Source: Patescibacteria group bacterium
Lineage (GTDB): Bacteria > Patescibacteriota > Patescibacteriia > UM-FILTER-42-10
Direction: 5' to 3'
Assembly (NCBI GenBank): GCA_041666485.1
Contig: JBAYGW010000003.1
Coordinates: 16,415 to 80,414, forward strand
DNA: 64,000 nucleotides
In this document: one piece after another, positions 1 to 64,000 of the stretch
Layout: every line of letters starts with the position of its first letter
How positions within the stretch are numbered: position 1 is the first letter of the stretch
Notes under the pieces: generated by a model
Seen by the model: only the letters and a program-made list of their open reading frames with translations
Told to the model about the DNA's origin: nothing
Databases searched by the model: none
Position numbers and translations under genes: made by a program

Positions 1-134
1 ATTTCTATATTTAAATGATTCATTACTTATTTACCATTTTTCATTAATTCCTAGTATATTTGCATATTATACAAACATGCGCTAGTCTAATTATACTTAC
101 ATGCTTCAATTTAAGCAAAATATAATACTAAATT

Positions 135-614
135 ATGCCGACACTTCCTGTAGTTACAGAACCAAACCCAATATTAAGAAAAAAAGCGGAAACTATCAAT
201 AATCCGCTATCTTCAGCTGTTCAGGAACTGATCCCAAAACTGACTGAAACCATGATTCAGGAGGACGGGATTGGTATCGCCGCTCCGCAGGTCGGTGAAT
301 CAATTCAAATGATTATTATCAACCAAAAAGACAGCCCAATGGTGATGATTAATCCCAGGATAATCACAAAATCAATCCGCACTGAAATAGCTGAAGAAGG
401 ATGTCTGAGCGTGCCCGGAATATTCGGCATGGTCAAACGTTCTAAAAAAGTTAAAGTGAATGCGATAGATGGTTTGGGTAAACCTTTTACAATCAAGGCC
501 GAGGGTCTATTTGCCAGAGTAATACAGCATGAAATTGACCATTTAAATGGCATACTTTTTATAGACAAGATGGTGAAACAAACTCGGAACCCGGGGGACG
601 ATAATATTCTTTAG
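135..614 (+). CDS. def: peptide deformylase
   Basis: 159-aa ORF with the three PDF motifs GIGIAAPQVG, EGCLSVPG and QHEIDHLNG. Confidence 0.95.
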   Translation: MPTLPVVTEPNPILRKKAETINNPLSSAVQELIPKLTETMIQEDGIGIAAPQVGESIQMIIINQKDSPMVMINPRIITKSIRTEIAEEGCLSVPGIFGMVKRSKKVKVNAIDGLGKPFTIKAEGLFARVIQHEIDHLNGILFIDKMVKQTRNPGDDNIL

Positions 615-1117
615 CTGTTTTGTACAATTTTTTCTATAAACTCTTCTTTTAATTTCCGATACACTCTGCCGTCGCCTTTAGCCGTTTTCACGGCTTGTTT
701 TTTTATTTTTGAATATTCCATCACCGCTTCCGGATGATTTTTCAGGTAATCACGGAACAAAATAATCCGTCGCCATTCAACTCCCCCCATTTTCACAAGA
801 TGAATATGTACACGTCTGATTTTCTTCTTACTAACGTAATCTCTCCGAAAAAATATCCTACCCGGGACACTGGCAACAGCACGGTACTCATAGCCGATAT
901 TCTCCAGTTTCAATTTTACTTTATGCATGTCCTTTTGTTTAACACCAACAAGAATATCAACAATCCCCTTTCCTCCTAAACCACGGACGGACGTGCTTCC
1001 AATATGCTCCACAAGAGCTTTACTTCCTAATGCTTTTACAATTTTATTTTTTTCATAATTATAAAACCTATTGTAATCTGAGGTATATTTATTAAAAACG
1101 TATTTTTTCATTTCCAT
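611..1117 (-). CDS. GrpB family protein (nucleotidyltransferase-fold)
   Basis: 168-aa ORF; HIGSTSVRGLGGKGIVDILVGV matches the GrpB/UPF0157 signature. Confidence 0.7.
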   Translation of the reverse strand: MEMKKYVFNKYTSDYNRFYNYEKNKIVKALGSKALVEHIGSTSVRGLGGKGIVDILVGVKQKDMHKVKLKLENIGYEYRAVASVPGRIFFRRDYVSKKKIRRVHIHLVKMGGVEWRRIILFRDYLKNHPEAVMEYSKIKKQAVKTAKGDGRVYRKLKEEFIEKIVQNS

Positions 1118-1126
1118 TGATCTTGT

Positions 1127-1426
1127 TTATTTACTTTTATTGATAGTTTTATAAACTGTGATGATAAAATATGGCAGAACCAACATAAACATATATTCTT
1201 CAATCGGCAGATTGCCAATTTTTATTCCGGTTAAACCAGATGCGCTGTAATCAAAATACCAATGGTGACTATAAACGGCAAAGCTGTCCCATGCAACTCC
1301 TACGATTAGTAAAATTAATACTGTGGAAATTCTTTGTTTCCATGAATTATATAAACCAATTTTGTTTTTCCATTGTAGAAAAACACTAAATATCAATATG
1401 AACGTTAATATGATTAGATAGTCCAT
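1127..1426 (-). CDS. lycopene cyclase domain-containing membrane protein
   Basis: 99-aa, 3-TM ORF with the GNLPIEEYMF (PxEE) motif typical of small CrtY c/d-type domains. Confidence 0.6.
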   Translation of the reverse strand: MDYLIILTFILIFSVFLQWKNKIGLYNSWKQRISTVLILLIVGVAWDSFAVYSHHWYFDYSASGLTGIKIGNLPIEEYMFMLVLPYFIITVYKTINKSK

Positions 1427-1503
1427 AAATATGCTTTTATCAATGTAATCATATCACTTTTTTTGAAATGGATAAATATTTGTGGATAAAAAAAGAGCTC
1501 ATT

Positions 1504-1800
1504 TTAGACGCTCTTACTTGCGGTACTTATTTGGTGAGTACCGGTGTAAACACCATGCACGATCAATCCTACCCCGACCAAGATACCGACGACAACGCAG
1601 ATCCTCATGAGCAGTGGCATAGCGCGCCACTCGCCTCTCCAGTACGCAGCACATGCTGCTTCAAACGTCAGGACAGGCTGTTCTGACTCTGTCTTTGTGA
1701 GCGGTTCCGTCATGCGGTTCCCGTTCCCTTCTGTTGGACAGGCTAGTGTTTCGGGGCGAAGAAAATGAGCTTCAAAGAAGTATATCACCTCATTCCCCAT
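1504..1800 (-). CDS. hypothetical small membrane protein in a G+C-rich patch (alternative start at 1713)
   Basis: 98-aa ORF with a C-terminal hydrophobic helix (ICVVVGILVGVGLIV). The DNA is visibly G+C-richer than its flanks. No clear SD, and a weak hairpin+T-run overlaps the stop. Confidence 0.35.
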   Translation of the reverse strand: MGNEVIYFFEAHFLRPETLACPTEGNGNRMTEPLTKTESEQPVLTFEAACAAYWRGEWRAMPLLMRICVVVGILVGVGLIVHGVYTGTHQISTASKSV

Positions 1801-1818
1801 TTGTCAATACTAGGAATT

Positions 1819-2103
1819 TCAGCTGTAAATTATCACACCGATGACAACCATAATATTGATGATAAATGACACTATATTCGTAAAAATAATCGGCTTCTTT
1901 TTATGTAACTTCCCATAAATAACCCAAAGGATTGAGTTAAACGCGTAGGTAATCCAGGCAATTAGTGAAACACCGTCCGCGTTCTTATTCAGCCAAATCT
2001 TTATTACCTGCGACGAAGTCAATATTGGAATTGCGATGCCCATAATATACATAACCCGATCAAGTAACTGAACTCTGTCTCGCGCTTTTTTATCCATATC
2101 CAA
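1819..2103 (-). CDS. SemiSWEET/PQ-loop family small sugar transporter-like protein
   Basis: 94-aa ORF with three TM helices; size and topology fit bacterial SemiSWEET. Confidence 0.55.
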   Translation of the reverse strand: MDMDKKARDRVQLLDRVMYIMGIAIPILTSSQVIKIWLNKNADGVSLIAWITYAFNSILWVIYGKLHKKKPIIFTNIVSFIINIMVVIGVIIYS

Positions 2104-2197
2104 ATAGTCTCAATTCTAGCGGTTAATGTTATATTTCTTGAATATTCTTACTACATAAGTCATACTGTAAACACAGTATATCATTATATCTGCAATT

Positions 2198-3163
2198 ATG
2201 GTTAGTAAAAAAGACGAAGTAAATGACAGCAAATTCAGAGTGGCATTTTTCGGCACGCCGGATTTTGCCGTGCCGGCTTTACAGGCACTGCTCTCCATGC
2301 CGGAAATTTACGTGCTCGCCGCTGTTACCCAGCCCGATAAGCCGGCCGGAAGAAAACAGGAGCTGACGGCCCCGCCGATAAAAAAATTGGCGGAACAATA
2401 TAATCTGCCGGTCTGCCAGCCGGAACGGATAAAATCGGTAAAATTTGAACAGTGCTTACGAAATGTCAATCTAGATCTCGCGATCGTTGTGGCTTACGGC
2501 AAAATCATTCCGGAAAAAGTTCTGGACATACCAAAATACGGCTGGTTGAATATTCACGGATCTTTGTTGCCGAAATACCGCGGTGCTTCGCCGATTCAGG
2601 CAGCAATCTTAAATGATGAAAAAGAGACAGGAATTACGCTGATGAAAATTGATGCCGGTTTGGACACGGGAGCCATAATTAATCAAAAAACCATTCCGAT
2701 CATGAGTGGTGACAATTTTGAGTCACTGCATGACAAGCTTGCTCTGCTCGGAGCAGATATTTTAAAAAGTTCACTACTTGACTACTTAAACGGAAAACTG
2801 AAGCCGGTACCGCAGGACGATTTGAAAGCGACTAAAACGCTGATTATAAAAAAAGAAGACGGAAAAATTGATTGGTCAAAAGATGCGTCCGTAATTGCCA
2901 GACACATTAGGGCATATAATCCGTGGCCGGGTTCTTTTTGCAAGTATTACAATAAGACCCTGAAAATACACTCTGCGGAAATAGCTGACGCAAAAGTTCA
3001 ACTGAGTCCTGGTAAAATTTCATATATTGATAATTCCCTTGTAATCGGCTGCGGAAAGGGTAATTTGAAAGTAACTGAACTTCAATTGGAAGGTAAAAGA
3101 TTGCAAACAGCCAATGAATTTATTAATGGTATTCCAGATTTTAGAAATGCTCAGCTTGCTTAA
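2198..3163 (+). CDS. fmt: methionyl-tRNA formyltransferase
   Basis: 321-aa ORF; FFGTPDFAVP N-terminus and HGSLLPKYRGASPIQ catalytic motif. Confidence 0.95.
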   Translation: MVSKKDEVNDSKFRVAFFGTPDFAVPALQALLSMPEIYVLAAVTQPDKPAGRKQELTAPPIKKLAEQYNLPVCQPERIKSVKFEQCLRNVNLDLAIVVAYGKIIPEKVLDIPKYGWLNIHGSLLPKYRGASPIQAAILNDEKETGITLMKIDAGLDTGAIINQKTIPIMSGDNFESLHDKLALLGADILKSSLLDYLNGKLKPVPQDDLKATKTLIIKKEDGKIDWSKDASVIARHIRAYNPWPGSFCKYYNKTLKIHSAEIADAKVQLSPGKISYIDNSLVIGCGKGNLKVTELQLEGKRLQTANEFINGIPDFRNAQLA

Positions 3164-3328
3164 CCAAGCACAAGCTAAATAAAAAAATTGGCTCCTGCCA
3201 AGAACCCCACGCCTCATCCATTATAAATGTGTAGAGCAATCTCTACAGCTACATTCATTAGAAATGCCGTCCTTGAATTAATTTCTTTTTTTTATTTCCC
3301 CTAATTCCTGACCCCTAACTCCTATACC

Positions 3329-4819
3329 CTATTTCCTAATTTTCTCCGTCACATTAAATCCCATGTATTTACCCAGCATCAGCCGGGTCTGAGCATCAAT
3401 CGCTGGAATTGATCCGAAAAAGATCATTGTTACCGGAAAGAGTACCCATTGTAACAGCATTTCAACAAATTTAATCTTATGTTTTTGCTCGGGCCTTTTA
3501 GGCAGCAATGTCGTACTGAAAACTGCCATCAAAATCAGGCCGATCATTGCCGCGCTCATCAGCCACTCCAATACATAAGGCGCGGTTTGTGCGGCGATTG
3601 ATGAAGACTCCTGGTATCTGGCAACCGCAAGCGGTAGTCTACCTAAGATAAATATCAAAATCGGAGCTGTGGCCCAGGAATAATGTCCCTCCGCCATGTT
3701 CCACACGTAGTGAAATTTTTGTCGCCATTTAATTTTCTTATTTTTTTTGAAAAACCAAAGCATATACGGAAAATGCTCAATACCGTATGCCCAGCGCCTT
3801 TGCTGTTTATATTGATTTTTTAAACTTTGCCACAGGGTGCTGCCCATAACCGTATCCATGGAAACCGGTATGTACATAGGCGTCACAGTATAATCTCCGT
3901 CATATTCCAGAAAACACTGCAGAAATATTCTGGAATCCTCAGTGACAATATCGTTCTGCCAGAAATCAATATCCACCAGTGCGCGGAAACTCATACTGTG
4001 TGATGAAAATGTAAATAATCTTTCCGGCCGTAACTGTTCGGTCATCAACCAGAATGTCGTGCCATTTGCCACCACCCGCATCAGTGCCGGCGAATCCCAG
4101 ATATTATTATTGAACAGAGGCACGGGCTGGAAACTGGTTTTGGTCGGATTCGGATGGTTAAGATACATGTTCGTCAAATACGCAAAATATTCGCTGTGCA
4201 CGCATGTATCAACATCAAACGAGGATACGATAACGTTTTCGTACGGAATATTTTGGCTGTCAATATATTCCTTTGTTTTTCTACCAGCCCAGGCGATATT
4301 TGAACCTTTCCCGGGCATTTCTCCCGGAATATTCGCCGGGTGTTCCACCACCAGCAGTTTATGAAACTTATCACCGAATTCTCTTTGCATAATTTCCGCA
4401 ATACCGCTCGCTCTTTCCCTATCCCGCTCCTCAATCGCAAACGTAACAATAAATTTGTCCTTCGGATAATTGGAATTTACTAAGCTCTGGAATGTTGATC
4501 TTATTACTTCAATCGGCTCTTTATATGTCGGCAACATAATAAAATGATACATGTCCTGCCAACGGGAATTTTTCCTGCATTCTTCCAACCAATTTACCTT
4601 GATCGCTCTTTTGAAACGGCGATACGAGATGATCATATACAACTGTAAATACAGTATGCGCATCAGCCACAGTAGATCAAAGACAATAATAAAATATATC
4701 ACCCAGATCGGCTGGAAAAATGACAGTGAAATTGCGGCAATAAAAGTAGTCCAGGTCAGCGCACCCGGGATTATTTCCAGAATTCTATATTTACGATAAT
4801 CAGACAGTTTATTAAACAT
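3329..4819 (-). CDS. membrane-bound family 2 glycosyltransferase (processive synthase-like)
   Basis: 496-aa ORF with N- and C-terminal TM helices, an FDVD (DxD) motif and a QQRRW (QxxRW) motif. Confidence 0.75.
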   Translation of the reverse strand: MFNKLSDYRKYRILEIIPGALTWTTFIAAISLSFFQPIWVIYFIIVFDLLWLMRILYLQLYMIISYRRFKRAIKVNWLEECRKNSRWQDMYHFIMLPTYKEPIEVIRSTFQSLVNSNYPKDKFIVTFAIEERDRERASGIAEIMQREFGDKFHKLLVVEHPANIPGEMPGKGSNIAWAGRKTKEYIDSQNIPYENVIVSSFDVDTCVHSEYFAYLTNMYLNHPNPTKTSFQPVPLFNNNIWDSPALMRVVANGTTFWLMTEQLRPERLFTFSSHSMSFRALVDIDFWQNDIVTEDSRIFLQCFLEYDGDYTVTPMYIPVSMDTVMGSTLWQSLKNQYKQQRRWAYGIEHFPYMLWFFKKNKKIKWRQKFHYVWNMAEGHYSWATAPILIFILGRLPLAVARYQESSSIAAQTAPYVLEWLMSAAMIGLILMAVFSTTLLPKRPEQKHKIKFVEMLLQWVLFPVTMIFFGSIPAIDAQTRLMLGKYMGFNVTEKIRK

Positions 4820-5678
4820 ATAGTTTTTGGCATTTAGGACAAAAGGTTGTACCGCGGTTACTCACTTTGGTCCTGGACAGTTTAGTGTCACAGCGGAAAC
4901 AATTTTGTCCGCTACGCTTATATACTTTTCTCACGTTCTGGTAATTACCTTTTCTACCGAGCGCATCACGGTAATCTGATATGGATGTACCACGATACTT
5001 TACCGCCTTTTTCAGTATTTTAACAATAGCTGAATGGATGGCTTTGCTTTGTCTTACATTCAGACTGTCCGTTTTCTGTTTAGGATTGATCTTCGCTTCC
5101 CATAAAATCTCATCTGCATATATATTCCCGATTCCTGATACAAAATGCTGATCCAGTAAAATAGATTTAATAAAACCTTTTTTATTTTGGAGCCTTGATT
5201 TAAATACACTGTATGTAAACTCACGACTCAGCGGTTCCGGACCGAGTTTTTTCAGCCGCGGCATATCATTCTCTTCACTTGTTTTAAAAAGCTTAATCTC
5301 GCCAAATCTCCTCACATCCGAAAAAGCCAGCTCTTTATTATCATCCAAATAAAAGCGGGTGCGTATAAACTGATTAAAGGAATCGTAAAATGGACTGTCT
5401 TTTCCCTCTTTATTCTTCCAGTCATGATCACGATAAAGCAAATGACCGGTCATTTTTAAATGAATAAGTAATGTTTGATTACCTGTCAGATCAATCAGAA
5501 TATTTTTTGCCCGCCTTCTAACACCGGTCACTTTCCTGCCGACAATACCTTTCCTGACTTTCAAAACAGAAGGATGAAAGCTCTTCGGCCAATCAGTCCA
5601 AATCTTTTGAACAGTATGTCCTTTCAATTTTACATTTAAATCAGAAACAATTGTTTGTACTTCGGGCAGCTCCGGCAT
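4812..5678 (-). CDS. mutM: formamidopyrimidine-DNA glycosylase
   Basis: Starts MPELPEV and has a C-terminal CxxC...CxxC zinc finger (CFRCDTKL...FCPKCQ). Confidence 0.9.
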   Translation of the reverse strand: MPELPEVQTIVSDLNVKLKGHTVQKIWTDWPKSFHPSVLKVRKGIVGRKVTGVRRRAKNILIDLTGNQTLLIHLKMTGHLLYRDHDWKNKEGKDSPFYDSFNQFIRTRFYLDDNKELAFSDVRRFGEIKLFKTSEENDMPRLKKLGPEPLSREFTYSVFKSRLQNKKGFIKSILLDQHFVSGIGNIYADEILWEAKINPKQKTDSLNVRQSKAIHSAIVKILKKAVKYRGTSISDYRDALGRKGNYQNVRKVYKRSGQNCFRCDTKLSRTKVSNRGTTFCPKCQKLYV

Positions 5679-5679
5679 A

Positions 5680-6021
5680 TTATATTATAATAGTTGATTG
5701 ATAATACTTCTCCTGAAAATTTATCTGCTTCCTTATTTCATCAACGCTGTATTTATTATTGTCAGCAACCACTAGTTTAAATTCATCATCATCTTTTCTT
5801 TCCACAAACGCGATAACAACACCTACATATTCATTAACGGGATTGTTGACACCCACCACATAAGCATCAACCGGCTCTCCGTCTCCCGCCATTGTTCCGG
5901 GGATATATCCGTAATTTATTTTGTATTTGGATTCCGGAAAATCAGGATGGCACGAACCAATTGGCCGGTCAATAATTACTTTCACTTTTTTACCTAACCA
6001 TTTTTTTGAGTCTTGATTCAT
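5680..6021 (-). CDS. small inorganic pyrophosphatase-like protein
   Basis: YGYIPGTMAGDGEPVDAYVVG resembles the family I PPase DGDPxD region. Start chosen at MNQDSKKW; the ORF is open to 6078. Confidence 0.55.
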   Translation of the reverse strand: MNQDSKKWLGKKVKVIIDRPIGSCHPDFPESKYKINYGYIPGTMAGDGEPVDAYVVGVNNPVNEYVGVVIAFVERKDDDEFKLVVADNNKYSVDEIRKQINFQEKYYQSTIII

Positions 6022-6130
6022 TGGATTACAGCAATTATACCCTACCCAAGCCATAAAATAAAGAACCGAATTAACCAAAAAGACCCCGCGATTGCGGGAT
6101 CCTTTTTCCTCCTTAGCAATTTCAAATTTA

Positions 6131-6412
6131 TTAGAGAATTGCGTCTTTTGCTGCTTTGGCGACTCTGAACTTCAGCACTGTTTTGGCTTTGATCTGAATC
6201 TGTTCGCCCGTGGCTGGGTTTCGGCCCATGCGAGCTTCACGGTGCTTTTTGATCATCTTTCCCAAACCCGGGAGAGTGATTTCACCGCTTGATTTACATT
6301 CTTTGTAAACCAATTCGTTTAGGTTTTCCATGAAGGAAACAACCTCTTTTTTTTGAAGACCGGTTTTTTCAACCAGCGCTCCAATGAATTGAGACTTGGT
6401 CATTGATGCCAT
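6131..6412 (-). CDS. hup: HU family DNA-binding protein
   Basis: 93-aa ORF; the [14 protein letters not shown] arm motif and length are typical of HU/IHF. Confidence 0.9.
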
Positions 6413-6670
6413 AGTATTCTCTTTTCTTACTTAATTAGTTATTCACATGTTAATGATTACATGCGTAGTATATACTATTTTGCAATATTTGCATAGATTC
6501 CCCTTTGTTTATAAGTATTTTTTACATACGAAGATATTCGGATCGCAATATTAATTTATAAAAAATGCATAATTATTGGCTAATATAAGCCATTTTCTAT
6601 TACTAAATAAAATGTCGCAAAAGCAACAAACTAATCAGATAAAAACTATTATATCGCCTGATAAAATGGT

Positions 6671-8161
6671 ATGATTGTTATTATGAAAAGACAATCCGGA
6701 ATATTATTACACATCACATCACTGCCCAGTCCGTATGGCATTGGTGATTTGGGAGAAGAAGCATTTAGATTTATTGATTTCTTAAGCAAGTCCGGACAGA
6801 GTATTTGGCAAATTCTTCCATTAACCATACCGGACTCTATCGGTTCACCATACGCGTCTTCATCTGCGTTTGCCGGAAACTGGCTACTAATTAGTCCTGA
6901 TGAATTATTAAAAGCCGGATTGCTGCACAAAAAGTCACTTCCCAAAACAAAGCGAGTCACAGCGATCAAATATTCAAAAGTATTCCAAGAGCGACGAAAA
7001 CTCGTTGAAAAATCATATGAGTATTTCCGCAAACATGCTTCACGTGAACAGAGTAACAGCTTTAATCATTTTATCCAATATCATTCAAAATGGCTCAACG
7101 ATTTCGGGCTGTTTATGGCGCTTAAAGATCACTTCAAGGGTGCGCGATGGTTTAATTGGCCTGAGGATATTGCCAACAGAGAAGAACAAGCCATCAAATA
7201 CTGGCAAAAAAAACTTGATCGCCAAATAAAAGTATATCAATACGGACAATGGATATTTTTTTCTCAGTATGCGAAAATTAAAAAATACGCGAATAAAAAA
7301 GGTATCCGCATTTTTGGCGATATTCCATTCTTTATTATTCACGACAGTGTAAATGTTTGGGTTGATCGGGATTTGTTTTTGCTGGACGATAAATACCAAC
7401 CCCTGGCCAAATCGGGTGTGCCACCGGATTATTTCAGCAAACGTGGACAGTTGTGGGGTGACCCGCAGTACAACTGGGAAAAAATGAAGAAAAATAATTT
7501 CCGTTGGTTTATCAGAAGAATAAAAAAAGCGGAAAACTTTTATGATGATGTTCGTTTAGACCATTTTAGAGGCTATTCAGCAGTATGGCATGTTGATCCA
7601 AAATCCAAAACATCTAAAAATGGCAAATGGGTCCCTGTACCCGGAATTGAAATCTTCAGAGAAGTAAAAAGCAAATTCAAAAATCTTTCTATCATTGCGG
7701 AAGATCTTGGATATATAACTCACGATGTAGTTGAATTGAAAAGGCATTATAAATTTCCGGGTATGCGCGTAATGCAGTTTGGTTTTAGTGGAAAACAGAA
7801 TAATTTTCATCTACCCACGAATTTTTCAACCGATTGCGTCGCTTATACCGGCACTCATGATAACGACACAACCTATGGCTGGATTACGAAATCCGGTAAA
7901 ACGTCGCAAAAGAAATTTGCGCTAAAATATGCGAAAACTGACAAAAAGCATTTTGCCTGGAAGCTTATTGAAATAGGTATGCGCTCAAGAGCCTGTTGGT
8001 TCGTCTTCCCTATTCAGGACGCTCTAAATCTCGGATCAGAGGCCCGCATGAACAAACCGTCAACCAAAAAGAAAAACTGGCAATGGCGTATGAAAAAAAA
8101 CGCATTATCGGACGAATTGGCAATTAAGATAAACAATCTTACCAGATCTGCCAGAAGATAA
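6671..8161 (+). CDS. malQ: 4-alpha-glucanotransferase (amylomaltase)
   Basis: 496-aa ORF; GILLHITSLPSPYGIGDLG N-terminus and the GDIPFF and DHFRG motifs of GH77. Confidence 0.9.
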   Translation: MIVIMKRQSGILLHITSLPSPYGIGDLGEEAFRFIDFLSKSGQSIWQILPLTIPDSIGSPYASSSAFAGNWLLISPDELLKAGLLHKKSLPKTKRVTAIKYSKVFQERRKLVEKSYEYFRKHASREQSNSFNHFIQYHSKWLNDFGLFMALKDHFKGARWFNWPEDIANREEQAIKYWQKKLDRQIKVYQYGQWIFFSQYAKIKKYANKKGIRIFGDIPFFIIHDSVNVWVDRDLFLLDDKYQPLAKSGVPPDYFSKRGQLWGDPQYNWEKMKKNNFRWFIRRIKKAENFYDDVRLDHFRGYSAVWHVDPKSKTSKNGKWVPVPGIEIFREVKSKFKNLSIIAEDLGYITHDVVELKRHYKFPGMRVMQFGFSGKQNNFHLPTNFSTDCVAYTGTHDNDTTYGWITKSGKTSQKKFALKYAKTDKKHFAWKLIEIGMRSRACWFVFPIQDALNLGSEARMNKPSTKKKNWQWRMKKNALSDELAIKINNLTRSARR

Positions 8162-8168
8162 TAATTCT

Positions 8169-8206
8169 AAAAACGTTCCGGCTTGAAATAAGCGCCGGGG
8201 CGTTTT
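8169..8206 (+). terminator. putative intrinsic terminator after malQ
   Basis: CCGGC...GCCGG hairpin followed by GCGTTTTT. Confidence 0.5.
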
Positions 8207-8321
8207 TGATTATTCCAGAATCAGATTTCCGACCATGCCCATTTGCCGGTGATTTTGTATACCGCAATAATATTCAAAAATTCCGGTTTTATCCGCTATA
8301 AACTCCACTTAATATTAATAA

Positions 8322-8516
8322 TTAGCCGACCTTTTCCCATGTGGCATCATCGGCAACTTCATCAATGTCTACTTTTTTCTGGGGAATCAGGCACGAAACA
8401 CATTCGGGAAATTTTTCGCCTTTTTCCAATTTTGACTTATAGCCGCACGGCATACATAAATATTCTCCCGTCTCCGGAGCTTTATCACCGGCGTAATAGT
8501 ACTTTTTAATAGGCAT
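8322..8516 (-). CDS. small zinc-ribbon / rubredoxin-like protein
   Basis: 64-aa ORF with CMPC...CVSC cysteine pairs. A strong AGGAGGAGG SD precedes the ATG. Confidence 0.5.
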   Translation of the reverse strand: MPIKKYYYAGDKAPETGEYLCMPCGYKSKLEKGEKFPECVSCLIPQKKVDIDEVADDATWEKVG

Positions 8517-8531
8517 ACCTCCTCCTAATTG

Positions 8532-9098
8532 TTAAGAAGTAATATTTTCTCTGCCCCATTTAAGGGTTTTTGTCATCCAGATTAATTCTGTTAAAAAAGT
8601 ATCAATTCTTACATCGTATGATTCATCTAAAACGTTACCATCATCGTCAAAAAGTGTATCAACCTTTGAGAAGTTCAAGTCAGTCTTAATCATTGATAAT
8701 TGCAGGGCCTTCATAACAGATGCCAAACTTTCAACTGCCCTTGCCCCGCCAAAACCACCGTCTGAAACACTGCATAAGCCCACCGATTTATGCCGGTATT
8801 CCGGTAACAGCATATCCAGGGCCATTTTTAAACTACCCGGGAAACTGTGATTATACTCGGGTGATACAATAATCAAACCGTCCGCTTTTTCTACTAATTC
8901 TTTAAAATCAGAATTTTTTTTACCCAGACCGCGCCCTTCATTACCCGCAAAATTTAATTTTTTTACATCAATGATTTGCGTTACAATCCCCGGTTTCTCC
9001 CTGACTCTTTTTTCCAAATATTTCGCGACTTTTTCACTTTCGCGTCCTTCTCTGGTTGTACCAAGAATAATCGGCAAATATAGAGCATCTTCTGACAT
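8532..9098 (-). CDS. NAD(P)H-dependent FMN reductase family oxidoreductase
   Basis: 188-aa flavodoxin-like ORF; LGTTREGR and SPEYNHSFPG motifs. Confidence 0.8.
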   Translation of the reverse strand: MSEDALYLPIILGTTREGRESEKVAKYLEKRVREKPGIVTQIIDVKKLNFAGNEGRGLGKKNSDFKELVEKADGLIIVSPEYNHSFPGSLKMALDMLLPEYRHKSVGLCSVSDGGFGGARAVESLASVMKALQLSMIKTDLNFSKVDTLFDDDGNVLDESYDVRIDTFLTELIWMTKTLKWGRENITS

Positions 9099-9115
9099 AT
9101 AATTATAATTAATTA

Positions 9116-9814
9116 TTAAATATATTGTTGTGGATCAATCCAATTATTCAGTTCTGCTTCTGTCTGGACATATCCTTTGATATTAATTTCAGTTCCTTTA
9201 TGTATCCCGAAATGCAGATGCTTTCTTTCCCCGTCTGTTTCCGCGCTTTTGTCCGCACCCAGTAACCCTATTATATCCCCTTTTTTGATATTTGATCCAA
9301 CTTCAAATTTTACACTAGCTATCATTAAATGACCGTAAATTACAGTAACTCTCTGACCATTCAAATCACATTCCTGGACAATCACTCCCCCATAACCGCT
9401 TGCGGTAGTTTTCATTCTAAGCGATCCGGTACAAAAAGACTTAACCTCCACATCACTGTTTAGTTCGTCAGCAAATACCTCAAAGTCAGCTCCGGTATGA
9501 TATCCGGAAAATCTCTCCGGCTGTACCGGCGAATTAGTCTTCGTTATTTTAATACCGAATGGTTTTTTTATAATTCTTTCTTTTGGTTGATCCAAAGGAC
9601 TCTGATAACCCTCATTACTTACCTGATTATTTAAATTTTGGTTTAAATCGGCATTTGCAATGTTTGTAATTTCGGAATTTACCAATACACTATTATTTAA
9701 AATTGTACTGTTACCAATGTTCTGGTTTTTCTTAATCTGTAAAAAAACAAACACACCAAAAAATATAAACATTATCAGCAAACCATAGAGAACCCTTTTG
9801 AATCCTTTACCCAT
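9116..9814 (-). CDS. M23 family metallopeptidase (membrane-anchored)
   Basis: N-terminal TM helix; HTGADF and HLHFGIH metal-binding motifs. Confidence 0.85.
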   Translation of the reverse strand: MGKGFKRVLYGLLIMFIFFGVFVFLQIKKNQNIGNSTILNNSVLVNSEITNIANADLNQNLNNQVSNEGYQSPLDQPKERIIKKPFGIKITKTNSPVQPERFSGYHTGADFEVFADELNSDVEVKSFCTGSLRMKTTASGYGGVIVQECDLNGQRVTVIYGHLMIASVKFEVGSNIKKGDIIGLLGADKSAETDGERKHLHFGIHKGTEINIKGYVQTEAELNNWIDPQQYI

Positions 9815-9841
9815 TATCTTCTTATTAATATATTATTAAGT

Positions 9842-9873
9842 AAAACTCCCACCAAATAAATGGAGGGAGTTTT
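9842..9873 (-). terminator. hairpin terminator downstream of the ArsR-family gene
   Basis: AAAACTCCC...GGGAGTTTT 9-bp inverted repeat flanked by A/T runs. Confidence 0.6.
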
Positions 9874-9956
9874 ATCAATTCGGTTAGCAACCGCAATCAG
9901 GACCTGATGTCATTTTATTTACCTTTCATGTTTGCCTGCTTAAAATACAGGCTTAA

Positions 9957-10307
9957 TTAATGAATATGTTGATCTAAATGATTATCCAGCATTTCAACCT
10001 GTTCTTTGTCACTGATCTCAAGCATATAGCAAACGCACTTGCCCATTTTATACTTAGTTACAATCCGGGAGCGCTCTAGCATACTTAGCTGGTGCGACAC
10101 TGCGCTGATACTGATACCGAGCACAGCAGCGATATCTGAAACACAGATCTCTTCATAATGTTTTAATAACAGCAATATTTTTATCCTGGTCGGATCAGAC
10201 AAAACATTGCATAGATCACTTTGGATTTTTATGTGTTTACCGTTTCTTTTCAGCCAATTCTGATTTTTTAATATTTGCTTTTGCGTTAACATACTACGTT
10301 TTATCAT
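9957..10307 (-). CDS. ArsR/SmtB family transcriptional regulator
   Basis: LSDPTRIKILLLL and CVSDIAAVLGISISAVSHQL wHTH motifs. Confidence 0.9.
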   Translation of the reverse strand: MIKRSMLTQKQILKNQNWLKRNGKHIKIQSDLCNVLSDPTRIKILLLLKHYEEICVSDIAAVLGISISAVSHQLSMLERSRIVTKYKMGKCVCYMLEISDKEQVEMLDNHLDQHIH

Positions 10308-10440
10308 TTGCTCAAGTGTCTTAATGATATAGCAATTTGTTACCGCCTGTCAAGTCGGGTCACAACTCCTCATAAAGCCAATCTTGACAATAACGTACTT
10401 TTGTATTACTTTCTTTGTATGTTGATCTTTGAAACAACGA

Positions 10441-10575
10441 TGTAGGTGGGAGGACCGCCGTACCAAAAAGCAAGCAGTAATGCTACCCGCTGGGTGACAT
10501 TGACTGACGGGATTCGTCTCGTCCGTGGGCAGATGTTGCCCTCTGGGATGCTAAAGTGCGCGTCCTCCCACCCCA
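10441..10575 (+). promoter_or_regulatory. structured G+C-rich leader RNA domain, class unknown
   Basis: An 11-bp perfect long-range helix (GGTGGGAGGAC 10445-10455 with GTCCTCCCACC 10562-10572) extends by 3 bp. It encloses an AGCA-GTAA-TGCT GNRA hairpin, a GACG-GATT-CGTC hairpin and a GGGCA-n5-TGCCC hairpin. Confidence 0.4.
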
Positions 10576-10760
10576 CTTTCTTCTACAAATTGCTTTGTGC
10601 GGACGCTTAAGTCCGTTTGTGATAGTCACCCCACAACCCGATCCTACAGGGAGGTACGCCAAATGTACTCGTGGAGTTACGCACGCCACGGGTTCGGTTG
10701 ACCTGCGATCTTCTCCGTCTGAGTAGTCAATGCCCACGACTCAAAATGAGGAGATCTCGC

Positions 10761-11126
10761 ATGTGCGACAAGACCCAATGGAACGCGGGGCACGTCCTCG
10801 TCGTCCAGACCGTGTTCCCGACCGACAGCGAATCCCCCGGCGGTTTCTCGCGCAGCGTCATGTTGTGCACCTGTGGGAGCTGCCTGAGCTCCAACAACCC
10901 GATGACGCCCGCAGGGCCCCTGCACAGCTACCTGAAACGGTGCTTTGAGCAGGACGCTGCTGATGCGGTGGCGGGGGGCCTTGAGCCGCCCGTCAACCTC
11001 CTGAGCATGCCGAAGCTTGACCCGCGCACCGGCGCCGAGAAGCCGACCAAGAAGCAGGCAGCCATGCTGATCAAGCAGATCGGTCCGGACGCCTTCGCTT
11101 CCGACATCGTCGCGGCCTACGCCTAG
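10761..11126 (+). CDS. hypothetical protein (121 aa) in a G+C-rich cassette
   Basis: ATG is preceded by GAGGAG at 7-nt spacing, codons are GC3-rich, and a strong terminator follows. No family recognised. Confidence 0.5.
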   Translation: MCDKTQWNAGHVLVVQTVFPTDSESPGGFSRSVMLCTCGSCLSSNNPMTPAGPLHSYLKRCFEQDAADAVAGGLEPPVNLLSMPKLDPRTGAEKPTKKQAAMLIKQIGPDAFASDIVAAYA

Positions 11127-11159
11127 CGTAGGAGAAGAAGTACATCGTTGAAGGACATC

Positions 11160-11190
11160 GGGCGAATCCACTGGATTCGCCCATTTTTTT
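11160..11190 (+). terminator. intrinsic terminator
   Basis: GGGCGAATCCA-C-TGGATTCGCCC perfect hairpin followed by ATTTTTTT. Confidence 0.85.
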
Positions 11191-11276
11191 ATTATGAATA
11201 TTGACAGAAGAAGTGGAATACAATACCATTGTTAACGCCCGCTGATTGTAAGACATCCTTCATGGAGGAGGTGGAC

Positions 11277-11573
11277 ATGTCCCAAAGTCGGCTGGTGATG
11301 TTCTTAATGCTCTTTCTCGGACTGACTCTCTCTCCCCTGTTTCTTGTCGTTGCGGCGGTTATGTTCCTTGCTCCCTCGGAGCCGAAGCTCATCCCCCGGG
11401 ATGATGAAGGGAGACGTTGCTGTCCCGTCTGCCACTCCAGACACTATCTCATCTTCCCGACTCGGCAGAAGAGCTACTTCGGCCATTCCTGGATTTCAGC
11501 ATTTTGCAGAAACCAAATGGAATACCGCTACCAGGACTGCACAATGAGCTGGAAAGAATCCGGGGACGGCTAA
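11277..11573 (+). CDS. hypothetical small Cys-rich membrane-anchored protein (98 aa) in a G+C-rich cassette
   Basis: GGAGGAGG SD 5 nt before the ATG, an N-terminal TM helix (LVMFLMLFLGLTLSPLFLVVAAVMFL), and a CCPVC plus further Cys residues. Confidence 0.5.
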   Translation: MSQSRLVMFLMLFLGLTLSPLFLVVAAVMFLAPSEPKLIPRDDEGRRCCPVCHSRHYLIFPTRQKSYFGHSWISAFCRNQMEYRYQDCTMSWKESGDG

Positions 11574-11576
11574 ACC

Positions 11577-11604
11577 GCGTTGATGTTCTATCAGCGCTTT
11601 TTTT
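11577..11604 (+). terminator. intrinsic terminator
   Basis: GCGTTGAT...ATCAGCGC hairpin (one G-T pair) followed by TTTTTTT. Confidence 0.6.
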
Positions 11605-11623
11605 ATATATTTATTTGACGTTA

Positions 11624-11959
11624 CTATCTGAAGATTTTAGACAGAAACCAGTTTACAATAGCCAGTACAATACCAAACAGCAATGCCCACCAAAAGCTTG
11701 CTATGGAAAATCCCGGAACAATTAACGCCATCAGCATAACCAATAATGCGTTAATCACCAGCGTAAACAAGCCAAGCGTCAGAATATTGATCGGCAGAGT
11801 AAAAATTACTAAAACAGGTTTGATAAATATATTAATCAGACCCAATACCAACGCCCCGACAAAAGCGACAAAAAAACCATCAACCGCTACGCCCGGTAGC
11901 AGATAGGCTGTGATCAGGATTGCGACCGTTGAAATTAGCCATTTAATAAGGATTTTCAT
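11624..11959 (-). CDS. phage holin family 4 / YvlD-like membrane protein
   Basis: 111-aa, 4-TM ORF; ITAYLLPGV and PINILTLGLFTLVINAL resemble the Phage_holin_4_2 family. Confidence 0.75.
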   Translation of the reverse strand: MKILIKWLISTVAILITAYLLPGVAVDGFFVAFVGALVLGLINIFIKPVLVIFTLPINILTLGLFTLVINALLVMLMALIVPGFSIASFWWALLFGIVLAIVNWFLSKIFR

Positions 11960-12156
11960 ATTGTTTTATTTAATGATTATGAAATCTTAGCTCTCTCTCC
12001 ATCAACCCAAAATAGTTGTTCATTATTAACAAAAGTAGGTATAATTAATGTACAAATATATTTTAGCACAATTCGCATAAAATACTCTATATTGCTGAAA
12101 TACGACATATATTCGTGTTGAAACGGGTTAAGTGAAATTCTAAATCTATTTTACAT

Positions 12157-13206
12157 ATGACAAACCATTACGAACAACAATTACAATTTGCTGCCCGTCG
12201 TGAGCAAGAGTCACTATTTACTGACGAGAATTGGATGGTACGCGTCAACAACGAGCTCCATAGTACGTACTTACCACTAGATAAGGATAAAGAAACACTA
12301 AGACCAGAATATCATGCTAAATTACTGGAAGATGCAGAGGCGTATTACCTGAACATTGGTGACGATTTCAATACATTTCGTCTACGATTGAAAAGAGGAA
12401 ATTTACGGGAAGCTGAACAACTAGCGCAAGTATTTTTATCTAAAACAGAAGAACCTAATTTTTTCGCCCATTACACTTCACACCCAGAGGCAATGGACGA
12501 TGCAAACATTCTTGAATTAAAAAAAACATACGTTTTGAGTGATTTAGCGAGATATAAGAAAGATGAAGAGTTACAAAAACAAGCTGCTGCAAGATTCATT
12601 ACTTACGCGGAAAATCAATCGCAACGTGATGAACTATCTGGCTACGAGGCATCAGCTCTCGGATTCTGGCAGGCACGAAGTCTTGTTACAGAAAACAAGC
12701 GAGCTGATATTTCAAATAATTGCATTGCCCAGTTTCGGAAAGCTGCTGAAGATAGAGCTAAAGTCGGGGATCGCTGGTGGGAAAGCATTGCACTGCGCCA
12801 AATAGGCAAAATCTCACCAGATCCAGCGGATAAGCAGGCAGCCTTACAAAGGTCAGAGGAACTGATTACGGAATATACGCAAATGGGCGATTACAAAAAA
12901 GCAGCCCTCTGGGCTCGCGATGTAAATGATCTCAATCCTTCAACAGAAAATGCTCAAAGAATGGAAGATTTGTGGAATGAAAACATAAGGAGAATGCAGG
13001 AAAGTGGTAATACGCGAGACATAGCTAAATCGCTCTGGTCTTTGTTCAAAAGGGTAAGAAAATACGATAGTGAAAAAGCTGAAGATTGCAGATTAAAGAC
13101 AATAGAGTGGTATGAGAAACTCTTATCCGAGGAAAAGGCTAAAAAGCAACCGAGAGAAGACAGAATACGCGAGTGCTATTGGGTATTCAGTGAGCTCATT
13201 CAATAA
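12157..13206 (+). CDS. hypothetical alpha-helical protein (349 aa)
   Basis: Long uninterrupted ORF with charged, helical-repeat-like composition. No family recognised. Confidence 0.55.
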   Translation: MTNHYEQQLQFAARREQESLFTDENWMVRVNNELHSTYLPLDKDKETLRPEYHAKLLEDAEAYYLNIGDDFNTFRLRLKRGNLREAEQLAQVFLSKTEEPNFFAHYTSHPEAMDDANILELKKTYVLSDLARYKKDEELQKQAAARFITYAENQSQRDELSGYEASALGFWQARSLVTENKRADISNNCIAQFRKAAEDRAKVGDRWWESIALRQIGKISPDPADKQAALQRSEELITEYTQMGDYKKAALWARDVNDLNPSTENAQRMEDLWNENIRRMQESGNTRDIAKSLWSLFKRVRKYDSEKAEDCRLKTIEWYEKLLSEEKAKKQPREDRIRECYWVFSELIQ

Positions 13207-13290
13207 ATTCAGAACTTCACACAACACCGCGTATGCGGAGAGTTTAAATCATATAGAAACAATCGGAAAATAATAAATATAGTATAATTT

Positions 13291-13779
13291 ATGACTAAAA
13301 AAATAGTTGGAATAATGGGTCCCGGTAGTAAAGCCACCATGAAGGACCTAAAAAACGCCTACAATATCGGAAAATTTTGTGCTGAAAATAACTGGGTTAC
13401 TTTAACAGGTGGCAGAAACAAAGGAGTAATGAATGAAGCATTAAAAGGCGCGAAAAAGGGTAACGGCTTAACTATCGGAATATTGCCAACTGATGAAAAA
13501 AATAAATTTTCTAAATTCCTAGATATTGCAATCTGCACAAATATGAGATCTGGAAGAAATTATATAAATGTTTTGTCTAGTGATATAGTAGTAGCCTGTG
13601 GTATAGACCCTGGCACATCTTCAGAGATCAGTTTGGCAATAAAACCAAAAAAGAATGTAATTTTAGTAGGACTTAATAAAGAGGCAAAAGACTTTTATAA
13701 AAAACTAGCCCCTAAACAAGTTTATTGTGTAAAAAATTATATAGAAGCAAATAAAATATTAGCTGAAAAACTTGGGTGA
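13291..13779 (+). CDS. TIGR00725/LOG-like (SLOG superfamily) protein
   Basis: GIMGPG, TGGRNKGVMNEALKGA and GIDPGTSSEI resemble the LOG GGxxG...PGGxGTxxE pattern. Confidence 0.65.
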   Translation: MTKKIVGIMGPGSKATMKDLKNAYNIGKFCAENNWVTLTGGRNKGVMNEALKGAKKGNGLTIGILPTDEKNKFSKFLDIAICTNMRSGRNYINVLSSDIVVACGIDPGTSSEISLAIKPKKNVILVGLNKEAKDFYKKLAPKQVYCVKNYIEANKILAEKLG

Positions 13780-13785
13780 TTTTTT

Positions 13786-13992
13786 GTGTCATACATCACC
13801 CCCGACCTTGACGAAGCTGGCAAAAAACAACTTGCGGATGTTGTATTAGCTATGAGAAAAGATTTGTTAGGCAGAAAAACTAAATTAAAACATGATGATA
13901 TAAAATATTTCATGTTACTTACGACAAATAGTAATATATTTTACTTCGTACAACACGCATTAGGAGAAATGCATAAACCAATTGAAAATTAA
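13786..13992 (+). CDS. hypothetical small protein (GTG start)
   Basis: 68-aa ORF filling the gap between the LOG-like and NDT-like genes. No motif recognised. Confidence 0.3.
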   Translation: MSYITPDLDEAGKKQLADVVLAMRKDLLGRKTKLKHDDIKYFMLLTTNSNIFYFVQHALGEMHKPIEN

Positions 13993-14001
13993 ATAAATAG
14001 A

Positions 14002-14418
14002 ATGAAAATTGTAATTTGCGGAAGTATGTCGTCAGCAGTTAAGATGTTAAACGCTGAGAAAGAATTACTTCAAAAAGGCCATAAAGTTGTATTACCAAAA
14101 CATACAAAAGAATATGCAGAAATAGAATCGGAGGCGGACACATCACATGAATCAATCAAGGACAAAATTGAACAAGATCTAATACGAGACTATTTTGAAG
14201 AGATAAAAAACGCTGATGCAGTTTTGATTATTAATGTTGATAAATACGGTATTCAAAATTATATCGGTGGAAATGCTTTTCTGGAAATGGGTTTTGCATA
14301 TGTTCTCAGTAAACCAATTTATATACTCAATCAAATTCCGGAAATATTTTATAAAGATGAGATTTTGGCAATGCAGCCGATTACACTTAACGGAAATTTA
14401 TCTAAAATACATTTATAG
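14002..14418 (+). CDS. nucleoside 2-deoxyribosyltransferase-like protein
   Basis: MKIVICGSM N-terminus and a GGNAFLEMGFAY acidic motif, typical of the NDT/DUF4406-like Rossmannoid fold. Confidence 0.55.
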   Translation: MKIVICGSMSSAVKMLNAEKELLQKGHKVVLPKHTKEYAEIESEADTSHESIKDKIEQDLIRDYFEEIKNADAVLIINVDKYGIQNYIGGNAFLEMGFAYVLSKPIYILNQIPEIFYKDEILAMQPITLNGNLSKIHL

Positions 14419-14465
14419 TTAGCAAATTTTTACCATTTTCTTCTATTGTTATATAATAAGAAAAC

Positions 14466-14650
14466 AATAAAAATCAAGCATCGCACCAGCCTTGGCGAGG
14501 CGGGCAACACCGGATATCACCACTACGGTCTAGAACCCTTGGGGGCCTTTTTCAAGGAATTTCAGAGAGTTTTTCAAGAGGTCACCCCGTCATACGACGG
14601 GGCAGGAAATGAGACAAAAGAGACAGTGCAGAGGGGTGTCTTATTCTTGA
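14466..14650 (+). ncRNA. candidate small RNA or remnant in a G+C-enriched non-coding patch
   Basis: TGTTATATAAT extended -10-like box at about 14449-14459. The frame has no ATG. Hairpins include CCCCGTC-ATAC-GACGGGG and CCTTG...CAAGG. Confidence 0.25.
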
Positions 14651-14855
14651 CTCATTTAAATAACAGTAGCGTAATATTTACACGTTTAATTATCTCAAAA
14701 GGCACGAATTGATATTCGTGCCCATATGCTATCTATAAGAATTAGACAATTATAACAACTTAATTTGTAAAACAGATACAAGAGACACAATGTCTATTAT
14801 AATTTTTCAACTAAATCATTAACTTCTTCGACATTAATTATGATTAGCTAAAAGA

Positions 14856-15392
14856 TTATTGCGCAGCAGGATAATTGACACGACCCAGATCGCGCGTTAA
14901 TGCCCACCATAAAGACGTCTTTGTAACCGATGGTAGCGATCCGGAAGTATCTTCAGGTATTGATAATACATCGTCCATTAATTGTCCTTGAATATACTGA
15001 CCCGGCACAAAAAGAGAGACTGCGGTCGCTGCGCTGGGATTCGGGTGATTCAACACTGTTAACTGTCCGTTAGTACGCATAACGTCTCTAATCATTAAAA
15101 CTCTTCCAATATATCCATCTGACTCGGTAAATGGATTACTATTTGGCGCGACTGCTGTATATGCATAAAAGCGAAATGAATTTGCAAAAGTCGGGCTAAG
15201 ATAAAAATAAATGCCCAAGAGTACAAATGTAAAACCAACCAAAGTAAAAAAGGAACCGACAATTAAGGAAATCCTTTTCCAAAGACTCCCTTTTGATTTG
15301 ATAATAAATATAATCAAAACAACCACTGCAATTAATATCAGCGGCATAATGACCGCCAAGCTTATGTAGTTTAAACCAAGGTTTGCTTGCAT
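14856..15392 (-). CDS. hypothetical membrane protein
   Basis: 178-aa ORF with two N-terminal TM helices and an extracytoplasmic C-terminal domain. Confidence 0.55.
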   Translation of the reverse strand: MQANLGLNYISLAVIMPLILIAVVVLIIFIIKSKGSLWKRISLIVGSFFTLVGFTFVLLGIYFYLSPTFANSFRFYAYTAVAPNSNPFTESDGYIGRVLMIRDVMRTNGQLTVLNHPNPSAATAVSLFVPGQYIQGQLMDDVLSIPEDTSGSLPSVTKTSLWWALTRDLGRVNYPAAQ

Positions 15393-15452
15393 ATGTTTTA
15401 TAATAAAGATTTATATGTATATATTATATCATTTTATATAAAAGTATAATAG

Positions 15453-15491
15453 TATAAAAATGGCTCTGACAACGAATTCGTCGCCAGAGCC
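15453..15491 (-). terminator. intrinsic terminator of the G+C-rich secreted-protein cassette
   Basis: GGCTCTG...CAGAGCC hairpin (inner ACGAATTCGT palindrome) followed by ATTTTTAT on the minus strand. Confidence 0.6.
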
Positions 15492-15514
15492 TTGAATGAA
15501 ACAGGAGCGCTATA

Positions 15515-15895
15515 CTACGGACAGCTGCCGATCCACGGGGTCGGACTGCCCGTGTAGTCGAATGCCAGGCAACCGAGATGCGTCGTACCACCACCGAGGG
15601 TCTTCGACGGCCAGGTGTTGGACTGAATGTTGATGTCATTCACCCATGCCTTGCCGATGTAACCGGAACCAGACGGAAGTCCCGAGACAGAGATCAGTCG
15701 TTGCCCGAGCGGGAGCGTGACCATCGTGTTCTGCCAACGGACTGTGCTCCCCTGGATGATCTGCACCGTGTACGTGAATGATGATGGACCTCTCACCGTC
15801 ACCTGAGCAGTGCCGGCATGGGCGACGCTAACAGATCCGATGGACACCATCACGACGAGGACAAACAGCAGGATGACACTCTTGAAGATCTTCAT
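15515..15895 (-). CDS. hypothetical small secreted protein (126 aa) in a G+C-rich cassette
   Basis: AGGTGG SD and a signal peptide ending VAHA-GT. The mature part is beta-rich with two C-terminal Cys and GC3-rich codons. Confidence 0.6.
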   Translation of the reverse strand: MKIFKSVILLFVLVVMVSIGSVSVAHAGTAQVTVRGPSSFTYTVQIIQGSTVRWQNTMVTLPLGQRLISVSGLPSGSGYIGKAWVNDINIQSNTWPSKTLGGGTTHLGCLAFDYTGSPTPWIGSCP

Positions 15896-16459
15896 GATCT
15901 TCCACCTTTCATGCGAGTTTGCCTATGCTGTAATGACCAATGAAGCTACGATGAACTCTTACCTCCTTTCTCAAATAGGAAACGAACGATGAATCATTCC
16001 TGGTGTAACCAAGAACGTTATTAAAAGTATGTATGAGTATCAAAATTATTGCAAGAATAAACTTGCGTTATGAAATCTCGGAATCCAAACTACTTTCTCT
16101 TTTTAGAGTGATGATTGAGTGTCCACCAACATCGAAATCAAGATTTTGATGTATTAATGCGTACAGTTTTTTTATAATATGACCATCTTAGACAAACCCA
16201 GACAATATGATTACCGATAATATCAGACAAAATAAATGCCCTTGGAATGAAGCAGAAATGTAAACACTCACAAATGTGCTGTAAAAAATATTTCAATTTG
16301 TGATTATTTCTGTGGGATTGAATATCTAGATAATGTTTTGTGTTGTTATCCCGATAAAAATACTTTGCTAGATAATAAACAAAACAAATAATTTTATTCC
16401 TTAACGCTCGCTCTGGACGCCGGAATATCCTATTCTGTTAGCTGATTGCCGGATAAATT

Positions 16460-17461
16460 TCAGGCTATCGGGTTATTCTCCATCTTTTCACTTTCATCTT
16501 CAATCTCCCCCACCAACTCTTCCAATAGATCTTCCAGCGTGGCAATACCGACGGCTTTTTGTTGCTTGTCCACAACTACTGCAATGTGAACATGAGTTTT
16601 CTGAAAAATTTTGAACAGGTAATTTATTTTAAAATCCTCATCTACAATAATCGGTTTTTTTGCAACCTGTTCAATACGAGCGTTGCCTTTATTTTTTACA
16701 AGTTCTCTAGCAATATCTTTCACTAGTGCAATCCCCACGATGTCATGCTTGTCAGATTTATATACCGGAACACGCGAATAGCCACTGGTAATAATTTCAC
16801 TCATCGCTTCTGAAATTGTTTTTTCACCTTGGAGCATAAAAACGTTTTTAAAAGGGACCATAATCTCTTTTGCTAAAGTATCGCTGAATATCAAAGCCTG
16901 GTTCATAATATATTGCTCGTGCGGTTGAATTACATTTCTTTCCACGCCAAACTGGATCATTTCCTTGATTTCTGTTTCCGTAATTAATTCTTGATCAGGG
17001 ATTTTTACAATTCTGTGCATTAAATTTGTAATCCATTCCAAAAACCAGACAAACGGATAAATAATTAAACCGAAATAGTAAACCGGCCTGGAAATAAATA
17101 AAGCTATGGCACCGGCATTACGGTTGGCAAATGTCTTTGGCATAATTTCACCAAAGATTAAGATCAACAAAGTCAGAATGCCCGTTGCTAATCCGATCAC
17201 ACCTGATCCAAAATGTTCTGAGACAATAATTGCCGTCATGGAGGCCGCGGAGATGTTTGCGATGTTATTGCCGATTAAAACTATAATAATCATCCGGCGA
17301 GGTCTTTCCTTTAGTTTGCGTAAAATACGCGAGCCGCGCTTATTTTCTTTAAGATACGTACGCACCTTTAAATCTGTTACCGAAAGCAAAGCAACCTCGG
17401 CAGCGGAAAAATATCCGGAGATCAGCAACAGAACAAATAAGATTAAAATGTTGGTCCACAT
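16460..17461 (-). CDS. CNNM/HlyC-CorC family transporter (DUF21 + CBS pair)
   Basis: Four N-terminal TM helices with the GEIMPK motif, followed by CBS-domain sequence. Confidence 0.9.
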   Translation of the reverse strand: MWTNILILFVLLLISGYFSAAEVALLSVTDLKVRTYLKENKRGSRILRKLKERPRRMIIIVLIGNNIANISAASMTAIIVSEHFGSGVIGLATGILTLLILIFGEIMPKTFANRNAGAIALFISRPVYYFGLIIYPFVWFLEWITNLMHRIVKIPDQELITETEIKEMIQFGVERNVIQPHEQYIMNQALIFSDTLAKEIMVPFKNVFMLQGEKTISEAMSEIITSGYSRVPVYKSDKHDIVGIALVKDIARELVKNKGNARIEQVAKKPIIVDEDFKINYLFKIFQKTHVHIAVVVDKQQKAVGIATLEDLLEELVGEIEDESEKMENNPIA

Positions 17462-17462
17462 A

Positions 17463-18041
17463 CTACTTTACTATATTTATGTTGAATTTTTTTAGTGCCC
17501 TGACTAAAGCATAGATGGGCAAACCGACAATGCTAAAGAAATCACCTTCCAACTTGCGGATCAGCACTGCACCATACCCCTGAACGGCAAATGCTCCCGC
17601 TTTATCTAAAGGTTCACGTGTTCCAATATACCAGTTTATTTCCTCTGATGATAGCTTTTTGATGGAGACTTTTGCGGTGCTATAATCAGAATATTTCCTT
17701 TTTGTTCTTGCGTCAACTATAGCAAATCCGGTGATTACATTCACACTCTTCCCGCTGATCATTTTTAACATTCTTCGGGTATCTTCCTTGTCTTTCGGCT
17801 TGCCTAATAGCTTATTACCCAAAACAACAAAAGTATCAGCGCCAATTACTATCCCCTCTGCATGTTTCTTTGCCACAGACTGGGCTTTGTTAAGCGCCAA
17901 AAACTTCGCCAGCCTCACAGGCGACAGATTTATTTTCATATCCTCCGGATATTCGCTGGCTTCCACAGAAAATTTTACTTTCAACATTTTCAGCAATTCT
18001 ATTCTCCTGGGGGAGGTTGATGCCAAAATTATTTTTTGCAT
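17463..18041 (-). CDS. maf: Maf-like nucleoside triphosphate pyrophosphatase
   Basis: ILASTSPRRIELL N-terminus and a GAFAVQG motif. Confidence 0.9.
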   Translation of the reverse strand: MQKIILASTSPRRIELLKMLKVKFSVEASEYPEDMKINLSPVRLAKFLALNKAQSVAKKHAEGIVIGADTFVVLGNKLLGKPKDKEDTRRMLKMISGKSVNVITGFAIVDARTKRKYSDYSTAKVSIKKLSSEEINWYIGTREPLDKAGAFAVQGYGAVLIRKLEGDFFSIVGLPIYALVRALKKFNINIVK

Positions 18042-18054
18042 TTCAGAATTATAA

Positions 18055-18753
18055 TCATCTTATCATCAATTTTTTTACTAAATATAACGGCAATGTCGCG
18101 ATCAGCGCAAGCATTTCCATTAATGCTCCCAGTGACACAACGGGCCCCATATATTTGTTCTGTAGCATATTCAGTGTATTTTTGCCTACATCATAGTATA
18201 TCATCAAACCACCTAAAATTATTAAAAACAAAATTCCCCAAATTGCATTTTTGATATCAACACTGCTCGGTGCAATAGAGGCGGAAATCCCCGTCGCAAG
18301 ATATAAAAACAGCCAGAACTTCCAGTCAGAAGCAAACTCGCGAAAAAAATCAAGAGCGCTTTGAAAAAGACCATTAATATTTTGTAGAAATGTGACGGAA
18401 AAATCAACACTCGGCAAAGTATTGTGATAACCGAAAAGCACAAAAAGTCCCCAGAGCGACAGTGAGCACCCGATGAGCGGAGCCAATCCGATCAGTGGTT
18501 TGCCGATTATCGGTATTCTTGGCTGACCGTGTTCCACCTCTCCCCCCTCCGGCGCAAAAAAACGGATCCTCATTATCTTTGCCCGCATCAGTACACACGC
18601 TATTGCGTGGCTAAGCTCATGGATAATGATTCCCGGCGTGATAAACCACCGATAACCATGGCGGGGGAAAATTCTGCTCCACAAAAAATCTAACAAAAAA
18701 CTGAAAATAATCAGCAGGACAAACCACGTCAGAAATGCCAGATAGTTTGCCAT
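18055..18753 (-). CDS. membrane HExxH metalloprotease-like protein (M50/DUF3267-like)
   Basis: Polytopic membrane ORF with IIHELSHAIA in a TM segment. Confidence 0.5.
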   Translation of the reverse strand: MANYLAFLTWFVLLIIFSFLLDFLWSRIFPRHGYRWFITPGIIIHELSHAIACVLMRAKIMRIRFFAPEGGEVEHGQPRIPIIGKPLIGLAPLIGCSLSLWGLFVLFGYHNTLPSVDFSVTFLQNINGLFQSALDFFREFASDWKFWLFLYLATGISASIAPSSVDIKNAIWGILFLIILGGLMIYYDVGKNTLNMLQNKYMGPVVSLGALMEMLALIATLPLYLVKKLMIR

Positions 18754-18771
18754 ATGATATTCAGCTAATAA

Positions 18772-19236
18772 TTATTGTCCGATGTATGAACTTTGGACTC
18801 TAAAAGTGCTCGTGCTGGTTGCTCCGGCCGATTCAAAATATTCACCCGACTTATTCACAAGTTTAATTCTTAGAATATAGTTACCCTCATCAACAGTCCT
18901 GACCATCTGGCTGCCGCCTTTACTCAGAACGTTGTACGAACCGGGCACGATTATTATCGTTTCACCATTTTTTATCAATTCCAGGTCAATTCTCTGCACC
19001 GCCTGTGTTTCTCCGGACAGCACATATTGAGCAACCAACGGACCGGGATTCATTACGGCATTATTTGCCGGGGATAATATTTGTACTGATGGCTCCTCGT
19101 CAATTGTAATTTCTGCCTCAACATTTGAGTTACTATTATTTTCTTCCCTAAAATAATTATTTTGCGCAAGCCATGTCCAAATCAAAATTACTGCAGATAA
19201 TAAGGCAATTACAATTACTAATTTTTTGTTGTTCAT
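18772..19236 (-). CDS. hypothetical secreted/anchored protein
   Basis: 154-aa ORF with an N-terminal signal-anchor. No recognised motif. Confidence 0.55.
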   Translation of the reverse strand: MNNKKLVIVIALLSAVILIWTWLAQNNYFREENNSNSNVEAEITIDEEPSVQILSPANNAVMNPGPLVAQYVLSGETQAVQRIDLELIKNGETIIIVPGSYNVLSKGGSQMVRTVDEGNYILRIKLVNKSGEYFESAGATSTSTFRVQSSYIGQ

Positions 19237-19586
19237 TATGACAGTCCTAATTCATCTTTAGCACTTTCCTTTACCATATCCGGTGTCCAGGGCGGATCCC
19301 AGACTAGGTACACCTTTGCACTTTTTATGCCCGGGAGCTTTTCTAGAACTTCCTGCGCCTGTCTGGTAATCGGACCTGCAAGCGGGCACCCCGGGAAAGT
19401 CAGTGTCATTTTTAGGGTCACAGCATTATTGCGTACCGATAAGCTATATATCAGACCGAGATCAACAATATTGATTCCTAATTCCGGATCCATTACTTCC
19501 CTTAATGCATTCTCAGCTGATTTCTTTGTAATTTTGTCCTGAAGCTTTATTTGTGGCTTTTTTTTATTCATAACGCAGAGCGTCAA
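19236..19586 (-). CDS. DUF59/MIP18-family Fe-S cluster assembly protein
   Basis: VMDPELGINIVDLGLIY and FPGCP motifs. Confidence 0.85.
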   Translation of the reverse strand: MTLCVMNKKKPQIKLQDKITKKSAENALREVMDPELGINIVDLGLIYSLSVRNNAVTLKMTLTFPGCPLAGPITRQAQEVLEKLPGIKSAKVYLVWDPPWTPDMVKESAKDELGLS

Positions 19587-20802
19587 TCGGATTTTTTCTT
19601 GCGGCTTTTGATGCCGGCATTATTCCAAATACTATTCCAACAATGACAGATACGCCAAATGCTAATGCTAGTGAAAAAACAGTTATTAGCGCCGGAATGC
19701 CGTAGTATTTGGTAATCAATTGAGTCACTACGTACGCCAGACCAACTCCTATGAATCCGCCCAGTAAACTCAAGACGCTTGATTCAATTAAGAATTGGAA
19801 TAAAATATTTGAGCCGGACGCTCCCAACGCTTTTCTGATTCCAATTTCTCTTGTTCTCTCTGTTACAGACACCAGCATGATGTTCATAATTCCAATTCCA
19901 CCAACAATTAATGATATTGCGGCTATTCCGACGATTGCATTTGTTAATATTCCAAAAAAATCATCAAAGAGATCCAGCATATCGTCAGTTGTTAATACAG
20001 AAAAATCTTTAATTCCCTTATGCCGCTCCAACATTAAACTGTTGACTGTTTCAACACCAGGAGCGACCGCTTCGGTTGAATTGAAATTAATCATTATTCT
20101 AAAAATATTCAGTGCCTCAAGGGTGTCCTCAGCTGTACTGATTGGAATTGTGTATGCTTCATGCAGGTTCGGCATTTGACTCGTCATCATGTTACTATCG
20201 TCACCTCCGCCGCTTAGGAATCCTACATCAGTTTCCACAACTCCGATTACCTCAAATTCCTCTTCTAACACTTTTACTTTCTGCCCGACTGCTGAACCTT
20301 CAAAGTCACGTTTCGCAGCATCACGGCCAACCAGAATTACTTTCGCCTTGTTTTCAATATCTTCGGCAGAAATATACCTTCCTTCAATGGCTTTGATATC
20401 TACTATTTTGTTCATCTGATCATTTGTTGCTAAAACCATCGGAAGATACGGATTGCCTACTGGAGGGGTCACAGCACTTGGCACAATCATGAGCGGCGCA
20501 ACTGCTTTCACATTTTCCACCTCGCTGATTGCATCCACATCCCCCATTGTTAATGCCGACATACTCATAAATGAAGCTGGATTCATTTCGCCATTAGTGA
20601 TATCTCCCGCAATCACAGCCGCTAAATTTCCGCCTAACGAATCAACTGCACCGGTAAATTCTTGTTTTACCCCGTCTCCAATACTGACTAATGTTATTAC
20701 GGAAAACACTCCAATAATTATGCCAAGCATAGTCAATACGGACCGCATACGATTTGCCCAGATTGCCGATAATGCAAAGCGGATACTTTCTAAAATGTTC
20801 AT
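19564..20802 (-). CDS. MacB/FtsX-type ABC transporter permease
   Basis: 412-aa ORF with a MacB periplasmic domain between TM1 and TM2, a C-terminal FtsX domain and a RKALGA motif. Confidence 0.9.
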   Translation of the reverse strand: MNILESIRFALSAIWANRMRSVLTMLGIIIGVFSVITLVSIGDGVKQEFTGAVDSLGGNLAAVIAGDITNGEMNPASFMSMSALTMGDVDAISEVENVKAVAPLMIVPSAVTPPVGNPYLPMVLATNDQMNKIVDIKAIEGRYISAEDIENKAKVILVGRDAAKRDFEGSAVGQKVKVLEEEFEVIGVVETDVGFLSGGGDDSNMMTSQMPNLHEAYTIPISTAEDTLEALNIFRIMINFNSTEAVAPGVETVNSLMLERHKGIKDFSVLTTDDMLDLFDDFFGILTNAIVGIAAISLIVGGIGIMNIMLVSVTERTREIGIRKALGASGSNILFQFLIESSVLSLLGGFIGVGLAYVVTQLITKYYGIPALITVFSLALAFGVSVIVGIVFGIMPASKAARKNPIDALRYE

Positions 20803-21485
20803 ACATTTGCTCCTTCCAATTCGCCGTCCACGATTCTTATTGTTTTATTCGCCCACTTCGCTATCTCAGGATCGTGAGTCACTATTAATAATGTCGTCCC
20901 CCTCTGATTGGCCGCTTTCAGCAGTTCCATAATTTCCCTTCCTGTTTTAGTGTCTAAATTACCAGTCGGCTCGTCTGCTAAAATTATTTCCGGTTGATTG
21001 ACTAATGCTCTGGCAATTGCCGCCCTTTGCGCTTCTCCGCCGGAAAGCTCATTCGGTTTATGGTGCATCCGCTCGGTAATTCCAACTGATTTTATGGCAT
21101 CCAATACTTTTTGCTTCCTTTCGGCTCTTGGCTCCTTAGCATAAATCAGTGGAAGCTCAACATTCTTATAAACGGAATACCTCGGCAATAGGTTATAGCT
21201 CTGGAAAATGAATCCGATTTTTTTGCCGCGCATTTTTGGAAATTCTCGTTTGGCAATTTCTAAAATATTTTGTCCGTCCAGTTCATACAAACCGTCCGTC
21301 GGCCAGTCCAACAGGCCGATAATGTTCATCAGAGACGATTTACCAGATCCCGATGGACCCATAAATGCAACAAAATCCCCCTTTTCTATTTCAAGGGAAA
21401 CATGTTTAATTACCGGAAGAAGCCTCTTTTTGCCTATCTGATACGACTTGTCAATTTTATCTAATTTAATTACTGATTTTGGCAT
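20799..21485 (-). CDS. ABC transporter ATP-binding protein (MacB/LolD-like)
   Basis: Walker A GPSGSGKS, signature LSGGEAQR and Walker B ILADEPTG. Confidence 0.95.
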   Translation of the reverse strand: MPKSVIKLDKIDKSYQIGKKRLLPVIKHVSLEIEKGDFVAFMGPSGSGKSSLMNIIGLLDWPTDGLYELDGQNILEIAKREFPKMRGKKIGFIFQSYNLLPRYSVYKNVELPLIYAKEPRAERKQKVLDAIKSVGITERMHHKPNELSGGEAQRAAIARALVNQPEIILADEPTGNLDTKTGREIMELLKAANQRGTTLLIVTHDPEIAKWANKTIRIVDGELEGANV

Positions 21486-21761
21486 TTATTTATTTCTTTT
21501 AGCTATCAAAAAAATAAAACTAATAAACAAAGTTACGAGTGTAATCAATTCGGCGAACATTATTGACACAGAACTGGTCTGCACAAAGAATATTCTTGAA
21601 ATGTAGTATATTGCGCCAAAAACAATCAGATTCAGAATAACCAAAAATGCAAACTTCATAACTAGTGACATATGCCCTGCCGGAAGCATTCTTTCCGGAT
21701 TACTCTCCTGTTTGTTCAATAACGGGGTTGGCTTATTTTTTTCGTTATTTTTTTCAGCCAT
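21486..21761 (-). CDS. hypothetical small membrane protein
   Basis: 91-aa ORF with two TM helices, abutting the ABC ATPase gene. Confidence 0.45.
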   Translation of the reverse strand: MAEKNNEKNKPTPLLNKQESNPERMLPAGHMSLVMKFAFLVILNLIVFGAIYYISRIFFVQTSSVSIMFAELITLVTLFISFIFLIAKRNK

Positions 21762-21797
21762 TGAATTATTATTAATGTTTAGCCTTAATATTATAGC

Positions 21798-22718
21798 CTA
21801 TTTGTTCAGCAATTTCAATAATCTCTCACCCACGGAATATGGAACAGTTCTATTTTTTGAAATATACCCCAGAGGCAGTCCCGGTATGCTCTTATTATGG
21901 AAATCGCTGCCGCCTGTAATCTGCAGATTATTGCGTTCCGCAAATTTCAGCAGATTTTTAATATCTTTTACATAATGATCGGAAGCATATGCTTCTATAC
22001 CGTCTAATCCCATTTTTTTTAATGCTAGAAGATTTTTTGACCAAGTTCCTTTTACCGGCCACAGAGATAAATCCGGGGAATATCTTCTGCCTAACGGATG
22101 GGAAATAAACGCATATCCTCCCGCGTCATGAATAAGTTTGATCGCCTGTCCGGCGGAGAGATTCTTTTTTTCCGCATACGCGGCCGCGCTTTTAACCAAA
22201 TATTTTGCAATAAATTGTGAACGGTCAGGTATAAATCCGAAATTTTTGATTAATATTTTATTATTCCTTTTATCAAATATTACTTGATCGGCAAGATGCG
22301 GACGACCGATAATTTTTTCCGCTCTGTTTCTCACTCCGATGTAGCTGACCGCGTAGCCCAGACGGTTCAGGTTTATAATCATCTTTTTAATGCGGGTCAC
22401 TCGGCTATTAATATAAAACTGGCTTGCTCTCTTCATTGCGATGTGGTGATAATCAAATCCGTATCCCAACAAATGTAATTCTTCCCCTTTGAATGTGACT
22501 GTTATTTCAATTCCGGAAATAAATGGAAATCCGTATTGCTTAGCCTTTTTTTCAACATCATGCATGCCGATTGCAGAATCATGATCACAGACCACTAAAA
22601 TTTTTACTCCAGATTTTTTTGCCATACGGAAAAGCTCTGATGGCGTCAATGATCCGTCAGAGTGGATAGAATGCACCTGTAGATCCACTAGTTTCTGTTT
22701 CCTTTTCATTATAATCAT
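21798..22718 (-). CDS. PHP domain-containing phosphoesterase
   Basis: DLQVHSIHSDGS N-terminal metal-binding motif of the PHP (TrpH/YciV-like) family. Confidence 0.8.
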   Translation of the reverse strand: MIIMKRKQKLVDLQVHSIHSDGSLTPSELFRMAKKSGVKILVVCDHDSAIGMHDVEKKAKQYGFPFISGIEITVTFKGEELHLLGYGFDYHHIAMKRASQFYINSRVTRIKKMIINLNRLGYAVSYIGVRNRAEKIIGRPHLADQVIFDKRNNKILIKNFGFIPDRSQFIAKYLVKSAAAYAEKKNLSAGQAIKLIHDAGGYAFISHPLGRRYSPDLSLWPVKGTWSKNLLALKKMGLDGIEAYASDHYVKDIKNLLKFAERNNLQITGGSDFHNKSIPGLPLGYISKNRTVPYSVGERLLKLLNK

Positions 22719-22841
22719 TATATCCCATTTTACAGAATAAATCCCGTTAAAAGCTTATGTGTGGTATTAAACTCCGCGTTCTCTATACCTTTGTGTATTC
22801 AGCCCGCAGCGAGATGCGAAGTATCCTGCTTCTAATGGAAT

Positions 22842-22878
22842 AAAAAACCTGCCCAACACGTGAGTTGTGTTTAGACAG
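22842..22878 (-). terminator. intrinsic terminator of the purH cassette
   Basis: Imperfect CCTGTCTAAACAC...GTGTTGGGCAGG hairpin followed by TTTTTTA on the minus strand. Confidence 0.55.
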
Positions 22879-22907
22879 GGTCCTTTTGAAAAATGTGCAA
22901 ACGCCCT

Positions 22908-24497
22908 CTAGTGCCAGAACATCCGGCGATCGGTAAAGAGCATCGCGATGCCCAGTTTGTCCGCGGACCTGATTGAATCCTGGTCGCGAATTGAACCGCC
23001 CTGCTGGACGATCGTCTTGACGCCGAACGTGTCCGCCAGGCGCACGCAGTCGTCAAACGGGAAGAAGCTGTCGGACACCAGCACAGCATGGTGCAGATCC
23101 ATATTCTGCGCCTCCATGTTGTTCATGGCCTGCTCCAGAGCAAGCCGTGCCGACTTGATCCGGCTGGTCTGGCCGTTGCCGATGCCGATCGTCTGCCCGT
23201 TCCAGACCACGATGACCGAGTTGGACTTGACGTGCTTTGACACATTGCAGCCGAAACTGATATCCGACCAGTAGCGGTCCTTGACACCGAGCTTGGTGAC
23301 GCACCGGAACGACCTGCAGTCAAACAGCTCGGTGTCCATCAGCTGGACCACCATGCCGCCGGTCACCGGCTTGAAGTTCAGCGTGCCGAACGGCATGCTG
23401 CAGGAAAGCTCCCCACCCAGTTTGAACAGCGGGGTCTCTGCCCTGGCGCGCTTCTTGGTGATGTGTTCCATCGCCTCCGGCGAAAAATCCAGCGCGACGA
23501 TCGCGTCCACCTTCTGCACGCAGATGGTTTCAGCGACTTCCTCCGTCACCTGGAAGTTGAGTACCACCACCCCGCCGAAAGCCGATTCCGGATCGCACGC
23601 CAGTGCGTTCTGGAAAGCCTTCAGCGGACTGAAGCTGTCCATCGCCACTCCGCACGGCGTACCATGCTTGATGATCGCGACTGCGAATTCCGGGGACAGG
23701 TCGCGGACCGTCTCAATGCCGGCATTGATATCCAGCACAGTGGTGGCCGAGAGCGGCTTGCCCCAGATCTGCTTGGCGTTTGCCGCGGTGTAGCAGTTCA
23801 GACCCGGCAGTTCGTAGAACGCACCCGGCTGATGCGGATTCTCACCGTAGCGCAGATCACACTTCTTCTGCAGACGCTGAACCATCCGATCCGGGAAGCT
23901 GGGGAACTCAAGGCGTTCAGCCAGCCAGTCGGAGATCGTGGCGTCATACCACGCAGTGTGAAGAAACGCCTTGTAAGCCAGTTGCAGACGTTCCAGCGCG
24001 TTGAACCCGACATCTTCCGAAAGACACCGAATCACAAAGCCGTACTGCTCTGGTGAAGTGACCACCAGCACATGGCTGTGATTCTTCGCGGCCGCGCGGA
24101 TCAGTGCCACGCCGCCGATATCAATCTGCTCAATCGCGTCCCGAAATGCCACGGTCCGATCAGCCACCGTCTCTTCAAACGGATACAGGTTGACCACGAC
24201 CATGTCAAACGGGTAGATGCTGTGATCAAACAGCTCCTGCATGTGCGCGTCGCTGTCCTGATCCGCCAGGATCCCGCCGTGGATCTTCGGATGCAGAGTC
24301 TTCACCCTGCCACCCAGAATTTCCGGGAAACCGGTCACCTCCTCTACCGTTCGCACGGGAATTCCGGCTTCCACCAGGTGTCTGGACGTTCCGCCGGAAG
24401 ATACAATCTCCCAGCCATGTTCAAACAGCACGGTGGCAAGCTCAACAATGCCGCGCTTGTCGGACACGCTGATCAGAGCGCGCTGATTTGCTCGCAT
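22908..24497 (-). CDS. purH: bifunctional AICAR transformylase / IMP cyclohydrolase
   Basis: ALISVSDK, GGRVKTLHPKIHGGIL, GENPHQ and QQGGSIRD motifs. Start set at MRANQ, preceded by AAAGGAGC. Strongly G+C-rich relative to its flanks. Confidence 0.93.
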   Translation of the reverse strand: MRANQRALISVSDKRGIVELATVLFEHGWEIVSSGGTSRHLVEAGIPVRTVEEVTGFPEILGGRVKTLHPKIHGGILADQDSDAHMQELFDHSIYPFDMVVVNLYPFEETVADRTVAFRDAIEQIDIGGVALIRAAAKNHSHVLVVTSPEQYGFVIRCLSEDVGFNALERLQLAYKAFLHTAWYDATISDWLAERLEFPSFPDRMVQRLQKKCDLRYGENPHQPGAFYELPGLNCYTAANAKQIWGKPLSATTVLDINAGIETVRDLSPEFAVAIIKHGTPCGVAMDSFSPLKAFQNALACDPESAFGGVVVLNFQVTEEVAETICVQKVDAIVALDFSPEAMEHITKKRARAETPLFKLGGELSCSMPFGTLNFKPVTGGMVVQLMDTELFDCRSFRCVTKLGVKDRYWSDISFGCNVSKHVKSNSVIVVWNGQTIGIGNGQTSRIKSARLALEQAMNNMEAQNMDLHHAVLVSDSFFPFDDCVRLADTFGVKTIVQQGGSIRDQDSIRSADKLGIAMLFTDRRMFWH

Positions 24498-24563
24498 TTC
24501 TGCTCCTTTCGTGGCAAACCGTGAAGCTTTCACCGCAAACAACCGTTTGGGAAACGGTTTTTT

Positions 24564-24592
24564 AACTTATCACTCCGACTGACGCAAGTCAA
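24564..24592 (-). promoter_or_regulatory. sigma70-like promoter of the purH cassette
   Basis: TTGACT, a 17-nt spacer, then TAAGTT on the minus strand, about 70 nt upstream of the purH ATG. Confidence 0.45.
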
Positions 24593-24641
24593 ATCAAAAA
24601 CGGGTGACTTTCACCCGCATTTAATTATGAATGAATATGTC

Positions 24642-25145
24642 CTATTTTGACCGAATCCATTTATCTAGACTGAACCGATTTTTATGGCTTAAAGTGACCA
24701 GGCCAGCCATAACCATAAACAGCAAATCTCTGACATATGTGCTCCAATCCAGAGCGCTTTCGGAATTGAAACACCCGCAGGCAATCAATCCGCCACGGTA
24801 CAGGGTAATTAGGATGGCGATCATAAAACTAAAAAGCATCAGATTAATAATCGTCACGCTGAATCTCGTAAACAATCCTATAACAACCGCAAACCCGAAT
24901 ATCAGTTCAACCCAGGGCAACGCGTAGCCATACCATGTTTCCAGCGGATCGGGCAGAACATTATACTGCCGGACGGTTGCCATGAATTCATCCGGCGCCG
25001 GAATTTTTGACATAGCCGCCATTATAAATACCACGCCCAGTAATATCCGTAGGATCATAGTTGCATAATCATTCACAAATATTTTATTCATTCCAGCTAC
25101 CACTTTTTGATACATTGACTTTTTTTGTAAGTTTGTTTCTTCCAT
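24642..25145 (-). CDS. DoxX/MauE family membrane protein
   Basis: 167-aa, 4-TM ORF with a conserved CGCF near the C-terminus. Confidence 0.7.
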   Translation of the reverse strand: MEETNLQKKSMYQKVVAGMNKIFVNDYATMILRILLGVVFIMAAMSKIPAPDEFMATVRQYNVLPDPLETWYGYALPWVELIFGFAVVIGLFTRFSVTIINLMLFSFMIAILITLYRGGLIACGCFNSESALDWSTYVRDLLFMVMAGLVTLSHKNRFSLDKWIRSK

Positions 25146-25171
25146 TAATCCTGCTTTCTAGTGATGAATAC

Positions 25172-25936
25172 TTAATTAATTTTATTGAGCCATTTGATTA
25201 TGCCATTCGCCATTTGTTTTGAATCTCTATCCTGATGAAGCGTGTGCCCGGCATTTTTAATCACTATCCTATTCTTTATTTTAGTATTTAAATCATAATA
25301 AAATTTTCTATTCAATTTCAAAATCCGCGGATCCTCAGCTGAACCGTATATTTGTAATACTGGGCAGTTTATTTTCCTAACATGCATTGGCATATTATAT
25401 TTTTTTGATTCATTATAAACTGCAACCCCTATTTTAACCTGCTTTTTTTGAATTCTGGAGTATTCAAAAGCCCAACCTTGTTTTAATAGCAAAGCAAAAT
25501 TATCTCTCATTTCAAAAACAGCCAGCAAATCGTATGTTGGACTTTGCAGGATCAACCTACTAATGCGCCGATCACGACTTGCAATAATTACTGCGGCTGT
25601 ACCGCCGATTGAATAACCGATAAGAATATATTGCTTTCTTTTTAAATGCTTTAAAACATATGAAACTACCAGCTTAATATCCTGAACGTATCCTCCAACA
25701 GTAAAATCAACCAGCTTTCCTTCGCTTTTTCCTGTACTGTTCGTCGCATCCAAACGAACTGTAGAATACCCTTCTTCTCTTAACTTGCGCGCTACTTTAA
25801 CAACCTGCGGAGTTCCGCCGAATGACCGAAAACCGTGGCAAAGGATTACTAATGGTCCGGGAGACTTACCTCTCCATTCCAAAACGGCATAAATTGTTTT
25901 GCCTTTTTCATTCTTAATTCTGATTTCTTCTTTCAC
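25172..25936 (-). CDS. alpha/beta hydrolase
   Basis: HGF oxyanion motif and GYSIGG nucleophile elbow. Confidence 0.8.
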   Translation of the reverse strand: MKEEIRIKNEKGKTIYAVLEWRGKSPGPLVILCHGFRSFGGTPQVVKVARKLREEGYSTVRLDATNSTGKSEGKLVDFTVGGYVQDIKLVVSYVLKHLKRKQYILIGYSIGGTAAVIIASRDRRISRLILQSPTYDLLAVFEMRDNFALLLKQGWAFEYSRIQKKQVKIGVAVYNESKKYNMPMHVRKINCPVLQIYGSAEDPRILKLNRKFYYDLNTKIKNRIVIKNAGHTLHQDRDSKQMANGIIKWLNKIN

Positions 25937-25937
25937 A

Positions 25938-26408
25938 CTATGTCCTGTCCAAAATAATTTTTATATCCTCTGATGCCTTCGGTAAAAAACGCGATTGGAG
26001 ATAATGGCAAGTGATTTCCTCATCCAGATCCTGGTTGATGGCACGATTACCCAGACGATGTACGCCGTCCACCACCAAATATATTTCTTTCTCCGGATAA
26101 TATAGAACCAATATATCCCCCGCCGGCACGTCATCGTAATCATAAAAACTTTTGAAGTGGTCTTCATTAACCTTGGTCTGTGCCAGTGCATAAACATCCT
26201 TCAGCCTGACCGGTAAGTACTCATCATCTTTGCCCGCCTCTTCAAAAGCGTTAGTAATAATTCCGCACTTCTGGTATCGTGGCAAATAGTACTCCATAAT
26301 GTCGGATACTTTCTTTTTTTCTGAAAATTCCCGCTTGCCGAAAAACAACCAGGTCTTTTTTATCCGTACACGGATGTCTTTGCTGTATTTTTCCAGAAAG
26401 TCTGACAT
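25938..26408 (-). CDS. hypothetical protein with a ParB/Srx-like DGxHR motif
   Basis: 156-aa ORF. VVDGVHRLGNRA resembles the ParB-N/sulfiredoxin fold signature. Weak call. Confidence 0.35.
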   Translation of the reverse strand: MSDFLEKYSKDIRVRIKKTWLFFGKREFSEKKKVSDIMEYYLPRYQKCGIITNAFEEAGKDDEYLPVRLKDVYALAQTKVNEDHFKSFYDYDDVPAGDILVLYYPEKEIYLVVDGVHRLGNRAINQDLDEEITCHYLQSRFLPKASEDIKIILDRT

Positions 26409-26537
26409 GCAATAAGTATAGCAATTCCCCGGGTAAAAACAATTCTGGCTTAGATTTTAAAGACCATCTTTGTGTGTTATGCTAGAGGGGTGTAAGGGTG
26501 TAATAGCATTAATTTAAGTAAATCAGAGCAAAAAACC

Positions 26538-27527
26538 ATGAATCTGGATAAGATCTATACAATACTGGCAGACCAGCCGAAATACCGGATAGAACAGGCT
26601 AACGAAGCCATTTTTAAACTACTCATAAACAATTGGGATGGGGCGACAAACTTCCCGAAGGAAATCAGAGAAAAACTGAACCGAGAGTGCCCGCTGGAAA
26701 TAAAAGGTGAACTTTTTGCCTCCAAAGACAATAAAACCAGCAAAGCGCTGATTACACTGGAAGACGGCCAGCAGATTGAAACTGTTCTACTGATTCACAA
26801 AGACGGTCGGCATACAGTATGTGTTTCCACTCAAGCCGGTTGTCCGATGGGGTGCACTTTCTGTGCCACCGGAAAGCTAGGACTCAAAAGAAATCTGAAG
26901 GCGGAAGAAATATTGGCACAGGTACTTTTTTTCTCCAGGATTTTGAAACCGAAGAATGAACGCGTGTCCAACGTAGTTTTCATGGGTATGGGCGAACCGT
27001 TCCTGAATTATGACAATACACTTTCGGCAATCAACTATTTGAATAAAGACTTAGGTATCGGTGCCCGCCGTATCTCCATATCCACCTGCGGAGTAATCCC
27101 GGGGATAGAAAAATTAGCAAAAGAAAAATTACAGCTAAACCTTGCCGTATCGTTGCACGCGCCCAATCAGGAACTGCGTAATAAACTGATGCCGGTCAGC
27201 AAGCATGTTGCTTTAGAAAAACTGCTTTCAGCCGTGGACGACTATATTGCCAAAACCGGCAGACGGGTTATGTTTGAATATTTGATGATCAAGGGTGTAA
27301 ATGATAAAATTGAGTACGCAAAGCAACTGGCCGTGCTGATGGATAAACCTCTTCACATGGTAAACCTGATCGCCTACAACCCTACGGACGTTTTCAAACC
27401 TTCGGACCGGAAAACAATAGAAGCATTCAAAGAAGTTTTGGAAAAAGCGGGTGTTACCGTTACCCAGCGCTACAGTTTCGGTCAGGATATCAACGCTGCC
27501 TGTGGACAGTTGGCTAATAAAAAGTAA
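26538..27527 (+). CDS. rlmN: 23S rRNA/tRNA (adenine-C2)-methyltransferase, radical SAM
   Basis: CPMGCTFCATG radical-SAM cluster and GMGEPFLNY motifs. Confidence 0.93.
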   Translation: MNLDKIYTILADQPKYRIEQANEAIFKLLINNWDGATNFPKEIREKLNRECPLEIKGELFASKDNKTSKALITLEDGQQIETVLLIHKDGRHTVCVSTQAGCPMGCTFCATGKLGLKRNLKAEEILAQVLFFSRILKPKNERVSNVVFMGMGEPFLNYDNTLSAINYLNKDLGIGARRISISTCGVIPGIEKLAKEKLQLNLAVSLHAPNQELRNKLMPVSKHVALEKLLSAVDDYIAKTGRRVMFEYLMIKGVNDKIEYAKQLAVLMDKPLHMVNLIAYNPTDVFKPSDRKTIEAFKEVLEKAGVTVTQRYSFGQDINAACGQLANKK

Positions 27528-27645
27528 CTCAAGAGAATGATTAATATCTTGAATAAATATTTATTCACATGACTAATTCCATATTTTGTCTAAATTGGGT
27601 AAAATGTAACTATTGGAAAATATATATAATTAATTATCTAATAAA

Positions 27646-28602
27646 ATGATTAAAGAACCAACTCCAGGATTGGAGCAATCAAGAGAATTAATAGAAGAAC
27701 AAGGCCACAACACCAGTGTTCATTTTACATTTGTCCGTCATTCGCAGAAATCATCAGGTCAAGTTTTTGCAGAAGGTGGCAAGGGAATATCGCGATCAAG
27801 TATTTCCGAAGGAGGAAGACAGCGGGCAGAAGTTTATGGACGAGATCAAATGTCCAGTCGAAGAATAAATAAAGCTTATGCTACTAAAGTAGATAGAACA
27901 AAAGAAACATTAAATTATGCTTTTCAGGCAGCAGAAATAAATCCAGATATTCTACAAAAATCAGATAGCTCACAATCTTTCTTCTCACTGCCCGCTTTAT
28001 CGGGCAGTACAGAATTTAATAGACGTTATGATGCTATTATGCTTCCCGAAAGACAAAAATTTATTGACGGGCATTATCCGGGGAGGCAATTTAGTGAACT
28101 GACGCCAGATGAGCAAGAGGTAGCCGCAGAATACGCCGAGGAACCGGCCCTAGAATGGTATCTTTCATATAATAATGAACGACCCGATGAAGAAACACCA
28201 AGCCCGCGTGAACAGGCCGCCTCTGTTGCCTTCAAACTAAATCGACTCGTTAATTTAACGGATTTCATGCCAAATGGCAAAGAATTGGACCTTGTCAGTT
28301 CAGGACATAAAACATCTACTGAAGCATTGCTAAAATATATTATAGAACGACAAGAAAATGGCGAAGTAGTAGTGGGATTTGAAAGCTTGGAACAAATAGG
28401 TGGAAGTTTAAAGATTCTAGATAGCTGGGATTTATATGTTCAAAATGATGAAGGTGGAGAAAAGCATATCATGATGGTGTTGAGACGGGAAAATGGTGAA
28501 ACGCAGGAATATGGACTAAACAGTTCTATTCTAAATGAATTGGCAAAAGAATACATTGAGGCCAGCAGTTTGAAGCCTAAGAAAATAGACTCATTACAAT
28601 AA
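27646..28602 (+). CDS. histidine phosphatase (PGAM-like) superfamily protein, divergent
   Basis: FVRHSQK (RHG-type motif), a downstream VDRTKETL and a SSGHKTS second-His region, with a long insert. Confidence 0.5.
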   Translation: MIKEPTPGLEQSRELIEEQGHNTSVHFTFVRHSQKSSGQVFAEGGKGISRSSISEGGRQRAEVYGRDQMSSRRINKAYATKVDRTKETLNYAFQAAEINPDILQKSDSSQSFFSLPALSGSTEFNRRYDAIMLPERQKFIDGHYPGRQFSELTPDEQEVAAEYAEEPALEWYLSYNNERPDEETPSPREQAASVAFKLNRLVNLTDFMPNGKELDLVSSGHKTSTEALLKYIIERQENGEVVVGFESLEQIGGSLKILDSWDLYVQNDEGGEKHIMMVLRRENGETQEYGLNSSILNELAKEYIEASSLKPKKIDSLQ

Positions 28603-28606
28603 AGCT

Positions 28607-28936
28607 ATGGCAAAAATATTACTTACCGGCATAGGCGCCAGCCCAGGATATGTAGAAGGCACTGCACGACTATTTCATTCTGGCGATGAACTATTATCAT
28701 TTCATGATGGTGATATTTTAGTAACTATAATAACCGATCCAACCATGGTGACCGCGATGGTAAAAGCATCGGCAATAATTACAGATATCGGTGGTATTAC
28801 ATCCCACCCCGCAATCCTGAGTCGTGAAATGGGTATACCTTGTATTGTTAATACGAAGGAGGCAACAAAGATAATAAGAGATGGCATGCATATTAGTGTT
28901 GATGGTCAAAAAGGAGAAATTTATGTCCTGGATTAA
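28607..28936 (+). CDS. stand-alone PEP-utilising enzyme mobile (swivel phosphohistidine) domain protein
   Basis: 109-aa ORF; GGITSHPAILSREMGIPCIV is the PEP-utilizers phosphohistidine signature. Confidence 0.8.
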   Translation: MAKILLTGIGASPGYVEGTARLFHSGDELLSFHDGDILVTIITDPTMVTAMVKASAIITDIGGITSHPAILSREMGIPCIVNTKEATKIIRDGMHISVDGQKGEIYVLD

Positions 28937-29990
28937 TGAGTTTACAAAATCAGCATCAAGTTTGTTTAAAGGTCAGATACTAGCAGGTTTCCAACCGCTT
29001 GATTTTAGTCACTTTCTTCCACTTTGGTATGCTCTATGGATTACTAATATTGCGCATACAATTAAAATACTGGACTTAGAATCAAAACATTTTGATGAAA
29101 TCAATGAAATACTTCCACCACCTTCCAACATGAGGGCAATTCTGGTAAAACTTATTCCCGCTTATTATGCTAATCCCACAAAAAATAAGAAGGATTACAA
29201 CATAGTAGCAAATTTTTTTGCGCGAATGCTTAAAGAATGCTGCCCAAATGATCCATTTGCTCTTAAATCAAATACCATTCATACAAGCACGGAAATTATT
29301 TCCCTTGTATCCAATATAAACTGGAATAATGCCGATATTCAAAGTGCGCGAAAAGTTGGCCAACTTATCACTGCAACCGGGTCACTTGTTCATGGTTTAT
29401 ATAACGACCTTGTAACGGATCTCGGCTGGGAAGTATATGGTCCATATATTTCAACAATAAAGCAAACATTACTAATACGTCTTTTCCCCAATCTCCAACC
29501 AAAAGAGCTATGGCCAGAAAAGTATTTAGCCAGCATGAAAGAAATTACTATCTATGCCACTTATGAAGATGTTGAATGGAATATTTCTTTTGTTGGCTGT
29601 CATACAATTTCTAATGGAAAAAGCCCAGTTGAAGGCATGACAAAATACGCAATTTACGGGGATGGAAAAAAATTAAATCTAATCAATACAGAAAATCTTA
29701 TTGATGAATTATCAAAGAAAGCAACAGATATTTATAGCAACATAAATAGTATGTCCTCTGAGAACCTTAAATTATTGGTTATGAGGCAAGAATGCTATCA
29801 ACTTAAATTATTGTTTGATGAAGCGGGAATCGATTGGCAGCCGACCGCTGAAATGATAGAAGTAGTTAAAAGCAAGCAAATTTTGCATGGAGTATTTCCG
29901 CGTGATAAATTTATTGAATCAACAGAGGAATTTAAGAAAATATTTGGCATTGATGTTTTTGAAAAAGAAATTCTGAATATTTTAAATTAA
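28923..29990 (+). CDS. hypothetical protein (355 aa), translationally coupled to the swivel-domain gene
   Basis: AAAGGAG SD; the ATG at 28923 overlaps the upstream stop by 14 nt. No family recognised. Confidence 0.55.
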   Translation: MSWINEFTKSASSLFKGQILAGFQPLDFSHFLPLWYALWITNIAHTIKILDLESKHFDEINEILPPPSNMRAILVKLIPAYYANPTKNKKDYNIVANFFARMLKECCPNDPFALKSNTIHTSTEIISLVSNINWNNADIQSARKVGQLITATGSLVHGLYNDLVTDLGWEVYGPYISTIKQTLLIRLFPNLQPKELWPEKYLASMKEITIYATYEDVEWNISFVGCHTISNGKSPVEGMTKYAIYGDGKKLNLINTENLIDELSKKATDIYSNINSMSSENLKLLVMRQECYQLKLLFDEAGIDWQPTAEMIEVVKSKQILHGVFPRDKFIESTEEFKKIFGIDVFEKEILNILN

Positions 29991-30001
29991 TTTATAAACA
30001 T

Positions 30002-30427
30002 ATGACCAAAGCACAAATCAAGGGACATCAAGTTGTTTGTTCCGCGTTTATAGAAAGAAATAAAAGGTTTTTGATTGTCATGGATCCCAAATTCAAAGTT
30101 TGGCGGGTTCCCGGAGGCAGACCGGAGCACGGTGAAAAGCTTGAAGATACTTTGATACGAGAAATGCAGGAAGAAACAGGTATAACATTTTCCGACCCCA
30201 AATTCATCGGCTTTGGCCAGGATCAGCAGTTTAAAGTGGATGATAAACTGGAAACATCGCGTTTGATTATGTATTTTCATGTGCATACCGACCAGGAACC
30301 GGTGCTTGACCCGAACGAAGCAGAACAGCACAAATGGGTTACGCTTGACGAACTCAAGGAAATAGATTTAGATAACAAGGAAGGGGCGCTTACCGATTTT
30401 TTTAATCGTAATCCGAATTTTAAATAA
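30002..30427 (+). CDS. NUDIX hydrolase
   Basis: Nudix box GGRPEHGEKLEDTLIREMQEETG. Confidence 0.9.
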   Translation: MTKAQIKGHQVVCSAFIERNKRFLIVMDPKFKVWRVPGGRPEHGEKLEDTLIREMQEETGITFSDPKFIGFGQDQQFKVDDKLETSRLIMYFHVHTDQEPVLDPNEAEQHKWVTLDELKEIDLDNKEGALTDFFNRNPNFK

Positions 30428-30434
30428 AACATTT

Positions 30435-30812
30435 ATGAATGAAAATGTCATAGTCAAAGAGTCAAGTATCAATAATAAAGGCGTTTTTGCCACACGCGAT
30501 TTTAAAAAGGGTGAAGTAGTGCTCCCCTGGCAGACAAATACTATCCTAACCATGGAAGAAGTTAAAAAATTGCCGGCATCAGAAAGAAACTATATCGCCA
30601 ACTATGCGGGGGGTAAATATCTGCATCAACAAGAGCCGGAAAGATATGTTAACCACTCCTGCGATCCGAATACAGAAACTGGTGATGATTGTGACGTAGC
30701 GATCAGAGATATTAAATCTGGTGAAGAAATTACTTCCGATTATTCCAAGGCAAAGTTTAATATGCACTTTGTATGCAACTGCGGGAGTAAAAATTGCCGC
30801 AAGTATATTTAA
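30435..30812 (+). CDS. SET domain-containing protein (putative lysine methyltransferase)
   Basis: NHSCDPN and EEITSDY motifs plus a C-terminal Cys cluster (post-SET-like). Confidence 0.85.
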   Translation: MNENVIVKESSINNKGVFATRDFKKGEVVLPWQTNTILTMEEVKKLPASERNYIANYAGGKYLHQQEPERYVNHSCDPNTETGDDCDVAIRDIKSGEEITSDYSKAKFNMHFVCNCGSKNCRKYI

Positions 30813-30838
30813 GTATATATACTTTAAATGATTGAATC

Positions 30839-31297
30839 ATGTCGGATCAACGAAAAGTAATCCCGGGAGTACATCTCATTTTCCAAAAATATAATAATGA
30901 CATCGGCGAGAACGAGTATCTGCTCCACAAGCGCATGAATACCAACTTTTTTGACAAACACTTTTCCGTTCCCGGCGGGCATATTGATGATTATGAAACC
31001 CCTACCGACTGCGTGGTACGCGAAGGAAAAGAAGAACTTGGTGTGGATATTGATCCAAAATACATAAAATTTGCTAATGTACTTTACAGGATTAAAAAAT
31101 CCGATCATGAAGTGCGCATTGACTTTTGCTACATCATTACCAAATGGAAAGGCATATTGAAGGCCAATGAACAGCATAAACACTCTGAGCCGGCCTGGTA
31201 TCCACTCAGCAAATTCCCTACACCCGTAGTTCCTTATGTATTGCAGGCAATACAAGATATTGAAAGTGGAATTGCATACACAAAGACAGATATTTAG
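30839..31297 (+). CDS. NUDIX hydrolase
   Basis: Nudix box PGGHIDDYETPTDCVVREGKEELG. Confidence 0.85.
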   Translation: MSDQRKVIPGVHLIFQKYNNDIGENEYLLHKRMNTNFFDKHFSVPGGHIDDYETPTDCVVREGKEELGVDIDPKYIKFANVLYRIKKSDHEVRIDFCYIITKWKGILKANEQHKHSEPAWYPLSKFPTPVVPYVLQAIQDIESGIAYTKTDI

Positions 31298-31351
31298 TGG
31301 GGAATAAGAATCATAATAATAACCTGGGTGCAAGAATTTAATTCAATATAA

Positions 31352-31789
31352 ATGTTTACAATCGGAACATTCGGCATAATCAAAGATGAAAATGAACGGG
31401 TATTACTCTGTCACCGCCGGGATTATGATTTTTGGAATCTGCCTGGAGGCGGAGTAAAAGAAAATGAAACTCCCTGGGACGCTGTAATTCGGGAAATAAG
31501 GGAAGAAACGGGACTGGAAGCTCGGATCACTCACCTCTCGGGCGTGTACAGCAAGCCGGATAAAAATGAAATTGTGTTTTCTTTTGTTTGCGAAATAGCG
31601 GGCGGGGAAACTACTTTAACTGACGAGGCGGACAAAATAGCATATTTTGAAGTTGACCAGATTCCTAAAAATACTTCCCCGAAACAAGTGGAACGGATCA
31701 AAGATTATTTTGCTGATCCATCCAAAACCCACTACAAGGCGCAAACCGGCGCGTCATCAATTGATCTGATCAAAGCGGGAAGACTTTAA
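31352..31789 (+). CDS. NUDIX hydrolase
   Basis: Nudix box PGGGVKENETPWDAVIREIREETGL. Confidence 0.9.
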   Translation: MFTIGTFGIIKDENERVLLCHRRDYDFWNLPGGGVKENETPWDAVIREIREETGLEARITHLSGVYSKPDKNEIVFSFVCEIAGGETTLTDEADKIAYFEVDQIPKNTSPKQVERIKDYFADPSKTHYKAQTGASSIDLIKAGRL

Positions 31790-31854
31790 AATTCAGAATA
31801 AATTTAAAACAGTTTATGCAATAAACTGTTCTTTGTTAACAAAAAAACTTAACA

Positions 31855-33075
31855 TTAAAACTTGCTCTTCCTTAAAATATATACCATCAAAACCAATTGA
31901 CAGATACCGACTGCCAATGGAGCCATTAACAGTCCCGTTTTTTGTGAAGTAATTTGAATTATGAATAATAGTATCAGGACGCTAGATATCCTACCGATGT
32001 TCAAAAACAATTCTTTGTCAAAAATATACATGTATTGATTATTCAGCTTCTCATTAGACTCATCGTCCATGATATCTAATACTAGTGGCTCAATCGTTAA
32101 CCACTGAAAAATAGTGGTAATTCCTGAAAATAAAACAAAAATTAAAATATTCAGTGGATGCTCCAGTAATAACAATAAAACAGAAAATATTATATATGAC
32201 GACAATGATACAAAATAAACCGGCTTTCTATGATTATGTTTTGCTAAACGTCCGTACAGATAAGTAATAACCACCACGAATAATGTTACAATCGTGCTGA
32301 TCGTCCCCAGTACCCCTTCTTCGCCAAGGTAAAACAAAATCAGTAAAGTCGGCAGAAAAAAACCGATTCCTTCCAGGATGCCCATGGCAAAACTGATTAA
32401 TCTTACTTTATTCCATTTTGGAGAGATGTGAAATTGGATTATTTTATTTACTTTAGGCGATACATAATCAGTTTTCAAAACCACCATTCCTGAATATATT
32501 AACACTATCATGGCCAGTAGACTTAAAACCCAATATGCTGTTGTCGGCGTATATAACCCGTTACCTTCACCCAAAACAATCAGCCACCCTACTAAAAATG
32601 TAACAATGAGGGATATTAAAGAATTCAATAAGGAAGCGATACTGTAAAAATAATTCCTATGCTGGGATTTCGCTTCCTGAAATGATAAAAAATTCCGGTT
32701 AGCCCAATAAATTCCGGCGCCGAAACCATAAAACCCCCCGTAAGCAAAAAAATTCCAAACACTACTGCCTGAAAAAAATACTGTGACTACTATTGAAACG
32801 GCGGAAACAATCAAACCGACCAAATACAACCGGGCAATCTTTATTCTTTTTAACATCAGACCGTTGACATAAAAACCAAGCGGCAATAAAACAAAAAATC
32901 CGACATTATAAATTACCACATCCGGCAGCGATGAAGTACTCCGCCAGATAAATGAATTGATGAATAATGATAATAGTGGAGATGCAATACTACGCAGTGT
33001 AAATGAAATCATCAGCAGCCGAGACTTCAGAGGAAGAGTTTGATAATGATTCCATTCACGTAAAATAATATTCAT
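31855..33075 (-). CDS. MFS-like polytopic transporter
   Basis: 406-aa ORF with about 12 predicted TM helices. Confidence 0.6.
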   Translation of the reverse strand: MNIILREWNHYQTLPLKSRLLMISFTLRSIASPLLSLFINSFIWRSTSSLPDVVIYNVGFFVLLPLGFYVNGLMLKRIKIARLYLVGLIVSAVSIVVTVFFSGSSVWNFFAYGGFYGFGAGIYWANRNFLSFQEAKSQHRNYFYSIASLLNSLISLIVTFLVGWLIVLGEGNGLYTPTTAYWVLSLLAMIVLIYSGMVVLKTDYVSPKVNKIIQFHISPKWNKVRLISFAMGILEGIGFFLPTLLILFYLGEEGVLGTISTIVTLFVVVITYLYGRLAKHNHRKPVYFVSLSSYIIFSVLLLLLEHPLNILIFVLFSGITTIFQWLTIEPLVLDIMDDESNEKLNNQYMYIFDKELFLNIGRISSVLILLFIIQITSQKTGLLMAPLAVGICQLVLMVYILRKSKF

Positions 33076-33144
33076 AAGGCAATGAATGTTTGATAACTTG
33101 AATATAACTGCATTGTAGTGTTTTTCAAAGCTACGGTCAATCTA

Positions 33145-33179
33145 AAAACTGTCCCTCAATTAATCCGAGGGACAGTTTT
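33145..33179 (-). terminator. hairpin terminator after the PA14/FG-GAP gene
   Basis: AAAACTGTCCCTC...GAGGGACAGTTTT 13-bp inverted repeat. Confidence 0.7.
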
Positions 33180-33191
33180 ATATTAGTTAAT

Positions 33192-34784
33192 TTATTGGAT
33201 GATTCCTCCACCCACCTGAACGCCGTTTCGGTATTCAATTGCATAAGGGAAAAATCCGGCATTGATGATCGGCTGGCCGTAGCGGTTGAAAATTCTGACA
33301 TGCGGTCCTCCGCCCGGCCCGGCACCGGTAATGATTTCATCCCTACCATCCTGATCCAAATCAGCGATTCCGACATTTACTCCCCCTCGGAATGCGGTAT
33401 CATAGGCGAAAAATCCCGGAGTGAACTTAATATTGCCATAGGGGTCAAAAATTCTGACGTGCGCTCCCATTCGTACATTGGTTCCGGTAATTATCTCGTC
33501 CCGTCCGTCTTTATCCAGGTCGCCGGCGGCAACTTTAATGCCGTGCCGGAGATCTTCACGATACGCAAAAAATCCCGGAGAAAATTTCAGATTGCCGTCT
33601 CCGCCAAAAACACGTACATGCGGACCGCCGCCGGATTCTGTACCGGTAATTATTTCTGATTTACCGTCTCCGTCCAGATCGCCGGCTGCAACTTTTACAC
33701 CCAGTAAATAGTTATAATTATAGGCGGAAAATTCCTTTAACAAATAATATTTTCCGTCACGATATTCAAATACTCTTACTAAGTGCCCGCCGACTCCGGC
33801 GCCAGTGATTATTTCTTTTGTTCCGTTACCGTTTACATCCCCAATCGCAACATTGACACCGCCGCCGAAATTTTCGTCATAAGCCATGAAAGAATTTATC
33901 TGTATTCCTTCAATATTAAACAATCTGACTTCCGGTTTTCTGCCGTCCTGCGGACCGACAACGACTTCCGCTATCCCGTCCAGTGTGATATCACCAACAG
34001 CCAGATTTACTCCGCCGAGAAATTCTTTTTCATATACCAAAAATTCTCTGACAAAATTGCCGTCTTTTCCGAAAACTTTAACGTATGGCTCCTCCCATTT
34101 GCTGGTAGCAACAACAATGCCGGTTGATTTTGAGTCACCGATAACCTGAGGAGTTGGAATATTTGTCTGATCATCATCCTTGATCGGGACAGACGGTGTT
34201 GTCCGTGCAGTAATTTTCAGTTTATCCTGATTGCTGAAACTAAACATCATTGATGCTTCATAAGCATTTCTATCAGCATAATAGATATCTACCGTATGTT
34301 TGGATTCTGTTATCGTCTCTATTGCTGTTTTAGTACGTGCGGCATGAACACCGGAATTATCAATCACCAATCTTCCGTCAAAATATACCCATGAATCATC
34401 ATCACTGGTTATGGACAGGACATAGTCGCCAGGAAAATCGGTTGTAACATAAGACTGCCAGTGAACACCGAAATTTCGGTCGTGTCCCAGATTATCCTCT
34501 TCCTTTGCAGAATCAAACGGGAAAAAATTATTACCAAAATTCAAATTATCATCAATTCTGGCAAAACGAAAATACTTATTGTCATACCAGTCAGTATCCC
34601 AAGTGCCTAGCGGATTGCCGTGATTATTATCAGGCCACTTCGCACTGGGAACTGCCATATCAGGATGTAACTCAGAATAGTTATAATACCTGCCATACCA
34701 GCCGGTATCACCTTCCGCACTACGTACCCCGAACGGGATAAATAATCCGACTACTGCCAAAATTAATATTGATTTTTTAATCAT
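33192..34784 (-). CDS. secreted PA14 domain + FG-GAP/VCBS repeat protein
   Basis: Signal peptide, a PA14-like GDYVLSITSDDDSWVYFDG region, then at least 5 repeats of the GDxDGDGxxEIITG type. Confidence 0.8.
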   Translation of the reverse strand: MIKKSILILAVVGLFIPFGVRSAEGDTGWYGRYYNYSELHPDMAVPSAKWPDNNHGNPLGTWDTDWYDNKYFRFARIDDNLNFGNNFFPFDSAKEEDNLGHDRNFGVHWQSYVTTDFPGDYVLSITSDDDSWVYFDGRLVIDNSGVHAARTKTAIETITESKHTVDIYYADRNAYEASMMFSFSNQDKLKITARTTPSVPIKDDDQTNIPTPQVIGDSKSTGIVVATSKWEEPYVKVFGKDGNFVREFLVYEKEFLGGVNLAVGDITLDGIAEVVVGPQDGRKPEVRLFNIEGIQINSFMAYDENFGGGVNVAIGDVNGNGTKEIITGAGVGGHLVRVFEYRDGKYYLLKEFSAYNYNYLLGVKVAAGDLDGDGKSEIITGTESGGGPHVRVFGGDGNLKFSPGFFAYREDLRHGIKVAAGDLDKDGRDEIITGTNVRMGAHVRIFDPYGNIKFTPGFFAYDTAFRGGVNVGIADLDQDGRDEIITGAGPGGGPHVRIFNRYGQPIINAGFFPYAIEYRNGVQVGGGIIQ

Positions 34785-34912
34785 TTTCTTTCAAATTATA
34801 TATTTATCAGCAACGTTGGATACTATCACATTTGTATCCCCCTGTCAATACCTGAAGAAAAAACGCTAAATTTAGCGTTAATTAAAGTCTATAATAATTC
34901 ATTATTCAAACC

Positions 34913-36415
34913 TTAGGTAATTGTAAAAATATTGATTTTTTCAATCGCTTTCTTTGCCAGTTCAATTCTTTCCCTGCGATTCGCGTAAAAAGTGAACAGT
35001 TTACTACCCTTTTTAACTTCCTGTCCAACCCTTTTGTGGAGGTAAATGCCGGCCAATTTTTCTGAAGGCGCACCTAGTGTTCTCGCAATTTCGTCAATTG
35101 CTTTATTATCTACTGCGGTTATTTTACCTGACTTTGCGGAAAGTACACGGTAATACTCACCGCCTAAGACCACTGCGTCGGAATCAATTGTAGAATTACC
35201 ACCCTGTTCCTTGATCACCACCTGCATTTTTTTCCACGCCTTACCTGATACCAGAATTTCTTCCGCAACTGATTTTCCCTTACCGCGCGCCACCTGCCCC
35301 GATATTTCCAGAAGTTTTCCCGCCAAAACCAGTGCTTTATCTTCTAAATCTTTCGGCCTGTTACTTTTTTGCTGCAATACCCGGAGAACATCGCGTGATT
35401 CCAAGGCCGGTCCAACCCCTCTGCCGACCGGTTCATTGGCAAAAATTTTTTCAACATGTATTTTAATCCCAAAACGCTTGCCAAGATACATAAACTTTTT
35501 TTCAATCTCATTCGCGGTCTTCATATCCGGAATTTTTGAGGTGATTCCGACCGGCATATCAATCACCAGATACTTGATACCCATGGCAACTTTTTTCGCC
35601 ATAATACTTACCACCATTTTATCAAACGGTTCCAAGGAGAGTGGTTTTGTCACCTGAATAATCAAATCATCCGCCGGAGCAATATTTAAACCACCGCCCC
35701 AGATCATACATACTTTGTTTTTCATCACCATTTGTTTGATTCTGGTCATGGAAAATCCGACCGGAGCCAATACTTCCATAGTATCCGCCGTACCCGACGG
35801 TGAAGTGATCGCCCGGGAGGAGGTTTTTGGAATATATAAACCAAAGGCTGCAACAATCGGAACAACAATCATAGTTGTCCTATTGCCGGCCAAACCGCCG
35901 ACGGAATGTTTATCAACTACAATTTTATTTCCGGAAAATCTCAACTGCTCGCCGGTTTCCGCAATTGATTTTGTAAGATAATACAGCTCCAGTGGAGTAT
36001 AAGGCCTTGCAAAACTAGACGCGACAAAATATGATGTTTCCACCGGTCCGAGTCTGCGGCTGACAATATCTGCTATGATTGAATGAATTTCCTCATAACT
36101 TAAAACACCGCCCTTAATTTTCTTATTAATTGCTTTTACTGATTCCGGACGTTCAACGATTGAAACCTCAATGATTTGATCTTTCTTCATCGGGTACTTC
36201 GCCCAGATCTCTTCAAAAAAACCGATCTCCCCCGGCTTTATTTCATTTTCCGCCAGGTTTACAGTAGCAAATATTCTTTTACGGTTATGCCAGGACAAAC
36301 CGATATGGTCATTAGCATGAATACCAAAATTGAGGGCTTCTTTTTCATTTAAAAGCACCTTCGGCATCTCGCCGGTTTCAATATCAATTTTTTTTGCCCT
36401 TAAATAAAATGCCAT
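34913..36415 (-). CDS. deoA: AMP phosphorylase (thymidine phosphorylase family, archaeal DeoA type)
   Basis: 500-aa ORF with the N-terminal extension typical of AMPpase and a DKHSVGG phosphate-binding motif. Sits in an operon context with RuBisCO and R15P isomerase. Confidence 0.85.
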   Translation of the reverse strand: MAFYLRAKKIDIETGEMPKVLLNEKEALNFGIHANDHIGLSWHNRKRIFATVNLAENEIKPGEIGFFEEIWAKYPMKKDQIIEVSIVERPESVKAINKKIKGGVLSYEEIHSIIADIVSRRLGPVETSYFVASSFARPYTPLELYYLTKSIAETGEQLRFSGNKIVVDKHSVGGLAGNRTTMIVVPIVAAFGLYIPKTSSRAITSPSGTADTMEVLAPVGFSMTRIKQMVMKNKVCMIWGGGLNIAPADDLIIQVTKPLSLEPFDKMVVSIMAKKVAMGIKYLVIDMPVGITSKIPDMKTANEIEKKFMYLGKRFGIKIHVEKIFANEPVGRGVGPALESRDVLRVLQQKSNRPKDLEDKALVLAGKLLEISGQVARGKGKSVAEEILVSGKAWKKMQVVIKEQGGNSTIDSDAVVLGGEYYRVLSAKSGKITAVDNKAIDEIARTLGAPSEKLAGIYLHKRVGQEVKKGSKLFTFYANRRERIELAKKAIEKINIFTIT

Positions 36416-36420
36416 GATTA

Positions 36421-36475
36421 GTAATTCGTAATTAGCAATTGGTAATTAGTAATTAGCAACGTGTAATTCGCTGTA
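36421..36475. repeat. AATTAC/GTAATT heptamer array (candidate operator) upstream of the AMP phosphorylase gene
   Basis: On the minus strand: TAATTACTAATTACCAATTGCTAATTACGAATTAC, 5 nt before the ATG. Five AATTAC units in about 55 nt. Confidence 0.6.
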
Positions 36476-36516
36476 TAATGCCGTATGTACAGGTCTGATA
36501 TTAAGATGTAAAAAAA

Positions 36517-37761
36517 TTACTTATCCCCATCCTTCCAATGTCTGAGCGCAACGGCTAACTCTCCGTGGTCTTTGGCATACTCATCCAGATCAATCCCCGC
36601 AAGCGTCGCGTCTAATGCCTGTTTAACGGCTGTCGCTCCGGCAAATGTTCCTTCCGGATGACCATGGATACCCCCGCCAAAATTCAGAATTACATCTTTG
36701 CCGAATATTTTATAAAGCGAAGGTATTAAATTGGGATACAACCCGCCTGATGCGATCGGGAATGTTGATTTAATATTAAACCACTTACTGCGCAGAAAAT
36801 CATCTATTTCAACTACATCACTTTTTCCACCCTCCATTTTCCCCACAACCGTGCCGGTGTGCAGCTGATCAATACCTGCCAGACGCGCCAATTTTGACAG
36901 CACTAGCATACTCATTCCATGTTTTTGGTTCTTAGTGAACATAGAATGCCCAGCTCTGTGACCGTGAATTATAAGACCTAAATCCCGTTTGCGTAACATT
37001 TGCACATTATCAAGTCCTACGGAAACCATGTCAATCATTACCACTTCACCGCCGAGGCTTTTGACCAGCTGCGCTCTTTTGATCATTTCATCCGGTTGTG
37101 CTGTTACATTAAACACGCACAATTTTTTGCAGCCTGTTTCTTTTTCCGCTTTATCCCTCATTTTAAGAGTAAGCCGGACTCGCTGATCAAATCGGCTGAA
37201 AGAAAGGTCGGTTAAATTTTCATCATCTTTGACCAGATCAATTCCACCGATAAAGACCTGGTAAGACAGTGTGGCATGCTGCAGAGCGGACAAGCCCAGC
37301 TTTGGTTTCAGAATTGATCCCAGTATGGGCCGGTCATAAATTCCCATAATGCGCCTGATCCCTTTTATGCCGAAACGCGGGCCCTGAAAACTTTCAACAT
37401 ATTCTTTCGGAAAGTCTACATCCACTAATCTGAGATTCCTTATGATCTTCATACTAAAAACATTACCCGCCACACCGGATAAAAATTGCGGGATGCTCCC
37501 CTTTTCAAAAAGCGCCAAGGGATAGGCAACTTTGAATGTATGGGCTTTTTTATCAATATCATATGCTTTCGCGCTCAGCTTCGTGAATGTTGCTTTGGAT
37601 AATGTGGCAAGATCCGTCCAGGTTCCAATAGAAGATTCCGCCGCCACTCCGCCCGCCGCATCGTTAAAATCAACATTGGTATCCATATAGAATGAAGCGA
37701 CAAGTTCTGTTTTCTTCGGCTGATAGCTTTTTTTTACAAATTTTTGGTAAAATTTATTCAT
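36517..37761 (-). CDS. rbcL: ribulose-1,5-bisphosphate carboxylase large subunit, form III-like (II/III)
   Basis: GGIDLVKDDENL (carbamylated Lys motif) and NFGGGIHGHPEG. Start set at MNKFYQ, 1 nt after the upstream stop. Confidence 0.9.
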   Translation of the reverse strand: MNKFYQKFVKKSYQPKKTELVASFYMDTNVDFNDAAGGVAAESSIGTWTDLATLSKATFTKLSAKAYDIDKKAHTFKVAYPLALFEKGSIPQFLSGVAGNVFSMKIIRNLRLVDVDFPKEYVESFQGPRFGIKGIRRIMGIYDRPILGSILKPKLGLSALQHATLSYQVFIGGIDLVKDDENLTDLSFSRFDQRVRLTLKMRDKAEKETGCKKLCVFNVTAQPDEMIKRAQLVKSLGGEVVMIDMVSVGLDNVQMLRKRDLGLIIHGHRAGHSMFTKNQKHGMSMLVLSKLARLAGIDQLHTGTVVGKMEGGKSDVVEIDDFLRSKWFNIKSTFPIASGGLYPNLIPSLYKIFGKDVILNFGGGIHGHPEGTFAGATAVKQALDATLAGIDLDEYAKDHGELAVALRHWKDGDK

Positions 37762-37762
37762 A

Positions 37763-38719
37763 TTATAGATTCTTGAAAATCCATGGATAATGCTTTTCAA
37801 CTAAATAAGCAACATCACGTGGCTTAATAATACCAAATTCACAAATTATTCCTTTGATGAATTTAGATGGAATGCGGTCAAAAGCGAAATTGATTATTTT
37901 TAATCCTTTCGGACCGTTCGGCCAGATTTCTTTGCGATCCCGCAATTCAATGCCAACATATTTGCTGATAAATGTTTCCGGATCGGTTTTTAAAAGTGAA
38001 GCGGCGACATAAACCGGAATTTTTTCGTGGTTAGCAACCTGGGCGATTCCGTAGCTACCGACTTTGTTGATCACTGAGCCGCCGGATGTAACCGAGTCTG
38101 CACCCAAAAAAGCAATATCCACCATCACTTCCCGGCCACTGGTTCTGCTGATCAGAAAAGCGGCAGCTGAATCAGCCACCATTGTGACGTCAATCTTTCG
38201 CTTTAATAGATTCTTAGCTGTTATTCGCCCCTGGAAAAGCGGGCGGGTTTCTGTACAAAAAACATGCGGCATCTTTGAATGTTTATTAGCCTCAGTAATA
38301 ATATGCTCCACAGTTGAAGAATGGCAGTGCGTGAATACTTTCATATCTTGCTTAATCAGTTTTGCGCCGGCTACGGCAATTTTTTGATCATGATATTTCA
38401 GCAAAACTAAAAAAAGATGGCAAGCTTTTTTTAGCAACTTCGCCAACTCAGGCACGGATAAACCTTCTTTATTATTCTCTAAATAATGTAAAACGAATTG
38501 GACTGAATTACGGGACAGCGGTTCGGTCGGCCTTGCTTCCGCCAAGGCTTTGCCACTTTTACGAATAGCAGAAAGAAACTGGCTTTTATTTTTTTTTAGC
38601 AATTGATTACTTTCCAACTGCAACGCGTCCAAAATTACTTTGGTTATCTGCGTTGCACCCTGTATTTCTAAAGATGCTATTTTTGTTACTGTTTTTTGTA
38701 CTGCGCTATTCATAAACAC
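37763..38719 (-). CDS. ribose-1,5-bisphosphate isomerase (eIF-2B alpha/beta/delta family, E2b2-type)
   Basis: 318-aa eIF-2B-family ORF (TRPLFQGR, GADSV motifs) directly upstream of RuBisCO. Confidence 0.8.
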   Translation of the reverse strand: MFMNSAVQKTVTKIASLEIQGATQITKVILDALQLESNQLLKKNKSQFLSAIRKSGKALAEARPTEPLSRNSVQFVLHYLENNKEGLSVPELAKLLKKACHLFLVLLKYHDQKIAVAGAKLIKQDMKVFTHCHSSTVEHIITEANKHSKMPHVFCTETRPLFQGRITAKNLLKRKIDVTMVADSAAAFLISRTSGREVMVDIAFLGADSVTSGGSVINKVGSYGIAQVANHEKIPVYVAASLLKTDPETFISKYVGIELRDRKEIWPNGPKGLKIINFAFDRIPSKFIKGIICEFGIIKPRDVAYLVEKHYPWIFKNL

Positions 38720-38734
38720 AGTATACCATTTATA

Positions 38735-40558
38735 TCATTCCCATTCAATCGTCCCTGGCGGCTTGTTGGTGAAATCAAAAACAATCAAATCTATTTGTTT
38801 TATTCTTTTTAAGCGTCCGACAACCTGGTCAATAAAAGATCGGGACAACGGGAAATACTTGACCGTCATTGCTTCCTCCGATTGCACGGGGCGCAAAATT
38901 ACTGTGTAGCCGCCCGCAATGGAATATGGGGCCAGGATTACGGGAAATTGCCAGATTTTAGAATCCAGTCGGGCTTTTTTCATTTCAGACTGTACTATGT
39001 CGTCAATATTCTGCAGTAGAGCCACGTTTTTTTTCGTCAGCAGAAGTTTAATATTTTTTCCTCCGCTAATATCTTTTTTCCTGCTAAAAATCACCCAGCA
39101 CACCCGATTTACATTTTGAATCTGATTTGCCACGAGCGGACCGAGCTTTTGCATTTGAATAGTATTCATTTCTCCGGAGAAAACCGCGGGATGGGCGTAA
39201 GTCCGTTCATCGCCCTGAACGCCCACACTTCTGACCGGTAGTACCCAGCCTTTAATATCTGATTTGTTCTCATAATTGAACTGCGAGATTATTATATCCA
39301 AATCGGCATTTTCTTTCTTTACATTTACATGCACCTTATTTCCCCGGGAACAAATTATACGGATTGCCAACCCCGGACCGGGAAATGGATGACGATTGAT
39401 AATTTCTCCAGGCAAGCCGATCTGCTTGCCGAGCTGCCGTACTTCGTCTTTGTACAAGTCTTTCAAAGGCTCAATGACCAACCCGCGTTTTATTAATTCC
39501 AAAACTTCTTTTACCCGATTATGGTGTGTTTTTATTTTATCGGCGTGCTTCGTCCCGCCCGATTCAATTGTATCCGGATAAATAGTCCCCTGCGCCAGAA
39601 TCCATTCCTTTGGATTCAGTTTGAATTTCTTCATCGCAATTCTTTGAACATCCAGATACGTCCTGCCGATAATCTCGCGTTTGCGTTCCGGACTGATAAT
39701 ACCTTTTAACCTCTTATAGAATAGTACGGAAGCATCCATTACTTCCAGATTGGTAAACCCTAGTTTATTGAAACGTTTTTTTATTTCCTCTGATTCATTT
39801 TTTCTCATGAACCCCAGATCAATATGCAGACCAAACACCTTTTCTTTGCCCAAGATCCGATTCAGTAACCCGAAACATACGGCAGAATCAACTCCGCCGG
39901 AAACCAGCAAAAATACCTTGCGACTTCCTACTTTCCTAACTATCTCTTTTTCAATATCAGTTAAGTAATGTTTAATATCCCATTCCTTTTTAGCGCCGCA
40001 GATACTGAAAACAAAGTTATTAATTAATTCCATTCCACGTTCTGTATGTGATACTTCGGGGTGAAACTGGACTCCGTATATTTTCATTATGCTGTTTCCC
40101 ATCGCTGCTACCGGGCAATCAGCAGTCTTTGCCATGACTTTAAATCCCTTCGGCACATTTAATACAAGATCACCATGACTCATCCAAACCTGTTCGTTTG
40201 CACCAAATTTCCTGAACAGCTTGCCGGGTTCAATTACTGACAGGTTGGCAAAACCATATTCTCTCACATCACCCCTGACTACTTTTCCGCCCATTAGATA
40301 GGTGATCAGTTGGTGACCATAGCAAACACCTAGGATTGGTACGCCGCTTTTCAGTATTCTCCGGTCAAATTTTATTTTCCCGTCATAAACGCTGTTTGGT
40401 CCGCCGGACAGGATTATTCCCCAGGACGACCTTAATTCTTCAAGTGGCGTTTCGGGATTGTAAATATTAGCTAAAACACCAAGTTGCCGGATTCTGCGTG
40501 CAATCAGGTGGGTATATTGTGAACCAAAATCCAGAATTGTTATGTGTTTTTGTTTCAT
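38735..40558 (-). CDS. guaA: GMP synthase (glutamine-hydrolysing), long-form C-terminal domain
   Basis: GATase GVCYGHQL, PP-loop SGGVDS, SVGVQGDERTY and C-terminal GTIEWE. At 607 aa it is longer than typical bacterial GuaA. Confidence 0.93.
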   Translation of the reverse strand: MKQKHITILDFGSQYTHLIARRIRQLGVLANIYNPETPLEELRSSWGIILSGGPNSVYDGKIKFDRRILKSGVPILGVCYGHQLITYLMGGKVVRGDVREYGFANLSVIEPGKLFRKFGANEQVWMSHGDLVLNVPKGFKVMAKTADCPVAAMGNSIMKIYGVQFHPEVSHTERGMELINNFVFSICGAKKEWDIKHYLTDIEKEIVRKVGSRKVFLLVSGGVDSAVCFGLLNRILGKEKVFGLHIDLGFMRKNESEEIKKRFNKLGFTNLEVMDASVLFYKRLKGIISPERKREIIGRTYLDVQRIAMKKFKLNPKEWILAQGTIYPDTIESGGTKHADKIKTHHNRVKEVLELIKRGLVIEPLKDLYKDEVRQLGKQIGLPGEIINRHPFPGPGLAIRIICSRGNKVHVNVKKENADLDIIISQFNYENKSDIKGWVLPVRSVGVQGDERTYAHPAVFSGEMNTIQMQKLGPLVANQIQNVNRVCWVIFSRKKDISGGKNIKLLLTKKNVALLQNIDDIVQSEMKKARLDSKIWQFPVILAPYSIAGGYTVILRPVQSEEAMTVKYFPLSRSFIDQVVGRLKRIKQIDLIVFDFTNKPPGTIEWE

Positions 40559-40653
40559 ACTTGTCTTTATTGTAAAATATACTTACAATTAAAACAACAT
40601 TTTAACCCTAATCCCTTGTCCCTACTACCTAACTTCGCATATTACCAGGTAGA

Positions 40654-40691
40654 GATTACGAATTACCAAATTGCCAATTACTAATTACTAG
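40654..40691. repeat. AATTAC heptamer array (candidate operator) in the guaA/guaB divergent region
   Basis: On the plus strand: GATTACGAATTACCAAATTGCCAATTACTAATTAC, 20 nt before the guaB ATG. It shares both 12-13-mers with the 36421-36475 array. Confidence 0.6.
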
Positions 40692-40711
40692 TTCCTAAAC
40701 CCTAAAAAAAT

Positions 40712-42187
40712 ATGTTTACCCAGTTTGAAGAAACATTAACATTTGATGATGTATTGTTAGTTCCGCAAAAGTCATCAATTCTTCCGAATGAAACCGAGAT
40801 TAAAACCAGGCTGACACGCAGGATAAATTTAAATATTCCATTAATCTCATCCCCGATGGACACTGTAACCGAACACCGGCTGGCGATCGCCCTGGCACTG
40901 CACGGCGGAATCGGGATAATTCATAAAAATATGCCTGCCGACAAACAGGCGCAGGAAGTAAGTTTTGTAAAAAGATTTGAAAACGGCTTTATTGAAAATC
41001 CTGCCACACTGCAGCCGGAAGATCCGATTGATGACGCGGCGGAAATTAGAGACAAAAAAGGATACAAAAAAATTCCGATTGTTGATAAAAACAACAAGCT
41101 GGTGGGAATGATTACCGAGCAGGATTATTTCGTGCCCGACGATTTGAAACTGCCGATAAAATTTAAAATGAAACGTTTGAATGAAATTGTGGTCGCTAAG
41201 CACGGCATCACCCTCCAACAAGCAAATAAAATTATTAGGGAGAAAAAGCTCACCGCATTGCCGATCGTTAATAAGCAGGGAAAACTGGTTAGTATGGTTA
41301 CCAGAAAAGATTTGGAAAAAAACGAGCAGCACCCCAATGCCTGCAAGGATGATAAAAAACAACTGCGGGTCGGTGCCGCTATTTCCGTCGGCCCGGAAGC
41401 TCTGGAACGCGCCAAATATTTGGTTGCCGCCGGAGTAGATGTATTGGTCGTTGATACCGCTCACGGCCATACTAAGGGCGTATTGGATACGGTAAGAGCG
41501 CTGAAAAAAAATAAATTGTTTTCTAATATTGATATCATCGCCGGGAATGTCGCAACAGAAGAAGGAACCAGAGATCTGATCAGGGCTGGTGCGGACGCTG
41601 TAAAGGTAGGGGTCGGGCCGGGATCAATCTGTACCACCAGAGTAATTGCGGGGATCGGTGTACCACAAATCAGCGCGATTCTGGCGGCGGTAAAAGGCCG
41701 GGGTAAATCCAATATTCCCATTATTGCTGACGGCGGTATCCGATACTCAGGCGATATAGTAAAAGCACTTGGTGCTAAAGCGGATTCCGTAATGATCGGC
41801 AGTCTTTTTGCCGGTTGTGAAGAAACACCAGGTGAAATAGAGTATGAAGGTGGCAAAATGTATAAATCCTACCGCGGGATGGGTTCAAAAGAAGCCATGA
41901 TCCACGGATCCAAAGACCGTTACGGACAGGGAGAGCAAAAAGACAGTGAAAAACTGGTGCCGGAAGGTGTATCAGCCAGGGTTATTTATAAAGGGCTGGT
42001 TTCAAGACACATATATCAGTTGATCGGCGGGATTAGATCCGGTATGGGTTATATCGGCTCTAAAACAATTTCGGAGTTGCACAGGAAAGCAAGATTTATT
42101 AAAATCAGCTCTGCGGGACTGCGAGAAAGTCATCCACATGATGTAACAATTACAAAACAGCCGCCAAATTATCATTCGGAAAAATAA
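40712..42187 (+). CDS. guaB: IMP dehydrogenase
   Basis: CBS pair insert, [11 protein letters not shown] catalytic Cys loop and GGIRYSGD. Confidence 0.95.
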
Positions 42188-42231
42188 TAAACAAAAGACG
42201 GATTTCACATCCGTCTTTTTAATTCGCTCTA

Positions 42232-43668
42232 TTAAATTCTTTTTCTCAACTTCATGTGCGCCTGTTGCAACTGCGTCAAAAGACTCGTTTCGTTGATAAA
42301 ATTATGCTTACGATTAGAAATAACAAAATTCCCGTTAATCATCAGATCCCTGATATTTCTACCCCCATACGTAATCATATTACTGACCAATGTCTTCGGG
42401 TCATTTGAATTGTACGGTAAGAATCCGCGATCCTGCAGTTTCCAGAACGCGATATCCGCCCGATATCCCGGCAGTATTTTGCCGACTTTTGGCAATCCCA
42501 ACAGTTTCGCACCTTGTGCAGTAATCATATTGAATAAATCACTATAGGGAACGATTTTTTTGTTTTGATGCATCGTTTTAGTCTGTAGCGCTTCCGTAAG
42601 CAAATCCAGCCTGTTTTTACTGACCACGCTGTCCGTTCCCAAGGCAATCTGTTTGGTTGCTTTAATCTTATGAAATAACGGATAATCAAACTGACCGCTA
42701 CGGTGCAGAAGATTGGATGTCGGCAGATGCACAACCCCGACCCTTCTTTTCTGAATTAATTCTACATCTTCCCTGCCCACATGCACGACATGCGACATCA
42801 TGGTCCTGGGATTTAATAGTCCAAACCGATCCAATACTTTCACCGGATGTTCTCCAAATTTTTTCATTGACTTCTCCAATGACTCCTTAGTTTCCGCGAC
42901 ATGGATCGTAAACAATGCATTATACTTTTTCTGAAGCAATCTAACTTTTTTAAAAATTGCCGGCGATGCCTTGTGCGGTTCATGGATCGCAATTGCGGGC
43001 TCCGTATGATATTTTGCTTTATTCTTCAGATATCTTTCAACCATTGCCGGAGTATTTTCCGGATGCGAGTTGCTCACCGCACTGACAGCATTAATCACTT
43101 CATGACCGGTTAGTTTTCCCGCATCGTCAATCGGTTCAAACACTCCATAGTGGCTAAGCGTTGTTGATATGCCGAACTTTTGTTGTTCAGTAAAATCCCC
43201 TACTGCCCCCAGAAAAAAATCGTCCTCAGTCATTTTCCCTTCTAACCTTGCCATACCTTTCAGTGTCTTTTCTAAATTCGCTTCGGAAAATGTTAATGTG
43301 GATCTGAGTAGATACATCGGGGGATGTGCGTGTGCATTAACTAACCCGGGGGTAACAACTATTCCACCGCCGAGCTCGGCATCATAAATTAGGTCAATCT
43401 CGGTTAAATCAACAAAAGATAATTCAGTTGCTTTTAATACTTTTACTATCACTCCATCCTCAATCAGAATTGATCGTCCGGATACAACCTCTAATTTTTC
43501 ATTCTCATTGATGGTAATTAAAAAGGGAATTCCGTGAATTAGAATTTTTCTCGGATTCCCTTCGCGCAACAAAGTATACCTGTTTTTCCCTTTCTGGCCA
43601 GCAGCAAAATTAATATCTTTCTGCCGATATTCAATCTCGCTTTTAAGTTCGGAAAACTCGTTTCTCAT
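42232..43668 (-). CDS. amidohydrolase family protein (nucleoside/nucleobase deaminase-like)
   Basis: NAHAHPPMY HxH metal motif, later HVAE and HVVH, and TDS near the C-terminus. Start set at MRNEF to avoid overlap with queG. Confidence 0.7.
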   Translation of the reverse strand: MRNEFSELKSEIEYRQKDINFAAGQKGKNRYTLLREGNPRKILIHGIPFLITINENEKLEVVSGRSILIEDGVIVKVLKATELSFVDLTEIDLIYDAELGGGIVVTPGLVNAHAHPPMYLLRSTLTFSEANLEKTLKGMARLEGKMTEDDFFLGAVGDFTEQQKFGISTTLSHYGVFEPIDDAGKLTGHEVINAVSAVSNSHPENTPAMVERYLKNKAKYHTEPAIAIHEPHKASPAIFKKVRLLQKKYNALFTIHVAETKESLEKSMKKFGEHPVKVLDRFGLLNPRTMMSHVVHVGREDVELIQKRRVGVVHLPTSNLLHRSGQFDYPLFHKIKATKQIALGTDSVVSKNRLDLLTEALQTKTMHQNKKIVPYSDLFNMITAQGAKLLGLPKVGKILPGYRADIAFWKLQDRGFLPYNSNDPKTLVSNMITYGGRNIRDLMINGNFVISNRKHNFINETSLLTQLQQAHMKLRKRI

Positions 43669-43678
43669 TTGCTTGATA

Positions 43679-44713
43679 TTATAACAGGATTTGCTTTTTT
43701 GCCCAAATTGCGTGAGCTGCGACCATTTCATCCTCATTTTTAATTAATAGCTCAATGGAAGGTAGCGCTTCCACACTCCCCCAATTCCCCAGGGCAACCG
43801 CTACATTTCTCATGAATCCGCGATATTTTGTTCTCTTTATCGGGCTGTTTTTGAATCTAGCCATAAAATCCTCTGCAGATAATTTTGCCAAATCTACTAG
43901 AGACGGGGCGATTAAATCTTCATGGGCAGTAAATTCTTGAAATGACGTTGGTAATGATTTGCTGTTCCAAGGGCAAACCTCCTGACAAATATCACAGCCG
44001 TAAATTCTATTTTTCATAAGCTTGCGAAATTCTACTGGTATTTCATTTTTTAATTCTATCGTAAGATATGAAATACAACGCCTAGCATCAAGCACCTTGT
44101 TTGCCACCAACGCTCCGGTAGGACAGCTCTTTCTGCATCGCTGGCAGGTTCCGCATGATCCAATCAGTTTATTTACATAACTGTCTAATTCTATATCTAT
44201 TAATATCTCACCCAGAAATATATATGAACCGGTTCTGTAATTTATCAAATTAGTGTTGTTGCCAGTAAATCCTAATCCTGCGCGCTCAGCAAACTCCCTT
44301 TCCAAAAAAGGCCCCGTATCAACATACATCTTTGCGCTGACATTTTTTTTCATCACAACTGAAATGGCTTCAACATATTTTTCCAGTCTCGTTTTAACTA
44401 TCTTGTGATAGTCGTCAAACCACGCATAGCGGGCAATGATTCCTCTTGAAGGATCATTTAGTAATTCAGCCGGGATATCCTGCGTAAAATAACTTACCCC
44501 AACCATAATAATTGATTTTGCTTGGGGAAATATTTTTCTCGGATCTTCGCGTTTTTCCTGGCCGCGCCGGATCCAATCCATATCCCCCGCCATTCCTAAG
44601 CTTATCCACTGGTCAAGTTGACGTTTTTGTTTGCTGGGCTGTACCGGTATTATTCCAAGCAAATCAAAACCTAGTTTTTTTCCGGCATTATGAATACTGC
44701 GAGTAATTTCCAT
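43679..44713 (-). CDS. queG: epoxyqueuosine reductase
   Basis: Two 4Fe-4S motifs CGTCQRCRKSCP and CDICQEVCPWN, and a C-terminal HEAT-like tail. Confidence 0.88.
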   Translation of the reverse strand: MEITRSIHNAGKKLGFDLLGIIPVQPSKQKRQLDQWISLGMAGDMDWIRRGQEKREDPRKIFPQAKSIIMVGVSYFTQDIPAELLNDPSRGIIARYAWFDDYHKIVKTRLEKYVEAISVVMKKNVSAKMYVDTGPFLEREFAERAGLGFTGNNTNLINYRTGSYIFLGEILIDIELDSYVNKLIGSCGTCQRCRKSCPTGALVANKVLDARRCISYLTIELKNEIPVEFRKLMKNRIYGCDICQEVCPWNSKSLPTSFQEFTAHEDLIAPSLVDLAKLSAEDFMARFKNSPIKRTKYRGFMRNVAVALGNWGSVEALPSIELLIKNEDEMVAAHAIWAKKQILL

Positions 44714-44754
44714 ATGAATATTTTAGCAATTAATGGGATATTAGCACAATTGAA

Positions 44755-44783
44755 TTGACACCCGTCAAATTTGAGCCTAAACT
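44755..44783 (+). promoter_or_regulatory. sigma70-like promoter of the BCCP-like cassette
   Basis: TTGACA, a 17-nt spacer, then TAAACT. Confidence 0.5.
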
Positions 44784-44844
44784 CTATATGGCCTGAAAAG
44801 CCATTTGTTCATTGTCACCGGCTCAACACCAGAAAGGAGCAGAC

Positions 44845-45267
44845 ATGGACTTGAAAAAAGTCCGGCAAATAGTCAGCCTGCTCCAAGAGCATCCAACTAT
44901 TGCCGAGCTGGAAGTAAGGAACACGATGGGATTTGAAAAAATCCTGATCCGGAGGTCTCCTCCGATCATCCCCGAGAGTCAGACACAAGCAACAGTTGTA
45001 CTGGCACGACCGACCTTTTTCATCACCGCTCCGGATGTCGGATGGTACCTGGCCGCTGCCGATCTGGAGAAAAATCCGCCGCTTACCAAGGGCAGTTTTG
45101 TTTCCCAGGGCGAAATCGTGGGTTACATTGAAAACCACGGAATTCGGAATGAAGTCGTTGCGGAATTCGCCGGGACAGTCATGCATGTACATGCTGAAAC
45201 CGGTAAACCGGTGGAGTACGACCAGAAGCTGTACACAATCTTACTTTCCGAACCTTCCAGATGCTAA
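44845..45267 (+). CDS. biotin carboxyl carrier protein-like protein lacking the biotinyl-lysine
   Basis: AccB-like N-terminus (MDLKKVRQIVSLLQEH..IAELEV) and a C-terminal lipoyl/biotinyl fold (GEIVGYIE-NHGI-RNEVVAEFAGTV..GKPVEYDQKLY). NHGI replaces the AMKM motif. AAAGGAGC SD; G+C-enriched. Confidence 0.6.
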   Translation: MDLKKVRQIVSLLQEHPTIAELEVRNTMGFEKILIRRSPPIIPESQTQATVVLARPTFFITAPDVGWYLAAADLEKNPPLTKGSFVSQGEIVGYIENHGIRNEVVAEFAGTVMHVHAETGKPVEYDQKLYTILLSEPSRC

Positions 45268-45283
45268 TTACCTGCTCATTTCG

Positions 45284-45310
45284 TCAAGCGCAATGCTTGA
45301 TGTTTTTTTT
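45284..45310 (+). terminator. intrinsic terminator
   Basis: TCAAGC-GCAAT-GCTTGA hairpin followed by TGTTTTTTTT. Confidence 0.7.
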
Positions 45311-45364
45311 AATTCCAATATGCGATATAATAGCTTAAACAAGATATTACACGTATAATATAAA

Positions 45365-46486
45365 ATGATTAAAGCCATCATATTTGATTTCGGGAACGTT
45401 ATAGCCAGTTTTGACAATGGTTTATTTTTGAAAAAAATTTCCAAATATACCAGTAAATCTATTGACAAGTTGTATGAACTAATCTATAAAAAATCAAAAC
45501 TGCCAAGCCAATACGAACAGGGAAAAATTAACTCCGATGAATTTTACAACCAAGTTGTAAAACTATGTGATCTGAAAATCAGTCAGATACAATTTAGAGA
45601 CGCCTATACTCAGATATTCACACCGATTCCGGAAACAATTGAGCTGATTAATGCACTTAAGCCAAATTATAAGCTGGGGCTTTTATCCAGCACCAGCGAG
45701 TGGGATTTTGAATTTGGATTCAAACCGCTAATTGATGTGTCTATTTTTGATTCAATTACATTAACCTATCAGCTAGGAATTAAAAAACCGGATCCGAAAT
45801 TATTTCACGATGCTTTAAATAAACTGAGTGTTGCCCCAAACGAAACTGCCTATATTGATGATCTCCCGGAAACAATTGAAGTAGCCAATAATCTGGGTAT
45901 TCATGGAATATTATTTACCGGTAATGACACCCTGCAAGCATCACTGCATAAACTGGGGGTTGAAGTTAATAATACCTACCGCCCGAATTATGTGCAAAAA
46001 GTTACGATAGCTGACGAGAATGACAAAAAAATTGGATACAAATACCGGGATCAAATCACAGAGACAGATATTTTTCGGGCGACCGGCTTGTGGATTACCA
46101 ATTCAAAAGGCGAAATACTTTTAGCCCGAAGAGCACTGTCAAAAAAAATGCATCCGGGATTATGGAGTACCGCCGTTGCCGGAACAGTTGAAGAAGATGA
46201 AACATACGAACAAAATGTAATCAAAGAAGCTGAAGAGGAACTTGGTATCGTTGGCGAAACTTTTATTCCGTATGAAAAAACCAGAATCCGAGGAAAACAC
46301 AATTTCTTCATCCAATGGTACACTTTAGTCATAAATAAAAAAGCTGAGGAATTCATGTTGCAACCAGAGGAAGTGGTTGAAGTAAAATGGTTCAAAAAAT
46401 CCGAGCTAAAATTGTTGCTGAAAGAAAAACCGGAAATATTTACGTCTTCGCTGCCTCAGTGGGTATCTTTATTCCTGGCGAAATAG
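45365..46486 (+). CDS. HAD-superfamily hydrolase fused to a NUDIX (IDI-like) domain
   Basis: N-terminal IIFDFGNV (DxG-type HAD motif I) and a later YIDD. The C-terminal half carries GLWSTAVAGTVEEDETYEQNVIKEAEEELG. Confidence 0.75.
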   Translation: MIKAIIFDFGNVIASFDNGLFLKKISKYTSKSIDKLYELIYKKSKLPSQYEQGKINSDEFYNQVVKLCDLKISQIQFRDAYTQIFTPIPETIELINALKPNYKLGLLSSTSEWDFEFGFKPLIDVSIFDSITLTYQLGIKKPDPKLFHDALNKLSVAPNETAYIDDLPETIEVANNLGIHGILFTGNDTLQASLHKLGVEVNNTYRPNYVQKVTIADENDKKIGYKYRDQITETDIFRATGLWITNSKGEILLARRALSKKMHPGLWSTAVAGTVEEDETYEQNVIKEAEEELGIVGETFIPYEKTRIRGKHNFFIQWYTLVINKKAEEFMLQPEEVVEVKWFKKSELKLLLKEKPEIFTSSLPQWVSLFLAK

Positions 46487-46499
46487 ATTTGTACTATTG

Positions 46500-47420
46500 T
46501 TATATTTTTTTTGGAAACAGAATAGACAGGATAATTGAAGCAAAAAGCGCGAGCATAATGATGCCAAATGAGATTAATGACGATATATGGACACCAAATA
46601 TCCCAGAAAGCATTTTCAATCCGATAAACAACAGAATAAATGCCAAACCTTTCTGCAGATGATGAAAACGATGGAGTACGCTTTCAATCAGGAAGAATAA
46701 TGCTCTCAACCCCAGAATTGCAAAAATGTTTGAAGTGAATACAATAAAGAAATTTTGGGAAATAGCAAAGACCGCTGGAATTGAATCCACCGCAAAAAGG
46801 ATATCCGTCGCCTCAATCAATATCATTATTAAAAATAGCGAGGTAAACACAAACTTTCCATTTTCACGGTAAAAAAACTTTCCACTATGGTGGTTTACGG
46901 TAAATGGCAAATACTTTCGGGCAATTTTGATTATTCTATTATTATTAAAATCAACGTGCTCCTCTTTTTTCTCACGCAAAAGTTTAAAGCCGGTAAATAA
47001 TAATACCGCGCCAAAAATATACAACACCCAGTAAAATTGGTGAATAATATACGCTCCCACCCCGATAAAAATTCCGCGGAAAACAATTGCCCCCATTATG
47101 CCCCAGAACAAAACCCGGTGATGGTATTTTTCTTCTAATTTGAAATAACTGAAAATCAGCATCATCACAAACAGATTGTCAACGGACAACATTTTTTCCG
47201 TTACGTATGCGCTCATAAACTGGGCCGCCAGTTCATTACCCATATACAGAAGAATCAAAAAGCCGAACATTACGGAAATCAATATCCAAAATATTGATTG
47301 ATACAATGCCGGTTTGAATTCAATTCTATGGCTTCTCCGGTTAAAGAATCCAAGATCAACTATCATAAACAAAGTTACAATTATCCCGAAGAGAATAAAC
47401 AGTTTAGCTTGTATATCCAT
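46500..47420 (-). CDS. TerC family integral membrane protein
   Basis: SVDNLFVMMLIF and AVDSIPAVFAI paired TerC motifs. Confidence 0.9.
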   Translation of the reverse strand: MDIQAKLFILFGIIVTLFMIVDLGFFNRRSHRIEFKPALYQSIFWILISVMFGFLILLYMGNELAAQFMSAYVTEKMLSVDNLFVMMLIFSYFKLEEKYHHRVLFWGIMGAIVFRGIFIGVGAYIIHQFYWVLYIFGAVLLFTGFKLLREKKEEHVDFNNNRIIKIARKYLPFTVNHHSGKFFYRENGKFVFTSLFLIMILIEATDILFAVDSIPAVFAISQNFFIVFTSNIFAILGLRALFFLIESVLHRFHHLQKGLAFILLFIGLKMLSGIFGVHISSLISFGIIMLALFASIILSILFPKKI

Positions 47421-47454
47421 AACAGCTGGTGCTTTATTATTTAAATCGTCTCAT

Positions 47455-47552
47455 AAAAAAACCGGCATTCGGCCGGTTATAATTAATGCTAGTTCACTGT
47501 TCCAAAGCGCCCTCTTGTGGAAGGACCTTTTGCTTTTTCACTCCCTAGCATT
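47455..47552 (-). promoter_or_regulatory. riboswitch-like leader (stem-enclosed domain plus terminator) upstream of TerC
   Basis: On the minus strand, AATGCTAG (47545-47552) pairs with CTAGCATT (47485-47492), enclosing GGAGTGAAAAAGC...CACAAGAGGGCG. An AACCGGC-CGAAT-GCCGGTT hairpin plus T7 terminator follows, 34 nt before the ATG. Confidence 0.4.
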
Positions 47553-47614
47553 CAAGGCATATTAATAATATCAAACAAATCACTAGAATGCAAACCTACT
47601 CAAAATACTTTTTG

Positions 47615-48250
47615 CTATTTTTTCTTTTTTGCCTTCGGTTTAGCTTTTACCGCCTTTATTACCTTCTTCTTAACTTCTGCTTTTACAGAAACCTTCTTCT
47701 TTATTTCGGGCTTAGAAACAGGTTTTACTTTTTCTTGTAATACTTCTGGCTCTGCTGCCGATAACTGCCGCAATATTTTATCTAATTTTTCATTAATTGT
47801 TTTTAACTGGCCGTCAAATCGCCCGCTATTGGCATCGCTTGGTTTTCGGTCAGCACTTCTCGGATCCTTCCCAAAACAGCTGGAACACAATACGGGCTTT
47901 TCTCCGGTAGGACGAAAAGGAACTTCACAGCTCTGCCCGCACTTGGAACAGGTAGCACTGAACATTTTTTTCTCATAAAAATTCGGCTTGCCGAAATCCC
48001 TGCCAAAAGAACGACCGGAACTTGATTTATCCTTTGCTTTGAAGCAGTTACTGCAATAAACCGGCTTGTTTCCCGTCGGTTTAAACGGAACTTCACAGCT
48101 TTGCCCGCATTCCGAACAGACAGCTTTATGCATTACATGATGGTCCGAGTCACCTCCCCGGTTATAACCGCCGCTCATAGATTCTCTGCGGTCAAAACTA
48201 GGACCGTTTTTTCGGTCAAATGATTTTCCGTTTCTGTTAAAGTTTTTCAT
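47615..48250 (-). CDS. CxxC-x17-CxxC domain protein (two zinc-ribbon repeats, Lys-rich tail)
   Basis: CSECGQSCEVPFKPTGNKPVYCSNC and CSKCGQSCEVPFRPTGEKPVLCSSC repeats, and a KKK-rich C-terminus. Confidence 0.7.
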   Translation of the reverse strand: MKNFNRNGKSFDRKNGPSFDRRESMSGGYNRGGDSDHHVMHKAVCSECGQSCEVPFKPTGNKPVYCSNCFKAKDKSSSGRSFGRDFGKPNFYEKKMFSATCSKCGQSCEVPFRPTGEKPVLCSSCFGKDPRSADRKPSDANSGRFDGQLKTINEKLDKILRQLSAAEPEVLQEKVKPVSKPEIKKKVSVKAEVKKKVIKAVKAKPKAKKKK

Positions 48251-48366
48251 AAAAATTTTATAATAATTAATGCGGGTTAAGTCTAGCTGTTTAAGTCATA
48301 AATAGCAAGCTTTTCATTAACATTTTTACGCTTTTGTGCTATAATTACAATAATTACGGAATTATT

Positions 48367-49038
48367 ATGGATCAGAAAGTGATTATCTCGATTAGAAATA
48401 TCGAGAAAACATATAACCTTGGCGAAATAAAGGTTAAAGCACTGAGAAAAATCTCCTTAGATATTCAAGAAGGAGAATTTTTGATTATTACCGGCAGAAA
48501 CGGATCCGGCAAGTCCACCCTGCTCCGACAAATCGGCCTTTTAGACTGGCCGAACCGCGGTCAAATATTTCTGGACGGAGATGAAGTCACCCATTTGAAG
48601 GAAAAACACCGCAGAAAAATCCGCCACAAAAAAATCGGTTATATTTTTCAGGAATACGCTTTGATTCCGGAATTAAACGCAATTGAAAATGTAATGCTCC
48701 CCGCCATGCTGATTGAACCGACAAAATCCTGCAAACCGAGAGCAATTGATTTACTGAAAAAGGTCGGGCTGGAAAATCGGCTCAGGCATCAGCCGAAACA
48801 GATGTCCGGCGGTGAACAGCAGAAGGTAGCCATTGCCCGCGCGCTGATTAATAACCCAAAAATACTTTTCGCTGACGAACCGACCGCAAATCTTGATTCA
48901 ATAGCGGCGGGTGGAATTCTGGAAATATTTGAACGACTACATGCTGAGGGCCATACAATTGTAATGATTTCTCACGAGCAGGATGAAAAAAGCTACGCAA
49001 GCAGGATTATTGAATTAAGAGACGGGGTATTATTATGA
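48367..49038 (+). CDS. ABC transporter ATP-binding protein
   Basis: Walker A GRNGSGKS, signature MSGGEQQK and Walker B LFADEPTA. Start set at MDQKV. Confidence 0.93.
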   Translation: MDQKVIISIRNIEKTYNLGEIKVKALRKISLDIQEGEFLIITGRNGSGKSTLLRQIGLLDWPNRGQIFLDGDEVTHLKEKHRRKIRHKKIGYIFQEYALIPELNAIENVMLPAMLIEPTKSCKPRAIDLLKKVGLENRLRHQPKQMSGGEQQKVAIARALINNPKILFADEPTANLDSIAAGGILEIFERLHAEGHTIVMISHEQDEKSYASRIIELRDGVLL

Positions 49039-50234
49039 AATATGAATTTAAAATTCCGTTTTTTCTGGCATTTCGCCAGATTACCCGTGGTAGTAAGTGG
49101 ACTTTCTTTTTGATAATTTTTTTAATGGCGGCATCATTTATTAATCTAGTTTTTGTTTCTTCTCTTTTCAAGGGCATTATTAAAGGATCAAATGAGCAGG
49201 TGATAAATATGCATTCCGGACATATCATGATTAAACCGAACAGCGGAAAGGACGTGTTTGAAAACCGGGATGATCTAATTGAAGAGATTGAGAAAATCCC
49301 AAATATTGAATCAGCAACTACGCAATTTGAGATTGGCGGAAATCTTGCACTGAATGAAAAAAGCGGTAATTGGATAATCAATGCCATAAACCCGGATGAG
49401 GAGGTAAAAGTTACAAAACTTTTTGACAGTATGATTTCCGGGGAATATTTAAAATCAGGAGACCGGGAAGGAATTATCCTTGGTAAACAGATCGCGGGTG
49501 GTGATGTGGCGGAACTGGATGCTTTTTCCCTACATGCCAATGTCGGAGATACTATCATTGCAAATTTTAACGGCGTGGAAAAAGAATTTGTTGTAAGAGG
49601 AATATTCAATTCCAAATACATGACCGTAGACAATACTGCATTTATCACTTACGCGGGTTTGGAATCTATTTTTCCGGCTTTGGTTAATCAGGCCAATACC
49701 GCGCTTGTCCGCTTGATTGAACCCGGTGAAGAACAGACGGCCATCAATCAGCTGAAGAATGCGGGTATTCATGGAACATTTTATACCTGGGAAGACGCGG
49801 CCGGCATAATGAACTCCGTAACAAGCAGTTTTCTGACAATTGATTTTATACTCAGCTTTGTTGCCACATTAATCGCAGCGGTAACAATTTTTATAGTTGT
49901 CTACATTGATATTTCAAACAAGCGACAACAAATCGGAATATTGCGGGCGATAGGAGTGAAACCATATATTATCCGTTCCGCATACGTTATTATTTCTTCA
50001 ATATATTCCGTAATTGGCGTTGCTGTCGGTGCCGGACTGTTTTTCGGAATTATCATGCCGTATTTTGTTGCACATCCCTTTGTACTGCCGATTGTGGATG
50101 CAACCTTGGCAATTGAGCCTGGAGATTTTATTTTCCGCATGGAATCAATTATTATTGTTTCAATTCTGGTCAGCCTTATCCCCTCCTTCATGATAACCAG
50201 AATTAAGTTATTAAACGCTATCTGGGGTAAATAA
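49035..50234 (+). CDS. FtsX-like ABC transporter permease
   Basis: 399-aa ORF with an extracytoplasmic domain after TM1, a C-terminal FtsX domain (LRAIGV), and a 4-nt overlap with the ATPase gene. Confidence 0.85.
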   Translation: MKYEFKIPFFLAFRQITRGSKWTFFLIIFLMAASFINLVFVSSLFKGIIKGSNEQVINMHSGHIMIKPNSGKDVFENRDDLIEEIEKIPNIESATTQFEIGGNLALNEKSGNWIINAINPDEEVKVTKLFDSMISGEYLKSGDREGIILGKQIAGGDVAELDAFSLHANVGDTIIANFNGVEKEFVVRGIFNSKYMTVDNTAFITYAGLESIFPALVNQANTALVRLIEPGEEQTAINQLKNAGIHGTFYTWEDAAGIMNSVTSSFLTIDFILSFVATLIAAVTIFIVVYIDISNKRQQIGILRAIGVKPYIIRSAYVIISSIYSVIGVAVGAGLFFGIIMPYFVAHPFVLPIVDATLAIEPGDFIFRMESIIIVSILVSLIPSFMITRIKLLNAIWGK

Positions 50235-50265
50235 TTAATACAACTAGAAGGGATATCTAAACAAC

Positions 50266-50655
50266 ATGGAAGAACCTAAGGTAAGTCCAAAACCATTAAG
50301 GCTTTTTTACTTTTGGTCCGGTATCATCGCTACATTCGCCTACCGTGCAATTATTGTAATCAATGACGCGGTCGTCGTGAAGATATTTTGGTATGTCGGC
50401 ACAATCGGTTTTATAATCTATTTTATACACCGGTTTGATATTTCGCAAAAACGCTCTAAATTGATTGTAGATCACAAACTGCGGGAGAAAATGGACACTC
50501 TTGACCATCTGACCGACGATGATAAAAAAGCACTGAGTTATATACTCGGTACCCTAGTATCTTCAAAAGAGAAATGGAACAATTACGCAATCTTTATTCT
50601 CTCCGGAATTGCCCTAATATTGGGAATATTATTTGATTTTATCCTTAAAATTTAA
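50266..50655 (+). CDS. hypothetical membrane protein
   Basis: 129-aa ORF with 3 TM helices. Confidence 0.45.
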   Translation: MEEPKVSPKPLRLFYFWSGIIATFAYRAIIVINDAVVVKIFWYVGTIGFIIYFIHRFDISQKRSKLIVDHKLREKMDTLDHLTDDDKKALSYILGTLVSSKEKWNNYAIFILSGIALILGILFDFILKI

Positions 50656-50658
50656 ATT

Positions 50659-51093
50659 TTGATGGAAATAAAACAATTCACCGCCACCAAAGCGTTTATC
50701 AAATATAACGGTAAAATTCTGATTCTCCGTGAATCAGGAAAATATGAAGACGGAACTAATATGGGATATTATGATATTCCCGGTGGCAGAGTGAAGCCCG
50801 GGCAAAGGTTTGACGAAAGCTTGAGGAGGGAAATTAAAGAAGAAACCGGATTGAATATTGCGATCGGTGAACCGTTTTTTGTGAGTGAATGGCGACCGGA
50901 AAAAAACGGCGAGCAGTGGCAGATTGTCGGGATCTTTTTTGAATGTCAGGCGGACATTGACCGAGTGATTTTAAGCAATGATCACGACAAATACGAGTGG
51001 ATTGATCCAAAAGAATATATCAAATTTAAACTTATTGATAACTTAAAGCCGGCATTTAAGAGTTATAATCAGCGTCAAACAGTTAATCAATAA
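50659..51093 (+). CDS. NUDIX hydrolase
   Basis: Nudix box PGGRVKPGQRFDESLRREIKEETGL. Confidence 0.9.
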   Translation: MMEIKQFTATKAFIKYNGKILILRESGKYEDGTNMGYYDIPGGRVKPGQRFDESLRREIKEETGLNIAIGEPFFVSEWRPEKNGEQWQIVGIFFECQADIDRVILSNDHDKYEWIDPKEYIKFKLIDNLKPAFKSYNQRQTVNQ

Positions 51094-52066
51094 GTTTTAA
51101 ATACCGAGAGCGGTTAACCCGCTCTTTTTCTTTTTCAAACGCCAATTTAAATTCGGGATAAATTTCGGAAACTCTAACTAACCTATCTTCAACTATTACT
51201 AGTGGATCAATCACACGCATTTTAGATTTTTTGTGGATGTAATCATAAATATCCGCATCTTCAATAACTTTATTACGATCAAGATTTTTTAATCTCCTAG
51301 TCGCTTCAATGATATCATTGTTACTGCAATTTTCTAATTTCTCAATAACTACGTCATCATCGGTTGCTAAATCTTCTTTCATTAATACCCCTGCTTCTAT
51401 AGCCATAACTATAATATTTTTTAACATATTGTAAGAATAGACACCCCAATTGGAATGCCAGAAATTTCCGCACATCCACAATGACAATTCAGCGAATTCT
51501 TTGGCAATATCTTTATCATGAAAAACAATCATATCATTTTTAACAACCAGATCGTTGATGATTATCTTTGCTTTCTTTTGATCTATCCTATTCGCAGTAA
51601 CACCATCACCTAGGGTATACTGCAAGCGATCCGCACAGATATTCGGCAGTTCATTTTCTGCTAGCGGCCATCTTTTTATATCTTCAACAGCGTCCGTATC
51701 AATTTTATATTTCTTCAAAACTGCACTGATGTCAGTCTGAAAATATTTTTTGTTCACGCTTTCTTGATAATCCTCTTTTTCATAACGGTTATATAAGTGA
51801 TCTATTACATGGGAAAATGTTCCGTGCGATATGTCATGCAGCAAACCGGCAAGCTGTTCTTCAAGTCCCGCACCGAATTGTTTTAATAACCAGTACACTC
51901 CCAATGAATGTTCAAATCGGGTTGTATCAGCTTCCGGATAAAAATAATGGTAAATTCCATATTGATGTATTTTTTTTAACCTCTGCAATTGCGGAGTATC
52001 AATCAATTCCAAAACTACCGGCTCTGTGATTTCAATGTTTCCATAGATTTTATCTGTGAATCGCAT
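51083..52066 (-). CDS. HD domain-containing phosphohydrolase
   Basis: RFEHSLGV and LLHDISHGTFSH motifs. Confidence 0.85.
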   Translation of the reverse strand: MRFTDKIYGNIEITEPVVLELIDTPQLQRLKKIHQYGIYHYFYPEADTTRFEHSLGVYWLLKQFGAGLEEQLAGLLHDISHGTFSHVIDHLYNRYEKEDYQESVNKKYFQTDISAVLKKYKIDTDAVEDIKRWPLAENELPNICADRLQYTLGDGVTANRIDQKKAKIIINDLVVKNDMIVFHDKDIAKEFAELSLWMCGNFWHSNWGVYSYNMLKNIIVMAIEAGVLMKEDLATDDDVVIEKLENCSNNDIIEATRRLKNLDRNKVIEDADIYDYIHKKSKMRVIDPLVIVEDRLVRVSEIYPEFKLAFEKEKERVNRSRYLKLID

Positions 52067-52119
52067 GGATCTATTGTATTAAAAAAAGCGGATGTCGTCC
52101 ACCTTATTGTAATTTCTTT

Positions 52120-52401
52120 TTACTTTTTTATTGCTATCGGCCGTAGTGCAAAATACACAAAGGCAAATACAATGATTGTACCGATCATTCCGGCAAACGC
52201 CACAGCCAAGTAGTCATTGCCGAATATGTTCAATTCATAATCCGGCATTAGCACCTTTGAAGGATAATTTAGCGCTTTTACAATAAAACCCTTATCTTCC
52301 GCGACTTTTTCCAGGCCATCAGGGCTAGAAGAAGCAAACAAAGAAACAACACTTGCTGACAAAATAGATACTAATAATAGTATTTTATATCTTCTGTTCA
52401 T
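52120..52401 (-). CDS. PDGLE domain-containing protein (CbiN-like)
   Basis: SSPDGLEKV motif, two TM helices, overlaps the CbiM gene. Confidence 0.75.
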   Translation of the reverse strand: MNRRYKILLLVSILSASVVSLFASSSPDGLEKVAEDKGFIVKALNYPSKVLMPDYELNIFGNDYLAVAFAGMIGTIIVFAFVYFALRPIAIKK

Positions 52402-53089
52402 TGCCTTTTTCTTTTTGCATATACCAAACTATCGCAAACGTAATTATGCCCTCGCCAATGCCGATCAAAGCATGCGTCTTAACCATTGCGGGAATAACTA
52501 AATTCAGTGCAATTGTGTTTGAAATTGCCAGTTCAAGAGATGTCGCAATTGATGCTAAGACAACACTTAACCAACCAGCAATAAAAACAGACAATAGTTT
52601 AAACTTAACAATCTTCCTGATTCCCTTGTAGCAATAAAAACCCGCTATTGTACCAATTATGCCCATATTAAAAATATTTGCACCCAAAGCAACCAACCCC
52701 CCGTCCGCAAAAAAAATAGACTGTATAACTAGAACGGCCGATATCACAATCAAAGCTTCCAGCGGACCGAGCAGTACAGCCGCCAACACTCCGCCCAATA
52801 AATGGCCGGACGTTCCATTCGCCACCGGAAAATTAAGCATTTGTGTCGCAAACACAAATGATGCGATAGTAGCCATGCGTAACAATTTATCCTTTCCATA
52901 TCCAGACAGTACGGATGTTTTTTTTACCGTTGAAAATTGCGCACCTTCGGGCGTAGCTAGCGCAAGAATTTCCTTCTTTACAAAAAACTTTCTTTTTACC
53001 CTGCTAACAGCAAAGCTGACCGCAGCAACTGCTGCAGTAATTAATGAAGCGGACGTATTTGGTCCTAAAAATCCGTCTGGAATATGCAT
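52385..53089 (-). CDS. cbiM: ECF-type metal transporter substrate-capture component CbiM/NikM
   Basis: N-terminal MHIPDGFL and a polytopic membrane profile. Confidence 0.85.
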   Translation of the reverse strand: MHIPDGFLGPNTSASLITAAVAAVSFAVSRVKRKFFVKKEILALATPEGAQFSTVKKTSVLSGYGKDKLLRMATIASFVFATQMLNFPVANGTSGHLLGGVLAAVLLGPLEALIVISAVLVIQSIFFADGGLVALGANIFNMGIIGTIAGFYCYKGIRKIVKFKLLSVFIAGWLSVVLASIATSLELAISNTIALNLVIPAMVKTHALIGIGEGIITFAIVWYMQKEKGNEQKI

Positions 53090-53092
53090 AGT

Positions 53093-53842
53093 TTATTCAA
53101 TGAGTAACATTAACGCCATTATTCCAATTCCGAGCATTAAGGACAGTAATTGAAACCACGATTTTCTAAAGTCGGTTTCTTTTTTCATTTCCGGAATTAA
53201 ATCAGCAGCAGCAATATAGACAAAACCGCCGACCGTAAACGCAACAAGAAATTCTTGCGTATTTTCCAAAACTGATCCAACTAATAAGGCCAGGACAGCG
53301 CCCGCTATTGCCGTTAATGCAGACAGAAAATTGAAAAGTAGCGCTTTTTTCTTGCTAAATCCGGCATGCAATAGAATTCCAAAGTCCCCTATTTCTTGAG
53401 GAATTTCATGCAATATTACTGCGACAGTTGTCGCGATACCTAACGGGATATTAACTAAGTAACTTCCGGCTATTATCATGCCGTCAATTAGATTATGAAA
53501 GCCATCTCCTACTATATTATTCACTGCAACAGGATGCGGATGATTTTCAGACGTTGGCACATGGCAATGTCGCCAACATAATATTTTTTCCAAAATGAAG
53601 AATAGTAAGAAACCCAATATAATCATAAAAGGGATCATTGCAATATTATTTGAATCTTTATAGACCTCCGGAATCAAATGAATGAATGCGTCACCTAATA
53701 ATGAGCCCGCGGCAAAACTAACTAAGAACAAAAGGCTCTTTTTTAGTTTCTCCATATCAATTGAAATTGCAACGATTCCAATCAATGAAACCAAACTTAC
53801 TATGAAGACGCTCCCAATTGTATATAGCCAAACTTGTGTCAT
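53093..53842 (-). CDS. ZIP family metal transporter
   Basis: HNLIDG and HEIPQEIGDF motifs. Confidence 0.9.
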   Translation of the reverse strand: MTQVWLYTIGSVFIVSLVSLIGIVAISIDMEKLKKSLLFLVSFAAGSLLGDAFIHLIPEVYKDSNNIAMIPFMIILGFLLFFILEKILCWRHCHVPTSENHPHPVAVNNIVGDGFHNLIDGMIIAGSYLVNIPLGIATTVAVILHEIPQEIGDFGILLHAGFSKKKALLFNFLSALTAIAGAVLALLVGSVLENTQEFLVAFTVGGFVYIAAADLIPEMKKETDFRKSWFQLLSLMLGIGIMALMLLIE

Positions 53843-53863
53843 ATTATTTTCATTATATCATTA

Positions 53864-54838
53864 TTATTCAACGCTCGCATCAAGCTTCTTTAAACGTAAT
53901 ATTGACCAGATAGCGCCAAACACAATTACGGCGCCCAGCCATTGTCCTAAAGATAGCGTTTGATTATGTATAAAGTATTCTAATATTATGGCACTGACCG
54001 GAAAAACCATTTCGTACATTATGGAACGCGTTGCCAAAACTTTTTTTAACCCCCAGTAGTATATAAATATTGCCGTACCGCCGGTGGTCAGCGCAATCAC
54101 CACGAAAGCACCGATCAGGTTCCAATTCACAGCACTAAATCCGGCGAAGCCCTCATAATTAGTATCAATCCCGGAATAATTTAACAGCGAAATCACAGAA
54201 ATTATTACTAGCATTATTGCTGTTGTAATAAAAAACCTCAGGGCAGTTCCCAAACCGTTACTGATTTTAGTAACCGCTCTTTTTGAAAACACAGTTGAGG
54301 ATCCGAACGAAAAGGCGGCCAGAATAGCCAGCATTGCCGGCACAAACATTCCGGTGACTTTGAAATTCGGGCTGTTCAAACCGAATGTCAAAAGATAACT
54401 GCCAATCAGAGCAACTAGCGCCCAGACGTAAAATACTTTTCTTGGCCTTTCTTTCAGCCACAAATATGCAAGCAGTATGGCGAAGATCGGCTGCAGCTTC
54501 TGAAGTAAAAGTACCACGGAAATATTCAGGCCTTCACTATAAACCTGCACGATTGCCGCGATGATCGCCATAGTCCCGATCGCACCACCGAACAAGCCGG
54601 TCAATCCAAATGCCAACCAGTCTTTTTTATCCAGATTTTTCAATTCGGCGGATTTGGTAAACAAGAAATAACTTAAGAATACTGATGAAACAGCATGTAA
54701 CATGAAAACAAATGTCGGTACGTCGGAAAGACCCAGGTCTACCACCCAGGGTGTCAGTACCACTCCGTCAAATGCCCATAAAAAAGCGGCAAACATGATT
54801 GCCAGCGCTCCCATAAAACCAATATTCTTTAATCTCAT
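53864..54838 (-). CDS. DMT superfamily (EamA-like) transporter
   Basis: 324-aa ORF with 10 TM helices as two EamA-like halves. Confidence 0.8.
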   Translation of the reverse strand: MRLKNIGFMGALAIMFAAFLWAFDGVVLTPWVVDLGLSDVPTFVFMLHAVSSVFLSYFLFTKSAELKNLDKKDWLAFGLTGLFGGAIGTMAIIAAIVQVYSEGLNISVVLLLQKLQPIFAILLAYLWLKERPRKVFYVWALVALIGSYLLTFGLNSPNFKVTGMFVPAMLAILAAFSFGSSTVFSKRAVTKISNGLGTALRFFITTAIMLVIISVISLLNYSGIDTNYEGFAGFSAVNWNLIGAFVVIALTTGGTAIFIYYWGLKKVLATRSIMYEMVFPVSAIILEYFIHNQTLSLGQWLGAVIVFGAIWSILRLKKLDASVE

Positions 54839-54882
54839 ATTAATTTAAAATTTTGTAAAGATATTATATCAGAAAATAATGA

Positions 54883-55653
54883 TTAGCATAATTTTACAGT
54901 TTCATCATGAAGTCTGGTGCCGTTAGTGGCAATAAATATGCTGTTCATGTCATTTTTTTCAATTCTGCCGGAAAAATCCGTAATGCGTGCCCCTGCCTCT
55001 CGGGCAATTAATTTGCCCGCGATATGGTCATATATTTCGCTGTAGTTATTAATTAATATTTCTACTTTCCCTGAAGCAAGCATGCAGAAATCCAGTGAAG
55101 GAGACCAATTGCGTAAAATTCTTTTTACTTTTTTATTTTCAACTCTATCAATGATTAACTTATGCGGCTTGCGGTTCACTGTGTAATGAGTTATGTAGAC
55201 AACGGTTGATTTCTCCAATTCGGATATTTTATTTACTTCAATCTTTTTTTTATTACAGAAAGCGCCATTACCTTTTTCCGCATAATATGTTTTTTCTTGG
55301 ATCGGGTCGTACACTACTGACGCAATTATTTCATCATTTCTTAATAATGCGATGGAAGCAGAAAAATTAGGTATTCCTAAAACAAAATTATTTGAGCCGT
55401 CTAACGGATCAATGATCAAGGTATATTCAGAATTTTTCTTTATCTCTCCCGTTTCTTCGGAGAAGATATTAAAACCGGGTAATTCTTTGGTGACAATATT
55501 TAAAATAGCCGCCTCTGATTCAATATCAGCTTTCGTATAAACATCAGCCGGAAATGTCTTCTGAACAACTTGCAGATCGTGGCCGAAATATTTCCTTAAT
55601 ACTTCCCCGCCGGCCTCTGCCGCTTTGATAATTACCTTTGTTTCTCTTTTCAT
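54883..55653 (-). CDS. inositol monophosphatase family protein
   Basis: EE..., IDPLDGSNNF and WSPSLD-type motifs. Confidence 0.85.
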   Translation of the reverse strand: MKRETKVIIKAAEAGGEVLRKYFGHDLQVVQKTFPADVYTKADIESEAAILNIVTKELPGFNIFSEETGEIKKNSEYTLIIDPLDGSNNFVLGIPNFSASIALLRNDEIIASVVYDPIQEKTYYAEKGNGAFCNKKKIEVNKISELEKSTVVYITHYTVNRKPHKLIIDRVENKKVKRILRNWSPSLDFCMLASGKVEILINNYSEIYDHIAGKLIAREAGARITDFSGRIEKNDMNSIFIATNGTRLHDETVKLC

Positions 55654-55810
55654 ACCGTCTTATTGTACCAAATATCAATGTTTCTGGCGACTTGTCATTA
55701 CAGTCACGTAGCAACCCTGACTTGCCAGAGTAAATGAAATATGGTAAAAACAAAACTGTGCCCATCTTCAGGGCGCAAATGACCAAAACCCGTTTTTGGG
55801 AGGTATTGGT

Positions 55811-56923
55811 ATGGACCAACGATTTGTCGATCTGGCGAGAGTCATGGTCGGCCATTCCACAAGGGTCTCAAAGGACGATATCGTCATCGTCAAGAGCACG
55901 GAGGTAGTGCCGCCCGACATGATCTTCGCGGTGATCCAGACCGTGCGCGAAGCGGGGGGCTCCGTGATCCCCTGGCGCTACGATCCGCGCATTGACTTCG
56001 AGGCATTCAGGGGTGGCACCGCTCACCAGCTGCGTGCCTGGGGCGCCGGCCAGTTTACCCAACTGGCTGCCGCCAACTGCTTCATTGAGTTCCGGCCGTT
56101 CAGTAACCAGCTCGACGGCAACGACGTGCCGGCAGCGGACATGCAGCGCCACGGCGAGGTGTTCGTTCCGCTGACGGTTGAACAGCGCGTGGAACGCACC
56201 CGCTGGGTGCTGACCCGCTGGCCGACGCCGGCCAACGCCCAGTTGGCCGGGATGTCCACGACGCAGTTCGAAGAGTTCTTCTTCAAGGCATGCCTCGCCG
56301 ACTACGGCGCCATGGCCAAGGCCGTGAAGCCGCTCGTCGCCCTGATGGAGCGGACCGACCAGGTCCAGATCCAAGGGCCGGGCGACACCGATCTCACTTT
56401 CAGCATCAAGGGAATTCCGATCATCGCCTGTACCGGATCGCACAACATCCCCGACGGCGAAGTGTTCACGGCGCCGGTTCGCGATTCCATGAACGGCGTG
56501 ATCGCCTACAACACCCCCACGGTCAACTCCCGCGGCCAGCGGTTCACCAATCTCCGCTTCGTGGTCAAGGCGGGCAAGATCGTGGAGGCGACCTGCGAGA
56601 CGGGTGACCAGACGGCGCTGGACGCCTTCCTGGACACCGACGAGGGTGCCCGCTACTTCGGCGAATTCGCCCTCGGCATCAACAACTTCGTCACGGGTGT
56701 GATCGGCGAAACGCTGTTCGACGAGAAGGTCGGTGGAAGCCTCCACTTGACGCCCGGCCGGTGCTATGAGCAAGCGCCGAACGGGAACCAGTCGGCCAAC
56801 CACTGGGACATCGTCTGCGATCAGCGCGGGGCTTCCGGTGGTGGGGAGATCTACTTCGACGGCAAGCTGGTCCGCAGCAAAGGGCTTTTCATCCCGAAGA
56901 GCCTCCACGCGCTCAATCCCTGA
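55811..56923 (+). CDS. M29 family aminopeptidase (AmpS/PepS-like)
   Basis: 370-aa ORF; NIPDGEVFTAP and HWDIV motifs of thermophilic metalloprotease M29. GGGAGG SD. Strongly G+C-rich. Confidence 0.82.
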   Translation: MDQRFVDLARVMVGHSTRVSKDDIVIVKSTEVVPPDMIFAVIQTVREAGGSVIPWRYDPRIDFEAFRGGTAHQLRAWGAGQFTQLAAANCFIEFRPFSNQLDGNDVPAADMQRHGEVFVPLTVEQRVERTRWVLTRWPTPANAQLAGMSTTQFEEFFFKACLADYGAMAKAVKPLVALMERTDQVQIQGPGDTDLTFSIKGIPIIACTGSHNIPDGEVFTAPVRDSMNGVIAYNTPTVNSRGQRFTNLRFVVKAGKIVEATCETGDQTALDAFLDTDEGARYFGEFALGINNFVTGVIGETLFDEKVGGSLHLTPGRCYEQAPNGNQSANHWDIVCDQRGASGGGEIYFDGKLVRSKGLFIPKSLHALNP

Positions 56924-56996
56924 CCGCACAACCGGCGCATTGTCAACTAAGCCGTCTAGCACGGCTATTCGCTCTTGAAACGGACCCGCGAACTGT

Positions 56997-57027
56997 GACC
57001 TTAACAGTTCAAAGGTCCATTTTTTTT
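56997..57027 (+). terminator. intrinsic terminator of the aminopeptidase cassette
   Basis: GACCTT-AACAGTTC-AAGGTC hairpin followed by CATTTTTTTT. Confidence 0.6.
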
Positions 57028-57034
57028 ATAATCT

Positions 57035-57068
57035 AAAACCGCTCAAATAATGCATATTGAGCGGTTTT
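57035..57068 (-). terminator. hairpin terminator after the 2-hydroxyacid dehydrogenase gene
   Basis: AAAACCGCTCAA...TTGAGCGGTTTT 12-bp inverted repeat. Confidence 0.7.
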
Positions 57069-57080
57069 ATGAATTAATAT

Positions 57081-58127
57081 TTATTTCACTAGGTTTTTCA
57101 TTTTCATTTTCTGGCTGTAAGAAGTAATATTTTCAATCGTCGTATCCAATATCCTTTCCAACGCCTCTTTGCTGTTGAAAGCGTTATGCGGGGTTACTAC
57201 AACTTTGTCAGACATTAATAGCATATGACCTTCCACGATTGTTTCCAGATTCTCCTTGATATTCTGCTGATTTTTGCTGACAAAATGCGGGGACAAAAGT
57301 TCCGTTTCTTCTTTGAGTATATATTTTTCCTCTTCTAACACATCTAATCCAATACCTGCAAGTTTGCCACTACGTAACCCGTCAATCAAAGCTGTCGTAT
57401 CAATCAGGCCTCCGCGGGCGGTATTGATGATCATTGCCCCTTCTTTAACCAGTTTGATATTTTTCCTGTTGATCATGTGATGGGTTTTCTTGGTATACGG
57501 CGCGTGCAGTGTAATAATATCCGACACACTGATCAGCCGGTTGAGTGTTACATATTGGAACCCCATTTTCTTTGCTAACTTCTGATTCCGATGAACATCA
57601 TACACAATCACTTTCATATTGAAGCCTTGGGCAATTCTTATGACATGTTGTCCGATATTTCCACTGCCAACCACGCCGATCGTTTTGTCTCTGAGATCAA
57701 AACCACGCAATCCCTCCAAACTGAAATTTCCACGTGATGTCCGTTCATAAGCCTGGTGGATTTTCCTGCTAAGCGAGAGAATTAAGGCGAAGGTATGTTC
57801 CGCAACCGTATTTGCTCCGTACGTCGGCACATTTGCTACCTTGATATTCATTTTTTGCGCCGACTTAAGATCAATGTGATCAAATCCGGTTGAACGGGTT
57901 GCTACTAATTTCAGATTTGGTAGTGCCGAAAGAATATCCTTATTTATTTTGGAATAGATAAAAGGCGACAAGATACCGACATTCTGAATACTTTTCAGAT
58001 TTTCCTTATCTATAGTTTTACTGAAAAAACTAAGTTCAAACCCTTTTAATCTTTTTTCTAGATATTCCTTTTCCCACTGCTCAACCTCAAAAAAAGCAAC
58101 GCTTACTTTTCGGTTTTTTTTGGTCAT
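57081..58127 (-). CDS. D-isomer-specific 2-hydroxyacid dehydrogenase
   Basis: GVVGSGNIGQ NAD-binding motif, a TARGGLID region and a catalytic His region (TPHNAF). Confidence 0.88.
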   Translation of the reverse strand: MTKKNRKVSVAFFEVEQWEKEYLEKRLKGFELSFFSKTIDKENLKSIQNVGILSPFIYSKINKDILSALPNLKLVATRSTGFDHIDLKSAQKMNIKVANVPTYGANTVAEHTFALILSLSRKIHQAYERTSRGNFSLEGLRGFDLRDKTIGVVGSGNIGQHVIRIAQGFNMKVIVYDVHRNQKLAKKMGFQYVTLNRLISVSDIITLHAPYTKKTHHMINRKNIKLVKEGAMIINTARGGLIDTTALIDGLRSGKLAGIGLDVLEEEKYILKEETELLSPHFVSKNQQNIKENLETIVEGHMLLMSDKVVVTPHNAFNSKEALERILDTTIENITSYSQKMKMKNLVK

Positions 58128-58375
58128 TATTCTTCTCTCTTGGAACCCTTTCTAGCCTTTATCTTTTTTCTAGTTTTGTTAACTTTCTTTACCGTTGCAA
58201 TGCTGGTTAATATAGCAAAGGCACCGGCCAAACCCAACATTACTTTCTTTTTTGTTTCATCATCCATTGAGCTGTACTTACCTTTTATTTTATTGGTATG
58301 CTCAATCAGTTTGTCAAACTTTTTATGTTCAACGGTTGGTGATGAAGCAGGAACGCGTTTCTTGGTAATTTTCAT
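58127..58375 (-). CDS. hypothetical small membrane-anchored basic protein
   Basis: 82-aa ORF with one TM helix; its stop overlaps the downstream start. Confidence 0.4.
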   Translation of the reverse strand: MKITKKRVPASSPTVEHKKFDKLIEHTNKIKGKYSSMDDETKKKVMLGLAGAFAILTSIATVKKVNKTRKKIKARKGSKREE

Positions 58376-58396
58376 GGGTTTAATCCTTTCTAGTTA

Positions 58397-58972
58397 TTAA
58401 TAATTTTCTTTAAATATTTCAAAGTGTGCCTGGGGGTGCAGGCAAGCCGGGCAGACATTCGGCGCCTTTGTTCCCTCGTGCAGATAACCGCAATTCCGAC
58501 ACTTCCAAATAATCTTTTCACCGCTGACAAATACTTTACCTTCTTCTAAATTTTGATACAGCTTTCTGTACCTTTTTTCGTGTGCTCCTTCAACTTTTGA
58601 AATATTCCGAAAAGCATTGGCAATTTCTTTGAATCCTTCTTCCTCTGCGACATCAGCAAAGCCAGGATATAGTTCTGACCACTCTTCATGTTCGCCTTCC
58701 GCGGCTGCCTTCAAATTTTCCAAGGTCGTGCCAATTTTTCCGGCAGGATAAGTGGCAGTTATTTCAACCTTATTGCCTTCCAAAAATTTGAAAAATATTT
58801 TGGCATGTTCCCGTTCATTCAAAGCGGTTTCTTCAAAAATACCAAACATTTGTTCCAAGCCTTCTTTTTTCGCCTGCTTGGAAAAATAATCATAACGCAT
58901 TCGGGCCTGTGACTCACCGGCAAATGCTTTGAGCAAATTTTTTTCTGTTTGTGAACCAGCTAAATTTCCCAT
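58397..58972 (-). CDS. rbr: rubrerythrin
   Basis: Ferritin-like EExxH pairs (ALNEREHA, AAEGEHEE) plus a C-terminal rubredoxin CRNCG...CPAC. Confidence 0.93.
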   Translation of the reverse strand: MGNLAGSQTEKNLLKAFAGESQARMRYDYFSKQAKKEGLEQMFGIFEETALNEREHAKIFFKFLEGNKVEITATYPAGKIGTTLENLKAAAEGEHEEWSELYPGFADVAEEEGFKEIANAFRNISKVEGAHEKRYRKLYQNLEEGKVFVSGEKIIWKCRNCGYLHEGTKAPNVCPACLHPQAHFEIFKENY

Positions 58973-59093
58973 ATCAATTGATGTTAATGATTATTTGTAT
59001 TGGTCTACATTATAGCAGATTTACACGGATTATCAATTAGAGCCAAAATGAAAAAACCAAATTATTCCGGCTCAAAATTGAAGATAAACAATT

Positions 59094-59861
59094 TTACATC
59101 ACAGTCAAATCTACCCCTTTTGATTCATAATATTCTAAAACATAATCGGGTATCTGTATTTTATGATGCCTAAAGCATTGGACCATTTTTGTAATATATC
59201 CCTCTTTATCATCCTCCCATGTATCCCAATGCAACGATTCACGAGCGATCGCATTTAGTTCCTTATCCATAGCTCCGTACTTCAACTGTAAATCCGTTAG
59301 CTCCTTCCACAAAATAAGATGATACAAACGGATACCACTCTGATCAAACCATGATTGACTGTCAAAAACATCCTGATATTTTTCATGAAACCGGTCTATC
59401 TGATATTCCCCATATATAAACACAGCTACCCCGGTTACAATCGCTCCAACTTCTGCCAGTTTTTTTGTGCTTTCACGCTTGGATTTTGCAGCAGCCATTG
59501 AATCATCCACTAATAAAACGCGTGTTCCGGGTTTGATAAAATTCATGCCACCAACGATAACCGGTCGTCCTGCACGTTTTGATTCACCGCGCACAATAAC
59601 CATTGGTTTGCCAGTTGCCATTGAAATCGCCGTCGCAATGGTAACACCGGATAACTCAATACCGGCAATAATATCTACCTGACTAAAATCAATCAGTCGT
59701 TTGAACTCTTCCGCAAGCAATTTCAATATCGTCGGCTCACCAACTACGCCTCTGGTAAAATCCACAGGAATCAAGCCATAACTGGTCATTACTGGTACAA
59801 GTGTAAACAAATTCGGAAACGTTCCCAGTCGTTTGATTAATTCTTGGCTTTGTATGTTCAT
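59094..59861 (-). CDS. phosphoribosyltransferase-fold protein (OPRT-like, atypical PRPP loop) with a C-terminal extension
   Basis: RVLLVDDSMAAA in place of the canonical VLLVDDVxTTG, and an additional C-terminal domain of about 90 aa. Confidence 0.6.
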   Translation of the reverse strand: MNIQSQELIKRLGTFPNLFTLVPVMTSYGLIPVDFTRGVVGEPTILKLLAEEFKRLIDFSQVDIIAGIELSGVTIATAISMATGKPMVIVRGESKRAGRPVIVGGMNFIKPGTRVLLVDDSMAAAKSKRESTKKLAEVGAIVTGVAVFIYGEYQIDRFHEKYQDVFDSQSWFDQSGIRLYHLILWKELTDLQLKYGAMDKELNAIARESLHWDTWEDDKEGYITKMVQCFRHHKIQIPDYVLEYYESKGVDLTVM

Positions 59862-60138
59862 AAAGTAATTGTAACGCGCATATATTCTAGGTCAAGGTGC
59901 CTGTATAACTACTGCCCGTTCGAATCCCAATAATTACAAATGTCTTAATTCATTATTTATCCTGAGCACAACAGGAGCGCACAAGGCATAGATTTGACAA
60001 GTCTAGCTAGTCCTCGCCGAGACAGAAAAAAGTGGGGCCCCCGACCCGCTTTTGGCGGGTTGGGGAAAGGGGCACAGACCCGCAACCTAAAACAACCAAG
60101 CTTGCTTGGTTGTGACAGGTGAAGGGTCTGATGACCCG

Positions 60139-60212
60139 TGGCTGGGGAGGAGGGATTCGAACCCCCGGTGACGGGACCAGAACCCGTTGCCTTACCGCTT
60201 GGCTACTCCCCA
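60139..60212 (-). tRNA. tRNA-Gln (anticodon CUG), CCA encoded
   Basis: Manual cloverleaf: acceptor TGGGGAG/CTCCCCA, D arm GCC-AAGCGGTAA-GGC, anticodon arm ACGGG-TTCTGGT-CCCGT, variable loop CACC, T arm GGGGG-TTCGAAT-CCCTC, discriminator G and CCA. 74 nt. Confidence 0.9.
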
Positions 60213-60221
60213 ATGTTTAGA

Positions 60222-60488
60222 TTAATTTTTATTTTTGATTTCTTCTATGTCTTTCAGTTTTTCATCAAGTAATTTTCTACCTTGACCGGATTTTAAAAAC
60301 TTTTCTCTTTTCATTGCCTCAGATCTACTATTAAAATCTTCCTTATAAATCAATACCCACGGTGATCGTCCCTTAGTATATCTACACTTGCCGCTATTGT
60401 GTTCTTCTAATCTTTTCTCAACATTATCAGTGCTACCAACGTACCTATTCTGGTAATTTATACTTTTTATTACGTAAATTGAATACAT
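60222..60488 (-). CDS. GIY-YIG nuclease family protein (minimal, catalytic domain only)
   Basis: 88 aa; YSIYVIKS...YVGSTDNVEKRLEEHNSG and a later E in MKREKFLK. Start set at M68 of the 155-aa track ORF. Confidence 0.85.
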   Translation of the reverse strand: MYSIYVIKSINYQNRYVGSTDNVEKRLEEHNSGKCRYTKGRSPWVLIYKEDFNSRSEAMKREKFLKSGQGRKLLDEKLKDIEEIKNKN

Positions 60489-60499
60489 TGTATTTTTAT

Positions 60500-60650
60500 G
60501 ATTCCTCGCCGGAGGCGAGTGCGCTCGCCTCGCTTTCGCGAGAGCGAAGCGGGCCTCAGGCGCAGAACCCCCGGTGACGGGACCAGAACCCGTTGCCTTA
60601 TCCGCCTCGGCTCGACGCCTCGTCGAGACGGGCCGCTTGGCTACTCCCCA
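60500..60650 (-). pseudogene. truncated, insertion-bearing second copy of tRNA-Gln(CUG)
   Basis: Identical to nucleotides 1-59 of the intact tRNA (through GAATC of the T loop). A 32-nt G+C-rich insert (60601-60632) lies in the D loop and a 60-nt insert (60505-60564) in the T loop. The 3' T-stem and acceptor strand are missing. Confidence 0.75.
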
Positions 60651-60662
60651 ATGTTTTATTTC

Positions 60663-60694
60663 AAAAAAATAATTCGCCATATATCGCATGGCGA
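60663..60694 (-). terminator. intrinsic terminator after dnaX
   Basis: TCGCCAT-GCGATAT-ATGGCGA hairpin followed by ATTATTTTTTT on the minus strand. Confidence 0.7.
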
Positions 60695-60706
60695 TAACAT
60701 TCTTAT

Positions 60707-62356
60707 CTAACCTTCTACCACTTTCCCGCCGAAGGTGTCAAGTGCATCCTTCAGCGCACTACTGTCTTCCTCTTTTTTATTGTGTTCCGGTATCTTTTTA
60801 TCTCGCAACGCATTATCAATAATACAGGTGAAGGTCAGGGGCGTTTCATATACTTCATCCAGTACATTTTCAATTATCTGTTTGTTCTTTGCTTCCCAGA
60901 CCCGGTCCATATAAAATTTAAACCCGAAAGCAATTGTAATAACCTTGCCGTTAATCTCCAATACTTCCCCGACACTTAAGGTAAGTGATAAAGAATGATT
61001 ATGTGCTTTTAGCTTTTTTAAAAAAGTTTTCCATTTTTTTTCAATCTCTGACAGCTTAACAACCGGCGTCTCTTTTACCAATTCATCTGTTTCATCAACC
61101 GCCTTCTTTTCAGCTAGAACTGGCCTAATTACCTCTTTTACTATCTTATGTACTTGAGCAATTGGTCTTACTTCGGGAATATTTCTTCTGTTTGGTGGTT
61201 GAAATTTAGGAGTAAAAGACGGTTGATTCTTTGTAACCGGCTGTGTTATTTCATTCCCGCCCTCAATAATTTCCAAAATTGCAATTTCCAGCGGGAGTTG
61301 GATTATATCCTTTTGCGCTTTGATCATCGGTTCAATTTTAAGAAAAATATTGATCCACCGGATCAGTTCCTGTGAATTGAATTGATTTGAAATTTTAATC
61401 ATTTCTTTCTGCAGTTCATCATCCATTTCATACACAACAAACTTCTCCAATGAACTTGATATATTAAGCAGCATGATTCTTCTTAACACTTCAATCACAT
61501 TTTTAACAAAATTCCTGACATTTCCACCCTCTTCTACCAACCTGTTGACCAGCTCAATAGATGCGGCGGTATTTTCCATCGCAATCAGGCTCAAAAACTG
61601 AATCACTAGTGTATCATCAGAATGCGGAACGATCAGATCAATGTGATCCATTGTAACTTTTTTCTCTCCGAGTGAAAGCACCTGACCCAACATGCTCTCG
61701 GCGTCCCGTACACTACCGTCAGAAGCCATAGCAATTGCCTTCAAGACCGGCTCATCAACCTGCACTTTTTCCTGACTAATAATAGTGTTCAACCGGAGCA
61801 CCAGATCTTTTACTCCCACTTTCTGAAAATCAAAACGCTGACAGCGGGATATAATAGTCTGCGGCACCTTATGTACCTCGGTTGTCGCAAGGATAAACAC
61901 AACATTTTCCGGCGGTTCTTCCAGTGTTTTCAGCAAAGCATTGAACGCGGATATTGAAAGCATGTGGACTTCATCTATTATGAATACTTTGTAGGTGCTG
62001 GATACCGTTGCCACACGCGAATTGTCAATTATATTTTGTCTTACATTATCCACTCCCGTATGAGAAGCAGCATCAATCTCAACCAAATCCAATAATCTTC
62101 CCTTCATAATATCTTTGCAGGAGCTGCATTCATTACAGGGTTCTGCAGAATCTTTTTTTCTTTTCTTACAGTTAAGAGATTTTGCAAAAAGACGGGCAAT
62201 GGTTGTCTTGCCGACACCCCGCGGACCGGTAAACAAATATGCATGGGCGATTCTACCGCTTTCCAATTCATTTATCAGCGTAATTCTGATATGATTTTGA
62301 TCAACCAAATCCTTAAAAGACTGCGGCCGATATTTACGATATAGTGTCTGTGACAT
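60707..62356 (-). CDS. dnaX: DNA polymerase III subunit gamma/tau
   Basis: Walker A GPRGVGKTT, a zinc module CxxC...CxxC, the IIDEVHMLS box and an SRCQRF sensor motif. Confidence 0.93.
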   Translation of the reverse strand: MSQTLYRKYRPQSFKDLVDQNHIRITLINELESGRIAHAYLFTGPRGVGKTTIARLFAKSLNCKKRKKDSAEPCNECSSCKDIMKGRLLDLVEIDAASHTGVDNVRQNIIDNSRVATVSSTYKVFIIDEVHMLSISAFNALLKTLEEPPENVVFILATTEVHKVPQTIISRCQRFDFQKVGVKDLVLRLNTIISQEKVQVDEPVLKAIAMASDGSVRDAESMLGQVLSLGEKKVTMDHIDLIVPHSDDTLVIQFLSLIAMENTAASIELVNRLVEEGGNVRNFVKNVIEVLRRIMLLNISSSLEKFVVYEMDDELQKEMIKISNQFNSQELIRWINIFLKIEPMIKAQKDIIQLPLEIAILEIIEGGNEITQPVTKNQPSFTPKFQPPNRRNIPEVRPIAQVHKIVKEVIRPVLAEKKAVDETDELVKETPVVKLSEIEKKWKTFLKKLKAHNHSLSLTLSVGEVLEINGKVITIAFGFKFYMDRVWEAKNKQIIENVLDEVYETPLTFTCIIDNALRDKKIPEHNKKEEDSSALKDALDTFGGKVVEG

Positions 62357-62430
62357 AAATAAATCCCCTTAATCGGGTACCTACTATATTAGCGCGAATG
62401 ATAAAGATTTGCAATCTGCATAACTCATAT

Positions 62431-62465
62431 AAAAAGACCCTTATTCTGTAGGTTTATAGGGTCTT
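62431..62465 (-). terminator. hairpin terminator after the 62494-63144 gene
   Basis: AAGACCCT...AGGGTCTT inverted repeat followed by a short T run on the minus strand. Confidence 0.5.
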
Positions 62466-62493
62466 AAAACAGTTATTAAAATTTACTTTGAAA

Positions 62494-63144
62494 TTATATC
62501 TCTAAATCATCAACTGCCTTTTCCTTCTCCATGCCGGGATTTTCTTGTTGGATATTCACAGTACTCGGCACAGCATTAATATTTGGTTGTGACTCGCCTC
62601 CTTTTACAATATTTTCCACAGCGGCCCAATCTGTTTGTTTATCAATTGGAACAAGTATTACCACCTCATCACCGACTTCACCTTTAAAATACGTAATACT
62701 GGCCAAAAGTACCTTATAACTCTTGCCGTTTGCCAGCACCTGGTATTCCCCGGTTGTATCATCCTGATTCAACATGCCGATCAGTCTTTTTCTTTCCACC
62801 GGCCCGATTTGTTTAAAAACAAAAGAACCATCATTGGAAATGGTCAGTTTTAAGATATCGCCTTCAACCAGTTTTGATTTAGAAGCATAGTTCGCCGGCA
62901 CATTGTACTGTTTTCCGTCCGGACCGATCATATTTAATCCATCAAATACTCCTTCCACAACACGCCCGTTGTGATCCACAGAACCGATGGAGCGAGCCTT
63001 TTGTAAATGACTAATCTCATTGGAAACAGCGTCAGCATCCGATTCTAGCGAGTCTCCTTCCAACATAGCTTTAGCAACACGTATCGCATCTTCCGCTGAA
63101 GCAATTAGCTGTTTGATTTGTGTCAGTTTATTTTCGTCAACCAT
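62494..63144 (-). CDS. hypothetical protein (216 aa)
   Basis: Uninterrupted ORF between dnaX and the methyltransferase gene. No motif recognised. Confidence 0.5.
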   Translation of the reverse strand: MVDENKLTQIKQLIASAEDAIRVAKAMLEGDSLESDADAVSNEISHLQKARSIGSVDHNGRVVEGVFDGLNMIGPDGKQYNVPANYASKSKLVEGDILKLTISNDGSFVFKQIGPVERKRLIGMLNQDDTTGEYQVLANGKSYKVLLASITYFKGEVGDEVVILVPIDKQTDWAAVENIVKGGESQPNINAVPSTVNIQQENPGMEKEKAVDDLEI

Positions 63145-63322
63145 TTTATTTTTGCCTCCCCTTTTTATATTGTTTTATCTTTGATTTTAATTTTGATTTA
63201 AGTTTTTGTTTGGTTTTTACTAATCACATTGTATCATATTGAGTTTTCAAATGTAAAGCATAATTTGATTTCTGGCATAAAAATACGGGATAAATCCCGT
63301 ATATTTCGTTTTAGCTATAATA

Positions 63323-63877
63323 CTAGAATTGATATAAATATATGGCAATACTTGATTTGTCTGGCTTACTTACTGCACTTGGAGTAAATGTTTTAAGCGG
63401 AAACACATATGAGATTACTCTGGCGCCTTTTTTCAGTTCCTTGGAAAATTTTGCCTCCAGTTCCTTTATTGATTTTGGCATCAGAAAACATATTACCAAA
63501 TCGGCGTCATTCAAATTTTGCTGGAAAAGATCACGGTATTTGATCAAAACTTTACCTTTCATTTTATGAACAATAATTGTGTTCATCAACCAGGACTTTA
63601 TTTTTGAGAACACATAGGGCATTAGCGAGATTTCAACACCCGTTGCAGACACTTTAAATCGTTTGGCTATTTCAAAAAGTATACGCCCATCCCCGGAACC
63701 CAGCTCATAAACTGATTCACCGTCTTTTATTCCGGCCAGGTTAATCAGCCGGTCAAGATCCTTCTTTTTTGTCGGCACCCACGGAGCACCGCGGTATCCG
63801 GCATATGCCATTGATCCCAATACCACAAAAACAATAACTGCAATAATAAAATAAAAAAACATTCCTGGATCAAACAT
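63323..63877 (-). CDS. class I SAM-dependent methyltransferase (membrane-anchored)
   Basis: N-terminal TM helix and the VYELGSGDGRI SAM-binding motif I. Confidence 0.8.
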   Translation of the reverse strand: MFDPGMFFYFIIAVIVFVVLGSMAYAGYRGAPWVPTKKKDLDRLINLAGIKDGESVYELGSGDGRILFEIAKRFKVSATGVEISLMPYVFSKIKSWLMNTIIVHKMKGKVLIKYRDLFQQNLNDADLVICFLMPKSIKELEAKFSKELKKGARVISYVFPLKTFTPSAVSKPDKSSIAIYLYQF

Positions 63878-63904
63878 ATTGATTTATATTTAACAAATGC
63901 GAAA

Positions 63905-64000
63905 CTAAACGGTAAATTTTGGAGTTGATGATGTCGGCGGAACCGGCAATGTTGGATTTTTTGGGACTGATGTATTTGGAGTTGATACAGGAGCTGTTGG
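63905..64000 (-). CDS. 3' end of a Pro/Thr/Ser-rich ORF truncated by the window edge
   Basis: 31 open codons (PTAPVSTPNTSVPKNPTLPVPPTSSTPKFTV) ending at TAG 63905-63907. The start lies outside the window. Confidence 0.3.
   Translation of the reverse strand, partial: PTAPVSTPNTSVPKNPTLPVPPTSSTPKFTV

What the first reader, a model, noticed from the sequence alone, without database searches (positions are those of the whole stretch)
60007..60650. tRNA-Gln locus rearranged around a minimal GIY-YIG nuclease gene
**Order on the minus strand.**
1. The dnaX terminator.
2. 13 nt later, a tRNA-Gln copy identical to nucleotides 1-59 of the functional gene. It shares the AAACAT 5' flank. A 32-nt insert interrupts its D loop and a 60-nt insert its T loop. 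It lacks the 3' T-stem and acceptor strand.
3. 11 nt later, an 88-aa GIY-YIG ORF.
4. 9 nt after its stop, the intact 74-nt tRNA-Gln(CUG).
5. A 130-nt G+C-rich structured trailer ending in a T run.

**Interpretation.** The homology breakpoint sits exactly at the T loop (GAATC). The layout looks like a nuclease-associated element that duplicated the 5' two-thirds of its tRNA target on insertion. A tandem duplication subsequently invaded by hairpin elements is also possible.

GIY-YIG endonucleases associated with tRNA gene clusters are known from phage T4 seg genes. A catalytic-domain-only GIY-YIG nested between tRNA copies in this kind of genome is, as far as I know, not characterised.
Basis: partly seen in the sequence, partly recalled or inferred. 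Interest (0 to 1): 0.72.

Follow-up and report, generated by a model that had tools for sequence, protein, structure and literature searches.

The report
Selfish nuclease gene splitting a tRNA gene
A tiny nuclease gene with a hairpin cassette sits inside the T-loop position of a tRNA-Gln gene while regenerating an intact tRNA beside it, and this window is one copy of a widespread and apparently undescribed tRNA-targeting selfish element of Patescibacteria (CPR bacteria).

Summary
Downstream of dnaX (minus strand) lie a tRNA-Gln(CUG) stub, an 88-aa GIY-YIG gene, the intact tRNA-Gln and a structured trailer. The stub matches nt 1-59 of the tRNA, carries D-loop and T-loop inserts and lacks the 3' end.

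The layout is not a local accident. In about 90 related loci from Patescibacteria, Omnitrophota, Margulisiibacteriota and Ignavibacteriales, this SLX1-like minimal GIY-YIG gene sits 0-60 nt from a same-strand tRNA. It is flanked by truncated copies of that tRNA, broken in the T loop by a conserved 30-nt double-hairpin cassette.

The closest sister genome (L169, DnaX 87% identical) has the empty site: the same dnaX terminator, then an intact, identical tRNA-Gln. The nuclease gene is under purifying selection. Its synonymous divergence from the orthologous copy is far lower than that of flanking host genes (0.33 versus 1.6-1.8), which points to recent exchange.

Tandem or nested arrays, and outer and inner tRNAs of different lineages, also occur.

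Best reading: a homing-type selfish element that targets the T-loop coding sequence, as phage T4 SegB does, and restores the tRNA it splits. Nuclease specificity and the role of the cassette are inferred. I found no paper that describes it.

The parts
60662..60694 (-). dnaX terminator hairpin plus T run. This is the native upstream flank of the resident tRNA-Gln gene.
   Evidence: Terminator scan. The same hairpin and 'gaaat' precede the intact tRNA-Gln in the empty-site relative L169.
60633..60650 (-). Outer 5' stub of tRNA-Gln(CUG), tRNA nt 1-18 (acceptor 5' strand and D arm up to GCGG).
   Evidence: Repeat D3, 100% identical to the functional gene. It lies in the position the whole tRNA occupies in L169.
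60601..60632 (-). 32-nt G+C-rich insert in the D loop of the stub. It reads as a CCGCC..GGCGG-type hairpin carrying a nested 7-bp hairpin CTCGACG-AGG-CGTCGAG. It is window-specific and secondary.
   Evidence: Sequence. Unique in the window. Absent at this position in the ortholog L001. Comparable D-loop hairpins occur in L003, L067, L070 and L071.
60565..60600 (-). Outer 5' stub, tRNA nt 19-54 (D arm 3' side, anticodon arm with CTG, variable region, T-stem 5' strand, TTC).
   Evidence: Repeat D1, 36 nt at 100% identity.
60505..60564 (-). T-loop cassette, made of two hairpins. Hairpin 1 is TGCGCC-TGA-GGC..GCA and is interrupted by a nested 30-nt hairpin at 60552..60523. Hairpin 2 is CTCGCC-TCC-GGCGAG at 60519..60505.
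   Evidence: L001 has the same cassette without the nested 30 nt. The 30-nt consensus recurs in 45 distinct versions in other loci. Covariation: 99.4% of cells paired, 52 double-change cells versus 12.2 in shuffles. locates hairpin 2.
60500..60504 (-). GAATC, where the T loop resumes (tRNA nt 55-59). Homology to the tRNA then ends.
   Evidence: GAATCC follows the cassette in nearly all class-1 loci.
60222..60488 (-). 88-aa minimal GIY-YIG nuclease gene of the UPF0213 / SLX1-like family.
   Evidence: Pfam PF01541, E 4e-17. PDB sequence hits 1zg2, 1ywl and SLX1. AF2 pLDDT 93, and Foldseek to SLX1 7cq3 at rmsd 1.5 A over 72 columns. Y16, G18, R26, E29 and H30 are invariant, and Y5 and E62 nearly so, in 33 homologs. 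dN/dS is 0.17 against L001. The longer 155-aa ORF (60222-60689) is a read-through of the stub, because homologs are 79-89 aa.
60139..60212 (-). Intact tRNA-Gln(CUG), the regenerated functional gene. Its 5' part came with the insertion and its 3' part and downstream flank are resident.
   Evidence: ARAGORN. Rfam tRNA 60.8 bits. Identical to the tRNA-Gln of L001 and L169.
60027..60138 (-). Structured 3' trailer: a long imperfect hairpin plus an intrinsic terminator. It is the native flank of the original tRNA, not part of the nuclease element.
   Evidence: Fold z = -6.5. 97% identical in L001, where it follows the outer 3' stub. Conserved in L174, which has no nuclease gene.
59912..59928 (-). 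GGGATTCGAACGGGCAG, a remnant of the left end of an 'X-type' structured T-loop insert.
   Evidence: Inverted repeat I4. Identical to the start of X in L001 at 4405-4421 and in L003.

Best explanation
**What it is.** The locus is a resident tRNA-Gln(CUG) gene, natively placed about 12 nt after the dnaX terminator, invaded at the T-psi-C-loop position (between TTC and GAATCC) by a small selfish element.

The net insertion is about 0.44 kb. It consists of:
- a double-hairpin cassette;
- GAATC;
- an 11-nt spacer;
- the 88-aa SLX1-like GIY-YIG nuclease gene;
- a 9-nt spacer;
- a second copy of tRNA nt 1-54.

The new 5' copy abuts the resident 3' end of the tRNA, so an intact tRNA-Gln is regenerated and the host loses nothing. 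The resident 5' two-thirds remains as a dead stub capped by the cassette.

**How it most likely works (inferred).**
- The nuclease breaks element-free tRNA genes at or near the conserved T-loop coding sequence, as phage T4/T6 SegB does.
- The break is repaired by copying from an occupied allele, with the tRNA halves serving as homology arms.
- Repeated cutting of the regenerated tRNA, or unequal recombination, gives tandem or nested arrays.
- Recombination between the repeated tRNA parts trims or deletes the element.

**State of this copy.** The window copy is an older, trimmed one. It has lost the right-hand 3' stub still present in its ortholog L001. It has also gained secondary nested hairpins in the D loop and inside the cassette.

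**Cassette.** It is selected for its two hairpins. Its role is not established. Candidates are keeping the split T-loop site uncleavable, binding the nuclease, or stabilising the mRNA end.
For: **Shown: architecture recurs.**
- Of 93 full-length GIY-YIG ORFs in about 90 loci, at least 62 have a same-strand tRNA within 60 nt.
- Most of the remaining ORFs either run into the tRNA, are interior members of arrays, or sit at contig ends.
- In 53 of 57 class-1 cases a partial copy of that same tRNA lies upstream, typically nt 1-54 ending in GGTTC.
- The tRNA species include Gln(CTG/TTG), Tyr, Lys, Trp, Phe, Ser and Asn.
- Class-2 loci mirror class 1: tRNA, then ORF, then GGTTC-cassette-GAATCC-3' stub.
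- Many class-1 loci also carry the 3' stub downstream of the intact tRNA.

**Shown: the cassette is conserved.**
- It consists of two 15-nt hairpins of the form NNNGCC-NNN-GGCNNN.
- 99.4% of cells are paired, and there are 52 compensatory cells against 12.2 in shuffles (0 of 500 shuffles reach this).
- In the 64-kb window the motif occurs meaningfully only at this locus.

**Shown: empty sites exist.**
- By DnaX divergence the relatives group as ((window, L001), L169), (L171, L174).
- L169 has the terminator followed directly by the intact identical tRNA-Gln.
- L174 and L171 lack the ORF.
- About 20 more distant genomes have dnaX followed directly by tRNA-Gln.

**Shown: signs of mobility.**
- Synonymous divergence between window and L001 is 0.33 for the GIY-YIG gene, against 1.77 for dnaX and 1.57 for rubrerythrin.
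- Outer and inner tRNAs of different lineages occur with mutually pairing outer halves: L088 has TGGGAGA/TCTCCCA against TCGGAGG/CCTCCGA, and L073 is similar.
- In L171 the resident tRNA-Gln has been replaced by another lineage, leaving a 3' remnant.
- Arrays occur in L010, L035, L029, L022, L067 and L072.
- Nearest-neighbour nucleases share the tRNA amino acid in 43 of 62 cases, against 0.40 expected, with switches inside single genomes.

**Shown: the nuclease is intact.**
- dN/dS is 0.17.
- Catalytic residues are conserved.
- The fold matches SLX1 and UPF0213 structures.

**Precedent.**
- SegB is a GIY-YIG homing endonuclease whose 27-bp site contains the 11-bp T-psi-C stem-loop motif of tRNA genes (PMC2330249).
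- SegB drives tandem amplification of tRNA+segB units by homologous recombination (PMC13096335).
Against: - No cleavage specificity is known for this protein. It is a bare catalytic domain of 79-89 aa without the DNA-binding domains of characterised GIY-YIG homing enzymes.
- Its nearest structural relatives (SLX1) are structure-specific, not sequence-specific.
- The regenerated tRNA again carries the presumed target (TTCGAA), so self-immunity is unexplained.
- How the 5' copy comes to match each new tRNA species when the element switches targets is not explained by simple homing.
- A clean co-conversion gradient next to the cassette was not seen consistently. L073 and L051 fit, whereas L059, L028 and L053 do not.
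- The stub in window and L001 stays identical or nearly identical to the live tRNA although host dS is saturated. This needs gene conversion, or a function for the stub.
- UPF0213 genes in other bacteria are linked or fused to tRNA-modification methyltransferases (PMC1564403), which hints at a host RNA function.
Confidence: 0.6

Rival explanations
1. Host-function reading. The small GIY-YIG protein would be a tRNA-directed enzyme, such as an RNA nuclease, processing factor or repair factor. It would be co-transcribed with a tRNA. The cassette-bearing tRNA stub would be a tRNA-mimic leader or trailer that regulates, stabilises or titrates it.
For: - The ORF is always squeezed between a tRNA and the cassette. 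An RNase P or RNase Z cut would free one mRNA end and the hairpins would cap the other.
- Hairpin inserts sit in the D, anticodon and T loops, or replace whole arms. The cloverleaf topology of the stub is therefore kept.
- The stub stays identical to the live tRNA despite saturated host dS.
- There is strong purifying selection.
- UPF0213 proteins are fused or linked to TrmH-like and COG4123 methyltransferases in other bacteria.
Against: - Distribution is patchy, with an empty site in the sister genome.
- Many tRNA species are used, with several paralogous copies per genome.
- Arrays, 3' stubs, and outer and inner tRNAs of different lineages are present.
- The nuclease dS is five times lower than that of host genes.
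- Contigs often end at the module.

None of these is expected for a housekeeping operon.
Confidence: 0.15
2. Structure-targeted hairpin element. The mobile unit would be the hairpin cassette itself. It would be mobilised by an SLX1-like structure-specific nuclease that nicks cloverleaf or cruciform DNA extruded by tRNA genes. Staggered cuts, one in a loop and one at the tRNA boundary, followed by fill-in would automatically duplicate the 5' or 3' part of whatever tRNA is hit. This is an analogue of the REP/RAYT pairing with a GIY-YIG enzyme.
For: - The closest folds are SLX1 nucleases that cut branched DNA.
- All insertion points are loops of the tRNA cloverleaf: D, anticodon (TTT|GAA in Gln-UUG) and T (TTC|GAA).
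- The duplicate matches the local tRNA for every tRNA species and starts at about tRNA nt +1.
- Solo and nested hairpins accumulate in stubs.
- Cassette-only, ORF-less stubs exist.
Against: - Cassettes are not dispersed in the genome.
- Outer and inner tRNAs of different lineages show that at least some events import a foreign tRNA rather than duplicate the local one.
- No GIY-YIG transposase is known.
Confidence: 0.15
3. Incidental decay. A local tandem duplication of tRNA-Gln would have decayed and been colonised by unrelated G+C-rich hairpins, with the GIY-YIG gene a passenger.
For: - Window-specific nested hairpins and the D-loop insert are indeed secondary additions.
- The locus shows several generations of tRNA fragments in relatives.
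Against: - The same break point, the same 30-nt cassette and the same gene order recur in more than 50 loci, in several phyla and with seven tRNA amino-acid identities.
- The cassette covaries.
Confidence: 0.04
4. Spliced insert. The stub, its inserts and the ORF would be removed at the RNA level as an intron-like or split tRNA, to give a second functional tRNA-Gln.
For: - Inserts lie in tRNA loops.
- Group I introns are common in Patescibacteria tRNAs and in tmRNA T loops (PMC13011429 and PMC11915505).
Against: - No Rfam intron or other RNA family hit even at E up to 10.
- The stub has no 3' T-stem or acceptor strand.
- Removing hairpins in silico across all loci reveals no complete tRNA.
- An intact copy is always present.
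Confidence: 0.02

Closest known systems
Phage T4/T6 SegB, a free-standing GIY-YIG homing endonuclease in the tRNA gene cluster
   Same: - It is a GIY-YIG nuclease gene embedded among tRNA genes.
- Its recognition site contains the conserved T-psi-C stem-loop motif of tRNA genes (PMC2330249).
- It shows presence/absence polymorphism among relatives.
- It drives co-inheritance of the flanking tRNA DNA.
- It drives tandem amplification of tRNA+nuclease units by homologous recombination (PMC13096335).
- In the CPR module the break point is the T loop, empty sites exist and arrays occur.
   Different: - SegB is phage-borne. From my own knowledge it is roughly 220 aa, of the I-TevI/UvrC-like branch, with a DNA-binding part.
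- The protein here is chromosomal in Patescibacteria, 79-89 aa, and of the SLX1/UPF0213 branch with no extra domain.
- SegB loci are not known to carry split tRNA stubs or a double-hairpin cassette.
- Only one relative was found in 2.9 million viral contigs.
UPF0213 / bacterial SLX1-like stand-alone GIY-YIG proteins (PDB 1zg2 BH0048, 1ywl EF2693; eukaryotic SLX1 nuclease domain)
   Same: Sequence and fold membership. It is the minimal single-domain form without the C-terminal Asn.
   Different: - The function of the bacterial family is unknown.
- The tRNA-gene linkage, tRNA stubs and cassette reported here did not turn up in my literature searches.
- SLX1 acts with SLX4 on branched DNA.
Integrase-type genomic islands that integrate into tRNA or tmRNA genes
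   Same: They insert inside a tRNA gene and restore it by carrying a duplicate of part of the gene, leaving a partial direct repeat.
   Different: - Those elements use a tyrosine integrase.
- They usually duplicate the 3' part.
- They are kilobases long.
- Here there is no integrase, the element is about 0.4 kb, and the 5' part (class 1) or the 3' part (class 2) is duplicated at the T loop.
Group I introns in tRNA anticodon loops and tmRNA T loops; non-intron GIY-YIG insertions in CPR rRNA genes
   Same: - They invade conserved loops of stable-RNA genes and are enriched in Patescibacteria (PMC13011429, PMC11915505).
- GIY-YIG ORFs in CPR rRNA insertions are likewise not in recognisable introns (PMC11270868).
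   Different: - Here there is no ribozyme core.
- The host RNA is rescued by a duplicate gene copy rather than by splicing.

Membership tests
GIY-YIG nuclease superfamily (Pfam PF01541) | Significant match to the family profile above the curated cut-off | tested here: met
   62.7 bits against a cut-off of 22.6, E 4e-17, covering residues 1-68.
GIY-YIG nuclease superfamily (Pfam PF01541) | GIY and YIG tyrosines plus catalytic Arg, His and Glu conserved | tested here: met
   Y16, G18, R26, E29 and H30 are invariant, and Y5 and E62 are at least 90% conserved, in 33 homologs. Assigning these residues to catalytic roles is by analogy with I-TevI and SLX1.
GIY-YIG nuclease superfamily (Pfam PF01541) | Endonuclease activity | not testable with these tools
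   Needs purified protein.
UPF0213 / SLX1-like stand-alone GIY-YIG | Closest sequence and fold relatives are UPF0213 and the SLX1 nuclease domain; single domain of about 80-100 aa | tested here: met
   1zg2 at 3e-7, 1ywl at 7e-7, SLX1 at about 1e-3. Foldseek to 1zg2 and to 7cq3, the latter at rmsd 1.5 A and 38% identity. Length is 88 aa.
Free-standing homing endonuclease (SegB-type, intronless homing) | Gene lies in or next to its presumed target, and the insertion disrupts that target | tested here: met
   The T-loop sequence TTC|GAATC of the outer tRNA is split by the cassette plus ORF. That this sequence is the target is inferred.
Free-standing homing endonuclease (SegB-type, intronless homing) | Element-free (empty) alleles in close relatives | tested here: met
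   L169, L171 and L174, plus more distant empty dnaX-tRNA-Gln sites.
Free-standing homing endonuclease (SegB-type, intronless homing) | Horizontal spread or co-conversion of flanks | tested here: inconclusive
   In favour: dS of 0.33 against 1.6-1.8, chimeric and foreign tRNAs. Not settled: no consistent conversion gradient.
Free-standing homing endonuclease (SegB-type, intronless homing) | Site-specific double-strand cleavage of the empty allele | not testable with these tools
   Needs an in vitro cleavage assay.
Free-standing homing endonuclease (SegB-type, intronless homing) | Separate DNA-binding domain (NUMOD, HTH or zinc finger), typical of GIY-YIG homing enzymes | tested here: not met
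   The 88 aa are filled by the catalytic domain plus one C-terminal helix. It is therefore not filed as a member of the I-TevI/Seg family, only as working like one.
Group I / group II intron | Ribozyme core detectable by covariance model | tested here: not met
   No intron hit at E up to 10 in 59500-61200, nor at E up to 1 in L001 and L003.
Integrase-mediated tRNA-targeting island | Integrase gene, and att repeats formed by the tRNA 3' part | tested here: not met
   The only ORF between the repeats is the GIY-YIG gene, and the repeat is the 5' part.
REP/MITE-like dispersed hairpin repeats | Many copies dispersed through the genome | tested here: not met
   Three motif matches per strand in 64 kb against 0.6 in shuffles. 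Only the one at the module lies in a tRNA context. Insert sequences are unique in the window.

The most novel reading that the evidence does not exclude
This would be a previously unrecognised class of selfish element. A bare SLX1-like GIY-YIG domain, together with a 30-nt double-hairpin cassette, would target the loops of tRNA genes, perhaps by recognising cloverleaf or cruciform DNA rather than sequence. It would insert while regenerating, or importing, an intact tRNA. It would thereby drive turnover, replacement and horizontal exchange of tRNA genes across Patescibacteria and neighbouring phyla.
Probability: 0.3. Interest if true: 0.9.

Novelty: new variant of a known kind. Interest (0 to 1): 0.78.

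Why it matters
- It would add a cellular, chromosome-borne counterpart to phage SegB. It would show that the conserved T-loop of tRNA genes is a recurrent landing pad for nuclease-driven selfish DNA in the smallest known bacterial genomes.
- It gives a testable function for the large, uncharacterised UPF0213 / bacterial SLX1-like family.
- It explains stray tRNA fragments, over-long 'GIY-YIG' gene calls and contig breaks next to tRNA genes in CPR assemblies.
- It suggests a route by which tRNA genes are replaced and exchanged between lineages.
- A roughly 80-aa nuclease with a defined target would also be of interest as a tool.

Tried and rejected
- **Rfam scans.** Scans of the window region and of L001 and L003 found only the tRNA and nothing for the stub, cassette, trailer or X element.
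- **tmRNA idea.** I considered that the 'GGATTCGAAC...GGAC..GAATCC..CCA' piece downstream of tRNA-Gln in L001 and L003 is a tmRNA or permuted-tmRNA fragment. ARAGORN and Rfam do not support this. I now read it as another structured T-loop insert (X-type) in front of a 3' stub.
- **Spliced or split tRNA idea.** Removing hairpins in silico yields no complete tRNA.
- **Dispersed hairpin family.** Not found in the window.
- **Exact look-up of the 88-aa protein.** Nothing was found. The identical DnaX is on record (P0121), so the gene was probably called with another start.
- **Phage vector.** Only one relative in IMG/VR.
- **Defence-system and NCBIfam libraries.** Only marginal hits.
- **Co-conversion gradient next to the cassette.** Mixed result.
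- **Promoter.** None could be identified for the module. The consensus scan finds none between the dnaX terminator and the stub.
- **Literature.** Seven full-text searches found no description of tRNA-linked GIY-YIG modules in CPR. Subscription-only literature was not searchable.
Full report
**1. Observation**

All coordinates below read along the minus strand.

- The dnaX gene (549 aa, Pfam DNA_pol3_delta2/AAA) stops at 60707. A terminator-like hairpin with a T run follows at 60694..60662.
- About 12 nt later a tRNA-Gln(CUG) look-alike starts.
  - nt 1-18 plus the AAACAT flank are 100% identical to the functional gene (60656..60633 versus 60218..60195).
  - A 32-nt insert follows (60632..60601).
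  - nt 19-54 are 100% identical (60600..60565 versus 60194..60159).
  - A 60-nt insert follows (60564..60505), then GAATC (60504..60500).
  - After that, similarity to the tRNA ends.
- Eleven nt on, an 88-aa ORF (60488..60222) matches Pfam GIY-YIG at E 4e-17.
- Nine nt after its stop lies the only tRNA that ARAGORN finds in the 64-kb window, tRNA-Gln(CTG) at 60212..60139. Its Rfam score is 60.8 bits.
- A G+C-rich trailer follows at 60138..~60027. It folds into a long hairpin plus a terminator hairpin and T run, with z = -6.5.

The finding is therefore accurate. The only correction is that the trailer is about 112-119 nt rather than 130.

**2. The protein**

- It is a bare GIY-YIG catalytic domain of the UPF0213 / bacterial SLX1-like family.
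- Sequence hits in the PDB are BH0048 (1zg2, 3e-7), EF2693 (1ywl) and SLX1.
- The AlphaFold model has pLDDT 93. It superposes on the SLX1 nuclease domain at rmsd 1.5 A over 72 columns with 38% identity.
- Homologs are 79-89 aa. Y16, G18, R26, E29, H30 and the C-terminal FLKSGQGRK motif are invariant.
- The 155-aa ORF in the mechanical list is a read-through of the G+C-rich stub.
- The organism is a Patescibacteria (CPR) bacterium.

**3. The layout is a recurrent module**

I fetched 80 genome loci encoding relatives of the protein, out of 290 found among GTDB species representatives, plus loci from metagenomes.

*Linkage to tRNA genes*
- At least 62 of 93 full-length ORFs have a same-strand tRNA within 60 nt.
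- Most of the remaining ORFs either run into the tRNA, are interior members of tandem arrays, or sit at contig ends.

*Class 1* (Gln-CTG, Gln-TTG, Tyr, Lys, Trp, Phe, some Ser)
- The order is tRNA nt 1-54 (ending GGTTC), a 30-nt cassette, GAATCC, 7-20 nt, the ORF, 0-34 nt, and the intact tRNA.
- A partial copy of that same tRNA lies upstream in 53 of 57 cases.
- Many loci continue after the intact tRNA with a spacer, then GGTTC, cassette, GAATCC and the 3' part of the tRNA.

*Class 2* (Asn, some Ser)
- The order is 5' stub, cassette, GAATCC, spacer, intact tRNA, 13-38 nt, the ORF, then GGTTC, cassette, GAATCC and the 3' stub. The stop codon overlaps GGTTC.

*General picture*
- An outer tRNA gene is split in its T loop.
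- The intervening DNA carries the nuclease gene and one intact tRNA of the same kind.

**4. The cassette**

- It consists of two tandem 15-nt hairpins of the form NNNGCC-NNN-GGCNNN.
- In 40 distinct versions, 99.4% of cells pair.
- All six variable pairs show compensatory changes, giving 52 double-change cells against 12.2 in shuffles (0 of 500 shuffles reach this). Slid registers pair at 30-40%.
- The selection pattern I used fixed only the GCC/GGC-type core and the outermost bases, not the covarying positions.
- Single hairpins of the same type also sit in D loops or anticodon loops of stubs, or replace whole arms. They never sit in the intact copy.
- Deleting all hairpins in silico uncovers no complete tRNA.
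- In the window the motif occurs meaningfully only at this locus.

Compared with the ortholog L001, the window cassette carries an extra 30-nt hairpin nested in hairpin 1. Its D-loop insert is also a different, independent insertion. These two features are secondary.

**5. Empty sites**

By DnaX divergence the closest relatives group as ((window, L001), L169), (L171, L174).

- **L001** (DnaX 87% identical) has the module.
- **L169** (87% identical on realignment; BLASTP gave 85%) has the same terminator, then 'gaaatatcgt', then an intact tRNA-Gln identical to the window's. It has no stub, cassette or ORF. The window stub therefore occupies the native position of the resident tRNA. The net insertion is cassette + GAATC + ORF + a new copy of tRNA nt 1-54.
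- **L174** has tRNA fragments, an intact tRNA, an X-type insert, a 3' stub and the same trailer, but no ORF. This shows that the trailer is the native 3' flank.
- **L171** carries a tRNA-Gln of another lineage (TCGGGGA...), followed by the remnant CCTCCTCCCCAGCCA of the resident type. This is a tRNA replacement.
- About 20 more distant Patescibacteria have dnaX followed directly by tRNA-Gln.
- **L088** has a divergent GIY-YIG at this site. Its outer halves (TGGGAGA...TCTCCCA) pair with each other but differ from the inner tRNA (TCGGAGG...CCTCCGA).

**6. Signs of mobility and function**

- Between window and L001, synonymous divergence is saturated for host genes: 1.77 for dnaX and 1.57 for rubrerythrin. 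For the nuclease gene it is 0.33, with dN/dS 0.17. The gene is therefore selected and younger than the host split, or has been exchanged since.
- Tandem or nested arrays occur in L010, L035, L029, L022 and L067. L072 has four 326-nt units.
- Nucleases cluster only partly by tRNA type (43 of 62 against 0.40 expected). Paralogs in one genome sit at different tRNAs.
- Roughly a third of the loci end at a contig break near the module.
- In L001 the intact tRNA is followed by a terminator, an X insert and a 3' stub, and then by the same trailer that directly follows the intact tRNA in the window. The window has therefore lost that segment, most simply by recombination between the two GAATCCCTCCTCCCCA copies.

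**7. Mechanism**

*Shown*
- The architecture, the T-loop break point and the conserved cassette.
- Empty and occupied alleles.
- An intact, selected nuclease gene.
- Foreign or chimeric tRNAs, arrays, and low dS.

*Inferred*
- The nuclease breaks element-free tRNA genes at the T-loop coding sequence.
- Repair copies the module from an occupied allele, using the tRNA halves as homology arms.

*Precedent*
- Phage T4 SegB is a GIY-YIG homing endonuclease whose 27-bp site contains the 11-bp T-psi-C stem-loop motif of tRNA genes (PMC2330249).
- SegB also drives recombination-dependent tandem amplification of tRNA+segB units (PMC13096335).

*Unexplained*
- How an 80-aa domain finds its site.
- Why the regenerated tRNA is tolerated.
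- How the duplicate matches each new tRNA species.
- What the cassette does.

Because the fold is SLX1-like and all insertion points are cloverleaf loops, a structure-targeted mechanism is a serious rival. A host tRNA-related function with a tRNA-mimic leader is the other.

**8. Novelty**

- Full-text searches found no description of this module.
- Related knowledge exists:
  - SegB;
  - group I introns in Patescibacteria tRNAs (PMC13011429) and in tmRNA T loops (PMC11915505);
  - GIY-YIG ORFs in non-intron rRNA insertions of CPR (PMC11270868);
  - the GIY-YIG phylogenomics that defined the bacterial SLX1-like group (PMC1564403).
- I rate it a new variant of a known kind, namely nuclease-driven selfish DNA at tRNA genes. 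Interest is high because it is widespread, compact and directly testable.

Noticed in passing
window 60027-60138 (-); L001 4528-4640; L174 4529-4640: The tRNA-Gln 3' trailer (long hairpin plus terminator) is 97% identical in L001. It is still recognisable in L174, although host synonymous sites are saturated. Loop bases vary while stems are kept. It may be a conserved structured RNA or a processing signal. There is no Rfam match.
   Followed up: partly
L001 4405-4527; L003 2076-2195; L135 5333-5435; L169 4324-4440; L174 4391-4528; remnant in window 59912-59928 (-): A second, ORF-less kind of T-loop insert ('X-type') lies in front of a 3' tRNA stub. It starts with an inverted copy of the local T loop (GGATTCGAAC, or GGATTTGAA where the tRNA has TTCAAA) and ends ...GGAC..GAATCC. 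It contains a stem that covaries between L001 and L003 (CAAATGC/GCATTTG versus TGAATGC/GCATTCA). Its nature is unknown.
   Followed up: partly
L171 4241-4370: The dnaX-linked tRNA-Gln is of a different lineage (TCGGGGA...) from that of its relatives. It is followed by a 15-nt remnant (CCTCCTCCCCAGCCA) of the lineage-typical gene. This is an apparent tRNA gene replacement.
   Followed up: partly
L012, L015, L019, L021, L037, L039, L040 (around 2390-2500 in each): The intact tRNA-Asn genes are flanked by 10-13 nt of perfectly complementary leader and trailer sequence, which would extend the acceptor stem. An example is aataaatttttat / ataaaaatttatt in L012. This may be a processing helix.
   Followed up: no
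window 60222-60689 (-); proteins P0013, P0086 and others of 98-129 aa: Over-long 'GIY-YIG' gene calls arise from reading through the G+C-rich tRNA stub. P0086 begins with a translated T loop (..GSNPT..). This probably explains why the exact 88-aa product is not on record while the identical DnaX (P0121) is.
   Followed up: partly
L024, L043, L052, L058, L066, L075, L076: In several loci the nuclease reading frame has no stop before the tRNA and runs into or through it, so the stop codon lies inside tRNA sequence.
   Followed up: no
window 59094-59861 (-) versus L001 4640-5590 and L169 4440-5370: Gene content between the tRNA-Gln trailer and the rubrerythrin gene differs among close relatives. 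The window has a 255-aa phosphoribosyltransferase-like gene. L001 has two small ORFs and L169 a 226-aa ORF. The tRNA site therefore borders a variable region.
   Followed up: no
L072 1523-2767: Four head-to-tail GIY-YIG units of exactly 326 nt lie next to tRNA-Ser(GGA) in an Ignavibacteriales MAG, so the module is not confined to Patescibacteria.
   Followed up: partly
L001 5548-5668: There is a weak, sub-threshold Rfam match to the lysM-TM7 motif (27 bits, E 0.19) upstream of the rubrerythrin gene.
   Followed up: no
L009 2166-2320 and 3037-3150: In the Thr-Tyr-Thr-(rpmG)-Trp tRNA cluster of a Kerfeldbacteria MAG, each tRNA-Thr is followed by a tRNA-like remnant. Each remnant has a cassette-type insert in its T loop and a matching 3' acceptor strand plus CCA. 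tRNA-Trp is preceded by a 5' stub. Several tRNAs of one cluster have therefore been hit.
   Followed up: partly
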